Source: a virus (Duplodnaviria > Caudoviricetes). Taken from it: DNA of 64,000 nt. The DNA lies in the IMG/VR virus record IMGVR_UViG_3300021963_000022, one strand, 5' to 3'. Below are positions 1 to 64,000 of the stretch, in pieces. The translations under genes were made by a program, and so were the position numbers. The notes beneath the pieces were generated by a model. It made no database searches. It had not been told where the DNA came from and saw nothing but the letters and a program-made list of their open reading frames with translations. Numbering within the stretch: position 1 is the stretch's first letter; the number at the start of each line of letters is the position of its first letter.

Positions 1-2
1 CA

Positions 3-101
3 GGTAAAAAGTACGGTAAAAAAACAGCATATTTAGATATGCCGTGGGAAATTGATGCTTTTTCTCGTCAGGAGTTGATTCTCCGTCGTGCTTTTGAATA
101 A
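3..101 (+). CDS. 3' end of a gene cut by the window edge; possible zincin-like phage protein
   Basis: Open frame GKKYGKKTAYLDMPWEIDAFSRQELILRRAFE ends at TAA 99-101. The PWEIDA motif resembles the tail of small phage zincin-like proteins (weak). Confidence 0.45.
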   Translation, partial: GKKYGKKTAYLDMPWEIDAFSRQELILRRAFE

Positions 102-128
102 TGTTGTGTAAATACAACACAACATTAT

Positions 129-157
129 TTGACAATAAATCCAACATCATATACAAT
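129..157 (+). promoter_or_regulatory. sigma70-type promoter, TTGACAATAAAT family
   Basis: TTGACA (129-134), 17 nt, TACAAT (152-157). SD TAGGAG lies before ATG 200. Confidence 0.85.
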
Positions 158-199
158 AGAGTTTCGTTAGTAAATCAGTCATTTTTATAGGAGCAACAA

Positions 200-1300
200 A
201 TGGCATCAGTATCAGACAGTCTCACTATTACTAGTGTACAATCACGCAAAGCAATTTTGCAAGCGTTTAAAACTAAACGTCCCGTTTTCTTGTGGGGTCC
301 GCCCGGAATCGGTAAATCAGAAGTTGTTGCAGAAATTGCACATGAATTAGGTGGTGCTATCATTGACTTGCGTATGGCACAAATGGAACCAACTGATATT
401 CGTGGTATCCCGTATTTTAATAAAGATAACGGTAAGATGGACTGGGCTCCCCCAGTTGATTTGCCTGACGAGGAATTTGCTAGCAAATACCCAATTGTTG
501 TATTGTTCTTAGATGAAATGAATTCGGCTCCTCCTTCTGTACAGGCAGCAGGATATCAGTTGATTCTGAACCGCCGAGTAGGTAAGTATTTCTTGCCCGA
601 TAACGTTGTTATCGTAGCGGCAGGTAATCGTGACTCTGACAAAGGTGTTACATATCGTATGCCGATGCCCCTCGCTAATCGTTTCATTCACTTGGAAATG
701 CGCCCTGACTTTACATCATGGCAACAATGGGCTGTGAACAAAGGCATTCACAAAGACGTTGTAGGTTACTTATCGTTTGCTAAACAAGATTTATATGACT
801 TTGATTCAAAGTCTAGCAGTCGTGCATTTGCTACACCCCGTTCATGGTGTTTCGTTAGTGACTTGTTGAACGATGAAGATAACATGGATAGTGATACTCA
901 GTTTAACCTAGTATCAGGTGCAGTAGGTGAGGGTCTTGCAGTTAAGTTTGCGGCACACCGTCGAATTGCAGGTAAAATGCCTGAGCCAAGCGATATCTTG
1001 TCAGGTAAGATCAAAGATTTGACTGTTAAAGAAATCTCTGCAATGTATTCGTTGACTATTGCTATGTGCTACGAATTGAAGGATGCTATTGATAACAAGA
1101 AAGTGTCCAACAAAGAGTTTCACATTATGGCAGATAACTTCTTTAATTACATGATGAGTAACTTTGAGACAGAATTGGTTGTTATGGGTGCTAAGATTGC
1201 ATTGAAAACATATAGTCTGCCAATCGAACCAAGTCAGTTGAAAAACTTTGATGATTTCCACAAGAAGTACGGCAAATACATTGTTGAAGCAGGCAACTAA
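200..1300 (+). CDS. MoxR-like AAA+ ATPase
   Basis: Walker A GPPGIGKS, Walker B LFLDEMN, AAGNR, PLANRF and ATPRSW motifs; paired with the downstream VWA protein. Confidence 0.85.
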   Translation: MASVSDSLTITSVQSRKAILQAFKTKRPVFLWGPPGIGKSEVVAEIAHELGGAIIDLRMAQMEPTDIRGIPYFNKDNGKMDWAPPVDLPDEEFASKYPIVVLFLDEMNSAPPSVQAAGYQLILNRRVGKYFLPDNVVIVAAGNRDSDKGVTYRMPMPLANRFIHLEMRPDFTSWQQWAVNKGIHKDVVGYLSFAKQDLYDFDSKSSSRAFATPRSWCFVSDLLNDEDNMDSDTQFNLVSGAVGEGLAVKFAAHRRIAGKMPEPSDILSGKIKDLTVKEISAMYSLTIAMCYELKDAIDNKKVSNKEFHIMADNFFNYMMSNFETELVVMGAKIALKTYSLPIEPSQLKNFDDFHKKYGKYIVEAGN

Positions 1301-1302
1301 AC

Positions 1303-1327
1303 AAAAGGGTGCTGGTCACCCTTTTTT
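1303..1327 (+). terminator. intrinsic terminator
   Basis: AAAAGGGTG-ctggt-CACCCTTTT followed by further T, directly after the AAA stop. Confidence 0.75.
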
Positions 1328-1343
1328 AATCTAAGGAAATAAA

Positions 1344-1493
1344 ATGAAAGCAAAAGTTTATTTTTACGCAAAAGGGGAAAGTGCCCGAGCAAAAGGTTTA
1401 AGTAGAGTTCAAGCAGAGGAAAAGTACCTTAAAGGTGCACCGGATTTTGCTAGGATTTACTTTGACAAAGGATATCGTGGATTGTCACTTTGA
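1344..1493 (+). CDS. 49-aa basic hypothetical protein (not in ORF track)
   Basis: SD TAAGGA at 1332-1337, ATG 1344, MKAKVYFYAKGESARAKGLSRVQAEEKYLKGAPDFARIYFDKGYRGLSL, TGA 1491-1493; fills the intergenic gap. Confidence 0.65.
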   Translation: MKAKVYFYAKGESARAKGLSRVQAEEKYLKGAPDFARIYFDKGYRGLSL

Positions 1494-1495
1494 GT

Positions 1496-1524
1496 TTGAC
1501 AATAAATCCAACCAGTGCTATAAT
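1496..1524 (+). promoter_or_regulatory. sigma70-type promoter, TTGACAATAAAT family
   Basis: TTGACA (1496-1501), 17 nt, TATAAT (1519-1524). The first 17 nt (TTGACAATAAATCCAAC) are identical to the promoter at 129. Confidence 0.9.
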
Positions 1525-1549
1525 ATACATATTCTAAAGGAGTATATAA

Positions 1550-2833
1550 ATGTCAGACGTAATCAGCCCTACAAAGAAAAAACGTAGCTCAAAATTTGAT
1601 AATCTTATCGGTCCATTGGATACGAAAATTGATGCACAAGCACGTGAACGTCTTGTAACAGCCCGAGTGGGTTTGCTACTACGTCATTCATTCTTTGGCA
1701 ATCTTGCTACTCGCATGAAGTTAGTTAACGCCGATTTGTGGTGTAGTACAGCGGCAACTGATGGCAGCACATTCTACTATAACAGTCGTTTCATTATGAT
1801 GTTGAAAACTAAAGAGGTAGAATTTTTGTTTGGACATGAAGTGCTACACGTTGTGTATGACCATATGGATCGTAGAGGATCACGTGATCCACAGATCTGG
1901 AACATTGCTGATGACTATGCAGTCAATGCAGATTTGAAACGGCACAAAGTGGGTCAATTCATTACTACAGTACCTTGCTTGTATGAGCAGAAGTATGACG
2001 GTAAGCCTGCAGAAGAAATCTATGATGACTTGATGAAGAATGTTCAGAAGATTGACATTAATTCATTGATTGACCAAATGATTGACGATCACATGGATGG
2101 TGATGACGGTGAAAGCGACGGTGACGGAGATCAAGAAGGTAAAGCTAAAGGCAAACGTCCTTCAATGAGTCCTGAAGAACGTGAACGTATTAGACAAGAA
2201 GTTAAACAAGCAATTATTTCTGCCGCACAAAGTGCAGAAGCAGGTACACTACCTAAAGGTGTTGAACGTCTTGTTAGACAAGCTACAAACCCAATCATGC
2301 CCTGGCGTGAACTATTGCAAGTCAATTTAACTAGTGCAATTCGTAACGATTATTCTTGGACTCGTCCTAGCCGTCGTAGCTGGCACATGGATGCTATTAT
2401 GCCCGGCATGACGCCCGGTGAAGAGATTGATGTTACTATTGCTATTGACATGTCAGGTTCTATCAGTAACACACAAGCACAACAATTCTTAGGTGAGATT
2501 GGTGGCATGATGGATTCGTTTGATGGTTACAAGGTCCATGTATTCTGTTTTGATACAGACACGTACAATCCTAAAGACTTTGACCATGAGAATATGGAAA
2601 GTATTGAAAACTACGAACCAATGGGCGGTGGTGGTACTGACTTTGATTGTATCTTTACTTACTTGAAAGAAAATGCAATTAGTCCGAAACGTTTAGTTGT
2701 ATTCACTGATGGATATCCCTATGGTAGCTGGGGAGATAAAGATTATTGTGACACTACATGGATTATTCATGGTGACCCTGATCCTAACCCCCCATTCGGT
2801 ACATGGGCAATCTACAACGATCACAAGAAGTAA
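1550..2833 (+). CDS. zincin metallopeptidase-like domain + C-terminal VWA domain (DUF2201-like)
   Basis: HEVLH (HExxH) motif, AATDG, acidic linker, MIDAS motif DMSGS, GGGGTDF and VFTDG. Confidence 0.85.
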   Translation: MSDVISPTKKKRSSKFDNLIGPLDTKIDAQARERLVTARVGLLLRHSFFGNLATRMKLVNADLWCSTAATDGSTFYYNSRFIMMLKTKEVEFLFGHEVLHVVYDHMDRRGSRDPQIWNIADDYAVNADLKRHKVGQFITTVPCLYEQKYDGKPAEEIYDDLMKNVQKIDINSLIDQMIDDHMDGDDGESDGDGDQEGKAKGKRPSMSPEERERIRQEVKQAIISAAQSAEAGTLPKGVERLVRQATNPIMPWRELLQVNLTSAIRNDYSWTRPSRRSWHMDAIMPGMTPGEEIDVTIAIDMSGSISNTQAQQFLGEIGGMMDSFDGYKVHVFCFDTDTYNPKDFDHENMESIENYEPMGGGGTDFDCIFTYLKENAISPKRLVVFTDGYPYGSWGDKDYCDTTWIIHGDPDPNPPFGTWAIYNDHKK

Positions 2834-2842
2834 GAAGAAATT

Positions 2843-2965
2843 ATGGATTTGATTTTACAAATTGTAGGCTATGCATTTATATTTGGTATACTTGCTGGAG
2901 TGTTCTATGTTTTTATTAGATTACTATCAGCAGGGCTTGAGGCATTGAGTAAAAACAATGACTAA
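2843..2965 (+). CDS. 40-aa single-pass membrane peptide (not in ORF track)
   Basis: MDLILQIVGYAFIFGILAGVFYVFIRLLSAGLEALSKNND: long hydrophobic run; overlaps the next start. Confidence 0.55.
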   Translation: MDLILQIVGYAFIFGILAGVFYVFIRLLSAGLEALSKNND

Positions 2966-3323
2966 GAAAAAGACTAAGCATTATCTTGCAATGTGGGATG
3001 TACAAGGTCTTGAAAGTCTGCATGATGTTGACTTGCACATGAAAAAATACAATGAATGGGAAAAACAAAAAGTTGTTGCTATTCTAAAAGAAGAACGAAT
3101 TCCTAGTCAACCATCAGGTATCCCATTGCAAATGATGCTACTACGTGCAAAGGTAAACAGTCAACGTGCGTATGAGATTTATGAATTCAATAGCACAATG
3201 GCTTATGATGATCTCAAAGAAGCATTTGAAATTGATCCACAACCCATTGTAGAATGGATTAGAAGTAACGGTAAAAAAGTTTATAGTGATTATGTTAAAC
3301 AAGATAGGAAGACGATTGTATGA
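2958..3323 (+). CDS. hypothetical protein
   Basis: 121-aa ORF in a tightly packed operon; no motif recognised. Confidence 0.7.
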   Translation: MTKKKTKHYLAMWDVQGLESLHDVDLHMKKYNEWEKQKVVAILKEERIPSQPSGIPLQMMLLRAKVNSQRAYEIYEFNSTMAYDDLKEAFEIDPQPIVEWIRSNGKKVYSDYVKQDRKTIV

Positions 3324-3751
3324 TGTATATTGGTACAAGCCTCGGTGGATGCTTACTTAGTCTTATGAATAATGAAGTGTCCGAGGATGAGGTTATGTTC
3401 ATCGTAACACGTACGTTGTGTCCTACATATGATACTTTTATGCAAGTAGTAGAACAATATTACGCAGAGGGTAATCCTCATTCCCGTAATCCTGCACAAT
3501 ATGGTTTAGGTGATTATGATTTGAACGAAGTAAAAAATCTAGCTACTAGATTATACTACTCAGGTAGAATACATCAACCTAGAGTATTTGATGATGTTGG
3601 ACGCAGAGCCGGACATTATTACCCGTATAATCATCCAGCAAGGCTAGGTCAAGGATTATGGATGCAAGTTGTTCCAACTAATGATAACTCAACACCCTCA
3701 GTAATTGAAGCATATGAAAAATATAAAATGTTGGACGCATTAACTAAATGA
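3320..3751 (+). CDS. hypothetical protein
   Basis: 143-aa ORF with ATGA overlaps on both sides. Confidence 0.7.
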   Translation: MMYIGTSLGGCLLSLMNNEVSEDEVMFIVTRTLCPTYDTFMQVVEQYYAEGNPHSRNPAQYGLGDYDLNEVKNLATRLYYSGRIHQPRVFDDVGRRAGHYYPYNHPARLGQGLWMQVVPTNDNSTPSVIEAYEKYKMLDALTK

Positions 3752-4023
3752 GAGAGTTTAATCCTTTGCTTTGGTACGGGACTAGAAAGCTAGAAATAGT
3801 CCCTAAACATTTTGTGAAGGGTAATACCTTATTGACTGGTGAATCTAAACAGTGGATTGAAGATAAATTGATTGGTAGATATTCTACGACAATTGCTACA
3901 ACTCTTGTGCCGCATGATATTTTAACAATAGTCACTCATTCAGTTTCAGAAGTAGTGTACTTTGAAGATCCTAAAGAACTTACTTTATACGAGTTATATT
4001 GGGCAGGTAGAAATAATTTTTAG
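3748..4023 (+). CDS. small hypothetical protein with C-terminal F/Y-x-L-x-W motif
   Basis: Ends YFEDPKELTLYELYW, resembling the cluster at 26743-27632. Confidence 0.7.
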   Translation: MREFNPLLWYGTRKLEIVPKHFVKGNTLLTGESKQWIEDKLIGRYSTTIATTLVPHDILTIVTHSVSEVVYFEDPKELTLYELYWAGRNNF

Positions 4024-4076
4024 ACATATTAAAAAACAGTTAAATAATCTAGCTAGAATAGCACAAGGAGATTAAT

Positions 4077-4757
4077 ATGAGTTTTTTAAGGCATGTCGGT
4101 AAAATGGGTGATCGTAAAGTTGCTATTGTGTTTAGACAACTACCCAACGAAGAACATATGTGTTTAGTTACCTTTACGGAAACACTCAACATGCATGTAC
4201 ATGATCCTATGATGAAATGTATTGAAAGCGATATCGGACAAAATAGTTCGAATTTAGCTGATGCATTGAACCGTTCCTATACCAAAGACGGCAAAATCAT
4301 TTTGCAAGTTTTGCATAGTGAAGGATTATTAAAGAAGGTTCAAACATCACAAATTACAGTGACTCCTTCTTCTAACACTAGAATTCGTTTAGATGAACTA
4401 AACAAGATTCTGACAGAAATGGAACAGGGCGAACAAGCAGTTAAACGTTTAGCTGAAATTGATGCAAGTCGTGGAATTCAAGATCCAAATGATTTAGCAC
4501 GTAGAATGCGGAACAATAAAGCACCAGTCCCATCAGCACCTGATATTTTGGGTGATTCTACATTGGCTCAACAACGTTTGCAACAAGCACAACGAATGGA
4601 AGTTGAAGCTAAAGGTTTGCTAGCAGAAGCTAAAAGATTAACAGAAGAAGCAACAGCTATGGATCCTAGCCTTGCACCTGCAATGCCTAGTCTAAGTACT
4701 GAAGCTCCGGCAAAGAAACGAGGTCGTCCTGCAAAGGCAAAAGTTTTAACTCAGTAA
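4077..4757 (+). CDS. hypothetical protein with coiled coil and C-terminal AT-hook-like motif
   Basis: SD AAGGAG, upstream TAAATA (4041-4046), C-terminal KKRGRPAKAK. Confidence 0.75.
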   Translation: MSFLRHVGKMGDRKVAIVFRQLPNEEHMCLVTFTETLNMHVHDPMMKCIESDIGQNSSNLADALNRSYTKDGKIILQVLHSEGLLKKVQTSQITVTPSSNTRIRLDELNKILTEMEQGEQAVKRLAEIDASRGIQDPNDLARRMRNNKAPVPSAPDILGDSTLAQQRLQQAQRMEVEAKGLLAEAKRLTEEATAMDPSLAPAMPSLSTEAPAKKRGRPAKAKVLTQ

Positions 4758-4758
4758 T

Positions 4759-5055
4759 ATGACACCTGAATACATTAGGAAATGGGAAAACATCTTAGAA
4801 GATGTTGAAAAAAGTAAGGTGCCAATCCAGTTCTTAAAGAAAATAGTTGTAAGACTAACTGGCAAAAAACAACACACTATTAATATTCAAACCCTATTGA
4901 AACAGGGGCTTGAACCAGATGAAATAGAAGGTATTGTTTCACGTAAGTTATATGAGCTGGACCCACTAATCACAAGTTTTGAATTTGTGTTAAATGTAGA
5001 AACAATTGCAGAGACAGTACAACCAGAAACAGATAGATTATTAAGTAAACTATGA
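4759..5055 (+). CDS. hypothetical protein
   Basis: 98-aa ORF starting 1 nt after the previous stop. Confidence 0.7.
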   Translation: MTPEYIRKWENILEDVEKSKVPIQFLKKIVVRLTGKKQHTINIQTLLKQGLEPDEIEGIVSRKLYELDPLITSFEFVLNVETIAETVQPETDRLLSKL

Positions 5056-5061
5056 AACTAA

Positions 5062-5088
5062 CAAATTGCCCTGAATCAGGGCAATTTG
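5062..5088. repeat. perfect 13-bp inverted repeat with 1-nt spacer
   Basis: CAAATTGCCCTGA-A-TCAGGGCAATTTG, intergenic, about 10 bp upstream of the thyA -35 box. Confidence 0.85.
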
Positions 5089-5097
5089 CCATATTGT

Positions 5098-5126
5098 TTG
5101 ATTTACTAATCAAAAACTGATACACT
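5098..5126 (+). promoter_or_regulatory. sigma70-type promoter of thyA (probably leaderless)
   Basis: TTGATT, 17 nt, TG-n-TACACT; ATG follows 6 nt after the -10 box with no SD. Confidence 0.6.
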
Positions 5127-5132
5127 CATAAC

Positions 5133-6032
5133 ATGAAACAATATTTAAATTTACTACAAGATATATTAGATAACGGTGAACAAAAGGGTGATAGAACCGG
5201 CATCGGCACTATTAGCGTCTTTGGTCGTTCATTACGTTTTGATTTACGTAAAGGTTTTCCTGCAGTCACTACTAAGAAATTAGCATGGAAAGCTTGTTGC
5301 GGAGAACTATTATGGTTTATTGAAGGCAGTGGAGATGAACGTAGGCTAGCGGAAATCACACACGGTGATAAAGAAGATACTGTTACTATCTGGACACCTA
5401 ACGCACTTGCACCCTATTGGAAAAACAAAGCAAAGTTCGAAGGCGATCTCGGCCGTATATACGGAGTACAATGGCGTCATTGGAACAAATATCGTACAGA
5501 AAAAGATATGGGACCTGCACATAAAGGTGGCACACGCCTTGCTGTAGATAAAATGGAAGTTGACCAACTAACAACTCTTATCGAAGGATTAAAGAATGAT
5601 CCTAACAGTCGCAGACATATTCTAAGTGCATGGAATGTAGGCGAATTAGATGAGATGGCTTTACCACCATGTCATGTTATGAGTCAATTCCACGTTAACA
5701 GTAGCGGTGAACTAAGCTGTCAAATGTATCAGAGAAGCGTAGATGTATTTTTAGGTCTACCCTTTAACATTGCTAGCTATGCATTGCTTACTCATATGAT
5801 TGCACAAGTATGTGGCTTAACAGTGGGTGACTTGATTATCACTATGGGTGATACTCATATCTATAACAATCACATTGAACAAGTTAAAGAACAATTATTG
5901 CGTAGACCGTTTGGTCACCCAGCATTGATCTTGAATCCGGAAGTAACTGACATTACTAAATTTACAATGAATGATATTCACTTAGAAGGATACGAAAGTC
6001 ATGGCCCTATCAAAGCAACAATGGCAGTCTGA
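5133..6032 (+). CDS. thyA: thymidylate synthase
   Basis: DRTGIGT, YGVQWR, RRHILSAWN, MALPPCH, YQRSVDVFLGLPFNIASY and GDTHIY motifs; uninterrupted. Confidence 0.97.
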   Translation: MKQYLNLLQDILDNGEQKGDRTGIGTISVFGRSLRFDLRKGFPAVTTKKLAWKACCGELLWFIEGSGDERRLAEITHGDKEDTVTIWTPNALAPYWKNKAKFEGDLGRIYGVQWRHWNKYRTEKDMGPAHKGGTRLAVDKMEVDQLTTLIEGLKNDPNSRRHILSAWNVGELDEMALPPCHVMSQFHVNSSGELSCQMYQRSVDVFLGLPFNIASYALLTHMIAQVCGLTVGDLIITMGDTHIYNNHIEQVKEQLLRRPFGHPALILNPEVTDITKFTMNDIHLEGYESHGPIKATMAV

Positions 6033-6330
6033 CGAATTTACTAGACCCAAGTATCAGCTACATTTATCTGATACAGGTGAAGAAACTGTGAGTATTGAAA
6101 CAGTAGTACATACCATTCGAATGGGTGACGTTGAAGATCCTGACTTGTTTGTAGCACAACCTATATATGACTGGCAACAAACAGAAGCCGGTAAATGGGT
6201 AATGAAAAACTCCAACCCTACACCAAGCTGGCATCGTCAAGTAGATTATACTACTTATGGACAACTATATCTGATTAAAGCATATCTAACACCTGACCAA
6301 TTAACTTATTGGAAATTAAAATATGAGTAA
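6001..6330 (+). CDS. hypothetical protein (distant member of the F/W-x-L-x-W/Y family); alternative GTG start at 6088
   Basis: MGDVEDPDL..DWQQTEAGKWVM..LTYWKLKYE. SD-like CAGGTG lies 7-8 nt before GTG 6088. Confidence 0.7.
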   Translation: MALSKQQWQSDEFTRPKYQLHLSDTGEETVSIETVVHTIRMGDVEDPDLFVAQPIYDWQQTEAGKWVMKNSNPTPSWHRQVDYTTYGQLYLIKAYLTPDQLTYWKLKYE

Positions 6331-7285
6331 TATATTAGTAACAGGTGGTCTGGGACTCATAGGACATAATGTAGTTAAACGTTTACAAGACATGGGTCAT
6401 CAAGTATCTATTATGGATACTCAGACAAACTACGGTATTATCCCTCAGTCTGAAATTGATTACTTGATCGGGGAACGTATTGCAGAACTTGACTTGAGTG
6501 GATATTACAAGAGTAATATTTGTGATAGTGAAACAGTTGGTCAAGTTTTCAACATCAAAAAGCCAGAGATCGTAATTCATATGGCTAGTTTCCCAAGACA
6601 GAAAGTGGTTAATGCTAATCCTGCACTGGGTAGTAGAACAATGAGTGAAGGGTTACTCAACTTATTAGAAGCTAGTGCAAAATATGAAGTATGTAAATTT
6701 ATTTACATCAGTAGTTCAATGGTGTACGGTGACTTCAATAATAATGTTACAGAAGATTATAATTGTAAGCCACAGGGTCAATATGGTATTATGAAACTAG
6801 CAGGTGAGTGGTTAGTTAAAGATTACGCACGTAAAGGTAATATGGTTTACACAATTATTCGTCCTAGTGCCGTATACGGTCCGTTAGACGTAGAAGATAG
6901 GGTTGTTGCTAAGTTTATGCTTACAGCAATGCGAGGAGGAACGTTGAATGTTAATGGTGCGAGTGAGACATTAGACTTCACGTATGTTGATGATGCGGCA
7001 GACGGTATCGTTGCGGCAGCATTAAGTAAGAATACAAATAATAAGACTTATAATATAACAAAAAGTCATAGCTACAGTTTGCTAGATGCGGCAAATCTAG
7101 CAGTTAGTATTGCTGGGTCAGGGACGGTAAATGTCCGTGATAAAGACCCGGACTTCCCTAGTAGGGGAGCATTGAATATTGATGCCGCAAGAAAAGACTT
7201 TGGATTCGACCCCAAAGTTGACGTAGAAGAAGGTTTCCGTAATTATCACAAATGGTTATCTAATTCTACATATTTTAATAAATAA
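6323..7285 (+). CDS. NAD-dependent epimerase/dehydratase (NDP-sugar, extended SDR)
   Basis: ILVTGGLGLIG Rossmann motif, SSSMVYG, catalytic YGIMK (YxxxK), RPSAVYGP and LDFTYVDD. Confidence 0.93.
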   Translation: MSNILVTGGLGLIGHNVVKRLQDMGHQVSIMDTQTNYGIIPQSEIDYLIGERIAELDLSGYYKSNICDSETVGQVFNIKKPEIVIHMASFPRQKVVNANPALGSRTMSEGLLNLLEASAKYEVCKFIYISSSMVYGDFNNNVTEDYNCKPQGQYGIMKLAGEWLVKDYARKGNMVYTIIRPSAVYGPLDVEDRVVAKFMLTAMRGGTLNVNGASETLDFTYVDDAADGIVAAALSKNTNNKTYNITKSHSYSLLDAANLAVSIAGSGTVNVRDKDPDFPSRGALNIDAARKDFGFDPKVDVEEGFRNYHKWLSNSTYFNK

Positions 7286-7289
7286 CATT

Positions 7290-7760
7290 ATGTGGATAAT
7301 ATCTATTTTACCCGAATGGGCTTTTCATCTAATTCTCACAGTGGGAATTATAGGCACGGTTGCTGGATTTGCTTTGGGCATGATTCCTGCAATCAAACAA
7401 TATAAAATACCAATTCAAGTCATTAGTTTACTTGTACTTTCTTTGGGATTATATCTAGAGGGCGGATTAGCTGACTATAAAGAATGGGAAGCTAGAGTCA
7501 AAGAGATGGAAGCCAAAGTAGCCGTAGCTGAAGAAAAAGCTAAAACTGTGAATGTGGAAGTACAAGAAAAGATTGTTACGCAGACTAAAGTTATTAGAGA
7601 AAAAGGTAAAGACATAATCAAGTACATTGATAAAGAAGTTGTAAAAACTGAAGAAGTTATCAAGTATGTTGAGAATTGTCCTGTACCTAAAGCAATCATT
7701 GATATACACAATGACGCCGCAATACTAAACAAAGCCGCTGAACCAAAGGACAAGAAATGA
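7290..7760 (+). CDS. inner-membrane spanin (Rz-like)
   Basis: N-terminal TM segments, coiled coil, C-terminal CPVP..IHNDAA; followed by a lipoprotein gene. Confidence 0.7.
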   Translation: MWIISILPEWAFHLILTVGIIGTVAGFALGMIPAIKQYKIPIQVISLLVLSLGLYLEGGLADYKEWEARVKEMEAKVAVAEEKAKTVNVEVQEKIVTQTKVIREKGKDIIKYIDKEVVKTEEVIKYVENCPVPKAIIDIHNDAAILNKAAEPKDKK

Positions 7761-8023
7761 AAGCATTGATTATATCATTAGCAATTGTTCTTGCAGGATG
7801 CAGTACCACTGTACCTGTTGCTAGAAAGTTTCCTGAAGCACCTCAAGTTCTTAAAGAAAAGTGCGAAAGACTTAAACTCATAGAGGGTGACAAAGTAGCA
7901 ATTACAGAAATGTTAAAAGTTATCGTACACAACTATTCGTTATACCACGAATGTTCTACAAAAGTAGAAGGTTGGCAAGAGTGGTATGAAACACAAAAGA
8001 AAATCTTCAACGAAGTCAAATGA
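7757..8023 (+). CDS. outer-membrane spanin lipoprotein (Rz1-like)
   Basis: Signal peptide with lipobox LAGC, Pro-rich PVARKFPEAP, Cys residues. Confidence 0.75.
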   Translation: MKALIISLAIVLAGCSTTVPVARKFPEAPQVLKEKCERLKLIEGDKVAITEMLKVIVHNYSLYHECSTKVEGWQEWYETQKKIFNEVK

Positions 8024-8277
8024 AATATACCATACTACTCGTATCTTTAATGATTTCGGGATGTGCTAGTAAGGATTATTCTGTGTATGTAGAAGCACAG
8101 AAAGCTATATCCAGAGACATTACTGTCACCGAAACTACTCGTATGCTAGCCATATCGGAGATGTTAAAAAGTCCCGATCCTAGTGTTAGACAGAACGGGA
8201 CTTTATTACTACAACAGTTACAGCAATCTAGACAACCTGTTGTAATTGAATTACCTAAGAATATATTTGGATTTTAA
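8020..8277 (+). CDS. second predicted lipoprotein
   Basis: MKYTILLVSLMISGC lipobox-like signal peptide. Confidence 0.7.
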   Translation: MKYTILLVSLMISGCASKDYSVYVEAQKAISRDITVTETTRMLAISEMLKSPDPSVRQNGTLLLQQLQQSRQPVVIELPKNIFGF

Positions 8278-8714
8278 TTACACCAAGAAGTCTTAGCTTC
8301 TCCGTAGTACTCACGTGCAAAACCCTGCTGGATAAGCATTCCTCTAAGACTTTTGCCGTCTAAAATAACATCACCCAAAACACGTCCGCCGTACTTATCC
8401 CAGTCTATTAGTATAATTTGCTTCTTTTGTGCATTAGCAATTTGTTGTTTTGTGAATGCACTAGCAGCCTCTCCGCGCTGTGCTTCACTTGGACATTGTG
8501 CTCTATGACCCTTCTCAGGAGTATCAACACCAAATACACGAATACTTAGTTCGGGTTTTAACGGCGCCGGCAAGAACGGTGCTTGAAATGCAATTGTGTC
8601 TCCATCGATAACTCTAGTAATCAATGCATCATATGTCACCCCTGCTTTTTGTTTTTGAGCAAACGCAGTAGTTGTCAAAGTGGATAATAGTAGTATAGAT
8701 ATAAGTTTTTTCAT
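8274..8714 (-). CDS. secreted thermonuclease (staphylococcal nuclease family)
   Basis: Signal peptide MKKLISILLLSTLTTTAFA, then VIDGDT, IRVFGVDTPE and DKYGGRVLG motifs. Confidence 0.88.
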   Translation of the reverse strand: MKKLISILLLSTLTTTAFAQKQKAGVTYDALITRVIDGDTIAFQAPFLPAPLKPELSIRVFGVDTPEKGHRAQCPSEAQRGEAASAFTKQQIANAQKKQIILIDWDKYGGRVLGDVILDGKSLRGMLIQQGFAREYYGEAKTSWCN

Positions 8715-8721
8715 AGTGAAG

Positions 8722-8744
8722 TATTTATTAATTTGTCATAAATA
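8722..8744. promoter_or_regulatory. back-to-back T4-like late promoters (ATAAATA)
   Basis: TATTTAT 8722-8728 (minus strand, nuclease gene) and ATAAATA 8738-8744 (plus strand, baseplate-like gene). Confidence 0.65.
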
Positions 8745-8765
8745 CTCTATAAGTGGAATAGAAAC

Positions 8766-9563
8766 ATGACCCAAGAAATCATTGACATAGGCGAATTAGC
8801 TAATGACGGTACAGGTGACCCGTTACGTGTTGCCTTCGACAAAATCAATAACAACTTTACTCAATTATATAATACTGCTTCAGTAGATGGACCCAACGGT
8901 TCAGTACAATTTGCATTAGCAAATACAGTAGGAAATGTCACTACCTATTCTTTATCATCAAGTGCTAATTTGGTATTTAATTCTAGTACTAATCGACTTG
9001 ATATTAAAGGAACAATTGTTCCTTTAGTCCCAAACAATTTAAATATTGGTTCTACTGCTAATACAGTAGGCAACTTATACCTGAGTAATACAGGGTTAAA
9101 GTTAGGAAATGTATCATTTTCTGAATCTGCCAATACAGTAAGAATATTCAACACAAATGCTAATATTGATGCTAATATACAAGTTAATACAATAACCGCA
9201 TCTACTGTAGATGTAGCACAGATTGTTATTGCTAACACGCAATTTGATGGTAGTATTGCGACCAGTGAAGGGTCAGATCCCAATCAAGTGATATATCAGC
9301 TCCCTGAAACAAGTATACTTTCTGGTAAATTTGATATTAAATCAGTATCAGATACTTCTGCTAATAATCAATCAGTAACAATAACGATTAATAAATCTAC
9401 TTCGGGTGGAAGTGTTAAATATGTTGTATATGGAACAACATTTAACGGTGACCCTGTAACTAGATATGATGTAGATGTGGCATTCGGTAATGTTCGTATC
9501 AAAGTTAACCCATTGGTTAATGATCTTATTACGCATACTATATCTTATCAAGTAACAAACTAA
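8766..9563 (+). CDS. baseplate/fibre-like structural protein with T4 gp9/gp10-type N-terminus
   Basis: IDIGELANDGTGDPLRVAFDKINNNF motif; Asn/Thr-rich beta-type body. Confidence 0.7.
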   Translation: MTQEIIDIGELANDGTGDPLRVAFDKINNNFTQLYNTASVDGPNGSVQFALANTVGNVTTYSLSSSANLVFNSSTNRLDIKGTIVPLVPNNLNIGSTANTVGNLYLSNTGLKLGNVSFSESANTVRIFNTNANIDANIQVNTITASTVDVAQIVIANTQFDGSIATSEGSDPNQVIYQLPETSILSGKFDIKSVSDTSANNQSVTITINKSTSGGSVKYVVYGTTFNGDPVTRYDVDVAFGNVRIKVNPLVNDLITHTISYQVTN

Positions 9564-9564
9564 C

Positions 9565-9948
9565 ATGAGAGCTAAAGAATTTATTAACGAGGGTCGTACT
9601 GGCTCTATACAGGATGATGTAGCTAGAGCACTGCCCTCCACATATGCCATTCCTGAGTTAAAAGGTCAAGATCCATATATTCAATATAGATTTGGTGTAG
9701 CAATTGCAGGCGCTAAAGGTTCTAAGAAACGTGCGGAAGACGGTGTACCTAATTTTAGCAAAGAAAGTGCTTGGGGACAAAATCAAATTGTTGTAAGTTT
9801 TGACCCTTCTATTGATGAATGGTTGACCGATGCATTAAAAATCATGGGCATCAAAGGTAAGAAAAGATTAAGTACCATACACAGCGAAGAAGCTGATGAT
9901 GTGTCTACAAAAAGCCCTGTACAGGGGTTTAAAGGGTTTAAAAAATGA
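9565..9948 (+). CDS. putative internal head protein (CTS-like N-terminus), tandem copy A
   Basis: Starts MRAKEFINE, ends SPVQGFKGFKK. Confidence 0.7.
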   Translation: MRAKEFINEGRTGSIQDDVARALPSTYAIPELKGQDPYIQYRFGVAIAGAKGSKKRAEDGVPNFSKESAWGQNQIVVSFDPSIDEWLTDALKIMGIKGKKRLSTIHSEEADDVSTKSPVQGFKGFKK

Positions 9949-10313
9949 GGGCTTCCGAATTTATATTCGAAAATAGTAAGGGTAAAATATCTAAACGTCA
10001 ACAAGAGTCTTCACGTGGACTAAACATATTTGCCGATAATCAATTTGATAGAACATATGATTTGAATCGTGTAATGATGGCAGTTGCCTGTAGTGATGGC
10101 ATCAATCCTATTGATATGAACTCTGAAAGCTGGTTTGGTAAAAATAATACAGCACATCCTTATACCAAAGAAGAACAAGATATGCTAAAATTAGCATACA
10201 AAGCTGCCGGTATAACTTATAAAGATTTAAATAAGGCTGATCTAAGAAGTAAAGAACTAGACAGTACATACAAAACAAGCCCAATAATTGGGTTTAAAGG
10301 CTTTAAAAAATAA
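9945..10313 (+). CDS. putative internal head protein (CTS-like N-terminus), tandem copy B
   Basis: Starts MRASEFIFE, ends SPIIGFKGFKK. Confidence 0.7.
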   Translation: MRASEFIFENSKGKISKRQQESSRGLNIFADNQFDRTYDLNRVMMAVACSDGINPIDMNSESWFGKNNTAHPYTKEEQDMLKLAYKAAGITYKDLNKADLRSKELDSTYKTSPIIGFKGFKK

Positions 10314-10364
10314 TTCTATCATCAATATCTTGTATAAGTAGATTTATAACTTTTCAGGATATGC

Positions 10365-11057
10365 ATGATCGATATTAACAACACCCTAGACCTCGTCAAA
10401 CTTAAATTCTATAATGAATGGCTATATACAGCACACATTTATGATGAGGGTGAATCTACGTTCCATAAACAACTAACAACTAAAGTTGTAATCGATTATA
10501 TAGATCCAATTAAATTAAAAAAAGATGCACTTATTTTAGACTTAGGTTGTGGTCCGGGTTATTTCTTAGATGAAATGAAAGAAAGAGGGTACACTAACTT
10601 AGTCGGTGTAACTCTTAGTCCAAATGACATTGACCTATGTAAGAGTAAAGGGCATAAAGTTAAAGAATACGATTTAAGCTTCTTACCACAGAAAGAAGGG
10701 TATTATGACGAATCGGTTGATTTTATCTTTTTGCGACATGCATTAGAACATAGTCCATATCCTATCTTTAGTTTAATGGAATATAATCGTATATTAAAAC
10801 AAGGTAGTAAGATTTATATTGAAGTGCCCGCCCCTGATCAGGAACGTAAGCATGAATATAACTTAAATCATTATAGTATTTTAGGTACTGCACAGCTAGC
10901 GGCATTACTTGAAAGAACTGGATTTACTATTGATACGTTTAATACAATGGATTTTACGTTAAATGTTGGTAAAAACGATGAAGATAAAGATATTGAAATT
11001 TCAGAAAGATATTTCTGTATTGTAGCTACAAAGCAACGTCCGCTGGATATTAAGTAA
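10365..11057 (+). CDS. class I SAM-dependent methyltransferase (substrate unknown)
   Basis: Motif I ILDLGCGPG, DFIFLRHALEH, RILKQG..YIEVP; no DNA-MTase DPPY/NPPY or PC motif seen. Confidence 0.85.
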   Translation: MIDINNTLDLVKLKFYNEWLYTAHIYDEGESTFHKQLTTKVVIDYIDPIKLKKDALILDLGCGPGYFLDEMKERGYTNLVGVTLSPNDIDLCKSKGHKVKEYDLSFLPQKEGYYDESVDFIFLRHALEHSPYPIFSLMEYNRILKQGSKIYIEVPAPDQERKHEYNLNHYSILGTAQLAALLERTGFTIDTFNTMDFTLNVGKNDEDKDIEISERYFCIVATKQRPLDIK

Positions 11058-11075
11058 AATTCTACTAAATATATC

Positions 11076-11354
11076 ATGACCTTTGATATATGGAAACAAT
11101 CTAAAATACAAAATGGTCTTGAAAATATCAAGACCGTTTCCTTACCCGCTGTTGCCTCTGACAATATTGATGAGATGAAACGTTTAGCAGGGATACCCTC
11201 TACTCAATCCGATGTAGGAATGAACATGAGTGTAACTGGCACCCAAAAGGGCGAATTAATGAAGAAGAATAACATTCAGCCGGGAACACCTGAATGGTTC
11301 AAGTTATGGTTTAGTTTACCATATATGACTGGCGAAAAGCCTATAGGAAAATAA
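11076..11354 (+). CDS. late hypothetical protein
   Basis: TAAATA at 11066-11071, 4 nt before ATG; contains MKRLAGI and PGTPEWFKLWF. Confidence 0.75.
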   Translation: MTFDIWKQSKIQNGLENIKTVSLPAVASDNIDEMKRLAGIPSTQSDVGMNMSVTGTQKGELMKKNNIQPGTPEWFKLWFSLPYMTGEKPIGK

Positions 11355-11355
11355 C

Positions 11356-11784
11356 ATGGCCACTATAAACATAACGGTACAGAGTTTGCTCAATGCCGCA
11401 CAATATGATAGTTATGCAGTAGATAATGCAGGAACTATCGGTGAACTTAAAAATTCTATTGATGCTACTACAGGTTGCTTAATAGGTTGGTTTGATTTAG
11501 TATTCAATAATGAAGTATTAGATACCGCACAAACAATCAGTTCTTACGGTATAGTAGAAGGTTCAAGATTAAGAACTCATAATAAAATTTCACGATTATC
11601 TACACTACAAGATAGACAAGTTGCAAAACTTAGTTTGGCACAATTAGAAAGACTAGACCTTTCAAATACTAGACCATACTATAATATAGATGAACTGCCT
11701 ACCAAATATAGTGGTAACAGTGTTGTAGATAATTCTCATCCTACTGGATTGATTGAAGGTCGTCCGTGGAATAGCACTCCATAG
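11356..11784 (+). CDS. ubiquitin-like (beta-grasp) domain fused to a ~65-aa C-terminal domain
   Basis: Residues ~4-73 align by hand to ubiquitin with one small gap ([90 protein letters not shown]). No C-terminal GG. Confidence 0.75.
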   Translation: [142 protein letters not shown]

Positions 11785-11810
11785 TAAATTCTATATCGTA
11801 ACCAAAATTT

Positions 11811-11818
11811 TATAAATA
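11811..11818 (+). promoter_or_regulatory. T4-type late promoter TATAAATA (representative of a window-wide family)
   Basis: Exact T4 late consensus, 6 nt before the terL ATG. Related (A)TAAATA boxes precede genes at 7278, 8738, 11066, 13379, 16309, 30035, 33245, 35917, 36400, 37355, 39203, 42379, 44786, 49942, 52454, 56121, 57965, 58783, 59304 and 62713 (+), and at 8722, 29998, 47143 and 52398 (-). Confidence 0.8.
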
Positions 11819-11824
11819 CGCAAT

Positions 11825-13372
11825 ATGAGCGGAACCCCTACCTTAATCAAAACACCTTATACAAAGACAAAGTTTAATTCTGATAAAGAGCTAGAAGATT
11901 TTGTTAAATGTTGTGATCCTGAAATGGGTTATCTATACTTTATGGATAACTTTTTTTACATACAACATCCTACAAAAGGTTCTATGCTGTATCACCCCTG
12001 GGATTATCAAAAACGGTTAATACATACATATCATACCTATCGCTATTCAATTAGCTTGATGCCACGACAAACAGGTAAGTCAACATCAGCCGCAGGGTAT
12101 CTACTTTGGTATGCTATGTTTGTACCGGATAGTACTATTCTTATTGCGGCACACAAATACACAGGTGCACAAGAGATTATGCAACGTATTCGTTATGCGT
12201 ATGAGAACTGTCCCGATCACATTAAAGCAGGTGTAACAACATACAACAAAGGCTCACTAGACTTTGAGAACGGATCACGTATTGTTAGTGCTACAACTAC
12301 AGAAAATACAGGTCGCGGTATGTCTATTACACTATTATACTTGGATGAGTTTGCGTTTGTTCGACCTACAATTGCTACAGAATTCTGGACATCTATTACT
12401 CCTACATTAGCAACAGGTGGTAAAGCGATTATCACTAGTACTCCTAATAGTGATGAGGATCAATTTGCTTTGATTTGGAAGGGTGCTAATAAAACAGAAG
12501 ATGAGTTTGGTGATACCACCGAGCTCGGTGTTAACGGTTTTAAATCATACAGAGCATTCTGGCAAGAGCATCCTGATCGTAATCAAGAATGGGCTGACCA
12601 GATGAAGGCCCAGTTAGGTGAAGACAGATTTAGACGAGAGATTGGTTGCGAGTTCATTATTGCAGATGAGACATTAATTGCCCCTACTAGGTTAATTGAT
12701 TTAGATGGTATCGAACCTGTATTCCGTCAGGGACAGATACGTTGGTATAAGAAACCTGAAAAGGGGAATATCTATATAGTTGCACTAGATCCTGCTGTCG
12801 GTACAGGTGGTGACAATGCCGCAATACAGATTTATGAAGCAAATACTACGACACAAATCGGTGAATGGAAACATAATAGAACAGATATACCGTCACAAAT
12901 TAAACTGATAGCACAGATTAACAAATACATTGTTGAATGTACTACTCAACCAGACAATTTATACTATAGTGTAGAAGTCAACGGAGTAGGCGAGGCCGCC
13001 CTAGTATCATTGAACGAATATGGTCTAGCTAACATACCTGGATCTTTCTTAAGCGAGCCGGGCAAAAAGAAACGAGGGTTCAATACAACTAATAAGAGTA
13101 AACTAGCAGCCTGTTCTAAGTTTAAAACATTAGTTGAGAGTAATAAGTTGACTATTAACAGTCGTAGTTTGGTAACAGAACTTAAAAGTTTTGTAGCCTC
13201 AGGTGGTAGTTATGCCGCAAAAATAGGTGAATCAGACGATTTGGTAACGTCTTCATTGTTAGTTGTGCGTATGTTACAGAACTTAAGTGAATATAACTAT
13301 GATTTAGATAACTATATTCGTGACCATGATGAAGTAATTATGCCCTTACCTTTCTATGCCATAATGGGATAA
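11825..13372 (+). CDS. terL: terminase large subunit (T4 gp17-like)
   Basis: LMPRQTGKS Walker A, LLYLDEFAF Walker B, FRREIGCEF, nuclease ALDPAVGTGGD and DDLV; no intein. Confidence 0.95.
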   Translation: MSGTPTLIKTPYTKTKFNSDKELEDFVKCCDPEMGYLYFMDNFFYIQHPTKGSMLYHPWDYQKRLIHTYHTYRYSISLMPRQTGKSTSAAGYLLWYAMFVPDSTILIAAHKYTGAQEIMQRIRYAYENCPDHIKAGVTTYNKGSLDFENGSRIVSATTTENTGRGMSITLLYLDEFAFVRPTIATEFWTSITPTLATGGKAIITSTPNSDEDQFALIWKGANKTEDEFGDTTELGVNGFKSYRAFWQEHPDRNQEWADQMKAQLGEDRFRREIGCEFIIADETLIAPTRLIDLDGIEPVFRQGQIRWYKKPEKGNIYIVALDPAVGTGGDNAAIQIYEANTTTQIGEWKHNRTDIPSQIKLIAQINKYIVECTTQPDNLYYSVEVNGVGEAALVSLNEYGLANIPGSFLSEPGKKKRGFNTTNKSKLAACSKFKTLVESNKLTINSRSLVTELKSFVASGGSYAAKIGESDDLVTSSLLVVRMLQNLSEYNYDLDNYIRDHDEVIMPLPFYAIMG

Positions 13373-13389
13373 TCTTTGATAAATACAAT

Positions 13390-14772
13390 ATGCCTAAAAA
13401 CGCCGACTCATTAAATTCAGAATTATTCGATTTTCTACAAAGCCGTGGGTTTAAACCTACGCTACTAGACACCTCAGGTAAAGAAATTCCTGTACCAGAA
13501 GAAGCAGAAGTCTTTCAATTTGACTTTGAAATTGATGGGGAAAACTACGGAACTGCCACTATCAGTATTGATGGACTGCATAAATTAGTAGTATACTTTG
13601 GTGAGGGAATCGCAAACAGCCCCAAAACTAGTAAGGATGATAGCGAATCATGGTATAGTTTATTGAGACAGTTTAAGTATTTTTCTCAAAAGCATCAACT
13701 AAGCTTTGAGACCAAGAACATTGATAGATTGAAGCACGATATGGCTAAAAGAGAACACACTAAACAGTTAGATGAGGGTTATTACCCAATGGGTAATAAA
13801 GCTAGTTACAGCGACAATATCCCTACAACTAAGATGATTATTAAACATAAAAGAAAGATGGAAGAGGGTGAACAACGTTTCCGTCAAATCGATAGAATAT
13901 TCATTGAAAATGCAATTGGTGAACGTGTATTAGCTCCTAGTAATAAGCCTGGATTAGCTAGGACATTTGCAAGACATATCGCTGAAGGTGGTAGACCATA
14001 TGATGAAAGATGGAATCACCTTATGGAATTATGTGAAGAATATGATAAGATGGCAGGATTTGTTCGTGCCACTCGCAACAACCAATTTAATGAAGCCGCA
14101 CAACCTTTAGTCTCGGAGGGTGTCAATCATTATATGAAATTACGTGAGACATTACACAAGATGTCAGGACGTAAAGGATATTCTAACTACTTTGAATCTT
14201 GGACTCCTGCAGTAATGGAACAAGACCAAGAAGACGGACTAGACGAAATGTTTATGAATTCAAGTCTTGATCCTAGAATTGAATGTGCAATGCCTATATT
14301 GAATAGATTAAAGAAAAATCTTAGCTCTCCACCTATGTTGCCACAAGTACAAGAATTAGAAGAATGGGCTGATAGTGTAATCGATATGGATAAAGATGCT
14401 ATGCCTATGGACATGAAACCGGCCGAGCTCGGTGAAGAAGAAAAGATTGCAGGGCGACATGATCCAGCAGACTTTGACGATATGGTAAAACGTGTTGGTG
14501 TTAAAGCTAAAAAGAAGCCAGTTGATATGACTGACCTAGCACGTAGACTACATGCGGCAATGGCTAAAGACAAGAAAAAAGAAGAAAAAACTGATGAAAG
14601 TTTGGCAGGAGCAACAATGGGTGGCATTGCTGGAGCAGTATTAACTAAATCACCTTCTGGAGCAATGACCGGAGCTAGCATGGGAAGTGATATTGAAGAC
14701 GTTATCAAAAATGAAAGCCTAGAATTAATTGCTGACCCGCTATTAAGATTTAAGAAATTGTCAGGACTATAA
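13390..14772 (+). CDS. late, probably head-associated protein with C-terminal glycine zipper
   Basis: ATAAATA 4 nt upstream; modular acidic C-terminal half, glycine zipper at 14599-14685, ends FKKLSGL. Confidence 0.7.
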   Translation: MPKNADSLNSELFDFLQSRGFKPTLLDTSGKEIPVPEEAEVFQFDFEIDGENYGTATISIDGLHKLVVYFGEGIANSPKTSKDDSESWYSLLRQFKYFSQKHQLSFETKNIDRLKHDMAKREHTKQLDEGYYPMGNKASYSDNIPTTKMIIKHKRKMEEGEQRFRQIDRIFIENAIGERVLAPSNKPGLARTFARHIAEGGRPYDERWNHLMELCEEYDKMAGFVRATRNNQFNEAAQPLVSEGVNHYMKLRETLHKMSGRKGYSNYFESWTPAVMEQDQEDGLDEMFMNSSLDPRIECAMPILNRLKKNLSSPPMLPQVQELEEWADSVIDMDKDAMPMDMKPAELGEEEKIAGRHDPADFDDMVKRVGVKAKKKPVDMTDLARRLHAAMAKDKKKEEKTDESLAGATMGGIAGAVLTKSPSGAMTGASMGSDIEDVIKNESLELIADPLLRFKKLSGL

Positions 14773-14773
14773 A

Positions 14774-16285
14774 ATGAAAGAACTTCAACTATTAGAGTCT
14801 TGGGCAGATAGTATTATTGCTAATGAAGCAGTACAAGATCGTCCACTAACAAGAGATCAGGATATTCAATATCAGGCATCCAGAAAGTATTCCGATCGTA
14901 GTCCAGAGCAAGCATTACAAATGTATGTAGCTGATAAATTAGCTAGCTCTGAACAAATGGATTATGAACAGAACAAACTTATCAATGCACAGAAACGTGA
15001 AAATGAAAAGTTACGTAGAAGCTTACAAGATTTGGGTCAAGAACTAACTGACCATGAGCGTGTAGCACAAGATACTGAACAACAAGTTCAACGATTAAAA
15101 GATTTAAGTGCCAAATTACGTCCTGCAGGTGAAATACAACAGGCTACTACAAAAGCAAGTGCTGATAAAGTAGAAGCTATGTTAGCCGATGTAGAGAAAT
15201 TAAAAACATTACCTGGTATGGATGAAAAGAAATACAAAGAACTTGCTGATAAGGTTAACCAAATCAAACAAGGTGCAGGTGATGAAGAAGTGCAGAAAGT
15301 TCAATTGGCACTGGCTGTATTGTCACAGAAACAACAGGTTGATGACCAGATGTTTAACACCGTAATGGCTAGACTAGATGATACACAGACTAAACTGGAT
15401 GCTAAAGAATTACGTTTTAGAAAATATATTACCAAAAAGAGCGGAGATATTGAAGCTCAAACAAGAACACACGGTGATGAACTTAAAAAATATTCACAAA
15501 TAGTTAACAAATATAAAGAAGAACTTGATGGCTTCAGTGACTACATGAATACTACAAAAAAAGAAGTTGACAACTCTAAAAAAGAGGTAGAACAAGCTAA
15601 ACTAGAAGTAGGACAAGCTAAACTAGAAGTTGAAAAAACTAAACAAGAAGCAATTGCATTGACTAATGAACTTGAATTTAGATTCTCACCTGAAGTAAGA
15701 AAATCAACAACACGTACTAAGAAGAAACGTGTACCCTCAGTAGATGATATGTTTAAAGCATCATCTAAAGAAATTAACAAATTAAAACCTAATGCTAGTC
15801 CATCTGATGTAGCTGCTGCCACAAAAGCTGGAATAGCTAAACCTGCTAAAGCAGGACCTGATATATCTAAACTAGATACTGACTTTGAGAGACAACGTAG
15901 TTTTGGTATGCAAGCAAAAGATGACGAAAAAGAACCTAAAGACCCTACACAAATGAACGAAGATTTACGACAATATGATGATGCAGACTTCTTAGAATGG
16001 GCTATGGAAAACGTTCCAATTATCATTAGACATTTCTATAGTCGTTACCCAGAGTTAGAAGATACTATACCAAAAGAACAAGTACGTGATATGGTTGAAA
16101 AATACCTTCCTTACTTGTATCAATACGATGATGTGGATGTTGAATTGATGAACACCTTCTTAGATATTGTAAATAGTAAAATTAAAAAACAAGGTAAGAT
16201 CCCAGTTCAGAAAGACTTGTTTAGTTTGGAAGAACAGTTTGAACAACAATTGGACAAACTAATTGGGTTAGAATACATAAAATAA
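14774..16285 (+). CDS. long coiled-coil protein, probably head-associated
   Basis: Heptad-rich; N-terminal LLESWADSII echoes LEEWADSVI of the upstream gene; ends LDKLIGLEYIK. Confidence 0.7.
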   Translation: MKELQLLESWADSIIANEAVQDRPLTRDQDIQYQASRKYSDRSPEQALQMYVADKLASSEQMDYEQNKLINAQKRENEKLRRSLQDLGQELTDHERVAQDTEQQVQRLKDLSAKLRPAGEIQQATTKASADKVEAMLADVEKLKTLPGMDEKKYKELADKVNQIKQGAGDEEVQKVQLALAVLSQKQQVDDQMFNTVMARLDDTQTKLDAKELRFRKYITKKSGDIEAQTRTHGDELKKYSQIVNKYKEELDGFSDYMNTTKKEVDNSKKEVEQAKLEVGQAKLEVEKTKQEAIALTNELEFRFSPEVRKSTTRTKKKRVPSVDDMFKASSKEINKLKPNASPSDVAAATKAGIAKPAKAGPDISKLDTDFERQRSFGMQAKDDEKEPKDPTQMNEDLRQYDDADFLEWAMENVPIIIRHFYSRYPELEDTIPKEQVRDMVEKYLPYLYQYDDVDVELMNTFLDIVNSKIKKQGKIPVQKDLFSLEEQFEQQLDKLIGLEYIK

Positions 16286-16308
16286 ATTTATATTTTCCCT
16301 TAATCGGG

Positions 16309-16379
16309 ATAAATACTATTGACAGGAGAGTAAAGTACTGCTATACTTACTCTTGTGTTAGTCACTAATAGGTAGTGGC
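16309..16379 (+). promoter_or_regulatory. dual late + sigma70 promoter and hairpin leader of the SSB gene
   Basis: ATAAATA 16309-16315; TTGACA 16319-16324, 17 nt, TATACT 16342-16347; inverted repeat AGAGTAA/TTACTCT; hairpin GTCACTA-atagg-TAGTGGC at 16361-16379. Confidence 0.7.
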
Positions 16380-16423
16380 GAATATTAAACAGAGACCATC
16401 TCAATTTTATAAGGAAAAATATC

Positions 16424-17419
16424 ATGGCTTCATTAGCAGAAATTCGTGCCCGTATCTCGGCACAAGAAAACAAATCAAACAACAAGGGTTCTAACACCCA
16501 ATCTGACAACTCAGTATACGCACATTGGAATATGGATGAAGGCACAACTGCTACCATTCGTTTCTTACCTGATGGCAATACAAAGAACGATTTCTTCTGG
16601 GTTGAAAAGCAAATCATCAAACTCCCATTCAATGGTGTTAAGGGTGATCCTAATGTAAAACAAATTGTAGTACAAGTACCCTGCGTAGAGATGTATGGGG
16701 ACAGTTGTCCTGTCTTGGCAGAAGTTCGTCCTTGGTACAAAGACGAAAGTTTGAAAGAACTAGCAAACAAATATTGGAAGAAACGCAGTTATATCTTTCA
16801 AGGTTTTGTACGTCAGAACCCACTAGGTGATGACAAAACACCAGCGAATCCTATTCGCAGATTCATTATCAGTCCACAAATTATTCCAATTATTAAAGCT
16901 GGATTGATGGACCCAGAGATTGAAGAATTACCAACAGACTATTTGCGTGGTCTTGACTTTAACGTTAAGAAAACAAGCAAAGGTGGTTATGCTGATTATT
17001 CAACAAGCAATTGGGCACGTAAAGAATCAACACTAACAGAAGCAGAACAAGCGGCAATCGAAGCACATGGTTTATTTGATTTGTCTGAGTTCTTACCTAA
17101 GAAGCCAACAGCGGCTGAGTTAAACATTATCAAAGAAATGTTTGAAGCATCGGTTGATGGTCGTCCTTATGATAATGAACGTTGGGGCAATTACTATCGT
17201 CCATATGGACTTGAAGCACCTGCAGGGTCGACAGCGGATCAACATTCAGCTCCTACTGAAAATAGGGCACCCGCAACAGCACCAGTAGCAGAATCTTCAG
17301 CTCCTTGGGATGATGCACCAGTTACAACTTCTGCACCAATTGAAGTACCTAAGACAGCTCCGGCAAGTGACAAAGCACAAGACATTCTAGCAATGATTCG
17401 TGCCAGAAAAACTGCTTAA
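16424..17419 (+). CDS. ssb: single-stranded DNA-binding protein (T4 gp32-like)
   Basis: ATIRFLP, PCVEMYGDSCPV, YWKKRSYIFQGFV and DFNVKKTSKGGYADYSTS; low-complexity C-terminal tail. Confidence 0.9.
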   Translation: MASLAEIRARISAQENKSNNKGSNTQSDNSVYAHWNMDEGTTATIRFLPDGNTKNDFFWVEKQIIKLPFNGVKGDPNVKQIVVQVPCVEMYGDSCPVLAEVRPWYKDESLKELANKYWKKRSYIFQGFVRQNPLGDDKTPANPIRRFIISPQIIPIIKAGLMDPEIEELPTDYLRGLDFNVKKTSKGGYADYSTSNWARKESTLTEAEQAAIEAHGLFDLSEFLPKKPTAAELNIIKEMFEASVDGRPYDNERWGNYYRPYGLEAPAGSTADQHSAPTENRAPATAPVAESSAPWDDAPVTTSAPIEVPKTAPASDKAQDILAMIRARKTA

Positions 17420-17461
17420 AAGAAAATGGGGGAGTTACCTCCCTCATCTTAAGGAGAACAT

Positions 17462-17698
17462 ATGACATTACCAGATGAAAGATACCGTGCTTTAAAGCAA
17501 GGTAAAAAACTACTGGAAGAGTTATGCGATCCGGGCAAGACTCCTAGAGTACCAAGTATTGTAAGAGACCGTGCCCGTGCCGCACTAAGACACTTCCCGA
17601 ACGAACATGAGTTAGATAGAATTGCGGATCAATGCCCAGACTACCTTGACAAAATTTCGTTTAGTGATAAACTAATACATAGACAACTAGGAGATTAA
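17462..17698 (+). CDS. small protein resembling the BPSL0761 family
   Basis: MTLPDERYRA..TPRVP..VR..ARAALRHFP pattern; SD AAGGAG. Confidence 0.6.
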   Translation: MTLPDERYRALKQGKKLLEELCDPGKTPRVPSIVRDRARAALRHFPNEHELDRIADQCPDYLDKISFSDKLIHRQLGD

Positions 17699-17699
17699 A

Positions 17700-18773
17700 T
17701 TGGTAAAACCATTCGATGTTAGTAAATTTAGAAAAGATATAACAAAAAGTATTGAAGGATTAAGTATTGGATTCAACGACCCAACTGACTGGATTAGCAC
17801 AGGAAATTACGCACTTAACTATCTTATTAGTGGTGATTTTAACAAAGGGGTTCCTTTGGGCAAGGTTACTGTATTTGCTGGTGAAAGCGGTGCAGGCAAG
17901 TCCTTTATTTGCTCCGGGAACCTTATACGACACGCACAACAACAAGGAATCTTTGTTGTTCTCATTGATTCGGAGAATGCGTTAGACGAAGCATGGTTAC
18001 ACGCATTAGAGGTATCTACTGCTGAAGATAAGTTATTAAAACTCAACATGGCAATGATTGATGATGTGGGTAAGACTATTTCAACATTCGTTAAAGACTA
18101 TAAAAATTTATCAGAGGCTGATAGACCAAAAGTCTTGTTTGTACTTGATTCATTGGGAATGTTGTTGACCCCCACAGACGTAAATCAGTTTGAAGCAGGT
18201 GATATGAAAGGTGACATGGGTCGTAAGCCTAAAGCACTAACAGCACTTGTTCGTAACTGTGTTAATATGTTTGGTTCATTGAACATTGGCTTAGTTGCTA
18301 CTAATCACACATATGCTAGTCAAGATATGTTTGATCCAGATGATAAAATCTCAGGTGGTCAAGGTTTTGTTTACGCATCAAGTATCGTTGTTGCTATGAA
18401 GAAACTTAAACTTAAAGAAGATGAAGATGGTAATAAGATTAGTGATGTGCGAGGTATTCGTGCGGCATGTAAGATTATGAAAACTCGCTATGCGAAACCA
18501 TTTGAATCAGTGCAAGTTAAGATTCCATATGAAACAGGTATGAGCCCTTACTCAGGCTTATTAGATATGATTGAGAAGGCTGAACTTGTTAAGAAAGAAG
18601 GTAACAGTCTTGTGTATACGACACTTGATGGTGAAATCATTAAGAAGTTTCGTAAAGCATGGGAAGCAAATACTGATGGTTGCTTAGATAAAGTAATGAA
18701 TGAGTATAGTCAAAAATCAACGTCAACGTCAAAGATAAGTAATGTACAACCTGAGGAGGAGGGTACAGAATGA
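17700..18773 (+). CDS. uvsX: RecA/UvsX recombinase (TTG start)
   Basis: Walker A GESGAGKS, IDSENAL, VLDSLGML, ATNHTY and KISGGQG. Confidence 0.93.
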   Translation: MVKPFDVSKFRKDITKSIEGLSIGFNDPTDWISTGNYALNYLISGDFNKGVPLGKVTVFAGESGAGKSFICSGNLIRHAQQQGIFVVLIDSENALDEAWLHALEVSTAEDKLLKLNMAMIDDVGKTISTFVKDYKNLSEADRPKVLFVLDSLGMLLTPTDVNQFEAGDMKGDMGRKPKALTALVRNCVNMFGSLNIGLVATNHTYASQDMFDPDDKISGGQGFVYASSIVVAMKKLKLKEDEDGNKISDVRGIRAACKIMKTRYAKPFESVQVKIPYETGMSPYSGLLDMIEKAELVKKEGNSLVYTTLDGEIIKKFRKAWEANTDGCLDKVMNEYSQKSTSTSKISNVQPEEEGTE

Positions 18774-19021
18774 GTTTAGATTTTGTTGCTGAAGTTTGGG
18801 ATGCACTACGTTCACATATTGATTTTAATGAACGTAGTGATGCCGCAGACACATTAATCAATTTATTGATTGATAACAACTACGAAGCTGACGATATCAA
18901 AAGTGCGTTCAGAGGTGACAAGGAGATGCTAGGTGCATTGAAAGGTTACGCTGAACAACATGATATTGAGGAAGACTACGAAGAATTTGAAGAAGATGAA
19001 GACCAAGACGAAGATTGGTAA
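18770..19021 (+). CDS. small acidic hypothetical protein
   Basis: 83 aa with a D/E-rich C-terminus; lies between uvsX and uvsY. Confidence 0.7.
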   Translation: MSLDFVAEVWDALRSHIDFNERSDAADTLINLLIDNNYEADDIKSAFRGDKEMLGALKGYAEQHDIEEDYEEFEEDEDQDEDW

Positions 19022-19024
19022 TCA

Positions 19025-19483
19025 ATGAATTGGTACACCAGAGTAAGCGCAAGTATATCAGTAATTCCTGATTTTATCTCGCATTATGAAAACGAGTTAT
19101 TATCTGCAAAGCAAGATGTTAAAATCTATGGTAACGTAGAAAAGAACATTGCGGCATTGCCCGGAGTTACTGAACATCGATTCAACCAGCTTCAAGAAAT
19201 TGAAGCTGTGTTGGGTTATCTAAATTTACAATTACGAAAAATCCGACGTAAACACTTTCAAAAATATTTGGAAGCATATAATCGTGCATTAACAAGTCGT
19301 GATGCTGAAAAATATGTTGACGGCGAAGATGAAGTCATTGACTATGAAACCATTATCAACGAAGTTGCATTACTACGTAATCGTTGGTTAGGTGTGCTTA
19401 AAGGCATTGAAGCAAAACAATGGCAACTAGGTCACATTGTACGATTGCGTACAGCTGGAATGGAAGATATTACAATCGGGTAA
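19025..19483 (+). CDS. uvsY: UvsY-like recombination mediator
   Basis: Helical protein with ALTSRDAEKYVDGEDE and LKGIEAKQWQL; syntenic with uvsX. Confidence 0.7.
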   Translation: MNWYTRVSASISVIPDFISHYENELLSAKQDVKIYGNVEKNIAALPGVTEHRFNQLQEIEAVLGYLNLQLRKIRRKHFQKYLEAYNRALTSRDAEKYVDGEDEVIDYETIINEVALLRNRWLGVLKGIEAKQWQLGHIVRLRTAGMEDITIG

Positions 19484-19490
19484 GATGTGA

Positions 19491-19519
19491 TTGTAGTTTA
19501 ATCAACACCGTGATATAAT
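19491..19519 (+). promoter_or_regulatory. sigma70-type promoter
   Basis: TTGTAG, 17 nt, TG-n-TATAAT; SD TAGGA before 19546. Confidence 0.6.
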
Positions 19520-19545
19520 ATATCATAAACATAGGAATAAATTAA

Positions 19546-20385
19546 ATGTCTACAACATCTTGTCCTTCAATAACAGGGTACGGTGCATCAGGTATATCTG
19601 CAGGTACAAATTCTCTAGGTAACATTAACTTGAGTAGTTTAAACAGCACTATCAATTTGTCATCCGCTCAAATTTCTGGCATACAAGCAGATGATTTATT
19701 TACCTTTGATTATAGAATTAATCCTAATGTAAAAAAATATGAAATTTACGAATTTACAGAAGATGTACTAGCATTGAGTGTAACTTGGAATAGAATGCGG
19801 GCAAATAGTGTTAGTACTGTAACTAAACTTACTGATAATGAATTGTTTAGAAACATAACCGCAGACGACAGAACATTAGCAGATACTATTGCTAACTACT
19901 ACAGCAAAAAAATTATGATGATGAAACTAGTAAACACCAGGTTTACTAGTTATAGAACAGACCTTAATGAGTTTGTTCACGGTGATCGTAAAAAAATTGT
20001 AGATAAGATGTTTGGATTGGCTTATTACTTGCCATCATTCTATGACTATGATGTAAAACTTGATGCGGTTAAATCAGAACTTGTACTTAAACAAGAATGG
20101 TCTACAAATAATAAGATGAACGGTAAACAGCAGTCAATAGTTCTTACGCCATTAAGACGTTTACGTAGGAAAACTAAATCATTGGATGCATATCATTATT
20201 GGTTAAAAACTACAAACGGAACCGGAGTATTGATTGCGTTGCAACCTAACAACACTTTATTGAAGCTTTGGGAGCATTTTTTCAATAAAAATGAGCAAAT
20301 TGTAATCTCAGGAACAACTTTTTGTAAGACTTTAGACGGATTTGAATACTTGAGTATTAAAAATTGGGAAATAGTACACGGTTGA
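19546..20385 (+). CDS. hypothetical protein
   Basis: 279-aa ORF with a Ser-rich N-terminus; its stop overlaps the next -35 box. Confidence 0.7.
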   Translation: MSTTSCPSITGYGASGISAGTNSLGNINLSSLNSTINLSSAQISGIQADDLFTFDYRINPNVKKYEIYEFTEDVLALSVTWNRMRANSVSTVTKLTDNELFRNITADDRTLADTIANYYSKKIMMMKLVNTRFTSYRTDLNEFVHGDRKKIVDKMFGLAYYLPSFYDYDVKLDAVKSELVLKQEWSTNNKMNGKQQSIVLTPLRRLRRKTKSLDAYHYWLKTTNGTGVLIALQPNNTLLKLWEHFFNKNEQIVISGTTFCKTLDGFEYLSIKNWEIVHG

Positions 20386-20420
20386 CAATAAATGGGTCCC
20401 GTGATACAATACTTGTATTG
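20382..20420 (+). promoter_or_regulatory. promoter cassette copy 1
   Basis: TTGACAATAAATGGGTCCCGTGATACAATACTTGTATTG (TTGACA, 17 nt, TACAAT). Confidence 0.85.
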
Positions 20421-20442
20421 AAACTGATAAAGAGGACTACAA

Positions 20443-20820
20443 ATGACTACAGAATTCAAATCTTGGGAAGAGTTGACTCAGTTGGAACAAGCCCAATCTA
20501 TATATTGGGATATGTATAAGGACGCTTATGGTGTTCGTCCTCGTGGTGTTGATACTTCGGGTTGGACTCTGGCAGATTTTGATGCAGAATTTGAAGGACT
20601 CCGTGTGGCTATTGAAGCCGAAGACAAGGCCCGTAAAGAGGCAGAGTCTACTGCAACTGTTGTTTTTGAGCAACGGATTCAATCATTGATTGATGCTGGT
20701 GCTAATGACCGTGCTACTGCCATGCGCTGGATCCACGAAGCTGAGGACACTCAGGGTGATGATGAGTACTTGTGCTATACATTGGGCTTGCCCTATCAGT
20801 ATTTTCGTAAGGTAGCATAA
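20443..20820 (+). CDS. phage hypothetical protein (YKDAYGVRPR motif)
   Basis: SD AGAGGA, own promoter, helical 125 aa. Confidence 0.75.
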   Translation: MTTEFKSWEELTQLEQAQSIYWDMYKDAYGVRPRGVDTSGWTLADFDAEFEGLRVAIEAEDKARKEAESTATVVFEQRIQSLIDAGANDRATAMRWIHEAEDTQGDDEYLCYTLGLPYQYFRKVA

Positions 20821-20821
20821 T

Positions 20822-20860
20822 TTGACAATAAATGGGCATTGTGCTACAATACTTGTATAG
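20822..20860 (+). promoter_or_regulatory. promoter cassette copy 2
   Basis: TTGACAATAAATGGGCATTGTGCTACAATACTTGTATAG (TTGACA, 17 nt, TACAAT). Confidence 0.85.
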
Positions 20861-20879
20861 ATTGATTAAAGGAGCTTAT

Positions 20880-21227
20880 ATGTCTTATTTCAACGTTGAT
20901 GAAGATTCACGCACTAGCACAACTGCTTGGTACGCCCGGCAAGATTGTGAACAGTACAATAGTGATCACAAGCATTTATATACTAAAGATCAAATTTTAT
21001 CAGGTGAATTATTGAAAAAAGCGGCTGAAACTGCATACTTTCGTAGTCGTGTGTTTTTGAATTTCCGTGAAAAATTTATGACTGTCAAAGTTGAGGCACC
21101 GCAACTTGCTGATAAAATTAGTAATGAAGTAGAACAGTTACTAATTCATGCAGGAAAGACTGGTGTATATGTTAAACACGGTAAAGCTAGTATAATTTTT
21201 GAATTCGCACATCGTAAAATTTGCTAA
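20880..21227 (+). CDS. hypothetical protein (start refined to ATG 20880)
   Basis: SD AAGGAG before ATG 20880; the longer track ORF runs through the promoter. Confidence 0.7.
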   Translation: MSYFNVDEDSRTSTTAWYARQDCEQYNSDHKHLYTKDQILSGELLKKAAETAYFRSRVFLNFREKFMTVKVEAPQLADKISNEVEQLLIHAGKTGVYVKHGKASIIFEFAHRKIC

Positions 21228-21259
21228 TAAATGGCATTCGTGCTATAATACTTGTATTG
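21221..21259 (+). promoter_or_regulatory. promoter cassette copy 3
   Basis: TTGCTAATAAATGGCATTCGTGCTATAATACTTGTATTG (TTGCTA, 17 nt, TATAAT). Confidence 0.8.
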
Positions 21260-21283
21260 ATTGATTAACACACAGGAGAAGCT

Positions 21284-22312
21284 ATGTCTACAGTTCGCAT
21301 TTTGTCAGGTTCTTATCGCAATGAAGCAGTTAAAGGTGAAGTGTTTACACTTGTCAAGGGTTTTCAGACAAGTAAAAAAGGTAGTTATGTGACTGTTAAA
21401 AATGATGGTCAATTCCCGGGTCGTAGTGCTGAAATTAAAGTTTTAGTAGATACGATTGATAATATTGAATTTTTAAATGGAGATAAAGTTATGGCTAATG
21501 CTGTAGTAGAGTTTAAAAAAGAAGTTGTGAAAGAAACAGAACAAGAAGCAATGGACCGTATTGCTACTCGTTTTGAGGTCCTTGATGAAATGTCACGTGC
21601 ATGTATCAATGGTGATATTCGTGCTATGATTGTTTCAGGCCCGCCCGGTGTCGGCAAATCTCATGGCGTTGAGACACAAATGGAGAAAGCAAGCATGTTT
21701 GACAAGCTTGCAGGCAAACGTGTGCGTTTTCAGATTGTTAAAGGTGCTATGACAGCATTGGGTTTGTATACTCAACTGTACAAGTATTCTGACACAAAGA
21801 ATGTGTTAATTTTTGATGATTGCGATTCAGTTTTTACTGATGACTTGAGTTTGAACATTCTAAAGGCCGCACTTGATTCAGGCAAGACACGTAGAATTTG
21901 CTGGAACTCTGACAGTCGGTTGTTGCGTGAAGAAGGTATCCCGAATACTTTCAACTTCAATGGTAGTGCTATCTTTATCACTAACTTGAAATTCGGCAAC
22001 TTGAAGTCTAAGAAATTGCAGGATCACTTAGAGGCATTGCAGTCACGTTGTCACTTTCTTGACTTGACTATTGATGGTGATCGTGACAAGATGTTGCGTA
22101 TCAAGCAAGTACATCGTGACGCTGATGGTGGTTTGTTCAAAGATTATGATTTTACTGAAGAACAATCACAAACCGTGATTAGCTTTATGTGGGACAATCA
22201 CACTAAATTGCGTGAAGTGTCCTTGCGTATGTGTTTGAAGATTGCAGACTTAGTTAAGATTAGCCCCAACAACTGGCAGAATCTTGCTAAGACAACTTGT
22301 ATGAAAGCATAA
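21284..22312 (+). CDS. AAA+ family ATPase of unknown function
   Basis: Walker A GPPGVGKS, Walker B LIFDDCDS, IFITN and ALQSRC arginine-finger-like motif. Confidence 0.8.
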   Translation: MSTVRILSGSYRNEAVKGEVFTLVKGFQTSKKGSYVTVKNDGQFPGRSAEIKVLVDTIDNIEFLNGDKVMANAVVEFKKEVVKETEQEAMDRIATRFEVLDEMSRACINGDIRAMIVSGPPGVGKSHGVETQMEKASMFDKLAGKRVRFQIVKGAMTALGLYTQLYKYSDTKNVLIFDDCDSVFTDDLSLNILKAALDSGKTRRICWNSDSRLLREEGIPNTFNFNGSAIFITNLKFGNLKSKKLQDHLEALQSRCHFLDLTIDGDRDKMLRIKQVHRDADGGLFKDYDFTEEQSQTVISFMWDNHTKLREVSLRMCLKIADLVKISPNNWQNLAKTTCMKA

Positions 22313-22386
22313 CCCTGCAGTGTGCGTAACGGCAATGTCAATAAGTCCGTTTCGATAATTTTTTCATCTCCTTAAGTTAATTTTAT

Positions 22387-22410
22387 AGAGGACTTCGGTC
22401 CTCTTTTTTT
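22387..22410 (+). terminator. intrinsic terminator with UUCG loop
   Basis: AGAGGAC-TTCG-GTCCTCT followed by a T run. Confidence 0.9.
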
Positions 22411-22420
22411 GCCTATTCAC

Positions 22421-22449
22421 TTGCTTTCTACTATCATAAGTACTATAAT
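22421..22449 (+). promoter_or_regulatory. sigma70-type promoter (leaderless)
   Basis: TTGCTT, 17 nt, TATAAT; ATG 6 nt later with no SD. Confidence 0.65.
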
Positions 22450-22455
22450 ATTAAT

Positions 22456-23457
22456 ATGTCAAAAGTGAAACCTACTACAAAAGAACAACTGATACATTAT
22501 CTATTGCATAATGTTAGTTTAGGTTCCTATGACAATCGATTCTTATCTAACATTGAAATTAATTTCATAGGTGCCGGCAAACCTGTAACTACTAATCAAG
22601 CAGAGTTATTGAATAAGATAACAATTAGATATGCTAGACAATTAGCCAAACAAGAACTAGATGCTAATATGTTAGTAAACCTTTCATGGAAAAAGGAACC
22701 TATTAATAGTTCACCTGAATATACTACAGCATATGCACAATTAGATAATGGTAAGATAGTCATACGTACTCCCTATAAAACAAACTTTATCAAAGAACTT
22801 AGAAACATTAATACCAGTGATTGGGATAAAGATAAACGAGAGTGGACTGTAAACTATAATGAACCCAATTTGAAAAAAATAGTAACACTCATTGCAGATA
22901 ACTATAAGCTAATTAATTTCTGTGATGACATTAAACACATGTTAATTGTGGCTGAACAGTTTGAACATATTAAAGTATGGAATCCTACATTATGTGAAGT
23001 GTCCGGTAATTTGTTAATTGCTGGTATAAACGAATACTTACATGAATCAATTATAGACATTCCATTAGAAAAGACGCCTTTATGCTTTTCTAAGTTAGCT
23101 ACGTATGGTGTAGAAATAGATAAATCATTATACATAGATGATGTATTAAAGTTTGCCGCTAATACACGTCCCGAAATAGAAAAATCTCAATTAACAGACC
23201 TAGTAGAACTACTACCATTGATTGGTTGTGAAGCTGTAGTGTTATCCGTAACACATAGTTTTTCTAGCTTATTGATGGATTTGGTTATAGGATTAAAAGA
23301 AAAGAATATAGAGATAGTTACAAAAAGTAATGTGAGTAATAACACATTAAAAAACTATGTAGTAATCTGCCCAGCACATACCATCAATACTGCAATAGAA
23401 ATAAGTGCAGACAAAGTGATACAAGTTGTAAATAGTACCCCGGTAACAATAAAATGA
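22456..23457 (+). CDS. hypothetical protein with possible HARP-like domain
   Basis: IVIRTPYKTNFIKELR..WDKDKREWTV pattern; ATGA-type overlap with uvsW. Confidence 0.65.
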   Translation: MSKVKPTTKEQLIHYLLHNVSLGSYDNRFLSNIEINFIGAGKPVTTNQAELLNKITIRYARQLAKQELDANMLVNLSWKKEPINSSPEYTTAYAQLDNGKIVIRTPYKTNFIKELRNINTSDWDKDKREWTVNYNEPNLKKIVTLIADNYKLINFCDDIKHMLIVAEQFEHIKVWNPTLCEVSGNLLIAGINEYLHESIIDIPLEKTPLCFSKLATYGVEIDKSLYIDDVLKFAANTRPEIEKSQLTDLVELLPLIGCEAVVLSVTHSFSSLLMDLVIGLKEKNIEIVTKSNVSNNTLKNYVVICPAHTINTAIEISADKVIQVVNSTPVTIK

Positions 23458-24911
23458 AACAATGTAAAATAATTGTCAAAGACGAAGTTAATGTAAAAAT
23501 AGAAGGACTTGATTTATCGGAACGAAAAACTCTGATGAAGATGTTTGAATATGAAATACCCGGAGCAAGGTATCTACCTGCAGTCAGACTAGGTAGATGG
23601 AATGGTAAGGTTAGTTACTTCAGTTTAGCCGGAAGTACATACATTAACCTGTTACCAGAAATATTACCAGTACTGGATCGTATTGGATATGATATTGACT
23701 TAGAAGACCTAAGAGACTATACTACAACCTTTACTTTTGACAAAGTTTCAGAGGATACATTCAAACATAAGAACTGGCCTAAAGGTCATCCACAAGAAGG
23801 TAAGCCAGTAGTACTACGTGACTATCAAATTGAAATTGTTAATAACTTCCTAGAGAACCCACAGTCATTGCAAGAGATTGCTACAGGTGCAGGTAAGACA
23901 TTGATGACTGCCGCACTAAGCTATAGTATTGAGAAGTATGGACGTAGTATTGTTATCGTTCCAAACAAATCATTAGTAACACAGACAGAGGCAGACTACA
24001 TTAATCTAGGATTAGATGTTGGTGTATACTTTGGTGATCGTAAAGAATACAACAAGACACATACCATATGCACTTGGCAGAGTTTAAATAACATGCTTAA
24101 GAAAACAAAGAGTGGTGAAGCTGAAGTAGAGATCGGTGACTTCATTGAAGATGTAGTTTGTGTTATGGTCGATGAAGTTCACATGGCTAAAGCTGACGCA
24201 CTCAAAACATTACTTACAAGTGTATTTGCTAAAGTGCCCATTCGTTGGGGCTTAACAGGAACTATCCCTAAAGCTAAGTTTGAAGCACAAAGTATCTTTG
24301 TTAGTTTGGGCAATGTGATTGGTAAACTATCAGCAAGTGAATTGCAAGATCAGGGTGTATTAGCACGTTGTCACGTTAATATTATGCAATTACAAGATGG
24401 GAAAGAGTTTACTAACTATCAGAGTGAATTGAAACACTTACTAGAAGATAGTGAACGATTAGATAAGATTGCTAGTTTAATCAGTGGTATCAATAATACA
24501 GGCAATACATTGATCCTTGTTGATAGGGTTAATGCAGGAAAAGAGATTGTTAATAGATTACCCGGTAGTGTATTTGTTAGCGGTGCTACCAATATGAATG
24601 AAAGGAAAGAAGAATATGACGAAGTTGCAACCTCAAGTAATAAAATTATTGTGGCAACATATGGTGTGGCTGCTGTTGGTATCAACATACCTAGGATTTT
24701 TAATCTGGTTCTCATTGAACCTGGAAAATCATTCGTCCGTGTTATCCAAAGCATCGGTCGAGGAATTCGTAAAGCAGAAGATAAAGACCATGTACAAATC
24801 TACGACATAACCAGTAGTTGTAAGTTTGCTAAACGGCACTTGACCCAACGTAAGACTTTTTATAAAGAAGCTAATTACCCTTTCGACTTAGAAAAGTTGA
24901 CATACAGATAA
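23454..24911 (+). CDS. uvsW: SF2 DNA helicase (UvsW-like)
   Basis: LRDYQ, ATGAGKT, DEVH, GLTGT, GINIP and IQSIGRGIR motifs. Confidence 0.9.
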   Translation: MKQCKIIVKDEVNVKIEGLDLSERKTLMKMFEYEIPGARYLPAVRLGRWNGKVSYFSLAGSTYINLLPEILPVLDRIGYDIDLEDLRDYTTTFTFDKVSEDTFKHKNWPKGHPQEGKPVVLRDYQIEIVNNFLENPQSLQEIATGAGKTLMTAALSYSIEKYGRSIVIVPNKSLVTQTEADYINLGLDVGVYFGDRKEYNKTHTICTWQSLNNMLKKTKSGEAEVEIGDFIEDVVCVMVDEVHMAKADALKTLLTSVFAKVPIRWGLTGTIPKAKFEAQSIFVSLGNVIGKLSASELQDQGVLARCHVNIMQLQDGKEFTNYQSELKHLLEDSERLDKIASLISGINNTGNTLILVDRVNAGKEIVNRLPGSVFVSGATNMNERKEEYDEVATSSNKIIVATYGVAAVGINIPRIFNLVLIEPGKSFVRVIQSIGRGIRKAEDKDHVQIYDITSSCKFAKRHLTQRKTFYKEANYPFDLEKLTYR

Positions 24912-24925
24912 GATTGTGATAGAAT
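24897..24925 (+). promoter_or_regulatory. sigma70-type promoter inside the uvsW 3' end (leaderless)
   Basis: TTGACA, 17 nt, TG-n-TAGAAT; ATG 24932 is 6 nt after the -10 box. Confidence 0.75.
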
Positions 24926-24931
24926 AACAAC

Positions 24932-25432
24932 ATGAGAATTTTAACATTAGAAGACCGTTTTTATAACTTAGAAACATTACCCGAAGAAGTAGACGATTTG
25001 CGTTTTGCTATACTAGACAATAGTAATCCACAAAACGTTGACTATCATTACATACCATTAATATTCTTAGAATCATTTAATAGTCCTGCATTAGTATTAC
25101 GAATTGGTGATAAACAAATTAAGATGCCGGTAGATTGGCAAATACTTATCGGTGAACCTGACATGGGTGACTTAGAAACATTACCTTTAACTAGTATCAA
25201 TGACAGAGGATTCAAAGCATTTGAATTCAACCCATTGAGTGCATTCAGACCTAGCTTTCAGGATATTGACATTGTAGATATTTACCAAGATGTAACATGG
25301 TATGCACCTCGATTAAAGAACGGACAATTCTTATGTGTGCCTATTGATGATGGCCCAAAACCACGATGTGTATTTTTTGTAAAAGAAATTAGTCGAAACT
25401 GTGAAATAGTAGACTATTCAATGGCTTTCTGA
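24932..25432 (+). CDS. hypothetical protein (beta-rich)
   Basis: 166-aa ORF with its own promoter. Confidence 0.75.
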   Translation: MRILTLEDRFYNLETLPEEVDDLRFAILDNSNPQNVDYHYIPLIFLESFNSPALVLRIGDKQIKMPVDWQILIGEPDMGDLETLPLTSINDRGFKAFEFNPLSAFRPSFQDIDIVDIYQDVTWYAPRLKNGQFLCVPIDDGPKPRCVFFVKEISRNCEIVDYSMAF

Positions 25433-25489
25433 TGATAGACTGGGAATTTGTTCAAGTTAGTTCATTGGAGTCAAAGCGTAGAAGAAATA

Positions 25490-26080
25490 ATGGCAACTAA
25501 AAAGAGTACCCCTATTGATGAAAAATTTGTAGCACAAGACTTTGACTTGTTTGATGCACTTACAGCTATGGACAAGAAAGACTATGGTTATTATGATAGG
25601 CTAACAGAAGAACAACAAAAAAAGTTTGTTCCCTATATGATGACACATTGGATGAGTGCTATAAAAGCATCAGGTGAGTTGGGTGCATATTATGTAATGA
25701 GTACAGAGTGTGCGGCAAACAAACATCTGTTCAATGAATATGTACAGAGGCATCCTAAACTACAATGGATGATGTTATGTGCGGCCAGCCCTGGCATGGG
25801 TAAGCAATTCCATCAGTGGATACCTCACATGTCTGGCAAAGTTTCATCGTTAAAAGAACCAGCTAAAGCAAAAGACATTAAAGAATACTACAGTAAAGTA
25901 TACAAAGGTGCATCTAGTGATGATCTATCTGCCATCACAGAAGCATTTATAGATGACAACAAAAAAAAATGTTATCTAGCACAAATTTATCCTCATCTCA
26001 AACTATCTGACATAGAATTATTAAGCCAATTAATTACACATGCCGACATTGAAAAGTACGAAAGAAGCCGAGGAAACTAA
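25490..26080 (+). CDS. possible clamp-loader small subunit (T4 gp62-like); start refined to ATG 25490
   Basis: FVPYMM..WMS..HPKLQW..ASPGMGKQFHQWI loosely resembles gp62; replication-gene context. Confidence 0.45.
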   Translation: MATKKSTPIDEKFVAQDFDLFDALTAMDKKDYGYYDRLTEEQQKKFVPYMMTHWMSAIKASGELGAYYVMSTECAANKHLFNEYVQRHPKLQWMMLCAASPGMGKQFHQWIPHMSGKVSSLKEPAKAKDIKEYYSKVYKGASSDDLSAITEAFIDDNKKKCYLAQIYPHLKLSDIELLSQLITHADIEKYERSRGN

Positions 26081-26759
26081 ATCGGTTAAGCACAGTTGTG
26101 AGTTTTGTAGCAGGGAGTTTATAAAAGAACGGACTCTGCTTACTCATATATGTGAGACTAAACATCGTTGGTTAGAAAAAGACAAGCAAAGCAATCGTAT
26201 TGCATATCAGTCCTTTGTACAGTTCTATACCAAACACACCGCAACTAAAAAGACAAAGACTCAGCTAGAGTTTATTAAGAGTCCATACTATATTGCATTT
26301 GCAAAGTTTGGAACATATTGTGTAGATACAAATTGCATCAACATCAGCAGGTATGTTGATTGGTTATTGCGAGACCAAATCAAGCTTGATAATTGGGCAA
26401 CTGACACTAACTATACTAAATTTTTGCAAGAGTATGTTAGAGTTGAGGATGCGTATGATGCAATTACTCGTAGTGTTCAGTATACAATTGAATTAGCACA
26501 AGCAGAACATATACTACCTCATGATATTCTAAGATATGGTAACGTAAATAAGATTTGTTATGCAATTACAACTGGTAAGATTAGTCCTTGGATGTTGTAT
26601 CAGAGTGACAGTGGTGTACATTTCTTAGACACATTAAATTCGGATCATGTTAAAATGATTATTGATTATATTAATCCAGAACAATGGACGTTAAAGTTTA
26701 GACGTGAGCCAGAACTTGTTACACAAATCAAGGAGTTATTGAATGCAGGCGGGTACTAG
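26040..26759 (+). CDS. hypothetical protein with N-terminal C2H2/C2HC-type zinc finger
   Basis: CEFCSREFIKERTLLTHIC. Confidence 0.7.
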   Translation: MPTLKSTKEAEETKSVKHSCEFCSREFIKERTLLTHICETKHRWLEKDKQSNRIAYQSFVQFYTKHTATKKTKTQLEFIKSPYYIAFAKFGTYCVDTNCINISRYVDWLLRDQIKLDNWATDTNYTKFLQEYVRVEDAYDAITRSVQYTIELAQAEHILPHDILRYGNVNKICYAITTGKISPWMLYQSDSGVHFLDTLNSDHVKMIIDYINPEQWTLKFRREPELVTQIKELLNAGGY

Positions 26760-26940
26760 GGTTCGCATTCCATGGCAAACAAATCATGACATTCCTACAT
26801 GGAATCAAAAATGTGCATGGGCGGTAGAGACATTTGGTTTGCCCGGAGATAAGTTTGATACACATGCAACAGAAGATTATATGGATTTTTACTTTAAGGA
26901 TGAGCGTGATGCTATTCATTTTGAGTTAAGATGGGGATAA
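26743..26940 (+). CDS. small F-x-L-x-W family protein 1
   Basis: SD AAGGAG; ends FYFKDERDAIHFELRWG. Confidence 0.75.
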   Translation: MQAGTRVRIPWQTNHDIPTWNQKCAWAVETFGLPGDKFDTHATEDYMDFYFKDERDAIHFELRWG

Positions 26941-26941
26941 T

Positions 26942-27157
26942 ATGGCTGATGTTATCCTATACATTACTGCTAAAAGAACTATGGAAATAGGCCATGAGTT
27001 ACGAAACATGGGTTGGATACAGGGTGTTGATTTTGATTATGCTTACTACCAAGAGAAGTATGACAACTTTAGCCATGACCCTATTGTAAAACGACATGCA
27101 AGATTTACCTTTTACAATGATAGCAATGCTAGTTATTTTGCATTGAGGTGGACATAG
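26942..27157 (+). CDS. small F-x-L-x-W family protein 2
   Basis: Ends FTFYNDSNASYFALRWT. Confidence 0.75.
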   Translation: MADVILYITAKRTMEIGHELRNMGWIQGVDFDYAYYQEKYDNFSHDPIVKRHARFTFYNDSNASYFALRWT

Positions 27158-27420
27158 TGGAGTTAATATTAGAAGAAGGTTTGATATTTGGGTCAAAATA
27201 TTATACTGCTTATCCTAGTTTTGATTGGGTATTAAATAATAAAAAGTCCAATCAATATTGGATACTAATGGAAGATTGGTGTATTGACACCTTTGGTCGC
27301 AGTGGCACCGATAATATGCCCGGAGTATATACTCCTAACGCACGATGGTATATTAACAACAGCAAGTTTTGGTTTAAAGAACAAAAAGATTTAGAATGGT
27401 TTCTACTAAAATGGCAGTGA
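27157..27420 (+). CDS. small F-x-L-x-W family protein 3 (GTG start 27157; track start 27148)
   Basis: SD GAGGTG at 27145-27150; ends FWFKEQKDLEWFLLKWQ. Confidence 0.7.
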   Translation: MELILEEGLIFGSKYYTAYPSFDWVLNNKKSNQYWILMEDWCIDTFGRSGTDNMPGVYTPNARWYINNSKFWFKEQKDLEWFLLKWQ

Positions 27421-27632
27421 TCATAAAGGTTTACAAACCATGGGCATTAGTGTTACATTTACTGATAGAGAATGTAGGACCTATGTTACATAGTAACCCT
27501 ATAATCTTTTGGCATGGTAAAGGGTGGCATATGACATTTCATCCCGAGGTTGTTACTCAAGGTGAATCATATTGTAACATTCAATTTGATAGAGAAGCAG
27601 ACGCAATATGGTTTTCATTACGATGGGTTTAG
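27411..27632 (+). CDS. small F-x-L-x-W family protein 4
   Basis: Ends IQFDREADAIWFSLRWV. Confidence 0.7.
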   Translation: MAVIIKVYKPWALVLHLLIENVGPMLHSNPIIFWHGKGWHMTFHPEVVTQGESYCNIQFDREADAIWFSLRWV

Positions 27633-28493
27633 ATGATTATGAATAAGATTGGTGTTGATATTGGTAAAACAAAAATTGAGTGTTGTGTGTTATCAACTAC
27701 AAATGAGGTATTGTTTAGAGAACGTCTTCCTACAGGTTCTGTATACGAAGAAATAGAAGTTCTTTATAATAAAGCTATACTGTATACTAATACAACAGAA
27801 CATACATTGGGAGTATGTATGCCGGGATCCATAAGCAATAGAACCGGTTTAATGATAAATTCTAGCATAGGATTTTTAAACGATACAGATTTTGTAGGTA
27901 TGTTGGAAACTAGATTAAATCGTAAGATACAAATTGCCAACGATAGTCAATGTTTTGCTTTAGCAGAATCATTGTTAGGGGTAGGCAATGGATATAATAC
28001 TGTATTCGGAATGATATTAGGTACGGGTGTGGGAGGCGGCATAGTGATTAATGGAATGCTACATAAAGGATTTCATAACATAAGTTGTGAATGGGGACAT
28101 ACAACATTAGACCCTAGTAACAATATAATGTGTCGTTGCGGTAGAATTGGATGTGTAGAAACTTGGTTAAGCGGATCAGGAATTGACACATGGGCATACA
28201 ATCTTACAAATAAAAAACTATCCACAAAAGAATATATGGAAATGACAGAGATACAAGAATGTTTTTTAAATAAGTTTGGGTTGGCAGTTTCTAATTTAGT
28301 TCAAGTATTAGACCCGGATTGTATTGTAATTGGCGGAGGAATCAGTAATAATGATATATTATTCACTCAAGGCATTGAATCTGTTAAAAAGAATATATTC
28401 AATGATGAATTCAACACACCTATATATAGAGCAAAATTAGGTGACAGTGCAGGTGTAATTGGAGCGGCATTATTATGGCAAATGACATTATGA
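27633..28493 (+). CDS. ROK-family sugar kinase (Mak/fructokinase-like)
   Basis: GVDIGKTK, ANDSQCFALAE, ILGTGVGGG, EWGH, zinc motif CRCGRIGCVE, VIGGGIS and AGVIGAA. Confidence 0.9.
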   Translation: MIMNKIGVDIGKTKIECCVLSTTNEVLFRERLPTGSVYEEIEVLYNKAILYTNTTEHTLGVCMPGSISNRTGLMINSSIGFLNDTDFVGMLETRLNRKIQIANDSQCFALAESLLGVGNGYNTVFGMILGTGVGGGIVINGMLHKGFHNISCEWGHTTLDPSNNIMCRCGRIGCVETWLSGSGIDTWAYNLTNKKLSTKEYMEMTEIQECFLNKFGLAVSNLVQVLDPDCIVIGGGISNNDILFTQGIESVKKNIFNDEFNTPIYRAKLGDSAGVIGAALLWQMTL

Positions 28494-29038
28494 TTGACAT
28501 TGAAAGTTTAGATACAACACCTAACTGTGTTATCTTAACCATCGGTGCGGTACGATTCGATCCTAAAGGTAGTGGCGTAGTTGAACGATTAGAACTACGT
28601 CCTACAGTAGAGGATCAAACAGAAATATATAACAGGAGTATCAATGAAGATACATTACGATGGTGGAGTGAGCAGAGCCCTGAAGCACTTGAAGAAGCTA
28701 TGGGAGACGGGGGACGTTTGCCATTTAGCGAGTGCATGGAGACTCTTTATAAGTTCTGTTGGAACCGTCGTGCTGTTTGGAGTAATGGTGCATCATTTGA
28801 TTGTGTAGTTATGGAGTCTGCTTGGAGACAAACATCAGACAAACCTAATCCTATCCCCTGGCCTTTCTGGACAGTTAGAGATACACGTACATTATATGAA
28901 ATTGCAGGTGTTAGTCTTAAAGACGGTGGGCATTCTACTAGTCACAAAGCAGTAGAAGATGCTGAACGTCAGGCTATTGTTGTACAAAAAGCGTATACTA
29001 AATTAATTAAAGCAGGCCTAGTTGCACCACCTAAATGA
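28475..29038 (+). CDS. DEDDh 3'-5' exonuclease (Rv2179c/DUF5051-like)
   Basis: MIDIESL, WSNGASFD, RDTRTL and HKAVEDA motifs. Confidence 0.85.
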   Translation: MANDIMIDIESLDTTPNCVILTIGAVRFDPKGSGVVERLELRPTVEDQTEIYNRSINEDTLRWWSEQSPEALEEAMGDGGRLPFSECMETLYKFCWNRRAVWSNGASFDCVVMESAWRQTSDKPNPIPWPFWTVRDTRTLYEIAGVSLKDGGHSTSHKAVEDAERQAIVVQKAYTKLIKAGLVAPPK

Positions 29039-29640
29039 AATTTAATTCAGACATTGATATTGACTTTGGTGACCGAGATAAGATATTAAGTCTTATCAAG
29101 CATACGCCTGCGGCAATGCGTAAGGTTAATCCTATTCGTAAACATGCAACAGGTGTTCACGTGACTAATATACCCTACGATGCTATCAATGATATGGCTA
29201 ACATCGATTATTCTGAGGCAGAACAACGTGGATATCTCAAATTAGATATGTTAAATGTTTATGTTTATAACTATGTTAGAAGTGAAGAACATCTAAAGTG
29301 CTTAATGTGTGAACCTGATTGGGATAAGTTAAAGGATGCAAAGTTTGTAGAAAACTTGATTCACTTAAACAATCACTACAATAGCATTAAGAAAATGAAA
29401 GAACCTATAGATAGCATCCCTAGACTAGCTATGTTCTTGTCTATCATTCGTCCTGCAAAGAAACACTTAATTGGTTTAACGTGGGCTGAAGTTGCAAAAA
29501 CTGTATGGGATAAAGGCACTGATGGGTATAGTTTTAAGAAAAGTCACGCAATTGCATATGCTCATTTAGTTGTCGTACATATGAATTTGATTGATGAATT
29601 AGGGTATCCTCTTGACCAGGGTAATACTTTTACGCTTTGA
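29035..29640 (+). CDS. dnaE: minimal C-family DNA polymerase (DnaE/PolIII-alpha) catalytic core
   Basis: SDIDIDF, KHATGV, GYLKLDML and FKKSHAIAYA in only 201 aa; no PHP, HhH or OB domains. Confidence 0.75.
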   Translation: MKFNSDIDIDFGDRDKILSLIKHTPAAMRKVNPIRKHATGVHVTNIPYDAINDMANIDYSEAEQRGYLKLDMLNVYVYNYVRSEEHLKCLMCEPDWDKLKDAKFVENLIHLNNHYNSIKKMKEPIDSIPRLAMFLSIIRPAKKHLIGLTWAEVAKTVWDKGTDGYSFKKSHAIAYAHLVVVHMNLIDELGYPLDQGNTFTL

Positions 29641-29979
29641 CTTACGTTTGCTTAGTTCTAACATGCTACATATAGGACCATGTAATATAGTCAGACTCTT
29701 ATTGTTAAATGTTCTTAGATAGGGTTTAAAGATCATCCAATCTTCTTTTAAGAACATATTAATGGGCACTAATCTATTAGATTCCCACCACCATATATCC
29801 CCTAGTTCTAAGAATTTTTCTCGTATTACTTGGTCTATAATAGATCCATAGTCGTAGATGGTAGTTACTACATCATCTCTATTTTGAACTATGCCTACAT
29901 AATCTTGGCCTGCGTATGAGCAGACCGTTATAAAGGGGTGGTTCTCGGTTAGTCGTTTGAAAAAGTCGTTATGAAGCAT
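29599..29979 (-). CDS. late hypothetical protein
   Basis: Minus-strand ATAAATA at 29998-30004; WWWESNR..PIN motif; basic tail. Confidence 0.7.
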   Translation of the reverse strand: MLHNDFFKRLTENHPFITVCSYAGQDYVGIVQNRDDVVTTIYDYGSIIDQVIREKFLELGDIWWWESNRLVPINMFLKEDWMIFKPYLRTFNNKSLTILHGPICSMLELSKRKSKRKSITLVKRIP

Positions 29980-30059
29980 TTATTTAGTTCTCGGAAGTAT
30001 TTATTCGGGCAAAAATGTCTTTATATTATTTGTCATAAATATGATAAAGGAGTCTCATT

Positions 30060-30821
30060 TTGTATTCAACAAATGTTTATTATTACACACAACGTCAAAC
30101 AGTAGTGTTGTATTCCGGCTCTAGCAATAGGAGATATGATATCGTGTATGCAAAAGATTTAACCCTAAACAAGGGCGTGGAAAACAAGATTCAGTTTCAG
30201 TTCCTAAACCAAGAACAGAAACCAGTAAATATTACCGGTAAAACTATCTCTTTTAGACTTATCAAATATGATGGTTCTATGGTATATTTTAGTAAGCAAT
30301 TAACCAATTTATTGCCATTGACTGGTATAACTCAATTAGAGCTAGATGCTACTGATATTGTAGATGTAGAACCTCAAATGTGTTTCTATTCACTAGAGGT
30401 AGTAGAGGGAACTGCACATACAGCTGCCTTTGTTAGTCCCGATGCAAATGCACGTGGTACAGTAAAAGTTATTGATAGTGTATTACCAGGATATATTAAT
30501 ACTATTCCTGTAACTATCCCAAGTCACGCACCCATAAGCAATGTAGGTGTAACATTCTACAGCAGTGTATTCAGCACATACGACAATCCATTATTCACAG
30601 ATATATTGGGTGTGCAAATGTCATTGGACAACTTTACCGGCGATGTAGTAATACAAGGATCTACTATCCCAAATGGTGATTGGTATAACATACACGAAGC
30701 AAATACATTTGCAAACGCAACCGAAAGTTTATATTTCTTATGTGAGGGATACCATCCTTACGTAAGGGCACAATATGCTAACGTAACAACTGGTGATATT
30801 ACTAGTCTGGTTGTCCGTTAA
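30060..30821 (+). CDS. virion structural protein (beta-sandwich, BppU-like N-terminus possible); TTG start
   Basis: Late box at 30035, SD AAAGGAG, LNKGVENKIQFQFLNQEQKPVNITG. Confidence 0.65.
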   Translation: MYSTNVYYYTQRQTVVLYSGSSNRRYDIVYAKDLTLNKGVENKIQFQFLNQEQKPVNITGKTISFRLIKYDGSMVYFSKQLTNLLPLTGITQLELDATDIVDVEPQMCFYSLEVVEGTAHTAAFVSPDANARGTVKVIDSVLPGYINTIPVTIPSHAPISNVGVTFYSSVFSTYDNPLFTDILGVQMSLDNFTGDVVIQGSTIPNGDWYNIHEANTFANATESLYFLCEGYHPYVRAQYANVTTGDITSLVVR

Positions 30822-30824
30822 AAA

Positions 30825-30853
30825 TTGACTTACATCTAAAAACATGCTACAAT
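30825..30853 (+). promoter_or_regulatory. sigma70-type promoter of the primase gene (leaderless)
   Basis: TTGACT, 17 nt, TG-n-TACAAT; ATG 6 nt later with no SD. Confidence 0.75.
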
Positions 30854-30859
30854 ACTAGT

Positions 30860-31834
30860 ATGTTTGATATTCTATCTCTGATACCGGGTAAACGTAAACT
30901 AACACACAGTGGTTGGTACAGCTTCAATGCGGCGTGTTGTAGTCATCGTGGTCATAAACAAGATAAACGTCATAGGGGCGGAATTAAATTCGATGGCCCT
31001 ACTAATTGGACCTATCATTGTTTTAACTGTAGCTTTAGCTGTAACTTTACATTAGGTAAAACAATTACCCCTAAAGCAAAACAACTACTAACATGGTTAG
31101 GTGTTGATACTGACCAAATACAAAAGTGGAGCTTAGAAAGTCTAGCACATAAAGACATATTAGATTTCACTCAGCCCAAACGAATAAATTTCAAAATGAA
31201 ATTCAAGGATCATCAATTGCCTGATGGTGATTTGATTGATCCTAATAATCCAGCGCACAAAGTATACATAGACTATCTAAGTAAACGCAAGATAAATTAT
31301 AATGACTACCCCTTCTTAGTAACTCCTCGTGAGTTTGGTAGAATGTCACAACGTATTGTTATCCCTTATACATATAAGAATAAAATCGTTGGTCACACTA
31401 GTAGATTCTTAGACAACAAAATCCCCAAATACATTAACGAACAACAACCCGGTTACGTATTCAATATTGATATACAGAAGAATCAATGGAGTGTGTGTAT
31501 ATTGACAGAAGGTATATTTGACGCATTAAGCATTGACGGTATCGCAGTTATGCACGATGACATTAGCAATGACCAAGCACAATTAATATCAACATTAAAT
31601 AAACAAATTATTGTAGTTCCTGACAGAGATAAGACAGGACTAAAGATGTGTGACAGAGCATTAGAATTGGGTTATCAAGTTAGCTTACCTAATTGGGAAG
31701 CTGATATCAAAGATGTTAATGATGCTGTAGTAAGATATGGGAAGTTACCAACCCTAATGAGTATACTACAGAGTGCAACAAATAGTAAAATTAAAATAGA
31801 AATGAACAGGAAGAAAATTGCTAAAGGACTATAA
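30860..31834 (+). CDS. DNA primase (zinc finger + TOPRIM)
   Basis: AACC..YHCFNC zinc finger, RIVIPY, LTEGIFDAL and VPDRDKTG TOPRIM motifs. Confidence 0.88.
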   Translation: MFDILSLIPGKRKLTHSGWYSFNAACCSHRGHKQDKRHRGGIKFDGPTNWTYHCFNCSFSCNFTLGKTITPKAKQLLTWLGVDTDQIQKWSLESLAHKDILDFTQPKRINFKMKFKDHQLPDGDLIDPNNPAHKVYIDYLSKRKINYNDYPFLVTPREFGRMSQRIVIPYTYKNKIVGHTSRFLDNKIPKYINEQQPGYVFNIDIQKNQWSVCILTEGIFDALSIDGIAVMHDDISNDQAQLISTLNKQIIVVPDRDKTGLKMCDRALELGYQVSLPNWEADIKDVNDAVVRYGKLPTLMSILQSATNSKIKIEMNRKKIAKGL

Positions 31835-33245
31835 CGTAGACGTACAAAGATTGTTTTTGCAGATGATGTTAACTAATTCGGAATTGTATACCCGAGTTAT
31901 GAACATTATGAACGCTGACAACTTTGATAAATCGATAAGACCAGTCGCTGAGTTTATGAAAGAATACAGCGAGAAGTATAGTATACTTCCGGATATATCA
32001 CAGATTAAAGCAACAACAGGAATGGACATTGCACTAATCGAAGAATTCGGAGAAAAACATACAGAATGGTTCTTAGAAGAATTTGAATCCTTTACTAAAC
32101 GACAAGAACTAGAACGTGCAATTCTTAAGTCAGCCGATATGCTTGAGAAGGGAGATTTTGGTCCTGTTGAGAAACTAATCAAAGATGCGGTACAAATCAG
32201 TTTGCAAAGAGACATGGGTACAGATTATTTCGCTGATCCTAAAAGTCGTATCAACAAATATTTTAATGCAGGTGGACAAGTTAGTACAGGTTGGCCCCAG
32301 ATGGATAGATTGTTGTATGGTGGCTTTAGTCGTGGTGAATTGAATATCTTTGCAGGTGGCTCAGGTTCAGGTAAATCATTGGTCATGATGAACATTGCAT
32401 TGAACTGGTTACAACAAGGATTAAGTGGTGTTTATGTTTCATTGGAACTTAGCGAAGAACTAACGTCATTGCGTACAGATGCAATGTTAACAAGTATGAG
32501 TACCCGAGATATTCGTAAAGATATTGAGGGCACTGAACTTAGAGTTAAGATGGTAGGTAAGAAGTCAGGACAATATCGTGTCAAAGGTTTGCCTGCACAA
32601 AGTAATGTTAATGACATTCGTTCATATTTGAAAGAAGTTCAGATTCAGACAGGAATCAAAGTTGACTTTGTAATGATTGACTATTTGGATCTCGTTATGC
32701 CTGTATCAGTCAAAGTTAATCCTAACGATCAGTTTATTAAAGACAAATATGTTTCAGAAGAATTACGTAATTTAGCAAAAGAATTAGGTATTCTTATGGT
32801 CACAGCATCTCAGTTAAATCGTAGTGCTGTTGAAGAAATTGAGTTCGATCATAGTCACATTGCAGGTGGTATCAGTAAGATTAATACAGCAGATAATGTG
32901 TTTGGTATCTTTACAAGTCGTAGTATGCGTGAGCGTGGGAAGTATCAGATTCAATGCATGAAATCACGTAGCTCAACAGGCGTAGGTCAGAAAATTGATT
33001 TAGAATATAGTATTGATACCATGCGTATCACAGATAGCGATCCTGAGGGATATGGGGATAAGCAACAATCTCATTCAAGTCCCAATGACATTATGAGTAA
33101 ATTACGGACTCAATCTACTGTAGTTGACAATAATGTTGGATTTAATAATAAAATAGAATCAGAATTAGAACCAGTTACAAATCGTGTTATGGCAGATGTT
33201 CAGGGCAGTAAATTAAAATCAATGTTGAACAATCTTAAAAAGTGA
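31818..33245 (+). CDS. dnaB: replicative DnaB/gp41-like helicase
   Basis: AGGSGSGKS, VSLELSEE, MIDYLDL, TASQLNR and KSRSSTG. Confidence 0.92.
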   Translation: MLKDYNVDVQRLFLQMMLTNSELYTRVMNIMNADNFDKSIRPVAEFMKEYSEKYSILPDISQIKATTGMDIALIEEFGEKHTEWFLEEFESFTKRQELERAILKSADMLEKGDFGPVEKLIKDAVQISLQRDMGTDYFADPKSRINKYFNAGGQVSTGWPQMDRLLYGGFSRGELNIFAGGSGSGKSLVMMNIALNWLQQGLSGVYVSLELSEELTSLRTDAMLTSMSTRDIRKDIEGTELRVKMVGKKSGQYRVKGLPAQSNVNDIRSYLKEVQIQTGIKVDFVMIDYLDLVMPVSVKVNPNDQFIKDKYVSEELRNLAKELGILMVTASQLNRSAVEEIEFDHSHIAGGISKINTADNVFGIFTSRSMRERGKYQIQCMKSRSSTGVGQKIDLEYSIDTMRITDSDPEGYGDKQQSHSSPNDIMSKLRTQSTVVDNNVGFNNKIESELEPVTNRVMADVQGSKLKSMLNNLKK

Positions 33246-33271
33246 TAAATACTCAATAGGGAATCTGCATT

Positions 33272-33520
33272 ATGCAAAAAAAGACACGTAGCCTGTTAGA
33301 AGAACTACAAGCCATTGGCGATCAAAAAGATACTAAGTACCTCATTGAGAGTCGTGCCGAGCATATTATTACCAGTGCTATCAACTTATTAGAAATGATA
33401 GGTAAGAACTATGATAATGAAAAAGCATCTATTTTAGAGAAAAAACTATTAAGTGCTATTAAATCACGTGATAAGAGCAGATTTTCTAAAAGTATAAGGA
33501 AAAATGATGAAAATCAGTGA
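33272..33520 (+). CDS. late hypothetical protein
   Basis: ATAAATA at 33245; 82 aa, helical. Confidence 0.7.
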   Translation: MQKKTRSLLEELQAIGDQKDTKYLIESRAEHIITSAINLLEMIGKNYDNEKASILEKKLLSAIKSRDKSRFSKSIRKNDENQ

Positions 33521-34574
33521 GATTAGACCAGTTGTTAAAGAAGACCTAGCCGATACAATTAAATCCGGTTTATATAAAGTAACTGGCGGTGGATTATATG
33601 GTCAGACTGGTCAACAGGCTGCACTTAAAAATAATTTCATAAAGAAATTTGCCAATCAATTAGCATTAAATGTTAAATCTTCAAAAAGTGCAGGAGTAGG
33701 TGGATTTGATTTAGATGATTATTTAAAAACATATGCCGCACAATATGGTTGGAATTTAACTCCTATAGAAATAGAGAATTTAACTAAACTTTCTACACAA
33801 GCCGGACCTAATCCAGGCGCAGGATCTTTACAAAAAGTTGCTAATTATATGTATATATTAGCAGACAAATACCGTGACTCTAGAAAAACTGGTGGTGCAC
33901 CAGAAGCTTCAGGTGGATCTACTCCGAGACGTGGTGGAGGTGGTGCACCAACTCAACCTACTGGTCCTACAACACCTAGCCCTACGACACCTACTGGTCC
34001 TACAACACCTAGCCCAACAGGACCAACGACACCTAATTCAAAAAATTCTCCTGCACTCACTTCACCGGTCGCACCTCTAAATAAACAAATAAATGCCAAA
34101 CCCGAAGCTTCAACTAGTACACCTAATCAAACTAGTGTAACTGCTGAGAAGATAATGGATGCATTGGGTCAACTATATAGGACACCAAATTCAGCTAGTG
34201 ATTTAGACAAGATTTTACGAGATGTTGCGTATCTACTAAGCAGAAAAGATGCCTCAAGATATGCTCATGTAATCAAAGATTTAACTTCAGGTATAGGTGG
34301 TTCAAGCGCAGCCGGAACTAAAGGTACACCTTATCCCGGCGATCAAGGAACACAACAAAATACTAGACCAACAAGTACTCAGTCTACTACACCCCCTAAA
34401 GATGCTGAACAATCAATGCCGGGATATAATAAAGCTGCCGATGAATTGTCACGTAAAATGAAATCTAATTTACCTAGAGATCCATCTATTTCAAAAGCAT
34501 ACCGTCCAGGTAGTAGACCACAAGATGTTAGTGATATACAACCAAAAGAGTCTAAAAAGTTTAAGAGAAGATAA
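33507..34574 (+). CDS. low-complexity Pro/Thr-rich protein, CTS-like start MKISE (ATG 33504 also possible)
   Basis: SD TAAGGA; PTGPTTPSP repeats. Confidence 0.7.
   Translation: MKISEIRPVVKEDLADTIKSGLYKVTGGGLYGQTGQQAALKNNFIKKFANQLALNVKSSKSAGVGGFDLDDYLKTYAAQYGWNLTPIEIENLTKLSTQAGPNPGAGSLQKVANYMYILADKYRDSRKTGGAPEASGGSTPRRGGGGAPTQPTGPTTPSPTTPTGPTTPSPTGPTTPNSKNSPALTSPVAPLNKQINAKPEASTSTPNQTSVTAEKIMDALGQLYRTPNSASDLDKILRDVAYLLSRKDASRYAHVIKDLTSGIGGSSAAGTKGTPYPGDQGTQQNTRPTSTQSTTPPKDAEQSMPGYNKAADELSRKMKSNLPRDPSISKAYRPGSRPQDVSDIQPKESKKFKRR
33956..34015 (+). repeat. 27-bp coding direct repeat (period 33)
   Basis: ACCTACTGGTCCTACAACACCTAGCCC at 33956 and 33989. Confidence 0.85.
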
Positions 34575-35881
34575 TGGATCTAAGTAACATTGTTGATAAA
34601 CTTTCAGCACTACTATTGACTGAGGCTGAATTAGCCAAAGCTCATTTAACGCATCCTGAAGATATTGTTATCATGCAAGGTAGTCGAGGGCTAGATACCG
34701 CATTGAAACACATGACAGCTACTATACAACAGCCAGATCAAGCTACAATCAAATGGGACGGTAGTCCTGCATTGATATTTGGATACGGTCCTGATGGTAA
34801 ATTCAGAGTCATGGACAAGCATATGTTTGACAAAGTAGATGACAGTGGTAGAAATGTATTCAGCCCTAAACAGTTTGCACAATATGATGTTAACAGAGGT
34901 GTAGACAGGGGTACTATGATACAGGATGTTACTAATCTATGGCCTGGATTACAAAAAGCAACTCCTAAAACACTAGGGTATTATTGGGGTGATGTACTGT
35001 TTGGTGCTCCGTTAGCAGACACAAATGGATTCTATATTTTTAGACCTAATCCTACAGGTATTGAGTACAAGATTCAAGCAAATAGTGATTTTGCAAAACA
35101 ACACATAACAGGTAAACGTGCTGGTATAGCTATACATCAGTTCATACCTGCTGATGCACATCAAAAAGCAATAGAAGCTACACAAGAAGCTAGACGACAG
35201 GGTAAAAAAGAAACGTACAAAGCAACTGATTTTGCACAATCACTCAATGGTAGCTTAGGACAACTTCAAGTTCCACCAAAGTCTAGTATAGCTATACTTC
35301 CTAGTAAGATGGCAATCACTCCTGAAATGAATTCCGGAGGATGGGATGATGCTATTGAACGAGTTAAGAAAATGTTAGCACCACTAGCTCCTAGCATTGA
35401 CAAGTTTGTAGCTGGAATACCCTTAGCCAACAAAACAACAAATGATGCTTTCCGTGGATTTCTTACCAGCTATATTAACTATGAAGTACGAAAGATTGCA
35501 CCTAGCTTAAGTGCTAGTCAAACACCCAAACAACGTGATGCTGTTATCAATAATGCATTAAAGATGATGGGTAAAGATTTTATGAACTATGTTCAAACAA
35601 AATTAGCTACTGCAAAGATGACAGATAACAATAAACAAATGATATTGAATCACATCCAAGCTAATCAAAAAGGTATGCTATATTTGTATAGAGTTTGGGG
35701 TGAGATATACAAGTTAAAAATGCACATATATAATGACTTAGACATTGCTGGGAAGCAAAGTCCAGTCAAGGGATACTTACAGGGTGGTGCAGAGAGCCAA
35801 GAAGGCTATGTAGCACACGGTGTCAAATATGTAGACCGTTTGGGTGGTTTTAGCGCACAGCACTTAGCTGGACGTGGCTAA
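34574..35881 (+). CDS. DUF6267-like protein with ligase-type KxDG motif
   Basis: AHLTHPED..TIKWDGSPALIFG and EGYV motifs. Confidence 0.6.
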   Translation: MDLSNIVDKLSALLLTEAELAKAHLTHPEDIVIMQGSRGLDTALKHMTATIQQPDQATIKWDGSPALIFGYGPDGKFRVMDKHMFDKVDDSGRNVFSPKQFAQYDVNRGVDRGTMIQDVTNLWPGLQKATPKTLGYYWGDVLFGAPLADTNGFYIFRPNPTGIEYKIQANSDFAKQHITGKRAGIAIHQFIPADAHQKAIEATQEARRQGKKETYKATDFAQSLNGSLGQLQVPPKSSIAILPSKMAITPEMNSGGWDDAIERVKKMLAPLAPSIDKFVAGIPLANKTTNDAFRGFLTSYINYEVRKIAPSLSASQTPKQRDAVINNALKMMGKDFMNYVQTKLATAKMTDNNKQMILNHIQANQKGMLYLYRVWGEIYKLKMHIYNDLDIAGKQSPVKGYLQGGAESQEGYVAHGVKYVDRLGGFSAQHLAGRG

Positions 35882-35966
35882 AGTTAACCCAAAACCAACA
35901 TTTTTTTGTACCTGGCATAAATAAAAGTAGAGTCTATATGACTCATACTTTTAAAGGAAAAATATC

Positions 35967-36320
35967 ATGGCATCAACAACACGTACACATGGCGACTTTA
36001 AGCCAGTAATGAATTATGACACAGCTAGCTATACAGTTGGCGCAGTTAACGCAGCTACATCGGCAGCCACAGTTCAACCACAAGGTCCTAAATTAGACTT
36101 TTTTACTATCGCTTTAGCTAATGTGGCTACTAGCGGCGCAGTATTAAAGGGAGCTATGGATGCAATTCAGCAATTAGCTACTGTATACATCTATGAAGTT
36201 ACAGACGCCTCTACTGACACTCTAGCAATTGCAGTATACCCAACAGGTGCTTGGACAACAGGTACATTGGATACTGCAACAGGCGGGACAACATCTAACG
36301 GTGCAACTTTCACAAACTAA
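35967..36320 (+). CDS. small virion structural protein (putative)
   Basis: Late box at 35917, SD AAGGA, Ala/Thr-rich, followed by a strong terminator. Confidence 0.65.
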   Translation: MASTTRTHGDFKPVMNYDTASYTVGAVNAATSAATVQPQGPKLDFFTIALANVATSGAVLKGAMDAIQQLATVYIYEVTDASTDTLAIAVYPTGAWTTGTLDTATGGTTSNGATFTN

Positions 36321-36334
36321 TCTTTAGTTTACTT

Positions 36335-36362
36335 AAAAAACCCGAGTCTCTCGGGTTTTTTT
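36335..36362 (+). terminator. intrinsic terminator (A/T tracts on both sides)
   Basis: AAAAAA-CCCGAG-tct-CTCGGG-TTTTTTT. Confidence 0.88.
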
Positions 36363-36410
36363 GTGGCTATAACTTAATATTCTAATTCACCTATTTTCAA
36401 TAAATACAGC

Positions 36411-36872
36411 ATGACTACTAAAATTAGATGCCACACATTATTTGATATTACAAATACTGGTGTATTAAATAGAAAACCACCATCTAACTTAGATGAGAAT
36501 GCTTTGAAGCGATGGAATAATGATAGAAACCGTCAATGTAATTTTGACACAGTACTGCAAGTTATATCATTGCGCTCACAACCTGAAGACATAACAGTAC
36601 CTGAAAAACAAGATATTACATTTACAGAGTTTCAGCATTTTGGATTTTTGTTTGATTCTACTGAAGATAAACCTGTACCTAAATGGGCATTTAATTTCAC
36701 TGTAAATTACTATAGTGTATTTGACGATGGGATAACAGAATTAGGAGCATTGTACACTGACTGTGATAGCGTACCAATGCTTACTAAATTGAATGAGTGG
36801 GACAAGTTACCTAATTTCTTAGATATAAGTCCTGAGCTTAAAAATATATACTTTGAGGTGTTACATGATTGA
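36411..36872 (+). CDS. late hypothetical protein
   Basis: TAAATA 4 nt before ATG. Confidence 0.7.
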   Translation: MTTKIRCHTLFDITNTGVLNRKPPSNLDENALKRWNNDRNRQCNFDTVLQVISLRSQPEDITVPEKQDITFTEFQHFGFLFDSTEDKPVPKWAFNFTVNYYSVFDDGITELGALYTDCDSVPMLTKLNEWDKLPNFLDISPELKNIYFEVLHD

Positions 36873-37344
36873 TGAAAATAAGCTGTTCACAGCACTAACT
36901 AACATTATTAGTTCTCCTAGAACAACAAAACTACTCAAGTCATTGATACTGCCCAATGGTAATGGGGAATATTTGTTGTTTGGTATATATGTGATACTTA
37001 AAGAAAGAGATTGTTATAGCGTACATATAGGAAATGAACAGATTAACACTTTCAGCGACTTAAAGACGGCAGTAACATGGGCTACTATGGATCATAGAAA
37101 TCTTATAATGGAATCTAATAAAGTCAGTATGCTTGATAAGCAAATAAATAGTTCTGAATTCAATATAGAGTTATACAAAAAAATGTACAAAAAATCCAAA
37201 GATGTAGATATGAAAGCTATCTACTTGAATAAGTTACAGACCAACACTATAAAGAAAAAAGAATTAACATGTGAATTGGACCTTCATATAAGAAAAATGC
37301 AAAAGTGGCAGCAGAGCAAATTTGCCGAGCAAACCACAAAATAA
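36865..37344 (+). CDS. hypothetical protein (start refined to ATG 36865)
   Basis: SD GAGGTG; coiled-coil C-terminus. Confidence 0.7.
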   Translation: MIDENKLFTALTNIISSPRTTKLLKSLILPNGNGEYLLFGIYVILKERDCYSVHIGNEQINTFSDLKTAVTWATMDHRNLIMESNKVSMLDKQINSSEFNIELYKKMYKKSKDVDMKAIYLNKLQTNTIKKKELTCELDLHIRKMQKWQQSKFAEQTTK

Positions 37345-37387
37345 TTCAAAACTGATAAATACAATATTAGTACTCTGGGAAAACACT

Positions 37388-38143
37388 ATGAAACTTACAG
37401 AATTTAACATGAAACCAAGTTTAATGGCTAAGCAAGCCTTAAAAGAACAATTTAACCAAACATTCAGTGTGGATAAGTTAGGACCTTTTGAGACTAAGCG
37501 TATGCTAAACAAGGTACGAGGCTTGATTAACGAGACCAAATCCAATAAAAGCGGAGTTGGTACAGAAAAGAATTCAGCGTATCTTAAATTGATATTCATG
37601 GAACAAGCATTAACTCATCACTACGGTGAACTTAAAGCAATGCCTATGTACAATCAACGCATCGTTGTAGAAAACGAAGAAGTTGAGAAGTCACAGGTTG
37701 TTTTAGCCGCACAAGAAATGGTCGATGCAATGCAAAAAATGATTGAGCAAGTATCTGACATGCTAGTCAAAGAACTACCTGCAGTTGTTGACGGTGTCAA
37801 CAGCGAGTTTGGTACAAGCGAAGGTGAGCAATTTAACAGCCAAGTATCCGAAGCATTGAGCGCATTACAACAATCACTAACACAATCTAAAACAGGATTG
37901 CAAGGTGCACTAGGTTCTATCACTGGTCAAGGTGGTGGTTTCGGTGGTGGAGAAATGGGTGGTGACATGGGTGGTGACATGGGTGGTGACATGGGTGGTG
38001 ACATGGGTGCTGATATGGGCGGGCAAGACATGTCAGGTGACGACCTTGAAGTCGGTGGTGATATGGGAGCAGATGCTGGTCCTGAATTACCAGAAGAGCC
38101 TGAAGAAGAACCAGAATCTCCAGTCGGCAGAGCTAAACGCTAA
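37388..38143 (+). CDS. late head-associated/scaffold-like protein (start refined to ATG 37388)
   Basis: Late box at 37355; starts MKLTEF; GGDM repeats; acidic Pro-rich tail. Confidence 0.7.
   Translation: MKLTEFNMKPSLMAKQALKEQFNQTFSVDKLGPFETKRMLNKVRGLINETKSNKSGVGTEKNSAYLKLIFMEQALTHHYGELKAMPMYNQRIVVENEEVEKSQVVLAAQEMVDAMQKMIEQVSDMLVKELPAVVDGVNSEFGTSEGEQFNSQVSEALSALQQSLTQSKTGLQGALGSITGQGGGFGGGEMGGDMGGDMGGDMGGDMGADMGGQDMSGDDLEVGGDMGADAGPELPEEPEEEPESPVGRAKR
37955..38014 (+). repeat. 12-bp coding tandem repeat (MGGD)
   Basis: ATGGGTGGTGAC four times perfect, plus one degenerate copy. Confidence 0.95.
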
Positions 38144-38144
38144 A

Positions 38145-38465
38145 ATGAGAATATACGAATTCGCGGATAATGATCCGTTGCGTGTTAAGTTGACGGCAGT
38201 TACTAGTCAACTTAAAAGCCTATTTCAAGGTTCGCAACAACCATTATCAACAGACGAATTCTTAAGAATGTTAAAAGATCAGGGTGTTGCACTAGGCAAA
38301 TCTGATCTTTTTGATATCGTAAAAAAAGAGCCACTTAAAAATATCATAGCTGATATTAACGATGACACAGTTACATTTAAGGGCGATGAACAAATTGGAC
38401 CAGATCCGAGCCCGGACGAAAACGAAAAAATTCGTAAACAAATGGCAAACAAAGCATTAAATTGA
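38145..38465 (+). CDS. hypothetical protein, CTS-like start MRIYEF (start refined to 38145)
   Basis: ATG 1 nt after the upstream stop; the longer track ORF is a shadow frame of the MGGD repeat. Confidence 0.7.
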   Translation: MRIYEFADNDPLRVKLTAVTSQLKSLFQGSQQPLSTDEFLRMLKDQGVALGKSDLFDIVKKEPLKNIIADINDDTVTFKGDEQIGPDPSPDENEKIRKQMANKALN

Positions 38466-38474
38466 CCTTTTAGA

Positions 38475-38503
38475 TTGTATTACATGTAAAAGTGTAGTAC
38501 AAT
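38475..38503 (+). promoter_or_regulatory. sigma70-type promoter (leaderless)
   Basis: TTGTAT, 17 nt, TACAAT; ATG 6 nt later with no SD. Confidence 0.65.
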
Positions 38504-38509
38504 TACCAT

Positions 38510-39196
38510 ATGTACATACCAAATAAATATAACTACGTTCCCATGAGTAGAGTGGAAGTAGACGGCAAACGCCGCTATGCTACTCCGGATGGTGAAAAAC
38601 TACCCAGTGTTACTACTGTATTAGAAGCTACTAAAAGTGAAGAAAGTAAAAAAGCTTTGCAAGAGTGGCGTAACCGAGTAGGACATCAAAAAGCACAAGA
38701 GATTACAACTGAAGCCGCAGGCCGTGGAACACGAATGCACAAATGGCTTGAGAATTATATTAAGACAGGAGCAACAGGTGAGCCCGGAAGCAATCCGTAT
38801 AGCTTGCAAAGCCATATTATGGCGCAAACTATCATTAATCAAGGTCTTGTTAACTGCAGTGAATGGTGGGGTACAGAAGTGCCGCTCTACTTTCCGAAGA
38901 TTTATGCAGGGACGACAGACTTAGTAGGTATACATGATGGCAACGAAGCTATCATGGATCATAAACAAACTAATAAACCTAAAAAGCGTGAGTGGATCGA
39001 AGACTACTTTGTTCAATTAGCAGCCTATGCTAACGCACATAATGAAGTACACGGTACAAAGATACGTAAAGGTGTCATTTTCATGTGTTCTGCTGACAAT
39101 ATCTATCAGGAGTTTATCTTAGAAGGCTCTGAGTTCGACAAATATTCTACTGTCTGGTTCGAACGTTTAGACAAATACTATTCACAGTTCCTATAA
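38510..39196 (+). CDS. PD-(D/E)XK exonuclease (lambda-exo/MGME1-like)
   Basis: LPSVTTVL, RGTRMHKWLE, EVPL..YAGTTD, IMDHKQT and QLAAYA. Confidence 0.88.
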   Translation: MYIPNKYNYVPMSRVEVDGKRRYATPDGEKLPSVTTVLEATKSEESKKALQEWRNRVGHQKAQEITTEAAGRGTRMHKWLENYIKTGATGEPGSNPYSLQSHIMAQTIINQGLVNCSEWWGTEVPLYFPKIYAGTTDLVGIHDGNEAIMDHKQTNKPKKREWIEDYFVQLAAYANAHNEVHGTKIRKGVIFMCSADNIYQEFILEGSEFDKYSTVWFERLDKYYSQFL

Positions 39197-39233
39197 TAGT
39201 TGATAAATAGTATAATCATATAAAGATTATACT

Positions 39234-42200
39234 ATGGCTATCGTACAAATCTCCAAAATTCAACACCGTACAGGTGCAAACGTTGACTTACCCCAATTAG
39301 ATATCGGGGAGATCGGTTTTGCAACTGATGACAGGCGTATATATATAGGTAACGATCCTGTAATACATCCTGCCGCTAATTCAAGTACTACTACACAAAC
39401 AGAAATTCTCACTGAGGTTAGTAATTTAAGTTTCGGAAAAATTACAGGTACTGGTAACGGCAATATTAATTTATCAAACGTTGTTCCCGGGCAGTTAGTT
39501 GTTGCTAAAAACATCGCAAACTCTACTAACTTAGAGTGGGTTAATGCAGGTGGAAACGCTAAACAGCCTGGTAATACTAGTCAATATAATAATGTTAATG
39601 TTCACTTAGGTCATGCTGACTACGTTAAGTTAGGCGGCGGTACTAACGGTTATATATTACAAACAGACGGTACAGGTAACTTAACTTGGGCAGCATTCTT
39701 AACTGGCAACGTTGTTTCTGGAACACCAGGTGGTGCTAACAGTCAAATTCAATACAATCAAGGTGGTACTACCTTTGGTGGTAGTTCCGGCTTTGTATAC
39801 AATGAAGTTACCGGCGAACTTACTAACGCCGGTAATATTAATGTTACATCAGGTAATATATACGGTAATTTGATAGGTCCACATAACGGTACAGTGGGTG
39901 CAGGTACACCTAACACAGGTGCATTCACTAGTATTATTGTAGCTAATAATGCAACTATTACAGGAAACATTACTGGTGGCAACGCTAATATTTCAGGTAG
40001 AATAGCAGTAACAGGTAATGCTAACGTCGGTAATTTATTCAGTACTGGTTTAGCAAACGTAGGTAATCTTAGAGTTACAAGTCGTGTACAATCTAACCTA
40101 GTCCCTTCATCTGATGAAACTTTTGACTTGGGTTCTAGTTCACTTAAGTGGAGAGATTTGTATCTAAGTGGAACTACAATCAACTTAGGAACACAAAATA
40201 TTTCATCTAACACTAATGGTGTTAGTATAACAGGTAACTTGTATCTTTCAACTAACACTATCAATGTTGCATCAGTAACTGCAAATACAGTAAGCGGTAC
40301 ATTAACTACAGCCGCACAGCCTAACATTACTAGTATTGGTAATCTAAGCACATTAGCTGTAGATGGTATTAGTTATTTAGGTAATGCAGCCAATGTTAGA
40401 ATTTCAGGTGGTGTTAATGGTTATGTGTTAACTACTAATGGATTAGGTGGGCTATCATGGGAGCCGGCATTAGCTACTTCTACACCACCGGGCGGTTCAA
40501 ACACATTCATTCAATTCAACAATAATGGGTCATTCGGTGGCGACGCCGCATTAACATATGATCCTATAAATTTCTTAGCAACTGTACCAAATATAACTGT
40601 TAATGGTATACTACAGACAGCTAGCGTTTCTAACGTTAAGATACCCGGCGGTACTAGTGGTCAATTCTTAAGAACAAATGGTGCAGGTACTTTAACATGG
40701 GCTACACCTGGTGGTGGTGGTGGCACACCCGGCGGTGCTAATAGCGAAATTCAATTTAATGATGCTGGTGCATTTGGTGCAAGTTCAGCCTTCACTTTCA
40801 ATAGTGGTTCAAATACATTAACAGTAGCTAACATAGCAGGTACTATTACAACAGCCGCACAGCCTAATATTACTAGTGTGGGTAACTTAACAAGTTTAAT
40901 TGTCACTGGTAATATCACTGCAGGTAATTTAAGTGGTGCAAATGCAGTTGTTGCTAACTTCTTTGTTGGTAGTGGTGCTAATCTAACTAATATCAATGGC
41001 GCTAATGTAGGACAAGTTGCAAATGCAAACTTTGCGTCATATGCAGGCTCTGCTAATTCTGCATTAGTTGCAAATACAGTTAATGATAATGCTCAACCTA
41101 ATATAACTAGTTTAGGTACATTATCTAACTTAACTGTATCAGGTATTACCACACTGGGTAATGTAGGTAATGTTAATATTACGGGTGGAGCAAATGGTCA
41201 ATTCTTAAGAACAGATGGAACCGGCAATTTAACTTGGGTATCGGCTCAATCTCCTGACTCTAACGCAAATTCTGTACAGTTTAATGTAAGTGGTGCATTT
41301 ACTGGTAGTGCAGACTTTACATTTAACAATTCTACAAACACATTAGCAGTAACCTTAATGACTGGTACGCTAACAACTAATGCACAACCTAATATCACTA
41401 GTGTAGGTAACTTAACAAACTTGACAGTAACTGGTAATATTACTGGTGGTAATGCTAACTTAGGTAATGCAGTTATTGCTAACTTCTTTATCGGTAGCGG
41501 TGCTAATTTAATAAACTTGCCTGCAGGTAACATATTAGGTGCAGTATCTAACGCTGATATTGCAAATACTGTTTCAGTAAATGCACAGCCTAACATTACT
41601 AGTCTTGGTAATCTAACAGTGTTAGAAGTAACCGGTAATGCTAATATCGGTAACATCGAAACAGTTAATATTGTAACTGCAAATTACTTGTATGGTGATG
41701 GTAGCAACATAACCGGTATTGATGGAAATGCTATTAGCGGTGACGTAGCAAACGCAAACTATTCTGCGTATGCTGGATATGTTACAGGAGCACAACAAAG
41801 TAATATTACTAGTGTAGGTAACTTAACTTCATTACGTATATCAGGCACAAATAGTATAAATTCAACTGATGCTTTGATATTAGATGGTTCAGTGACCAAT
41901 ATGTATATATCGACTGATCCTACTGGATTCAGTATACTTGATAAGCCTGCACATTCAGGTTCAGGTATATTAGTATTTGATGCATTAGTAGGGATAGTAC
42001 CATTACAAGCTGCAGGCTTTGGAGCTCCCCAGTTAGCAAATACTGCTAACACGGATGCAATAGTATTAGCAAAGAATGATTCAACAGCACCTAACTCACA
42101 TTCGTTTATTCCAGTAAGCGACTTTACTACTAACTTGGGTGATAGTGAGGATGAAGCATTAGGTAGTTCATTCTTTAGAAATGCATACTTAGCTAGTGTT

Positions 42201-42374
42201 GTGATTAAAGATACATCTGATGCAAATACTTCTAACTGGCCAACAGCACCTAACTGGCAACTATTAGGTGGGGCAGATGGATTGTATATTACAGATGGCT
42301 TCGGTGTCTATAAAATAACAGTTGGAGTTGATGTAGCCGGTAATGTAGGCGTTCCGGTACCAATTGCTAGATAA
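39234..42374 (+). CDS. long tail fibre/baseplate-associated protein with repeated modules
   Basis: Mtd-N-like start (QHRTG..LPQLDIGEIGFATD.RRIYIG); about 6 AQPNITS(V/L/I)G(N/T)L repeats; GGxNxxIQ(F/Y)N and G.L.T(D/N)G.G.L.W modules. Confidence 0.8.
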   Translation: MAIVQISKIQHRTGANVDLPQLDIGEIGFATDDRRIYIGNDPVIHPAANSSTTTQTEILTEVSNLSFGKITGTGNGNINLSNVVPGQLVVAKNIANSTNLEWVNAGGNAKQPGNTSQYNNVNVHLGHADYVKLGGGTNGYILQTDGTGNLTWAAFLTGNVVSGTPGGANSQIQYNQGGTTFGGSSGFVYNEVTGELTNAGNINVTSGNIYGNLIGPHNGTVGAGTPNTGAFTSIIVANNATITGNITGGNANISGRIAVTGNANVGNLFSTGLANVGNLRVTSRVQSNLVPSSDETFDLGSSSLKWRDLYLSGTTINLGTQNISSNTNGVSITGNLYLSTNTINVASVTANTVSGTLTTAAQPNITSIGNLSTLAVDGISYLGNAANVRISGGVNGYVLTTNGLGGLSWEPALATSTPPGGSNTFIQFNNNGSFGGDAALTYDPINFLATVPNITVNGILQTASVSNVKIPGGTSGQFLRTNGAGTLTWATPGGGGGTPGGANSEIQFNDAGAFGASSAFTFNSGSNTLTVANIAGTITTAAQPNITSVGNLTSLIVTGNITAGNLSGANAVVANFFVGSGANLTNINGANVGQVANANFASYAGSANSALVANTVNDNAQPNITSLGTLSNLTVSGITTLGNVGNVNITGGANGQFLRTDGTGNLTWVSAQSPDSNANSVQFNVSGAFTGSADFTFNNSTNTLAVTLMTGTLTTNAQPNITSVGNLTNLTVTGNITGGNANLGNAVIANFFIGSGANLINLPAGNILGAVSNADIANTVSVNAQPNITSLGNLTVLEVTGNANIGNIETVNIVTANYLYGDGSNITGIDGNAISGDVANANYSAYAGYVTGAQQSNITSVGNLTSLRISGTNSINSTDALILDGSVTNMYISTDPTGFSILDKPAHSGSGILVFDALVGIVPLQAAGFGAPQLANTANTDAIVLAKNDSTAPNSHSFIPVSDFTTNLGDSEDEALGSSFFRNAYLASVVIKDTSDANTSNWPTAPNWQLLGGADGLYITDGFGVYKITVGVDVAGNVGVPVPIAR

Positions 42375-42393
42375 TTAGATAAATATATAATAC

Positions 42394-42445
42394 ACTCTCA
42401 ATTCGGGGAGTTTATGCGGTCCCCCGCGTAGTGGATAGAACCCAC
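42394..42445 (+). ncRNA. candidate structured 5' leader (three hairpins)
   Basis: Lies between the late box (42379) and SD AAGGAG: ACTCTC-aattcg-GGGAGT, TATGCGG-tccc-CCGCGTA, GTGG-atagaac-CCAC. Confidence 0.5.
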
Positions 42446-42465
42446 AATATTCAAGGAGAAAACAA

Positions 42466-42924
42466 ATGGCAAGACCACTTAAAATAGCAAAAGACTCAAC
42501 AATCGATATCGGATTCCCAAATGACGGTACAACAGATAACGGATTTAACGGTAACGGAATAGGAGTAGTTGGTGGAAATAACGTAAGTCTTAACGTAGTA
42601 GTACGTGTAAAGATTGGCGCAAACGCAGAAGCAGACGGGTATATCTTACGTCAAAAAGCAAAACGTAAGTACTTAGTCACTGACGGTGTAAATACCGGTG
42701 TATGTACATTGGCTGATGTTGCTGATGATAGTTTAGCAGATGATGACATGACAATCACTGCAACTGATAATAACGGAGACCCAATTCGTTTTTCTACTAT
42801 GACAAACAAATGGGCATTAGACTTTTCAGATACTAAGTATTTGTTGTCATTCTTTACTACAGCGGCTGCTGGTACTACTCCTGGTACTGATTATGAAAAA
42901 GTATCAGTTGAAAACAACGATTAA
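42466..42924 (+). CDS. putative virion structural protein
   Basis: Late promoter, strong SD, beta-rich acidic 152 aa, followed by a terminator. Confidence 0.7.
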   Translation: MARPLKIAKDSTIDIGFPNDGTTDNGFNGNGIGVVGGNNVSLNVVVRVKIGANAEADGYILRQKAKRKYLVTDGVNTGVCTLADVADDSLADDDMTITATDNNGDPIRFSTMTNKWALDFSDTKYLLSFFTTAAAGTTPGTDYEKVSVENND

Positions 42925-42936
42925 TATCAACATAAT

Positions 42937-42965
42937 AAAAAAAAGCGACTTAGGTCGCTTTTTTT
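42937..42965. terminator. bidirectional intrinsic terminator between convergent genes
   Basis: A8-GCGAC-ttag-GTCGC-T7. Confidence 0.9.
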
Positions 42966-43369
42966 ATTATCTTCTGTATCTTTTCTTGAACCACTTCAAA
43001 GTTTACTGTGTTGAATAAACCAGGATGTAGTGGTTTAGGATATCTTCTATAATCTACCCAAGCATAACCTACATGTTCTTCATTTAATATAGGAATGAAT
43101 TCATTCTCAATGATACAAAAGAATGTATGATAAGTGAATGTGTTATTCACAAATTTCTGTATAGGTATTAGTTTTGCATGTTCTGGAAAGAAGTTAATTT
43201 CTTCACTGCACTCACGTTCAACACCTTCTATTAGTGTTTCACCTTCTTCAAGCTTTCCACCGGGTAGTCCCCAATTACCAATGTTCTTTTCATCGCTTCT
43301 TAATAAGAATAGCAATCGTTTAGTTTGGGAACAATAGAAGAATACGCCCGCTGAAATATTTTTGTGCAT
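42950..43369 (-). CDS. Nudix hydrolase
   Basis: Nudix box WGLPGGKLEEGETLIEGVERECSEE. Confidence 0.9.
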   Translation of the reverse strand: MHKNISAGVFFYCSQTKRLLFLLRSDEKNIGNWGLPGGKLEEGETLIEGVERECSEEINFFPEHAKLIPIQKFVNNTFTYHTFFCIIENEFIPILNEEHVGYAWVDYRRYPKPLHPGLFNTVNFEVVQEKIQKIIKKAT

Positions 43370-43385
43370 ATAGTAATTTATCTGT

Positions 43386-44771
43386 TTAAATCACTATGCT
43401 AAAATCTCCTGGAGCATACCATCCTTCATACGCTTTCATCCATGACATACCATCAAAACGATATTGTACACCAGTGGTTAAGTTAGTAACAAATTGAATA
43501 TCGCTAATTATCGTAGAATTAAAACTTACTATCCAATTAGTACCATCAAACTCAATAATGTCATTTGCATGTGCAACTAAGTTACCCCATGCGTTTGATG
43601 TTTCAATATTGTTATCACTACCGATATCTTCAACAATCAAATAACGCTGACCAATTACAGGTTCAGGTAATCCATTTTCTTCACTAGGAGTGCTAGGTCC
43701 TTTTTGCAATGGATTTATAACGCTATCAACTGCATCCATAGTGTTGGCCGGTAAGGTATCAGTATCAATGTTATATATTAATAATCTATCATCTGTTGGG
43801 TTAAATGCTATAGTACCTACAATATCAGTATCCATATATGGGTTTTGTAACCATATCTGACTGATACCCGGTCTAACAGTACCGTATACATTTAAAAAGC
43901 TTTCCCATATAACCTCACTATTAGGACCTGCAGGTGTATCTAATGTATTGTTGCCAGGTGTAAATGCTGCACCATCTGGTAATACTTGTAGTGTATTACC
44001 TAATAGTAATATTTTATATCCATATGGAGTTATCTTTTGACGAGTACCTAATAGTAATTCATCGTCTTGCATATCTGACAGTGCATTACCCTTAAAGATA
44101 CTAGCAATAATCTTGTAGATGATATTCATCTTAGTAATCTTAGCCGCACTACTAATCCATATAGGCATGTAGAATTTCCAAGTCATCACATCAACAGGAT
44201 TGCCGCTACCTTGTGGAATAACACGACTACTAAATGTTAATCCATCTTGATATACAACACTTAAACTAGTCCAATCAATAAAGTTATCAGTGCTTTGTAT
44301 TTCCATGCTTGGATTAAACAATACACCTAATTGCTCAATTAATTCTAATTTCTGATTATAGTTCGTAGTCCAAAAGTCTACGGTAATTCTTAACGTATAG
44401 GGTACAGGCATGATACGTTCAACACTAAATGCTTGACCTTGTGTTGTTTCATATTGACCTGTTTGCTGATTGAATGTCTTTTGACGAACATCAAGTTGTT
44501 CAATAAAATAAGGATCTTGTGTTCTACGTTGGTCGTATTCAAGTCCGGTAATATAGTAAGTAATCAGTGGTGCGCTAGGCAAACTGCTAGGACTGTTTTC
44601 AGCTATTTGAGTAGCTGCCATACGACTTTGATCACCGTACATGATTGGCACACGTACTTGAATGTCATTGCCTGCAGGGTCTTTCCCTTTAGTAACTTGC
44701 CAGTTACTAAAGATTCTTGCGAATTGAACCAGAAACCTGCGGATCTGATTATCATAAAAGTAAGAAGCCAA
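43386..44771 (-). CDS. tail terminator/sheath stabiliser (T4 gp15-like) with C-terminal extension; TTG start at 44771
   Basis: YFYDNQIRRFLVQFARIFS, VPIMYGD, ERIMPVPY, ELIEQL..LFNP; SD-like AAGGGA 7 nt before the TTG. Confidence 0.7.
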   Translation of the reverse strand: MASYFYDNQIRRFLVQFARIFSNWQVTKGKDPAGNDIQVRVPIMYGDQSRMAATQIAENSPSSLPSAPLITYYITGLEYDQRRTQDPYFIEQLDVRQKTFNQQTGQYETTQGQAFSVERIMPVPYTLRITVDFWTTNYNQKLELIEQLGVLFNPSMEIQSTDNFIDWTSLSVVYQDGLTFSSRVIPQGSGNPVDVMTWKFYMPIWISSAAKITKMNIIYKIIASIFKGNALSDMQDDELLLGTRQKITPYGYKILLLGNTLQVLPDGAAFTPGNNTLDTPAGPNSEVIWESFLNVYGTVRPGISQIWLQNPYMDTDIVGTIAFNPTDDRLLIYNIDTDTLPANTMDAVDSVINPLQKGPSTPSEENGLPEPVIGQRYLIVEDIGSDNNIETSNAWGNLVAHANDIIEFDGTNWIVSFNSTIISDIQFVTNLTTGVQYRFDGMSWMKAYEGWYAPGDFSIVI

Positions 44772-44773
44772 AA

Positions 44774-45467
44774 TTAAGTCCCTTGTATAAATAATAGTGT
44801 AACTCGCGGTTTCGGACACCCAGTTACTCTAAAGCTATCAAGGAGCATCAGCATGACTATTTATCTTTATAAAAAGACCCATCGTATTACTGGATTACAG
44901 TACTTAGGTAAAACTACATCAAACGACCCTCACTCATATACCGGATCTGGTAAATATTGGAAATCACATCTAAAAAAACATGGATCTGATTATGATACTG
45001 AAATTTTAAGAGAATGTGCAACTAATGATGAAGTTAAACAATGGGGAGAATATTACAGTATATTATGGAATGTAGTTAGCAGTAATGATTGGGCTAATTT
45101 AAAGACAGAATCAGGTGATGGCGGTGATCCAGGACCAATAGGTCGTAGCAAAATTTCAAAGGCCCAAACAGGAAGAAAGCATACTTTTGAAGAAAATGTG
45201 AATAAAAGTAAAAGACAAACCGGGATAAAACGTTCTCAGGAATATCTTGCAAAAAAGATAGGTAAAAAATATAAAAAACCTAAAATACGAAGCAGTCCTA
45301 ATAAAAATAAAGGTCGTCCACTTCCGCAAGAATGGATTGATAAAAGTGCAAAAACTCGCACAGGTATGAAATACAAAATAGTAGAGTGCCCTCATTGTCT
45401 AAAACAAGGCGGTTCTTGTACAATGCCAAGATGGCACTTTGATAATTGTAAACTTAAAAAAGCTTAA
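44774..45467 (+). mobile_element. free-standing homing-endonuclease cassette inserted antisense between two neck genes
   Basis: About 690 bp bounded by TTAA at 44774-44777 and 45464-45467; carries its own TATAAATA (44786), a hairpin leader and an SD. Confidence 0.6.
44853..45467 (+). CDS. GIY-YIG (Seg-like) homing endonuclease with NUMOD3-like basic repeats and C-terminal CPHC..HFDNC motif
   Basis: IYLYKK..GLQYLGKT..YTGSG.YW; SKISKAQTGRK; CPHCLKQG..RWHFDNCK. Confidence 0.8.
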   Translation: MTIYLYKKTHRITGLQYLGKTTSNDPHSYTGSGKYWKSHLKKHGSDYDTEILRECATNDEVKQWGEYYSILWNVVSSNDWANLKTESGDGGDPGPIGRSKISKAQTGRKHTFEENVNKSKRQTGIKRSQEYLAKKIGKKYKKPKIRSSPNKNKGRPLPQEWIDKSAKTRTGMKYKIVECPHCLKQGGSCTMPRWHFDNCKLKKA

Positions 45468-47122
45468 TCTGTTTGAATTCTAAGTATAGACGACAATGCT
45501 TGTCTCTCAGGTATTGTCGTACCGTTAGTCAATACAGTTACATTGCTATTGTTAATGAATGTACTTAGCTGTGATTTATCATCGCTAGTAAATCCTAGTC
45601 CAGTTCTTACATTCTCACTTATCTTGATCCACAATACACCATCCCAACGGAATAATTGTTGCGGTAAATAATCAGTACGTAAGAAGTAATCACCTATCTC
45701 GGCTGTAGCTGGGAAGTTAGTTCCCGCTGCAACTGGTTCACCATTAGGAGCTGTGCCATCACCTGTCAAGTATCCATCAATATAACCAAAGCTTCTTGGG
45801 CTTTGACGTTTAATATATCTGAATCTAGGATCAGTATCAGCACGATAGTCAATGATGCCAGGTATAATCTCACTGTTAAATCCGGGCGCTACTGGATCTT
45901 GGTCACTGGTAATATATGTATTATCTGATGTACCATATGGGCCAGTGATTTCTCCCATAGATTTAACAGTTAATACTGTTGTACCCTCAAGTGCTCCACT
46001 ACCACTATCAGTTACTTCAGGTGGTATCTCAGCAATCTGTAAACTTGCTTGAATGAATGCACGTAATGCAGATGTATCATCAGCAGTTAAGTCCCACAAA
46101 CTCTTTAATGCGGCTGCACTAATCTTTAGTACAGGACTAGGGTTTCCGTACAATGAGCTAGTTACAAATGTAACAGTGCCTTGAACTGTAGGAGCTTCTT
46201 TAGTTATAACAACATTGACTGGGGGTGCCGGTGCATTGTTATCATATGTAGGTACAACATATAATTGACTTCTATCGTAACCTGATTTTGGAACTATTCT
46301 CATAGCTTCTGCAATAACAGCATCATTGATTTCAATGTTCTTATTGTACCTACCAATAATATCTTGTAGTGTGCTAGCCGTATCGACCTCCCAATATTCT
46401 GTATCAGTACATGGTACGCCAACTGGTGCTGGCCCGGGCGCTATTACTGTATAAGTTGTGCCACCATATGTTACTGTATATCCAACTGGATACTCTTTTG
46501 TATTATCCCAATCACCTAAGTAATTATCCTTATTAATTGGTTGATTCATAATATCTGCATATTCTTGTGAATCTACTAATGGTTCGCATTTGATACGCCA
46601 TAAGTGCGGATACCATGTAGGACTAAACCCTTCACTAGCATAATTACCATCAGTAACTTGATAATATCTTCTTAATCCAACTGGTATAGTTTCATTTAAT
46701 GGATGATAATCAGTTAGGTGCGGTAATTCTAATACGTCACCAACTATTAACTTTCTACCTATAATATTCATCATATCATTATAATGAACCGTGATAAAGA
46801 TAATATCGTTGTTTAAGAATAATCCAAACTGACTCAAATCAAAATCTAGATTCTGCACATTATAATGTCCACGTATTCTATAAATATCCGGATCATATTT
46901 TCTGTCACGATTTTCTAAGAATAGTAAGTCCTGAATATCTGTTACGTTTGGTGTAGTATATTGCGGTTGAGTAAGATCATTGCTTGGTCCATTATTCTTA
47001 ATCCCAATATATTTGTGAACAAACAAGTCGGTAGCGCCGATAGTAAACATTTCGGATATTGTTTTATCCAAAAACTTAAAATCGTTTGATTTTTGTGGTC
47101 TATAAAGTGAGAGTTTTGGCAT
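45464..47122 (-). CDS. neck protein (T4 gp14-like) with insertions
   Basis: MPKLSLYRP..DLLFLENRDRKY..DLSQFGLFL..PKVGD-like LIVGDVLELPHL; minus-strand late box at 47143. Confidence 0.6.
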   Translation of the reverse strand: MPKLSLYRPQKSNDFKFLDKTISEMFTIGATDLFVHKYIGIKNNGPSNDLTQPQYTTPNVTDIQDLLFLENRDRKYDPDIYRIRGHYNVQNLDFDLSQFGLFLNNDIIFITVHYNDMMNIIGRKLIVGDVLELPHLTDYHPLNETIPVGLRRYYQVTDGNYASEGFSPTWYPHLWRIKCEPLVDSQEYADIMNQPINKDNYLGDWDNTKEYPVGYTVTYGGTTYTVIAPGPAPVGVPCTDTEYWEVDTASTLQDIIGRYNKNIEINDAVIAEAMRIVPKSGYDRSQLYVVPTYDNNAPAPPVNVVITKEAPTVQGTVTFVTSSLYGNPSPVLKISAAALKSLWDLTADDTSALRAFIQASLQIAEIPPEVTDSGSGALEGTTVLTVKSMGEITGPYGTSDNTYITSDQDPVAPGFNSEIIPGIIDYRADTDPRFRYIKRQSPRSFGYIDGYLTGDGTAPNGEPVAAGTNFPATAEIGDYFLRTDYLPQQLFRWDGVLWIKISENVRTGLGFTSDDKSQLSTFINNSNVTVLTNGTTIPERQALSSILRIQTD

Positions 47123-47172
47123 CGTTTAATCCAATTGTGTAGTATTTATCGTGTTGTAAGGTGAAAAAATTC

Positions 47173-47201
47173 TTGCATTTAATTGGAATCTAGTGTACAA
47201 T
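47173..47201 (+). promoter_or_regulatory. sigma70-type promoter
   Basis: TTGCAT, 17 nt, TG-TACAAT; SD AGGAG before ATG 47229. Confidence 0.65.
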
Positions 47202-47228
47202 ACTAAGTATTATCAACTAGGAGAGCGC

Positions 47229-48395
47229 ATGGCTACACGTAAAGGCAAACATACAGAAGACCACTTTGTCAAGGCATTGAACCCAAGAGATGCAGATACA
47301 AAATATTTAGGTGACGAACCCTTCTTCCCATTGCAACCCGATGAGGATAAACGAAATGTTACACTAGCCCGAAGCTTCAATTGGTATAACCGTTTCTATA
47401 CTAAAAAAGATGCTAAGGAACTACTAAGTCAATACTTAGATTATAACAACCGCACAGAAGATGCTAAAAAGATGCGTAAGGTTCATGAAAGTGAATTCCT
47501 AATGACATTCTGCTGGTTGGCACGTATGAATCTTAGAGGGTTAGAACTGTCAGAACATGAGGAAGCTACATTACAGAACGAGATTTCCCGAGTATTAAAG
47601 TGTTTAGTTAAACCCGAAATACCTAAAGAAAAAGAAGAATCAGCTACACGTCCGAATATTCAGGACATTCTGAAAGATAAAGCACGTGATGCGGCAGGCG
47701 AACTTGAAGGTATGTTTGATGATTTTATTACAGCAGGCGCACCCACAAAACATTCATTTAAGCCTATGGATGAAGTAGCAAAAAAGAACGTAATGCCACA
47801 ACATATCAGTTTGTTAGCTGATGTATGGAAAAAGAAACAAAACGAGTTTGATGAGGTTGCAAAGGGCAAGGATGCACAACTTGTTCAGGGTTACCAGCAT
47901 TTGACAAAAACTCAAATTAAGAATATACTTAAGTTTATCGAACAAGTTCTGGGAGACCTGAACAGTTACGTTAGTGTTAAGAAAGCGGCAAAAGCCCCAC
48001 GTGCCCGAAAAGCTGTTCCTGTAGAGAAACAGGTAGCAAAATTGAAGTACTTGAAAGTATTTAAAGATACAGCAAGTAAGTTAGATTTGGCAAGCGTACA
48101 TCCCACAAAACTTCATGGTGCAAGTGAAGCTTGGGTATATGATACAGCAAAACGCAAGTTACATCATTATGTTGCAGATGATTACAGCAAAACATTTACT
48201 GTCAAAGGTAATACGTTGTTAGGATTTGATACTGCACAAAGTGAAATAAAAACATTACGTAAACCAGCAGAGCAGATTAAAGAAATTATGGGTAGCAAGC
48301 CAGCCGCTCGTAAGTACTTTAAAGATATTAAAGCAGTCAGTACTACACCTAATGGCCGCTTTAATGAAGGTATGATTATTTTGAAAGCATTTTGA
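47229..48395 (+). CDS. basic hypothetical protein (start refined to ATG 47229)
   Basis: SD AGGAG at 47219-47224; Lys-rich. Confidence 0.75.
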   Translation: MATRKGKHTEDHFVKALNPRDADTKYLGDEPFFPLQPDEDKRNVTLARSFNWYNRFYTKKDAKELLSQYLDYNNRTEDAKKMRKVHESEFLMTFCWLARMNLRGLELSEHEEATLQNEISRVLKCLVKPEIPKEKEESATRPNIQDILKDKARDAAGELEGMFDDFITAGAPTKHSFKPMDEVAKKNVMPQHISLLADVWKKKQNEFDEVAKGKDAQLVQGYQHLTKTQIKNILKFIEQVLGDLNSYVSVKKAAKAPRARKAVPVEKQVAKLKYLKVFKDTASKLDLASVHPTKLHGASEAWVYDTAKRKLHHYVADDYSKTFTVKGNTLLGFDTAQSEIKTLRKPAEQIKEIMGSKPAARKYFKDIKAVSTTPNGRFNEGMIILKAF

Positions 48396-48577
48396 TGAAT
48401 GATATTCAAGAACGTATGACTGAGTTAGTCAAGCCGATTGACCAGCAAATTATGATGTGCGATGATAGGCGTGACTTGCTTATGCTTAATTGCGCTATGT
48501 TACAGCGTGTCAAAGAAGTATTTGACATGCTTGTAGGGGAAGAAGGTAGAAAAAACATGTTTAAGGACCTAGTATAA
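48395..48577 (+). CDS. small hypothetical protein
   Basis: TGATG coupling to the upstream stop. Confidence 0.6.
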   Translation: MNDIQERMTELVKPIDQQIMMCDDRRDLLMLNCAMLQRVKEVFDMLVGEEGRKNMFKDLV

Positions 48578-48798
48578 TGGAAGTGAAAGAATTTACAGTT
48601 AAAGATAACGAAGCTTTTAGATTGCGTGTGAAGCAATGGAGAGCTATTAATCCTAATGATCTCTATGCAGTTGAGTTTATTCAGGAAACAAAAGATAAAA
48701 AAGGTGATGTTGACATGAGTTCAACTTACAGTTTTTATATGAGTGAGAGTGAGTTAGAATCACTTGCTAAAGGTTTGTACGGATTGATTGGAAAGTAA
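48577..48798 (+). CDS. small hypothetical protein
   Basis: TAATG coupling on both sides. Confidence 0.65.
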   Translation: MEVKEFTVKDNEAFRLRVKQWRAINPNDLYAVEFIQETKDKKGDVDMSSTYSFYMSESELESLAKGLYGLIGK

Positions 48799-49211
48799 TG
48801 TCACAAAACATTGATTTAAACAAATACAAAAATTTCGTACAGGAAGTCACTAGTGATGCTAGCAACGATACTGAAACACTTGTGGCTAGAATTCGAGAGT
48901 TAAAACAACAACAGAATATTAATCCTGCATTGCTACTAACAGCAAGCACAGGTTTAGCTAGTGAAGGTGGAGAGTTTAGCGAGATTGTTAAGAAAATGTT
49001 TTTTCAAGGTAAGCCCTTTACTGAAGAAAATCGTTTTCACATGAAGCGTGAGTTGGGAGATATTATTTGGTATTGGACTAATGCTTGTAGAGCATTGAAC
49101 TATGATCCGAATGATATCATTGCAGAGAACGTATCAAAGTTAGAATCCCGATATCCGGGAGGACACTTTGATGCATTTTATAGTGAGAACAGAAAAGAAG
49201 GTGATTTATGA
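48798..49211 (+). CDS. mazG: MazG-like nucleotide pyrophosphohydrolase
   Basis: GLASEGGEFSEIVKK..KRELGDIIWY..ENVSKLESRYP. Confidence 0.88.
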   Translation: MSQNIDLNKYKNFVQEVTSDASNDTETLVARIRELKQQQNINPALLLTASTGLASEGGEFSEIVKKMFFQGKPFTEENRFHMKRELGDIIWYWTNACRALNYDPNDIIAENVSKLESRYPGGHFDAFYSENRKEGDL

Positions 49212-49927
49212 CAGCATTATATGAAGACGTAGTACATGGCCCTAGTAAGTATCCTAAAATTACACGTAAGATTACACAAGAGGGTATTGAGTTTTTGAGA
49301 GATCAATTGATTGGAAAATCAGTTCCTAAACAACATGTGGGTATTGCAAACCCACATGGCAGTACTGGTAGAGAAATTGAACGAATGGTTCTTGAATTTT
49401 TTGATCCAGTTTGCCGTAATGGTGAAACTAAAAAGGGTCCTGATGTATTAGAATATGGGCTAGATATCAAGTCCCATAACGCTACATCTATTGCAGATAA
49501 TGCGACTACAATTGGGCATTCTAAATGGTATGATTTAGTAAATAAATCTTATAGACAGTCAGATGTTTATAAAAAAATGCAAGGTCATATTGATGTATGG
49601 TATGACAATAATTTGTGTGCTATTACTGATGTAAATGTCTACTATTTTGACTATGACCACATTCAGGAAGATTTAGAAAAGTCTTACGATGAACTGCAAT
49701 CAATCGTTTCAGAACGAGGTATGATGGCATTGTTTAAGGGTGAACTGTTGGATTATGATGAAATCTATAAAGCTGATTTTACTATTAGTGCAGGACCTGA
49801 ATCATTGTTCTTGTTAGATGTGCGTGATTCAGGAGTTAACTTTAGAATCTCACATAAGAACATGAAACACCTTGCTACTAGGGCAAAATCAGCAGACGCA
49901 TTTTCTAGTAACTTTACATTTCTTTGA
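49208..49927 (+). CDS. putative restriction-endonuclease-fold (MutH/NaeI-like) nuclease
   Basis: GREIE..N..KGPDV..YGLDIKS fits an E..PD..(D/E)xK pattern. Confidence 0.45.
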   Translation: MTALYEDVVHGPSKYPKITRKITQEGIEFLRDQLIGKSVPKQHVGIANPHGSTGREIERMVLEFFDPVCRNGETKKGPDVLEYGLDIKSHNATSIADNATTIGHSKWYDLVNKSYRQSDVYKKMQGHIDVWYDNNLCAITDVNVYYFDYDHIQEDLEKSYDELQSIVSERGMMALFKGELLDYDEIYKADFTISAGPESLFLLDVRDSGVNFRISHKNMKHLATRAKSADAFSSNFTFL

Positions 49928-49966
49928 TTGATAATCTCCAGATAAATACATTATCTGGAGATTATT

Positions 49967-50728
49967 ATGGCAGGTGCTACATTAGACCAATTAAAAGAAG
50001 ACTTATTTAGAAATTTACGACTACGTTTAGGTGACGGAATAGTTGACCTTGAGATTGGGCCCGAACACTTTGAATCAGCATATAGATATGCTATTAGTAT
50101 CTATCGTCAAAGGGCACAGAATTCTACTGAAGAATCTTATACATTGTTGACGTTAGAAAAGAATGTAGATGTTTACACTTTGCCTAGCGAATTCATTAAC
50201 GTAAGACAGTTATTTCGTAGAAGTATCGGGATGGAGACTGGTCCTGGTGCATCAGCATTTGATCCATTCTCAAGTGCTATTTTGAACACATACTTGCTTA
50301 ACTATAATTATGCAGGTGGTCTAGCTACATATGACATGTATGCAGGATATGTTGAACTAGCCGCACGTATGTTCGGTGGATATGTAATATTCACATTTAA
50401 TCCAGTAACTAAAGAATTACGTATTGTACGTGATGTAAAAGGTAGCGGAGAGCATGTATTGATTTGGGCAGACATTCAGAAGCCTGAAGCAGTATTGCTA
50501 CAGGATCCGGGTGCAGGTGTTTGGATTAGCGACTGGATCTTAGCTATCCTTAAGGGCATCATCGGTGAAGCACGTGAGAAGTTTGCTAGCATTGCAGGAC
50601 CAGGTGGCGGTACAAGTTTGAACGGTGCAGCCATGAAAGCAGAATCCAAAGAGATGCAAGCACAGTTACTAGAAGACTTAAAGCGTTATGTAGATTATAG
50701 TCAACCATTGACTTGGGTACAAGGTTAA
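49967..50728 (+). CDS. neck protein (T4 gp13-like)
   Basis: LRLRLGDG..YRQRAQNSTEESY..GIIGEAREKFASIAGPGGGTSLNG; late box at 49942. Confidence 0.8.
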   Translation: MAGATLDQLKEDLFRNLRLRLGDGIVDLEIGPEHFESAYRYAISIYRQRAQNSTEESYTLLTLEKNVDVYTLPSEFINVRQLFRRSIGMETGPGASAFDPFSSAILNTYLLNYNYAGGLATYDMYAGYVELAARMFGGYVIFTFNPVTKELRIVRDVKGSGEHVLIWADIQKPEAVLLQDPGAGVWISDWILAILKGIIGEAREKFASIAGPGGGTSLNGAAMKAESKEMQAQLLEDLKRYVDYSQPLTWVQG

Positions 50729-51373
50729 ATGAGAGCTATTGAATTTTTACAAGAGAGCTTAACTCCGCCTAATAAGTTTTTATCTAAAGCAGAAAAATTA
50801 AAAGCCGGCAATAAAGTTTTCTATAAAGGCAAATTAGTAGGTATTGCCACCGGTGAAATTAATGGTGATAGAGTTATTTTTAAACCTTTTGCATCTTACG
50901 GTAACTCTGGCAATTTTGCTAGTTTACCTATTGACCAAATAAGCTTACGAGAAGGTAAACATGTTCAAGGTGTGGCGGAAGGCTTCCCTCAACCGGGACC
51001 AAGTTCAGGTGCTCCACAACAGTTTGGCTCCGATGCTAAAATACAAACTCGCCAAATGACTGTAAAAGATATTATATCATCTATACCCGGTGTGCCTTAT
51101 TACAATAATGTAGTCGATGATTGGGACGCCAAAGATTATAGTTGGAATACTACAGAAAAGGTTATAGAGTATGCTACTTACTTAAAGGATCATCCAGAAA
51201 GTTTAGCAAAGTTGCCACCAATCATAGTATTAAACGGTAAGTTTGAAGATGGTGCCCATAGGGTATCTGCCATATGGTTGCTACAACAAAGAATGGATCC
51301 TAAAAATCCATTGTGGAAAAATGCTAAATTAAATGTTCAATTTGTTAAGCAAGGTATGGCGGAAGATAATTAA
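50729..51373 (+). CDS. CTS-like leader + small beta-barrel-like module + ParB/Srx-like domain
   Basis: MRAIEFLQE start; LPPIIVLNGKFEDGAHRVSA (DGxHR); QGVAE and QGMAE linkers. Confidence 0.7.
   Translation: MRAIEFLQESLTPPNKFLSKAEKLKAGNKVFYKGKLVGIATGEINGDRVIFKPFASYGNSGNFASLPIDQISLREGKHVQGVAEGFPQPGPSSGAPQQFGSDAKIQTRQMTVKDIISSIPGVPYYNNVVDDWDAKDYSWNTTEKVIEYATYLKDHPESLAKLPPIIVLNGKFEDGAHRVSAIWLLQQRMDPKNPLWKNAKLNVQFVKQGMAEDN
50966..51365 (+). repeat. 16-bp direct repeat (15/16 identical) flanking the ParB module, 384 bp apart
   Basis: CAAGGTGTGGCGGAAG at 50966-50981 and CAAGGTATGGCGGAAG at 51350-51365. Confidence 0.85.
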
Positions 51374-51382
51374 CCTAAACAG

Positions 51383-51411
51383 TTTACTTTACAACTCTCC
51401 TGTAGTACAAT
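51383..51411 (+). promoter_or_regulatory. sigma70-type promoter
   Basis: TTTACT, 17 nt, TACAAT; SD AGGAG before ATG 51433. Confidence 0.55.
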
Positions 51412-51432
51412 ATGTATTACAGGAGTTACCAT

Positions 51433-52065
51433 ATGATTATTGGAGTTACAGGATTAATTGGGTCAGGCAAAGATACGATTGCTGACTATCTTTGCACATT
51501 TCACGGGTTCAAACGTGTTAGTTTTGCGGCCTCATTGAAAGACGCAGTAGCCGCAGTATTTGGTTGGAATAGAGATTTACTAGAGGGTTCAACTAAGTCT
51601 AGTAGAGAATGGCGTGAAAAACGTGATGAATGGTGGAGTAATCGTTTAGGTATGGAAATCACCCCACGGTGGGTACTACAATACTGGGGCACAGAAGTCT
51701 GTCGTAACGGTTTTCACAAAGATATCTGGGTTGCTAGTGTAGAGAACAAACTACGTCAGACAGACGAAAATATTGTTATTACTGATTGCAGATTTGCAAA
51801 TGAAGTTAATTCAATTAAAAGTGTAGGTGGTGTGACTATGAGAGTTAATCGTGGGTCACGTCCAGTATGGTATAGTGCCGCAGTTGATTACAACAATGAA
51901 TCTGAAAGTAGCGAACAATATCAAAAAGCCAAGTTAATACTAGAAGGGCACAATGTTCATGCAAGTGAGTACAGTAGTGTAGGATTGTTGTACGACTACT
52001 ATATTGACAACAACGGAAGTATTGATTCATTACACGGGCAAGTAAACTCAGTAGTCAACTTCTAA
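51433..52065 (+). CDS. deoxynucleoside monophosphate kinase (T4 gp1-like); start refined to 51433
   Basis: IIGVTGLIGSGKDT, FAASLK, TPRWVLQYWGTE and ITDCRFANE. Confidence 0.9.
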   Translation: MIIGVTGLIGSGKDTIADYLCTFHGFKRVSFAASLKDAVAAVFGWNRDLLEGSTKSSREWREKRDEWWSNRLGMEITPRWVLQYWGTEVCRNGFHKDIWVASVENKLRQTDENIVITDCRFANEVNSIKSVGGVTMRVNRGSRPVWYSAAVDYNNESESSEQYQKAKLILEGHNVHASEYSSVGLLYDYYIDNNGSIDSLHGQVNSVVNF

Positions 52066-52392
52066 GTCACCCCTACGCCAAGTAACTTCTTTACGTTTGA
52101 CAACTTCTACACAGTTAAGACAGATACTACGTAAGTTTATTAGTTCGTTATTATCTAAGTTACCGTCAATGTAGAAGACGGTAAGCTGACTAGTAAACAA
52201 TCCCTTAAAGCCGCATAAATCACATGCGGCTTTTTTCTTGTATCCTGCTTTTTGCCAGCTGGGTACTCTAGCTTTTTTCTTATTATTCTTACGACCACAC
52301 TCATCACATTTAGACCGATAGTGTATTATGTCATTACGTTTGTAATTAATAGCGCAAAAGTTCTTATTGCATTGCTTACATATAGGTCTCAT
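52048..52392 (-). CDS. zinc-binding degenerate HNH-like protein (start refined to 52392)
   Basis: CKQC, CDEC, CDLC, VFYIDGNLDNNELINLRSICLNC; minus-strand TAAATA 5 nt upstream of the start. Confidence 0.7.
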   Translation of the reverse strand: MRPICKQCNKNFCAINYKRNDIIHYRSKCDECGRKNNKKKARVPSWQKAGYKKKAACDLCGFKGLFTSQLTVFYIDGNLDNNELINLRSICLNCVEVVKRKEVTWRRGDLEVDY

Positions 52393-52512
52393 AGTGATAT
52401 TTATGATAGGAACCTTCGAAGGCACCATTTTCGGCAGTTTTTACGTCCTTCTGATAAATATTAGTACGTTAGGGCGTTAACCCTCAAAATCATAACACAA
52501 AAGGAAAACAAC

Positions 52513-55500
52513 ATGGCACTAGTATCACCAGGCGTACAAGTTACGATCATTGACGAAAGTCAATACGTTCCATCAGCCTCAAATTCAGTCCCTTTAATTA
52601 TCTTAGCTACCGCACAGAATAAAACAAATGCAGCCGGTACTGGGGTAGCAGCGGCAACTACAAAAGCTAACGCTAATAAATTATATCAAGTAACAAGTCA
52701 ACGTGACTTAGTAAACTTATACGGAAATCCATTTTTCTATAAGACAAGTACAAATGTACCTATTCAAGGGTATGAGTTAAATGAATATGGTCTACTAGCC
52801 GCTTACTCATTATTGGGTACAACAAATCGTTGCTTTGTACTACGTGCAGACGTAGACTTAGCAAGTTTAACAGGATCTATTTCCCGTCCATTGGGTGACC
52901 CAGCTGATGGCACTTATTGGTTAGATACTACATCAAGTGATTGGGGAATTTACGAATGGAACAGTACAACACAGAAATTTGTAGAGAAGACTCCGTTAGT
53001 AATTACTGACAGTACAGATTTGACTGGCGACTATCCAAAAGTTAGTTTAGGTAATGTTGGTAGTTACGCAGTTATTGCATCCCAACCAACAACAGGTCCT
53101 ACAAGTAATTCTACTTATTTTTATAAAAACTTGGATAATGTCTGGGTTCAATTGGGTGGTGTTGACTGGAAGAAGAGTGTCCCTACTGCGATCGGTGCAA
53201 CTTACAATCCTACAGTAACAGTGGGTGACAAGTTTGAAATTATTACTTCTAATTTTACATTAGAAATTACAGTACCTAACAGTCCTAATAACGATATTGA
53301 TGGTGTAGTATCTGCTATCAATGATTATGGAATCGATGAAGTATTTGCGGAAAATGTAGGTAACAAGTTATACATATATTCTGCACAAGTAAGTGCTAAT
53401 TCTTATGTTACTGTAAACAATCTAACAGGAACTCCTTTAGAAGATTTAGGGTTAGTAGATGGTAAAACGTATTACCAATCACTTACTACATATGGCACAT
53501 CTGCTCAGATGCCATTATGGGGTAGCTCACAATCTCAACCTAGAATATCAGGTTCAGTATGGATTAAGACAAGTGTTACAGGCAGTGGTGCAAATCTATT
53601 ACTTTCTAAGTACAATAGTATACTAGATCAGTATATTGTACAAAATTGCAATATGTATTCTTCTGATTGGGCAGCTACATATGCGTTAGACAGTACAGGA
53701 GGAAAAGCTATTCCAGCTGGTTCTACTTATGGTCAATATGGTTATATGAATAGTTGGACCAGTGCTCCTGTTATTCTTAAAGAAAGACTGGCAACAGGTG
53801 CTACAGTAGCGACTGGTACAGACACAAGCCCAACATTTACTAACAATGCATGTATTAATGTACAAGTTAGTGTACCGGGTAGTAGCAGTTTGTCTAGTGT
53901 CTACACAGTGCAAATGCCATCAAGTGGTACAGTTGATGCAGTAGATTTTGTTACTGCATGGCAAGCTGCTGGTATACCAAATACTACAGCAATTGTTACG
54001 AATGAAGGTTCAATTCAACTTTCACACACTCAAGGTGGTCAGATTATCATTGATGACTATGTTAATAATTTTGGTGTTGTGCAAGGTACTAGCAATGGAA
54101 CTATTTCTGATTCAGGTTTAGATGGTGCAATTAATGCAGGATTTGGTCCTTTCAGTGTGTTTACAGCAGTAGGCGAAACAACAGGCGGTACCGGACAAGC
54201 TGAACCAGCTGGTCCAGCAACGTTTACTATTACTGCAGCTGGTCTTAGTTATACTGCAAATGCTACTCCAGTAAATGCCGGTGAAAACTATTCAGTAGGT
54301 GACGTATTGACTATTACAGGTACTCAACTAGGCGGTGATGCTCCTGCTAACAATTGCTCTTTGATAGTAACTGCAGTTGATACACTATCTGGTGCTATTA
54401 TTAGTGCTAGCGTATTGCAAACAAGTGTTGCTAAAGCTAGATATACTACTCAAATAAGTAACTGGATAAGTTTAGATTATACAGCTAATGAAGGTGCTCC
54501 TGCATCTAATCCACTCAACAACACTAACTGGTTCTATTCAGTAGCTGATGAAGTTGATATTATGGTTAACCAATCAGGTACTTGGAAAGGTTACAGAAAT
54601 GTAAACTTCAATAGCGATGGTTTCCCGTCAGCAACTGGTTCACCTGCAACTGATCCCGATGGTCCAATCTGTGCCGCAGTTGCTCCAACTGAACAAAGTG
54701 ACGGTACTGCGTTGGTATATGGTGATCTATGGATTAGCACAAGTGCTGCTGACCTAGAAAACTATCCAGTATTAAGTCGTTGGCAATCAGTTGACGGTGT
54801 AGATCAATGGGTGTTAGTTGATACTACTGACCAAGTAAGTAGTGAAGGTGTATTGTTTGCTGATGCACGTTGGGCTAGTTCTGGCGCAGTTGATCCAGTT
54901 AACGATCCGATCCCAACAATCGTTTCTATGCTAACAAGCAACTTTACAGATTTAGATTGTCCAGACCCTGATTTGTACCCAACAGGTATGTTGTTATTCA
55001 ACACACGCCGTAGTGGCTACAATGTAAAACAGTTTAGAACAAACTATTTCACTGCAAACAACTATCCAAGTGGTTCATTACCGAGTCAATCATATACATG
55101 GGTATCCGCAAGTGGTCTAAACACTAACGGTTCACCATATATGGGTCGTAAAGCTCAACGTAACATAGTTGTACAAGCATTGCGTTCAGCAGTATCTACA
55201 AATATGTCAATTCGTGAAGAGGACACATATTTCAACTTAATGGCTGCTCCTAACTATGTTGAATTACAGCCTGACATGGTTACATTGAACAATGAGAGAA
55301 ACAATACAGCGTATATCGTTGGTGACACTCCATTGCGTTTAGCAGACCAAGCAACTGATATTCAGAATTGGGCTACAAATGCAGCCGGTGCAAGCTCATC
55401 AGGTGAGGATGGTTGGGTTACACGCAACGAATACTTAGGTGTATTCTATCCAAGTGGTATCACAACAGATACAACTGGTGCACAAGTTGTTGTTCCTGCA

Positions 55501-56088
55501 AGTCATATGATGTTACGTACATTCTTACGAAACGATGCTGTAGCTTATCCTTGGTTAGCGGCAGCAGGTACACGTCGTGGTACTATTGACAACGCATTGA
55601 ATATTGGTTACTTAGATGCAACTACTGGTGAATTCCAAGTTATCAAGAATCGTCAAGGCATTCGTGATGTATTGTATACAAATCAAATCAACCCATTAGC
55701 ATTCTTTACAGGTGTTGGATTACTAAACTATGGTAATAAGAACAGTAAAGACACAATGAGTGCGATGGATAGAACAAACGTAGCACGTTTAGTTTGCTAC
55801 ATCCGTGAACGTCTACAAGTTCTTGCAAGACCATTTGTGTTTGAGCCTAATGATGCATTAACACGTAATCAAATTGCAGGTGTTGTACAAACATTGTTTA
55901 TTGACCTAGTTGCAAAACGTGGTTTATATGACTACATCGTACAGTGTGATACACAAAATAACACACCAGCACGAATCGATAGAAATGAATTATGGATTGA
56001 TATTGCAATTGAGCCAGTGAAAGCGGCTGAATTCATTTACATCCCGGTTCGTATTGTTAACACTGGGGCCTTATCAGCATCAGCATAA
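52513..56088 (+). CDS. tail sheath protein (T4 gp18-like) with large insertion domains
   Basis: MALVSPGVQVTIIDES; C-terminal PWLAAAGTRRG, LYTNQINP, RTNVARL and FVFEPND..TR. Confidence 0.93.
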   Translation: MALVSPGVQVTIIDESQYVPSASNSVPLIILATAQNKTNAAGTGVAAATTKANANKLYQVTSQRDLVNLYGNPFFYKTSTNVPIQGYELNEYGLLAAYSLLGTTNRCFVLRADVDLASLTGSISRPLGDPADGTYWLDTTSSDWGIYEWNSTTQKFVEKTPLVITDSTDLTGDYPKVSLGNVGSYAVIASQPTTGPTSNSTYFYKNLDNVWVQLGGVDWKKSVPTAIGATYNPTVTVGDKFEIITSNFTLEITVPNSPNNDIDGVVSAINDYGIDEVFAENVGNKLYIYSAQVSANSYVTVNNLTGTPLEDLGLVDGKTYYQSLTTYGTSAQMPLWGSSQSQPRISGSVWIKTSVTGSGANLLLSKYNSILDQYIVQNCNMYSSDWAATYALDSTGGKAIPAGSTYGQYGYMNSWTSAPVILKERLATGATVATGTDTSPTFTNNACINVQVSVPGSSSLSSVYTVQMPSSGTVDAVDFVTAWQAAGIPNTTAIVTNEGSIQLSHTQGGQIIIDDYVNNFGVVQGTSNGTISDSGLDGAINAGFGPFSVFTAVGETTGGTGQAEPAGPATFTITAAGLSYTANATPVNAGENYSVGDVLTITGTQLGGDAPANNCSLIVTAVDTLSGAIISASVLQTSVAKARYTTQISNWISLDYTANEGAPASNPLNNTNWFYSVADEVDIMVNQSGTWKGYRNVNFNSDGFPSATGSPATDPDGPICAAVAPTEQSDGTALVYGDLWISTSAADLENYPVLSRWQSVDGVDQWVLVDTTDQVSSEGVLFADARWASSGAVDPVNDPIPTIVSMLTSNFTDLDCPDPDLYPTGMLLFNTRRSGYNVKQFRTNYFTANNYPSGSLPSQSYTWVSASGLNTNGSPYMGRKAQRNIVVQALRSAVSTNMSIREEDTYFNLMAAPNYVELQPDMVTLNNERNNTAYIVGDTPLRLADQATDIQNWATNAAGASSSGEDGWVTRNEYLGVFYPSGITTDTTGAQVVVPASHMMLRTFLRNDAVAYPWLAAAGTRRGTIDNALNIGYLDATTGEFQVIKNRQGIRDVLYTNQINPLAFFTGVGLLNYGNKNSKDTMSAMDRTNVARLVCYIRERLQVLARPFVFEPNDALTRNQIAGVVQTLFIDLVAKRGLYDYIVQCDTQNNTPARIDRNELWIDIAIEPVKAAEFIYIPVRIVNTGALSASA

Positions 56089-56091
56089 TAT

Positions 56092-56112
56092 AGTCCCCCT
56101 CGGGGGACTTTT
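56092..56112 (+). terminator. hairpin/terminator between sheath and tube genes
   Basis: AGTCCCC-ctcg-GGGGACT-TTT. Confidence 0.65.
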
Positions 56113-56146
56113 ATGATAAGATAAATAATTATATAGGAGAAATAAC

Positions 56147-56776
56147 ATGGCAACAGCCTCACAATCACTGTTCAATATGACCGTAGGAGCAGACAACACA
56201 CCTAGCTCTCAGGGCCTATTGATGCCTAAATTGCAATATCGTTTCAGAGCATTATTTTTGAACTTTGGTACAGGTGGCTCTACACAAGAGCTAACCAAAC
56301 AAGTTATTGATATTGCAAGACCCAGTGTTTCATTTACGGAAATACCAATTGATATTTACAATAGTAAAATATATCTAGCTGGTAAACATGAGTGGACCAC
56401 TACAACTATCAACATGCGTGATGACGCAGGTGGTAACGTTAGTAAATTAGTAGGTCAACAAATTCAGAAACAAATGGATTTTGTTGAACAAGCTAGTGCC
56501 GCAACTGCACAAGATTATAAGTTTGAAATAAACTATGAAGTACTAGATGGCGGAAATGGTTTAGCTACACCAACAGTATTAGAGAAATGGGAACTTTATG
56601 GTTGCTTTATTCAGACTGTTAACTACAACAACATGAATTATAGCTCAAACGAAATGGCTACTATCTCATTGACTGTACGTTATGATAATGCTATTCAAAG
56701 CCCATTGACATCTGGTATTGGTACTAGTGTAGGTCGTGCATTTGGTGGTACAGCAGTAACTGGTATTGGTAGTTAA
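56147..56776 (+). CDS. tail tube protein (T4 gp19-like)
   Basis: PKLQYRFR, RPSVSF, YLAGKHEW, WELYGCF and LTVRYDNA; follows the sheath gene. Confidence 0.88.
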   Translation: MATASQSLFNMTVGADNTPSSQGLLMPKLQYRFRALFLNFGTGGSTQELTKQVIDIARPSVSFTEIPIDIYNSKIYLAGKHEWTTTTINMRDDAGGNVSKLVGQQIQKQMDFVEQASAATAQDYKFEINYEVLDGGNGLATPTVLEKWELYGCFIQTVNYNNMNYSSNEMATISLTVRYDNAIQSPLTSGIGTSVGRAFGGTAVTGIGS

Positions 56777-56782
56777 TAACTA

Positions 56783-57967
56783 ATGGCAGGATTCTTCCAA
56801 GACTTGTTAAAGGACACTGTCAAAGGATTCTTTGGCAGTGAGTACCTTCGTGATTATACTCACGCTAGTAAAACGTTTAGAACTAACTCTTATCAGTTTT
56901 CTCCTAAATATAAGTTCTTGTTTCATGTCTACTTTGACATAAACTATCAACTATTAGGTGATAGCTTTCAATTTCCTGATGGGACTAAAAACTTTTTCGG
57001 GTTAGCAGTTAAAACTGTTCAATTGCCTAAGTATACATTTGATTTGCACACAATGAATCAGTACAATCGTACTAGAATTGTGCAAACCAAAATCAAATAT
57101 GATCCTATCAATATCACATTCCATGATGATAATGGTAATTTGATTAGAAAGTTATGGTATAACTACTATTCATACTACTTCAAAGATAGTGTACAAACTG
57201 ATCCATACGAATCATATACACCTACTCCATCATCATATGGTGGTAAACCTTCATACGGTAATTCAGGTCAATTAGATATGAACACACGTAATCTATATCA
57301 ACCTTCTATCACGGGTAATGATGATTGGGGTTATGTAGGTGAGTCAGGCAACGGACAACAAACTAATCTAGGCGCAACTATTGGATCTAGTAAAGCTCCG
57401 TTCTTTAGATCAATCAACGTATATGGTTTTAATCAACATAACTTTGTAATGTACAAGTTAGTTAATCCTATCATTGAGAGTTTTAGCCACGATACATATG
57501 ATTACTCTGCTAGTAACGGTATCATGGAACATCAAATGACATTGCGTTACGAGACAGTTAAGTATTACGAAGGTGCAGTTGATGGAAAAAATCCTAGCAA
57601 ATATGTTCCTGAGTTTGGTGATATAGAACACTATGATAGAACACTTAGCCCTATTGCAAGACCTGGTTCTAATTCAAGTATATTAGGACAAGGTGGTTTA
57701 GTTGATGGCATCGGTGGTACAATGCAAGACTTAAAAGACGGTAACTGGATTGGTGCTATACAAAAAGCAGGAGCAATGAAGAACACGTTTAAGAATCCTC
57801 AAAATATTCTTAAGATTGCTAAATCAGAAGCTTTATCTACCGTAGCTAATTCGATTAACCCTCCTCCTAATTCAAATAATCCGTTTAAGTTTCCTGTAGC
57901 TGACATAGCTAACAATATCAACGGCAACATATCAAACTTTTTAGGTAAACCACCTAGAGTGGGTTAA
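56783..57967 (+). CDS. tube-fold baseplate/tail-tube initiator (gp48/gp54-like)
   Basis: VKTVQLPKY..NQYNR..YDPINITFHDD..NPIIESFSHD..MTLRYETV. Confidence 0.6.
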   Translation: MAGFFQDLLKDTVKGFFGSEYLRDYTHASKTFRTNSYQFSPKYKFLFHVYFDINYQLLGDSFQFPDGTKNFFGLAVKTVQLPKYTFDLHTMNQYNRTRIVQTKIKYDPINITFHDDNGNLIRKLWYNYYSYYFKDSVQTDPYESYTPTPSSYGGKPSYGNSGQLDMNTRNLYQPSITGNDDWGYVGESGNGQQTNLGATIGSSKAPFFRSINVYGFNQHNFVMYKLVNPIIESFSHDTYDYSASNGIMEHQMTLRYETVKYYEGAVDGKNPSKYVPEFGDIEHYDRTLSPIARPGSNSSILGQGGLVDGIGGTMQDLKDGNWIGAIQKAGAMKNTFKNPQNILKIAKSEALSTVANSINPPPNSNNPFKFPVADIANNINGNISNFLGKPPRVG

Positions 57968-57986
57968 ATAATATAGAACTAATATT

Positions 57987-58346
57987 ATGGCCCTTATTGA
58001 CGAAACATATTCAAATTTAGATAATACTGTAAAGATTTTTGATTCTTTCTACAACTTCCAAACGGTAGTAAACTCAAACGAATATGATATAGTGTATTCG
58101 TACTTCTTAGAAATATCACAGAGTAAAAGCATAGCAAAAAACTTCACAGCCTTTTTATTTAGAATTGCTAATGTCATTGGGGAAGATGCATTATCATTAC
58201 TAGACTATATTAAAGGTAAAAGTAAGTTACAAACTACTGCACTTATGGCGTACTATCTCAACGGTATAAAAAGCAAAACAACTTTATACGGTGTTAGTAT
58301 AGAGCCAGTACCAAACGAACCTGTTCAACGTAACATTGTGGTATAA
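57987..58346 (+). CDS. late hypothetical protein
   Basis: TAAATA at 57965; TAATG coupling to the next gene. Confidence 0.7.
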   Translation: MALIDETYSNLDNTVKIFDSFYNFQTVVNSNEYDIVYSYFLEISQSKSIAKNFTAFLFRIANVIGEDALSLLDYIKGKSKLQTTALMAYYLNGIKSKTTLYGVSIEPVPNEPVQRNIVV

Positions 58347-58786
58347 TGGCAAACTTTGCACAAGGTGTATTCGTACCAACTAAACCAGAAAAATATGTAG
58401 GTAAACATAAACCTAGATATCGTAGCGGTTGGGAGTTTACATTCATGCAATTCTGTGATAAGAATGATGCAGTATTGCAATGGGCAAGTGAAGCAATTTC
58501 AATACCCTATCGTAACCCATTGACGGGTAAGCCATCTATGTATATCCCTGACTTTTTTATTGTATATCAGAATAAGTTTGGTAAACAAATAGCAGAGATG
58601 GTTGAAATCAAACCCAAGAAACAAAGTATTATTGAAAGCAAAAAAGCTAATGCTAGAGATAGAGCAGTGGTAGCACTTAATCATGCTAAATGGGCAGCAG
58701 CCAATACATACTGCAAGCGAAGCGGCATCACATTTCGTGTAATTACTGAGGATGACCTTTTCTACAAGGGCGGCACCCGCAAATAA
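58346..58786 (+). CDS. head completion nuclease (T4 gp4-like, TnsA-N fold)
   Basis: YRSGWE..FCD..QWASE..IPY..YIPDF..EIKP..KWAAA..FRVITE. Confidence 0.88.
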   Translation: MANFAQGVFVPTKPEKYVGKHKPRYRSGWEFTFMQFCDKNDAVLQWASEAISIPYRNPLTGKPSMYIPDFFIVYQNKFGKQIAEMVEIKPKKQSIIESKKANARDRAVVALNHAKWAAANTYCKRSGITFRVITEDDLFYKGGTRK

Positions 58787-58810
58787 ATACTACTATAATA
58801 GGATAGTTGT

Positions 58811-59311
58811 ATGACCAAAAAACTAAGTGAATTGTTTGATCTTCCTGATTTTGAATCAGAAAAGGAAATAAACGAATCCAACATTGAAAAAGCTGAAGCT
58901 CAAGTAATCACGCAAGAAGCATATTCTAATCTAGAAAAGATTGAGAATGCACTTCCTCAAGTTAGGGGATTAGAAGCAAGCGACATTGAGATGGATGAAT
59001 TAGCTAGTCTAGCAACTAACAGCTATAAAGACTTGATGGATCTAGGTATGCAAGTTGATAGTAGATTTGCTAGTGAAATCTTCAATAGTGCTAGTAGTAT
59101 GTTAGGTCATGCAATCACAGCAAAAACAGCTAAAATCAACAAAAAACTTAAAATGATTGACTTACAACTTAAAAAAGCATCATTGGATCATAAAACACAG
59201 TCTAAGATAGAAGAAATACAAAGCACCCCACTGGGCGAGGGCAATCTATTAGATAGGAATGAACTACTAAAAACATTGTTGGCAAACAAAAAAGACAATA
59301 GTGATAAATAA
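58811..59311 (+). CDS. helical late protein, possibly terminase small subunit
   Basis: Size, helical pattern and morphogenesis context; no decisive motif. Confidence 0.35.
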   Translation: MTKKLSELFDLPDFESEKEINESNIEKAEAQVITQEAYSNLEKIENALPQVRGLEASDIEMDELASLATNSYKDLMDLGMQVDSRFASEIFNSASSMLGHAITAKTAKINKKLKMIDLQLKKASLDHKTQSKIEEIQSTPLGEGNLLDRNELLKTLLANKKDNSDK

Positions 59312-59330
59312 TTAATACAGGAATAAAACA

Positions 59331-59927
59331 ATGAAGAGCCTACGTCATTATCTAACAGAGAGTGTCAGAACATATCAATATACTATCAAAATCTTAGGTG
59401 ATTGCGATGCAAAGTTTATGGAAATGTTCAAATACAATCTAAGTAAATTCGATCCAGTAAAGATCGACACACCTAAATCCACACCTATAAGAAAATCTAT
59501 TCAAGGTTTTCCTGATGCATCAAATGATTCGTTGACTATCATTAAAGTTGAGTTTAAATACCCAGCTACTGAGCCAATGATTCAACAATGTGCTCAAGCA
59601 TGTGGTTGTAATATTAATCGTGTTAGAATGCAAACAACTGAGTTTGCTGATAGCATTGAACATACAGCGGAGCAGTATGCTAATCAAGTTGATGACAGTC
59701 CATTGTTGTTAAAAACTGAAATGGCAGATGATGGTAAAGAAGCTAGCAAAGAATATGCTAATCAATATCTTGACCGTGTCATCCCTAAAAAATCTAGCAT
59801 TAATATTCCATACGATGCACCAAAGACTGCTACTCAGCCTAACAAGAGTAAAGAAGGTATTAATACAATTAGTCCTATGAGTAAAATGACTAGGCCGCAA
59901 CTTCCTCCTACAGGAGCAAGAAGATAA
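59331..59927 (+). CDS. late protein with CTS-like start MKSLRHYLTE
   Basis: Late box at 59304; 198 aa. Confidence 0.7.
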   Translation: MKSLRHYLTESVRTYQYTIKILGDCDAKFMEMFKYNLSKFDPVKIDTPKSTPIRKSIQGFPDASNDSLTIIKVEFKYPATEPMIQQCAQACGCNINRVRMQTTEFADSIEHTAEQYANQVDDSPLLLKTEMADDGKEASKEYANQYLDRVIPKKSSINIPYDAPKTATQPNKSKEGINTISPMSKMTRPQLPPTGARR

Positions 59928-60151
59928 TGATTGACTTTTCTACTACACAAATTAGTTGGATATTAATTGGTGCCTGCAGTATAGGTGGCACTGGTTATAT
60001 GACAATGGATGGTAAAATAGGTGAGATGGATAAAAAACTTGCAATAGTACATACTAAAGTAGAAGCAAGTGAAAAAAGATTAAGTGATGCTAATGCTCAA
60101 TTAGACCGCATTGAGAACTTAATCATAAATCAAAATAAAGGATCAAAATAA
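59927..60151 (+). CDS. small membrane-anchored coiled-coil protein
   Basis: N-terminal hydrophobic segment followed by heptads; TAATG coupling. Confidence 0.65.
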   Translation: MIDFSTTQISWILIGACSIGGTGYMTMDGKIGEMDKKLAIVHTKVEASEKRLSDANAQLDRIENLIINQNKGSK

Positions 60152-62643
60152 TGGATTTCAGAAGCATGTTAGAATCATTAAGCCAATTATCCGAGGCTAC
60201 GAAAGAAGTCAAGGGTGGCAGAGTACATACTGCTGAACCAGGTGGATATGGTCGCAAGGATGACGAAGATGAAGAAGGCAACAAAGTTAAAGCCAAATCA
60301 ACCGAGAAAAAAGGTCGTGGTCGTCCCAAGAAAGACGCTGACGAAACAGGTGAAGTAAAGAAGTATGACACTAAACATCTTCACAATGTATTTGGTGGCG
60401 GCAAAAAGCCAGAAAAAGATATTGGTAAGAAAAGTAAAAAGCACAGCTTAAAAGAGTTCATTGAAGAAGTTGAAAGTCAGAAGACTCTTAATGAGAATGA
60501 TGATTACGAAATATCAGCAGACAGAATTGCCGGTATGAATAAGATTCATAGAGATTATTATGAAAAGAATCCGCATTTTGCACGTAGCCATGAGAAACAA
60601 GCTATAGGTAAAACAATTGATGCTAGCGGTAAACCTGTTACAGCACTTGCAACAAAAGTCACACCTAAGTTTATTAAACCACAACAAGTTAAACGTATAC
60701 CAAGTGGTTCTTTCAAATCGAATGTAGAAGAAGAAAGTCCAATTCCAATGACAGGTACTGCTCCTCAAGCAGGACAAAAAGTAATTGTAAAGCCAGGCAT
60801 GCCAGCTGGCAAACCATCTGCAACAATGACTACACAAACAGGTCAACAAGTTGCTAGTGGACCAGCAGATCAAATTAAAAAGTTAGGTGATTTAGTTAAC
60901 ATGGGCAACGTTACGTTAACTAAGCCGGGTTCCAATCAACCATTAGCTGAAAAAGCAGTAAGTAAGAAGCAACAAAAATTCATGGGTATGGTACACGCCG
61001 CTCAAAAGGGTGAAAAGCCAGCAAGTAAAGAAGTTGGTAAAGTAGCAAAGACTATGAAGAAATCTGATGCTAAAGACTTTGCAAGTACTAAACATAAAGG
61101 CTTGCCAGAGAAAGTTAAAGAAACAAAAGATTTACCAGGTGATCAAGATAAATTAGATGTTGCACCACCAAAAGGTAAATTGACTAAGGCTGATTTTGAA
61201 GCCTTAGGTAAGAAGAAGAAAGTAGATGAAAGTATGAACATTTATGAAAGTGCGGTCAAACATTTTGTTGATGATTTGATTGCTGATATTGATAGCGCAC
61301 CTTTCCGTAGCGCATTTAACATTAAAGGTCATAATGCTGAACGTGCGGAAAAACAAATTCTTGCGGCAGTACAGCATGATGACAAGTATAATGGTCTAAG
61401 TGATGGCGCACAGCGTTCTCTTGTAAAGATTGCATTAGACTTCTTTAAAGATGAAGGTGAATTAGATGAAGGAATTAGAACAGGTACTGTTCCAATGGGA
61501 AATACATCTACACTACCGTTTGGTGCTAGGCCAAACATTGTGCAGAAACCTGCAGTTATGCGTAAGCAAGCAGGATCTGATTTCCCGTTGAGCCTCGGAC
61601 AAGTTAATGATACAAGTAATACATTAACTGATCCTAAAACAACAACTGGTTTAATGAGGGACTTAGCCAAGAAAAGTCCTTTTGCCCTAGAAGGAAAAAA
61701 CATGAAAGATATGCAAGTTGAAAGTTGGGAAAAGGAACTTAACTCATTATTAAATGAAGGCATTACAGTTTCTAGCAGTACAGGTCAGCAAGGCTCACCT
61801 GATTCAGTAAGTATTAATGCTACTGATGCAGATGCACAAGAATTGTTAGCTATTGTACGTCAAGCAGGGTTAGGTGTATTTGGTGGTGATAAGCCTACTA
61901 GTGCTTATGGAGCGCCAATAGATGCACATGCACATGGTGCAGAACCTGAGGGTCACGGTGTTGAGCCTGAAATGTCACCCTCAGTAGTTGGTGACGGCGA
62001 TGATATGTTAGCATTGATTAAAAAGATGACCGGTATTGAGACTGGTGCAGAAGCTCCAGCTACTGGTGAATTAGAAGTTACTTCTGACTACGAAGATGAA
62101 GAAGGCGAAGAAGATTCTGATAAACAGTCTTATGATGACGAAGAAAATTCTAAAGAAGAAACTACTGATGAGGGCGTTGTAGGCGCTGGCATCGGCGCCG
62201 GTCTTGGTGCACTAGTGGGTGGCCCGATGGGTGCCGCAGCAGGTGGTGCAATGGGTGGTAGCTTAGAAGAAGAAGAAGTCGAAGAAGGCAATAAGTATGC
62301 ATATAACGTATTAAAGGCTAAACAAGCAGGTAAGAAAAAGGCTGATTTAGACGGTGACGGTGATATGGAGCAAGTAAAAGAAGAAGGTGATCAGACTTGC
62401 AACGAATGTGGCGGAGCTATGTATGAGGGTCACTCATGTGATAGTGAACAAGTAGAAGAAAACTTCTCTAATGACGCCGGTGGTGATGCAATGGCTAACA
62501 CAGAAATGATGAAGCTAAAAGCATTGTTATCTATGGGAAATGATATGCACAAAATGAAGCATAATAACACTGTTGGTAACCCAACACAAGTAGCATTCCG
62601 TGAATCAATCAATGATTGGATGAAATTAAGCGGTATTAGGTAA
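60151..62643 (+). CDS. large modular internal-head/scaffold-like polyprotein (AT-hook, DUF3008-like, glycine zipper, Cys/His motif)
   Basis: GRGRPKK; KAVSKKQQKFMGMV..FASTKHKGLPEKV; GVVGAGIGAGLGA..; CNECGG..HSC; ends WMKLSGIR. Confidence 0.7.
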   Translation: MDFRSMLESLSQLSEATKEVKGGRVHTAEPGGYGRKDDEDEEGNKVKAKSTEKKGRGRPKKDADETGEVKKYDTKHLHNVFGGGKKPEKDIGKKSKKHSLKEFIEEVESQKTLNENDDYEISADRIAGMNKIHRDYYEKNPHFARSHEKQAIGKTIDASGKPVTALATKVTPKFIKPQQVKRIPSGSFKSNVEEESPIPMTGTAPQAGQKVIVKPGMPAGKPSATMTTQTGQQVASGPADQIKKLGDLVNMGNVTLTKPGSNQPLAEKAVSKKQQKFMGMVHAAQKGEKPASKEVGKVAKTMKKSDAKDFASTKHKGLPEKVKETKDLPGDQDKLDVAPPKGKLTKADFEALGKKKKVDESMNIYESAVKHFVDDLIADIDSAPFRSAFNIKGHNAERAEKQILAAVQHDDKYNGLSDGAQRSLVKIALDFFKDEGELDEGIRTGTVPMGNTSTLPFGARPNIVQKPAVMRKQAGSDFPLSLGQVNDTSNTLTDPKTTTGLMRDLAKKSPFALEGKNMKDMQVESWEKELNSLLNEGITVSSSTGQQGSPDSVSINATDADAQELLAIVRQAGLGVFGGDKPTSAYGAPIDAHAHGAEPEGHGVEPEMSPSVVGDGDDMLALIKKMTGIETGAEAPATGELEVTSDYEDEEGEEDSDKQSYDDEENSKEETTDEGVVGAGIGAGLGALVGGPMGAAAGGAMGGSLEEEEVEEGNKYAYNVLKAKQAGKKKADLDGDGDMEQVKEEGDQTCNECGGAMYEGHSCDSEQVEENFSNDAGGDAMANTEMMKLKALLSMGNDMHKMKHNNTVGNPTQVAFRESINDWMKLSGIR

Positions 62644-62656
62644 TATAAAAAGCTAT

Positions 62657-62687
62657 AAAATAGCTCGGTTAACCGAGCTATTTTTTT
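62657..62687 (+). terminator. intrinsic terminator (28-bp perfect palindrome)
   Basis: AAAATAGCTCGGTT|AACCGAGCTATTTT followed by TTT. Confidence 0.88.
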
Positions 62688-62739
62688 GGAACCTAATGTG
62701 CTACAAAATTTGATAAATACTCAATAAGGTTGGATATTT

Positions 62740-64000
62740 ATGTCTCAAGAGCTAATAGACTTTGGCGTGTTCCCTAATGATCCTGATGCGGATGCCATTA
62801 GAACTGCCTTCCAAAAATCACAAAACAATTTCACTGAACTATATACGTTAACGGTATCTACTGGTGTTGTAAGCGTACAGCCGGGTGCTGGTATATCAGT
62901 AAATCAAACACAGGGTAATGTTACTGTTACTGCTAATATTTCTAGCGTCACAGTTCAAACTGCTAACAATTTACGTGTTGGTATAGGTACACCAACAGGT
63001 CAGACTGCTACAATCACAACAGCAAGTACCCCTATTGCAATGGATTTGGCAGCTAATATTGTAGTTAATAAAGTAACTGCTAATTTTATTTCAGGTGCAT
63101 TAACTGCAGGACCACAACCGGGTATTACTGGTATTGGTGCTTTAAATAACTTAACTGTTACAGGTGATATTACTGCAAGTAACTTCCGTGGAAATGTTAT
63201 TGGTGGTACCATAAAGGGCACATTTAGTGCACCTGGATCAAACACACAAGTTATGTATAACAATTCTGGTGTGTTTGATGGTTCACCTAATTTAACATGG
63301 GATGGATTGACTTTAACAGTACGAGGTGATATTGATGCTGATAATATACAGTCTAATACTGTAACTGCTGTAGGGACTATAATAGCAGGTAATGCTAATT
63401 TAGGTGATACAGCATCAGCAAATCATTTTATAAGTCTTGATATTAATACCGGTAATGCAACTGCTAATTTCTTTATAGGTAATGGTAGTCTATTAACTGG
63501 AATAGAACTTGCTAATATGGCTAACTATGCTAACTATGCTAATTTTGCAGGTGGTATTATTGGTGGTAATGCAGGACAACTATTAATTCAAACAGGTGTA
63601 GATACAACAGGATTTGCTAATGTTGGAAACGTAGGTGATGTACTTATAAGTGATAGTGCTAACGGTATATACTGGGCTAATGGTACAATTTCTGGTATTG
63701 CATTAGGTAATACACTAGCGGCGTTAAAAAATGGTAATTGGATATTATCAAATGCAAATGCATATAACGGTAATATAGATGTTCAATTTGATGTTGATGG
63801 ATCAGTAACTGCTGATCCAGATAAAGTAGTAGTTCGTGATCCGGGTGGTAATGTCTTTGCAGAATATATTTTTGCTAACATATTGAATCCAGTAAGTGCT
63901 ACAATAGATATAGCTAATTTGCATATATCAGGTGGTACAATAAACTATGTATTAACTACTGATGGTGCAGGTGCCTTATCATGGCTAGATGTGTCGGGAA
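62740..64000 (+). CDS. fibre/baseplate protein with gp9/gp10-type N-terminus, cut by the window end (not in ORF track)
   Basis: Late box at 62713; MSQELIDFGVFPNDPDADAIRTAFQKSQNNFTELY; I read the frame as open to 64000; PQPGITGIG and YVLTTDGAGALSW modules resemble 39234..42374. Confidence 0.8.
   Translation, partial: MSQELIDFGVFPNDPDADAIRTAFQKSQNNFTELYTLTVSTGVVSVQPGAGISVNQTQGNVTVTANISSVTVQTANNLRVGIGTPTGQTATITTASTPIAMDLAANIVVNKVTANFISGALTAGPQPGITGIGALNNLTVTGDITASNFRGNVIGGTIKGTFSAPGSNTQVMYNNSGVFDGSPNLTWDGLTLTVRGDIDADNIQSNTVTAVGTIIAGNANLGDTASANHFISLDINTGNATANFFIGNGSLLTGIELANMANYANYANFAGGIIGGNAGQLLIQTGVDTTGFANVGNVGDVLISDSANGIYWANGTISGIALGNTLAALKNGNWILSNANAYNGNIDVQFDVDGSVTADPDKVVVRDPGGNVFAEYIFANILNPVSATIDIANLHISGGTINYVLTTDGAGALSWLDVSG

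Follow-up and report, generated by a model that had tools for sequence, protein, structure and literature searches.

An integral ubiquitin-family domain in a protein of uncultured jumbo phages, with probable ties to the tail-fibre apparatus

Phage structural proteins can carry accessory adhesion domains, and fibre-tip adhesins such as gp38 of phage T2, whose gene lies downstream of its fibre gene, join an attachment part to exchangeable carbohydrate-binding or Ig-like parts. Ubiquitin-like (Ubl) beta-grasp domains have been known in phage tail assembly since 2006, and those are ThiS/MoaD-like. The TAPI proteins (gpI) of lambda and T1 consist of such a domain and a small C-terminal domain, are encoded beside the host-specificity gene J, and are reportedly not found in the mature tail (PMC1779556). 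On the bacterial side, the central tail fibre of phages is the target to which Bil systems attach a Ubl (bioRxiv 10.1101/2023.09.04.556158).

The phage protein considered in this study differs from the TAPI proteins in that its beta-grasp domain is recognisably of the ubiquitin family, and the domain is a conserved feature of a clade of T4-related jumbo phages from lake, river and estuary metagenomes. I will refer to the domain as U, to the conserved module that follows it as A, and to the gene and its product as U-A. The window is the whole stretch of viral DNA that was analysed, 64,000 nucleotides (64 kb) in length, and its relevant features are listed in Table 1. Its large terminase subunit (TerL) is 49% identical to that of the PA5oct-like Pseudomonas jumbo phages, which identifies the window as part of the genome of an uncultured jumbo phage, a distant relative of these. 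Freshwater, lake and estuary metagenomes, and some labelled as marine, together from at least 13 studies (possible source samples excluded), contain DNA nearly identical to positions 10365-13372, so the phage is widespread.

Table 1. Positions of U-A, its parts and neighbouring features in the window.
Feature	Coordinates	Strand	Basis or remark
U-A gene, 142-aa two-domain protein (P0001)	11356..11784	+	ATG start, TAG stop; stop codon included
U: ubiquitin-family beta-grasp domain, residues 1-76	11356..11583	+	PF00240, family profile, AF2/Foldseek, VIA
A: conserved module of ~65 aa, residues 77-142	11584..11781	+	Occurs without U; folds alone
w92: upstream 92-aa gene	11076..11354	+	Synteny in relatives
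TATAAATA, T4 late-promoter consensus	11811..11818	+	6 nt 5' of the terminase ATG, inside the 40-nt spacer
Large terminase subunit, T4 type	11825..13372	+	Pfam Terminase_6N/6C; phrog_36964 E 1e-111
265-aa baseplate-wedge/tail-fibre connector-like (gp9-like) protein	8766..9563	+	phrog_677 E 6e-13

The far part of the upstream region encodes, in order, a thymidylate synthase, a sugar epimerase, two lipoprotein-like ORFs, a nuclease and the gp9-like connector; nearer to U-A, the connector is followed by two small paralogues, a methyltransferase, w92, U-A itself and the terminase. Downstream of the terminase lie a gene for a virion structural protein and then gp32, UvsX and UvsY. The connector-like gene belongs to the same small island as U-A and is syntenic in two related loci, L008 and L024. 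The island as a whole is nonetheless a mosaic (methyltransferase, terminase, recombination genes) and no clean tail module. U-A begins one nucleotide past the TAA of w92, and its stop codon is separated from the terminase gene by 40 nt, in agreement with an earlier note on this DNA made from its letters alone (below, the sequence-only reading), which had placed the gene 1 nt after its upstream neighbour and beside the terminase. No second U and no second A is encoded in the 64 kb. In the region 7757-8277 (+) / 8274-8714 (-), a pair of neighbouring small ORFs encode signal peptides of the lipoprotein type, in which a Cys follows a hydrophobic stretch, and a secreted SNase-like nuclease is encoded on the strand opposite to them, an arrangement kept in the related loci L094 and L095.

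The sequence-only reading had also considered the gene upstream of U-A to be driven by TAAATA and U-A to be a late gene. This part is not confirmed: the six-mer carries no weight, the longer consensus TATAAATA is under-represented, with 3 copies in 64 kb vs 10 ± 3 expected, and a generic scan for sigma-70 promoters and terminators gave nothing above chance on the + strand. Judging from the copy of TATAAATA just before its ATG, the terminase may have a start signal of its own. In two metatranscriptomes, all exact contigs fall within the terminase gene; U-A has none. In three consecutive spacers (10312, 11058 and 11787), those before the methyltransferase, w92 and terminase genes, a stop codon is followed by the heptamer AATTCTA. 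Its other occurrences in the window are mostly within genes, and it is not a general motif.

Residues 1-76 of the ORF at 11356-11784 are a genuine ubiquitin-family domain, with a resemblance well beyond chance. The window protein matches PF00240 over residues 20-72 (E-value 1.2e-5); its 25.4 bits coincide with the gathering score and so suffice for membership of the family. Relatives score 33.7 and 44.1 bits, the four related IMG/VR records searched gave one match apiece (up to 44 bits), and none of 14 control prokaryote genomes reached the cut-off. A profile constructed from 36 U domains of the family, when run against the PDB, found chains of mono-ubiquitin at E-values from 6e-10 to 2.6e-9 (around 1e-9, about 41 bits). 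The AF2 model of the U-A protein, built on an alignment of 34 sequences (pLDDT 92, pTM 0.79), has a beta-grasp in which the elements follow the ubiquitin order, b1-b2-a1-b3-b4-3(10)-b5. The best 50 Foldseek matches to this model in the PDB are ubiquitin, ISG15, NEDD8 and other Ubl chains, without exception. Single-domain ubiquitin chains superpose with a TM of about 0.9 and an rmsd of 1.1-1.5 Å, at 24-25% identity, and VIA, an aligner independent of Foldseek, gives a Z of 14.7 to ubiquitin. The ubiquitin fold proposed in the sequence-only reading is borne out on every one of these counts.

The correspondence extends to individual residues. The HMMER alignment, in which the query position is the ubiquitin position plus 5 over ubiquitin residues 17-68, pairs V22, I28, L31, I35, L48 and F50 with V17, I23, V26, I30, L43 and F45 of ubiquitin, and L55, I61, Y64, I66 and L72 with L50, L56, Y59, I61 and L67. 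K32 is paired with K27 and is at least 90% conserved across the family. The sequence-only reading had aligned the same hydrophobic core positions and K27 by hand and counted 17-18 identities in about 70 positions; the structural alignment gives 18-19 over 76 columns.

It was also right that the domain has no C-terminal Gly-Gly and is fused to a tail of about 65 residues. The LRLRGG of ubiquitin is aligned with LRTHNK, after which the chain runs on into A, and U, permanently fused and devoid of the Gly-Gly, is not conjugatable. There is no conserved Gly at the junction of U and A, where N76 and I78 are invariant. Also invariant are W45 and the extended b1-b2 loop (VQSLLN), while V49, aligned with I44 of ubiquitin, varies in the family. 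On the alignment, the VQSLLN loop, W45, N76 and I78 map round the side of the ubiquitin fold that bears its C-terminal tail, which is where A begins. Since the conserved face is at the junction with A and the equivalent of I44 is variable, the alignment suggests that the conserved face of U holds A and binds no outside ubiquitin receptor.

Among 1.84 billion representative sequences, those that come nearest without belonging to the family are multi-ubiquitin proteins of the eukaryotic type. In the viral structure library BFVD, too, the matches of ubiquitin-like kind come from viruses of eukaryotes, whose viral ubiquitins make up nearly all the named entries among the best 50, the family's own members aside. 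The origin of the domain is put in question by these eukaryotic affinities.

Module A comprises a long helix and a small beta-hairpin, with the motifs RQxAKLxL and LPTxYxGN and an invariant GRPW, which in the window protein forms the C-terminal end. Homologues of the U-A protein number 153 in one database and 267 in a representative set at 50% identity, and every member of the family comes from a phage or a metagenome; the contigs that bear them reach 381 kb. Stand-alone U-A is the most frequent architecture (138 of 269 sequences), and 31 others have U-A with a C-terminal extension. The C-terminal domain also occurs without the Ubl, a point that the sequence-only reading had left to a survey of homologues: A is followed by a C-terminal extension in 50 of the 269 and stands alone in 17. 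Without U, it is found at the very N-terminus of longer proteins, including lectin-bearing ones, or as a protein of its own of 68-108 aa. The C-terminal extensions are lectin-like (Laminin_G_3, PA14/GLEYA, ILEI, SPRY, Gly_rich_2). At one locus (L093), whose TerL is 81% identical to that of the window, a protein made of A, an Ig-like and an ILEI-like domain, without U, occupies the same site between w92 and TerL; U is therefore an optional N-terminal addition to A, the constant core of the family. An A-domain tree has at least seven gains or losses of U, of which only two are forced by well-supported branches, the tree being too short to resolve their frequency. In one metagenomic protein of 452 aa (P0130) the usual order is reversed, and U-A stands C-terminal to a repeat-rich, beta-helix-like region of 315 residues.

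Folded alone, A gives a model with a pLDDT of 90. Comparison with the PDB turned up no structural relative of A (best Z by VIA 2.7; nothing by Foldseek at E ≤ 0.001), and a fold search of AFDB returned only small proteins of the same family. The models in BFVD of one U-A-ILEI protein and of one 139-aa U-A protein fit the whole U-A model, with TM values of 0.94-0.96 and an rmsd of 1.3-1.5 Å over 139-141 columns, and A-only GLEYA proteins in BFVD superpose on A. Because these independent predictions agree on the arrangement of the two domains, the prediction is that U and A make up a single rigid unit. There is one A per record in four IMG/VR genomes, among them a complete one of 359 kb, which also has a single ubiquitin domain.

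The family has gone largely unlabelled. Its UniProt entries are nameless or called after their lectin part, and PHROGs, NCBIfam and PADLOC contain no match to the U-A protein. Neither a tblastn search with the protein against 50,697 phage records nor a megablast search with the locus found anything, and no cultured phage carries the gene. PA5oct and Phosso, the nearest cultured relatives by terminase, have no U-A-like gene beside terL. A scan of 185,579 genomes of prokaryote species found no relative of U-A, and full-text searches of the literature found no paper on the family or on PF00240-type domains in tailed phages.

In order to assess the company that the gene keeps, I tabulated its neighbours in about 80 IMG/VR loci and in loci fetched by identity. 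At most of the roughly 80 loci, the U-A or A gene directly adjoins (at -1 to +10 nt) a gene whose product is a fibre-like protein of the virion and variable, or sits among tail-fibre-like genes. The patterns fall into three lineages. The one linked to the terminase has the order methyltransferase, w92-like gene, a gene of about 90 aa, U-A, a protein of 320-770 aa, and TerL. The second has U-A followed by the same type of partner and then by a different structural gene. In the third, U-A lies between proteins with matches to tail-fibre or tail proteins, near a gene resembling that of the tail sheath. The partner of 320-770 aa (L003 8444-10666, L005 8424-10739 and about 55 other loci) is composed of a conserved N-terminal peptide, repeats of the GNVNIPG type and a variable C-terminus; the peptide, of about 40 aa, keeps 50-75% identity between members in which repeats and C-terminal domains have been exchanged. 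Of the C-terminal types, one gives a match to phrog_1645, "virion structural protein", at E 7e-106; T4-like cyanophages have this type of domain too, in a virion structural protein encoded between terS and terL. The recurrent companions of U-A are thus fibre-like virion proteins, and the terminase is its neighbour in one lineage only.

Within the terminase-linked lineage, w92 is conserved upstream of U-A, either next to it or close by, and is present in L093, L094 and L095. It has no match in Pfam, PHROGs, NCBIfam or PADLOC, and its C-terminal end is a conserved I-Q-P-G-T-P-E-W-F-K-L-W-F motif. L007 has another copy of w92 between the fibre gene and TerL, which suggests that the block made of the 90-aa gene, U-A and the fibre gene is a cassette placed between w92 and TerL. 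From the position of that second copy, directly before the terminase gene, as though it were part of the packaging genes, w92 could be a small-terminase-like partner. The gene of about 90 aa that precedes U-A in most relatives (L003 6707-6979, L005 7702-7998) begins with M-R-A-T-E-F-I-R, and the proteins of L003 and L005 are of one family (hhalign probability 100%). It is absent next to U-A in the window. The two small paralogues of the window, at 9565-9948 and 9945-10313, start with MRAKEFINE and MRASEFIFE and so resemble the N-terminus of the 90-aa protein; these N-termini also recall the capsid-targeting sequence of T4.

A single-copy core, interchangeable carbohydrate-binding domains and fibre-gene neighbours together fit a surface-exposed component of adsorption. 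I therefore lean towards reading U-A as an accessory protein of a tail-fibre or adhesin module that has an integral ubiquitin domain, and I hold this to be probable, though not strongly so. According to this proposal, the protein would be a constituent of the virion, and A would be its working core, docking it onto a conserved partner in the baseplate or the fibre. The free ends of A would serve, as they do in relatives, to carry exchangeable surface domains, sugar-binding folds on the C-terminal side and the ubiquitin-family domain on the N-terminal side. U would be an integral domain, never cleaved and never conjugated, that is predicted to pack rigidly on A. If this is so, the new 65-aa module would be a fixed handle for exchangeable sugar-binding domains and would bear on host recognition by uncultured phages. 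Three observations speak against the reading: the lectin and the fibre partner are both missing from the locus in the window, nothing of known function resembles A in structure or sequence, and the island around the gene is a mosaic.

The first of these objections concerns the minimal form of the cassette, which in the window, L094 and L095 consists of w92, U-A and TerL, with no lectin and no adjacent fibre gene. The N-terminal peptide of the fibre partner is encoded nowhere in the 64-kb window. Contigs from two independent metagenomes, one of a lake and one of an estuary, bridge the junction of U-A and TerL with at most one difference, and the minimal form is therefore no artefact of assembly. 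As the window has the shortest architecture and is devoid of the partner gene, one might suppose that the cassette has lost its fibre and lectin and that U-A is a functionless leftover in decay. I consider this very unlikely. The U-A proteins of L094 and L095 are 95% and 87% identical, respectively, to that of the window, the frame is intact in all three diverged genomes, and dN/dS (window vs L094 and L095, from few substitutions) is about 0.2 for both U and A. Moreover, the residues invariant in the family are all present in the window protein, and its architecture, stand-alone U-A, is the commonest of all. The minimal U-A is kept under purifying selection in the window phage and its two closest relatives.

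The position of U-A invites a different interpretation. In T4, the gene for gp16 is directly upstream of that for the large terminase subunit. U-A adjoins TerL in the window and in L094, L095 and L008, and no small terminase was identified among the ORFs examined, so that U-A might be a packaging accessory or the small terminase itself. In most relatives, however, a fibre-like gene stands between U-A and TerL (in L007 along with the second w92), and in other lineages U-A is carried far from the terminase, among tail genes. Fusions to lectins are incompatible with such a function, and U-A has no terminase-family match in Pfam, PHROGs or NCBIfam. Taken together, these facts leave a role in packaging with hardly any probability.

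More serious consideration is due to an assembly factor like gpI of lambda, which would help the fibre or the tail tip to fold or to attach and would then leave the virion. U-A has the same layout, a Ubl with a small C-terminal domain, and in most relatives it is immediately upstream of a fibre-like gene. Nevertheless, lectin-like domains on A suit a displayed protein better than a chaperone, and the lineage of the window keeps U-A under selection without a fibre gene. Nor does the sequence argue for kinship: there is no match of the PF06805 type (Lambda_tail_I) in Pfam at E ≤ 1, no conserved terminal Gly, and no JAB or NlpC partner in relatives, and TAPI is ThiS/MoaD-like, while U is, by profile search, ubiquitin-like proper. 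A gpI-like factor seems to me unlikely, with a chance that is small but worth keeping in mind.

The sequence-only reading had offered two functions for the domain, a module for interactions in the virion and a decoy or inhibitor of Ubl-based defence. The former has gained from the lectins attached to A and the fibre genes beside it, and is continued in the accessory role preferred here. The latter has found no support. It would have U-A as a non-conjugatable mimic of ubiquitin that blocks the E1, E2 or DUB of Bil or the Cap2/Cap3 of CBASS, or that shields a site on the fibre; put in evolutionary terms, a clade of phages would have built a domain of the ubiquitin-proper type into the tail-fibre apparatus against Bil-like tagging, so as to mask the tagged site or to trap E1, E2 or DUB. 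What recommends the idea is a true ubiquitin fold in a protein that belongs to a fibre-linked module, the central tail fibre being the very target that Bil tags (bioRxiv 10.1101/2023.09.04.556158). Yet U is dispensable at the same locus in the close relative L093, proteins with A but no U are common, and the invariant part of the family is A and not the Ubl. An E1 would have no free C-terminal tail to adenylate, and the most conserved residues of U are on the side predicted to pack against A, not on the I44 patch, where V49 varies. By sequence, U is closest to eukaryotic ubiquitin itself. ThiF-type E1, JAB and Prok-JAB are absent from the complete 359-kb relative and from three partial ones. 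E2 domains (UQ_con, Prok-E2_B) had no match in the related records either, in searches that are uninformative because control genomes were also without a match. There is no match in PADLOC at E ≤ 0.1, a weak argument, since PADLOC represents defence and not anti-defence proteins. Both the mimicry itself and its adoption by the clade as an answer to tagging strike me as very unlikely, about as much so as a decaying remnant.

For these reasons I favour a plain structural role, that of an accessory of the fibre or adhesin module, over an interplay with Bil. Still, as Bil attaches its Ubl to the tail fibre, a ubiquitin fold that is linked to phage fibres is a testable candidate for such an interplay, and if the countermeasure were real, U-A would be the first phage-encoded ubiquitin mimic in the arms race around bacterial ubiquitin-like systems.

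How, then, does U-A compare with what has been described? It resembles eukaryotic ubiquitin in its match to PF00240, its beta-grasp topology, an identity of about a quarter, and the retention of K27 and the hydrophobic core. In arrangement it is like the UBL domains of Rad23, Dsk2, BAG1 and parkin, which are N-terminal parts of a longer chain, have no Gly-Gly and are not processed, and U may be counted as an example of an integral UBL domain from a prokaryotic virus. Unlike ubiquitin and these domains, U is encoded by a phage, its invariant b1-b2 loop is longer by 5 residues, and the position of I44 is variable. Unlike the eukaryotic UBL proteins, it is joined to A, for which no relative is known, and no proteasome or ubiquitin machinery is in sight.

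Other viruses also encode members of the ubiquitin family: the v-ubi of baculoviruses, the ubiquitins of giant viruses and the inserts of pestiviruses. These are mostly conjugatable and belong to viruses whose hosts possess a ubiquitin system, in contrast to U-A, whose phage presumably has a bacterium as its host. The Ubl modifiers of Bil/Bub systems have in common with U that they are beta-grasp proteins of the prokaryotic world linked to phage tail fibres. They are, however, encoded by the host, free-standing, terminated by Gly and found in an operon with E1, E2 and DUB, whereas U is phage-encoded and fused, with no E1 or JAB-type DUB in the complete related genome.

Among phage proteins, TAPI shares with U-A a Ub-like beta-grasp joined to a small C-terminal globular domain, and a gene beside a fibre gene, as in most relatives of U-A though not in the window. 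Its Ubl is of the ThiS/MoaD kind, with a terminal Gly that is conserved and a link to a protein of the JAB+NlpC/P60 type (gpK). U is unlike it in being ubiquitin-like proper, without the Gly, a peptidase partner or any match in sequence, and in its setting in a jumbo phage of the myovirus type. T2 gp38 and the accessory adhesion domains are related to U-A neither in sequence nor in fold, and the likeness is one of organisation, a conserved part with exchangeable parts beside fibre genes, in which A would take the role of attachment. U-A thereby brings together known kinds of protein, those with integral ubiquitin-like domains and the Ubl-bearing morphogenesis proteins of phages, and joins them to a module that is new.

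Follow-up and report, generated by a model that had tools for sequence, protein, structure and literature searches.

Proteins that a phage injects along with its genome are its first-line weapons against the defences of the host, and how they are renewed so rapidly is an open question. In phage T4, IPI, IPII, IPIII and Alt carry, on unrelated small proteins, a leader of approximately 10 residues ending in hydrophobic-x-Glu (Mullaney and Black 1996; PMC9026906, PMC8442874). This capsid targeting sequence, MKTYQEFIAE, is removed by the prohead protease gp21, and its processing determinants are found at positions 8 and 10 (PMC8442874; PMC9026906); with Asp at P1, targeting is retained but processing is blocked (PMC9026906). 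In giant phages, proteases of the gp21 family cleave on the C-terminal side of a Glu that is preceded by a short motif (PMC5694885; PMC9026906), as seen in the ejection and inner-body proteins of phiKZ, 201phi2-1 and SPN3US, which are cut by a gp21 relative after A-x-E or S/A/G-x-E, often at several sites per protein (PMC5694885, PMC9026906). Polyvalent proteins of phages and conjugative elements are chains of unrelated conflict-type domains such as GNAT, nucleotidyltransferase, ParB-like and ART (Iyer et al. 2017, PMC5512222); in phages their late genes lie next to those of the virion, and the proteins are predicted to be delivered with the DNA (PMC5512222). In polymorphic toxins, a short motif marks the site of recombinational module exchange, as exemplified by the VENN motif of CdiA and by the Rhs junctions (Zhang et al. 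2012, PMC3482391).

We analyzed a stretch of phage DNA of 64,000 nucleotides (here called the window). Its open reading frame 50729-51373 is a late gene, small in size, from a giant T4-like water phage that is uncultured. It represents one allele of a hypervariable slot behind the adaptor gene of a T4-like jumbo phage of approximately 350 kb from lakes and estuaries. As in T4, the leader stands on unrelated small proteins, the cargo genes vary between related phages, and relatives of the present phage encode a gp21-type protease. The internal proteins of T4 lack an internal joint and undergo a single cut, whereas here the modules of putatively packaged and cleaved proteins are chained behind one leader by a joint that is fixed as DNA. 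The chaining of unrelated domains is shared with polyvalent proteins, which are recognized by at least two unrelated domains beside virion genes: the present ORF has two modules, and its relatives have GNAT, cytidylyltransferase-like, nucleotidyltransferase and ParB_N domains. In contrast with this locus, no uniform fixed-codon joint has been described for polyvalent proteins. Pfam revealed no embedded peptidase (zincin-like MPTase or assemblin-like) in the ORF or in nine relatives scanned, and release would here depend on a separate prohead protease. The sites in the phiKZ, 201phi2-1 and SPN3US proteins remove propeptides and, unlike the joints described here, are not known as points of module exchange or as conserved DNA words. 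Polymorphic toxins are secreted bacterial proteins that are accompanied by immunity genes and exchange modules at one C-terminal point, whereas the present proteins are encoded by phages, have many joints per protein and no immunity gene, and carry a joint that fits a protease motif. What is new relative to the known systems is thus a uniform in-frame joint that is fixed as DNA and also fits the protease motif. A literature search yielded no paper on this linker system, and none of the papers containing QGVAEG dealt with phages.

The sequence-only reading of the window had described the ORF as two modules, the second of them ParB/Srx-like, behind the start MRAIEFLQE, with each module followed by a linker encoded by a 16-bp direct repeat. 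Both the build of the ORF and the repeat were confirmed. The preceding gene, which encodes a head-tail adaptor, stops directly before the ATG, and the order is MRAIEFLQE, the 66-residue module 1, K-H-V-Q-G-V-A-E-G, the 122-residue module 2, Q-G-M-A-E, D-N and stop. The 16-nt words CAAGGTGTGGCGGAAG (50966-50981) and CAAGGTATGGCGGAAG (51350-51365) are identical in 15 of 16 positions, the one differing base changing Val to Met; they are spaced by 384 nt (128 codons), share one frame and specify Q80-G-V-A-E84 and Q208-G-M-A-E212, respectively. The coordinates of the features are given in Table 1.

Table 1. Features of the locus, of the remaining window and of the adaptor-kinase slot in relatives. 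Positions refer to the window unless a contig is named.
Feature	Position	Strand	Remarks
Head-tail adaptor (Ad2/gp13-like), upstream flank of slot	49967..50728	+	PHROG 211, E 1.5e-22; neighbour kept in relatives
Whole ORF: leader, module 1, linker, module 2, linker, D-N, stop (214 aa)	50729..51373	+
Leader MRAIEFLQE	50729..50755	+	resembles T4 capsid targeting sequence MKTYQEFIAE
Module 1 (aa 10-75), predicted small KOW/SH3-type beta-barrel, end ...SLRE	50756..50953	+
Linker word 1, CAAGGTGTGGCGGAAGGC (Q-G-V-A-E-G)	50966..50983	+	upstream homology breakpoint and natural swap joint
Module 2 (aa 86-207), predicted ParB/sulfiredoxin-fold cassette	50984..51349	+	E-D-G-A-H-R motif; P-Q-P-G-x-S-S-G lead-in
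Linker word 2 (Q-G-M-A-E)	51350..51364	+	GTG to ATG; downstream homology breakpoint
Tail D, N and stop codon	51365..51373	+	alternative natural allele rejoins at 51371
dNMP kinase, downstream flank of slot	51433..52065	+	PF21448, PHROG 139; neighbour kept in relatives
Two leader-bearing ORFs (MRAKEFINE, MRASEFIFE)	9565..10313	+	both end in basic GFKGFKK
Slot content, G004 (closest relative)	L045:1492-2322		276-aa HNH-type endonuclease instead of leader gene
Slot content, G001, G003, G002			unrelated small leader genes of 136, 111 and 126 aa, respectively
Slot content, L025, L028			leader-GNAT(-GNAT)-ParB/Srx alleles, V-W-E-D joints
Slot content, L053			three genes
Slot gene of L053, superoxide-dismutase-like	L053:7638-8192	-	Sod_Fe_C, E 1.8e-22; leader-like start M-R-E-F-I-T-L-L-E
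Alternative 120-codon terminal cassette, N-F-D-S-F start	L053:5837-6196, L054:7691-8050	-	same locus, behind QGVAEG or QGVTEG

The bare 16-nt repeat pair is weak by itself, and a single such pair could be due to chance. In shuffled sequence, a 15/16 pair within 600 nt is expected approximately 0.75 times per 64-kb window; the window held 24 pairs of at least 15/16 within 600 nt, most of which are other true repeats. It is thus the comparative evidence, and not the statistics of the bare repeat, that places the linker words beyond chance. That the repeat arose by accident in a plain two-domain gene belonging to no wider system has virtually no probability and is already refuted, as the word delimits module 2 in dozens of contigs and is also found at the limits of many other modules.

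A protein search with the ORF recovered 85 relatives. Residues 80-212 were 75-96% identical in more than 80 proteins of varied architecture, with sizes of 118-372 aa, and the module 2 block occupied an N-terminal, middle or C-terminal position, nearly always between (Q)G-V-A-E joints. When the window was compared by BLASTN with more than 40 related loci, 21 alignments began at 50965-50972 and 34 stopped at 51363-51368, that is, at the two linker words. This clustering of alignment starts and ends shows that the block of homology is bounded by the words, and the same bounded DNA homology was found in more than 20 other phage contigs. Forty IMG/VR loci contained the module 2 block, in open frames of up to 1470 aa with up to seven or more joints. 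Other modules flanked by QGxAE, which the sequence-only reading had proposed to look for in relatives, are therefore numerous.

The joints were remarkably uniform at the level of codons. GGT was used in 58/60, GTG in 49/53 and GCG in 54/60 cases, whereas in the same genes overall these codons account for 46%, 17% and 7% of their amino acids. After removal of duplicate contexts, the exact 12-mer GGTGTGGCGGAA was present in 58 of 84 distinct GVAE joints, compared with approximately 0.4 expected from codon frequencies, and the commonest 18-mer of the joints, with 22 occurrences, was the CAAGGTGTGGCGGAAGGC of linker word 1. Three related genomes contained 4, 1 and 6 exact copies of the 12-mer; all 11 were on the coding strand at in-frame GVAE joints, and a reversed control pattern had no copies in these genomes. 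The leader served as an internal control, its silent sites being free to vary (Ala: GCA 13, GCC 10, GCT 8; Phe: TTT 20, TTC 17). The constraint thus acts on the leader as a peptide, whereas the joint is constrained also as DNA.

A linker that slows the ribosome could also retain particular codons: GTG and GCG are rare in these genes (17% and 7%) and nearly fixed in the joint, and a pause between the modules would allow them to fold separately, exchange being a by-product. We give this explanation a slim chance. Fixation in the joints extends to the common codons GGT and GAA and to the CAA and GGC next to them, a pause does not need an identical string of 14-18 nt, and both the breakpoints and the joint of a natural allele (see below) coincide with the word. 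It is well supported that the linker DNA word is the point of in-frame module exchange between genes and between phages.

We compared silent-site divergence within module 2 with that of its surroundings. Against the closest relative (G004), the dS of module 2 was 0.28 and that of the flanking genes 1.25-1.41; against three further genomes (G001-G003), the corresponding value was 0.9-1.0 with saturated flanks. Module 2 is younger than its flanks, since its silent-site divergence is lower than that of the flanking genes. The dN/dS of approximately 0.06-0.14 indicated strong purifying selection. Module 2 was present as one copy per genome in five records, at non-syntenic places and within host proteins of 370-762 aa. 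Module 1 is also a shuffled cassette: it was found in polyproteins of 78-1167 aa behind joints such as Q-G-V-A-E-G, K-I-A-E-G or V-S-E-G, and its C-terminal end S-L-R-E is conserved among the copies. Thus, both modules of the small ORF are cassettes. The earlier proposal that the linkers are recombination sites and the domain a plug-in cassette is now supported by (i) the homology breakpoints, (ii) the fixed silent sites, (iii) the lower age of the cassette and (iv) a natural allele.

The partner found most commonly with module 2 was a C-terminal basic module that starts with G-V-A-E-N-F-A-D-G-K... and ends with ...M-Y-H-W-C-A-N-M-K-S-G-R-K-K (e.g. in P0049, P0053, L011 and L017); it matched no known family. 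Eleven IMG/VR contigs (L031-L041) begin or end within module 2. In the runs X1, X3 and X9, which come from waters where the phage is abundant, module 2 was covered by many short contigs with a summed depth 2-3 times that of the flanks. Module 2 thus acts like a repeat with many variants, at which the assembly of metagenomes breaks off.

As proposed in the earlier reading, the alleles between the gp13-like adaptor and the kinase were compared among relatives, and the content of the slot was found to vary (Table 1). Contigs of four public runs were also compared with the locus. Contigs from an estuary (X3) and from a lake (X9) matched the window up to 50983, continued with 375 other letters and returned to the window at 51371. 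Position 50983 completes the Gly codon that follows V-A-E, and 51371 is the stop codon. The X9 contig comprised 2633 nt and had three differences from the window in 924 nt upstream. The 375 nt consist of 360 nt of the alternative cassette, 3 nt of stop codon and a 12-nt spacer. An RNA-library contig of the X3 sample ran from 50792 to 50983 and on into N-F-D-S-F-K-F-G-K-P, which is no proof of transcription. The results showed that near-identical wild phage genomes carry either the ParB/Srx cassette or the N-F-D-S-F cassette, joined at word 1.

The proposal that recombination from word to word would add or remove the domain was borne out in part. Exchange at word 1 was observed, whereas the deletion form was absent: none of the contigs in the four runs skipped the 384 nt between the words, and the sole joint at the locus was a replacement. 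The natural swap used word 1 and the stop-codon region, not word 2.

The N-F-D-S-F cassette had no Pfam match. A protein language model matched it to the ART-PolyVal ADP-ribosyltransferase (score 0.94, 189 shared features), which we take as a lead only. ADP-ribosyltransferase is also the activity of T4 Alt, so that this lead, if correct, would add a likeness to the T4 internal proteins.

The two adjacent leader paralogues elsewhere in the window (9565-10313) contain near-identical DNA at 9925 and 10290, and a homologue of the second of them (MRASEFIFE) fills the adaptor-kinase slot in G002 (L048:1414-1794). A small HNH gene is located just past the dNMP kinase (52048-52428, minus strand). Homing endonucleases beside the slot could be a source of the DNA breaks that drive cassette exchange.

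In the AF2 model of the whole protein, pLDDT was below 50 at residues 1-18 and at 77-93, which include joint 1, and approximately 90 at residues 100-208. Module 1 was modelled as a small beta-barrel with strands in aa 29-74 (pLDDT about 70-78); its best fold match was the KOW domain of Spt5 (Z 6.2), KOW/SH3/Tudor barrels being a common fold. Module 2 folded alone gave a pLDDT of 88. When this model was compared with 48,161 chains by VIA-align, the top nine all belonged to the ParB/Srx superfamily, including Srx (Z 5.2, rmsd 3.5, 77 aligned) and SerK (Z 4.7), followed by Atu1540, PadC, SbnI, KorB, pNOB8 ParB and Osa, and unrelated chains scored Z 3.2 or less. Foldseek gave Srx, ParB or Noc throughout its top 20 (best E 0.014), and the names of the matching AFDB clusters were mostly ParB/Sulfiredoxin. 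At the level of sequence, neither the ORF nor the two modules had a match in Pfam (E up to 10), in PHROGs or by tblastn against 50,697 phage records, and a profile search of PDB sequences gave chance matches only. For module 2, the models without a match included PF02195 ParB_N and the DdrB-like ParB of polyvalent proteins.

The ParB/sulfiredoxin superfamily (sulfiredoxin, the free serine kinase SerK/SbnI, PadC, KorB, Osa) thus resembles module 2 in predicted fold, and both have D-G-x-H-R where the helix that follows strands 2-3 begins. In module 2 this motif, D174-G-A-H-R178 including the Arg, was invariant in 38 aligned homologues. Unlike the superfamily, module 2 has an additional invariant acidic D-D-W-D patch and the P-Q-P-G-x-S-S-G lead-in, and it does not match the ParB_N HMM. 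A ParB/sulfiredoxin fold is therefore supported weakly but consistently by the models; the scores are weak, and it is their consistency that counts. The ParB/Srx-like label of the sequence-only reading holds at the level of the fold, with the weak scores given above, and is matched by no sequence model. Module 2 is probably a nucleotide-binding or nucleotide-hydrolysing enzyme. The lead-in P-Q-P-G-x-S-S-G-A-P-x-Q-F (50984-51040, aa 86-104) was invariant in 38 homologues, yet predicted to be disordered; its role may be that of a binding peptide or of a nucleotide-phosphate loop. A 2A-like ribosome skipping at A-E-G-F-P-Q-P-G-P was considered and rejected: the stretch is found with module 2 only, other joints are without it, and the mechanism is eukaryotic.

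The mechanism that we propose concerns a large family of late proteins. These combine unrelated small modules with a leader of 9 residues, M-R-A-x-E-F-[IL]-x-E, and with a standard joint, Q-G-V-A-E-G, encoded by a fixed DNA word of 14-18 nt at which modules are swapped in frame. The leader would act as the T4 capsid targeting sequence does, loading the protein into the prohead. A gp21-type prohead protease would then cut after the Glu of the leader (L-Q-E/S, the slash marking the bond) and of each joint (V-A-E/G), and the freed modules would be injected together with the DNA. A single sequence would in this way provide both recombination microhomology and a maturation site.

The start M-[RK]-A-x-E-F-[IL]-x-E was found in 43 distinct ORFs of the loci fetched, compared with approximately 0.03 expected by chance, and most of the relatives bearing module 2 started with M-R-A-x-E-F-[IV]-x-E. 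MRAIEFLQE is comparable with MKTYQEFIAE in its approximately 10 residues, its hydrophobic positions and its terminal hydrophobic-x-Glu. Some GVAE polyproteins had no clear leader. It is conceivable, with slight probability in our view, that these are cytoplasmic proteins, in which the leader is a translation, stability or localization signal of late enzymes that work inside the infected cell and have their modules cut or left whole there. A single-copy module 2 that is near-universal in the clade and has a dN/dS of about 0.06-0.14 would fit a housekeeping enzyme as well as an injected one. Against a cytoplasmic role, the leader agrees with the T4 targeting sequence in length, in its E-F-[IL]-x-E core and in its terminal Glu, the ORF is directly coupled to the adaptor gene, and the relatives have the T4 head-maturation gene set.

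Peptidase_S77 (gp21 type) was detected above the cut-off in 3/3 related genomes, beside the scaffold and gp23-type capsid genes; the protease gene of one relative is at L042:1444-2082. Searches with the relatives' proteases (tblastn and phmmer) found no prohead protease within the 64-kb window, so the protease claim rests on the relatives. The capsid protein of the relatives has L-A-E/S (L-M-E/N in one) approximately 25 residues before a conserved V-G-V-Q-P-M segment, presumably the place at which T4 gp23 is cut. Among 81 distinct joints before module 2, P1 was Glu in 72 and P3 hydrophobic in 73, and these include joints with altered DNA words, e.g. R-V-W-E. That hydrophobic-x-Glu is kept where the DNA word differs argues for a role at the protein level beyond DNA microhomology. 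The location of joint 1 within the segment of pLDDT below 50 points to its accessibility. Counting against cleavage, the gp21 motif is very loose, so that hydrophobic-x-Glu is easy to find. Cutting at joint 2 would serve little, since only D-N follow; joint 2, whose Val codon is already changed, looks like a recombination scar.

These proteins might instead be intact multidomain enzymes, in which QGVAEG is a shuffling joint and flexible tether; proteolysis would then not take place, and perhaps packaging would not either. The direct evidence all bears on the exchange of DNA, and terminal joints followed by 2-7 residues (DN here; GKK, SKK and GKRRDGK in relatives) fit scars rather than cut sites. 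We nevertheless regard a joint that serves shuffling only as unlikely: P1 Glu and P3 hydrophobic persist in changed words (V-W-E-D, I-M-N-E), which microhomology alone fails to explain, and the leader is constrained as a peptide, is T4-like and ends in hydrophobic-x-Glu, in genes that sit among structural genes. Cleavage at the linkers, packaging into the capsid, injection and an anti-defence role are plausible hypotheses that draw on the T4-like leader, on the hydrophobic-x-Glu kept at joints and on the gp21-type proteases of three relatives. The explanation that we favour as a whole, a variable cargo slot with module exchange at a DNA word, a leader that would direct packaging and joints that would be cleaved, is in our judgement probable, if by a modest measure. 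A stronger version is tentative and falls somewhat short of even confidence: the system may be a natural 'standard-part' assembly for injected proteins, in which one word of 14-18 nt would be both joint and cut site and alternative effectors, a ParB/Srx enzyme or an ART-like module, would occupy one slot within populations of a single phage.

The locus contributes three new features: a variable slot between adaptor and kinase, a swap at the joint in wild genomes, and the cassette nature of both modules of the small gene. It offers a concrete mechanism for the renewal of cargo, in which whole modules are exchanged at a fixed in-frame DNA joint, in agreement with the wild swap. Should a protease also cut at the joint, a single short sequence would couple evolvability (shuffling) to maturation (release), a coupling that has not been described for the T4 internal proteins or for polyvalent proteins. 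The grammar of leader and joint would also make it simple to recognize capsid cargo among jumbo phages that are uncultured, and could guide the design of foreign proteins to be loaded into phage heads.

Three observations concern possible regulatory sequences in the window. The T4 late-promoter word TATAAATA was not enriched in the window (3 found, 10 expected), and none was located ahead of ORF 50729-51373. A perfect 13-bp hairpin (51397-51425; -19.9 kcal/mol, z -3.7) lies between the stop codon of the ORF and the start of the dNMP kinase, and its 3' arm includes GGAG, the would-be ribosome-binding site of the kinase; the hairpin may be a gate on kinase translation or the end of the cargo transcript. 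Finally, the 16-nt motif GTGCTACAATACTTGT and a neighbouring motif were repeated at a spacing of 399-440 nt between short genes at 20381-21260, and these repeats may represent a phage promoter or another regulatory word.
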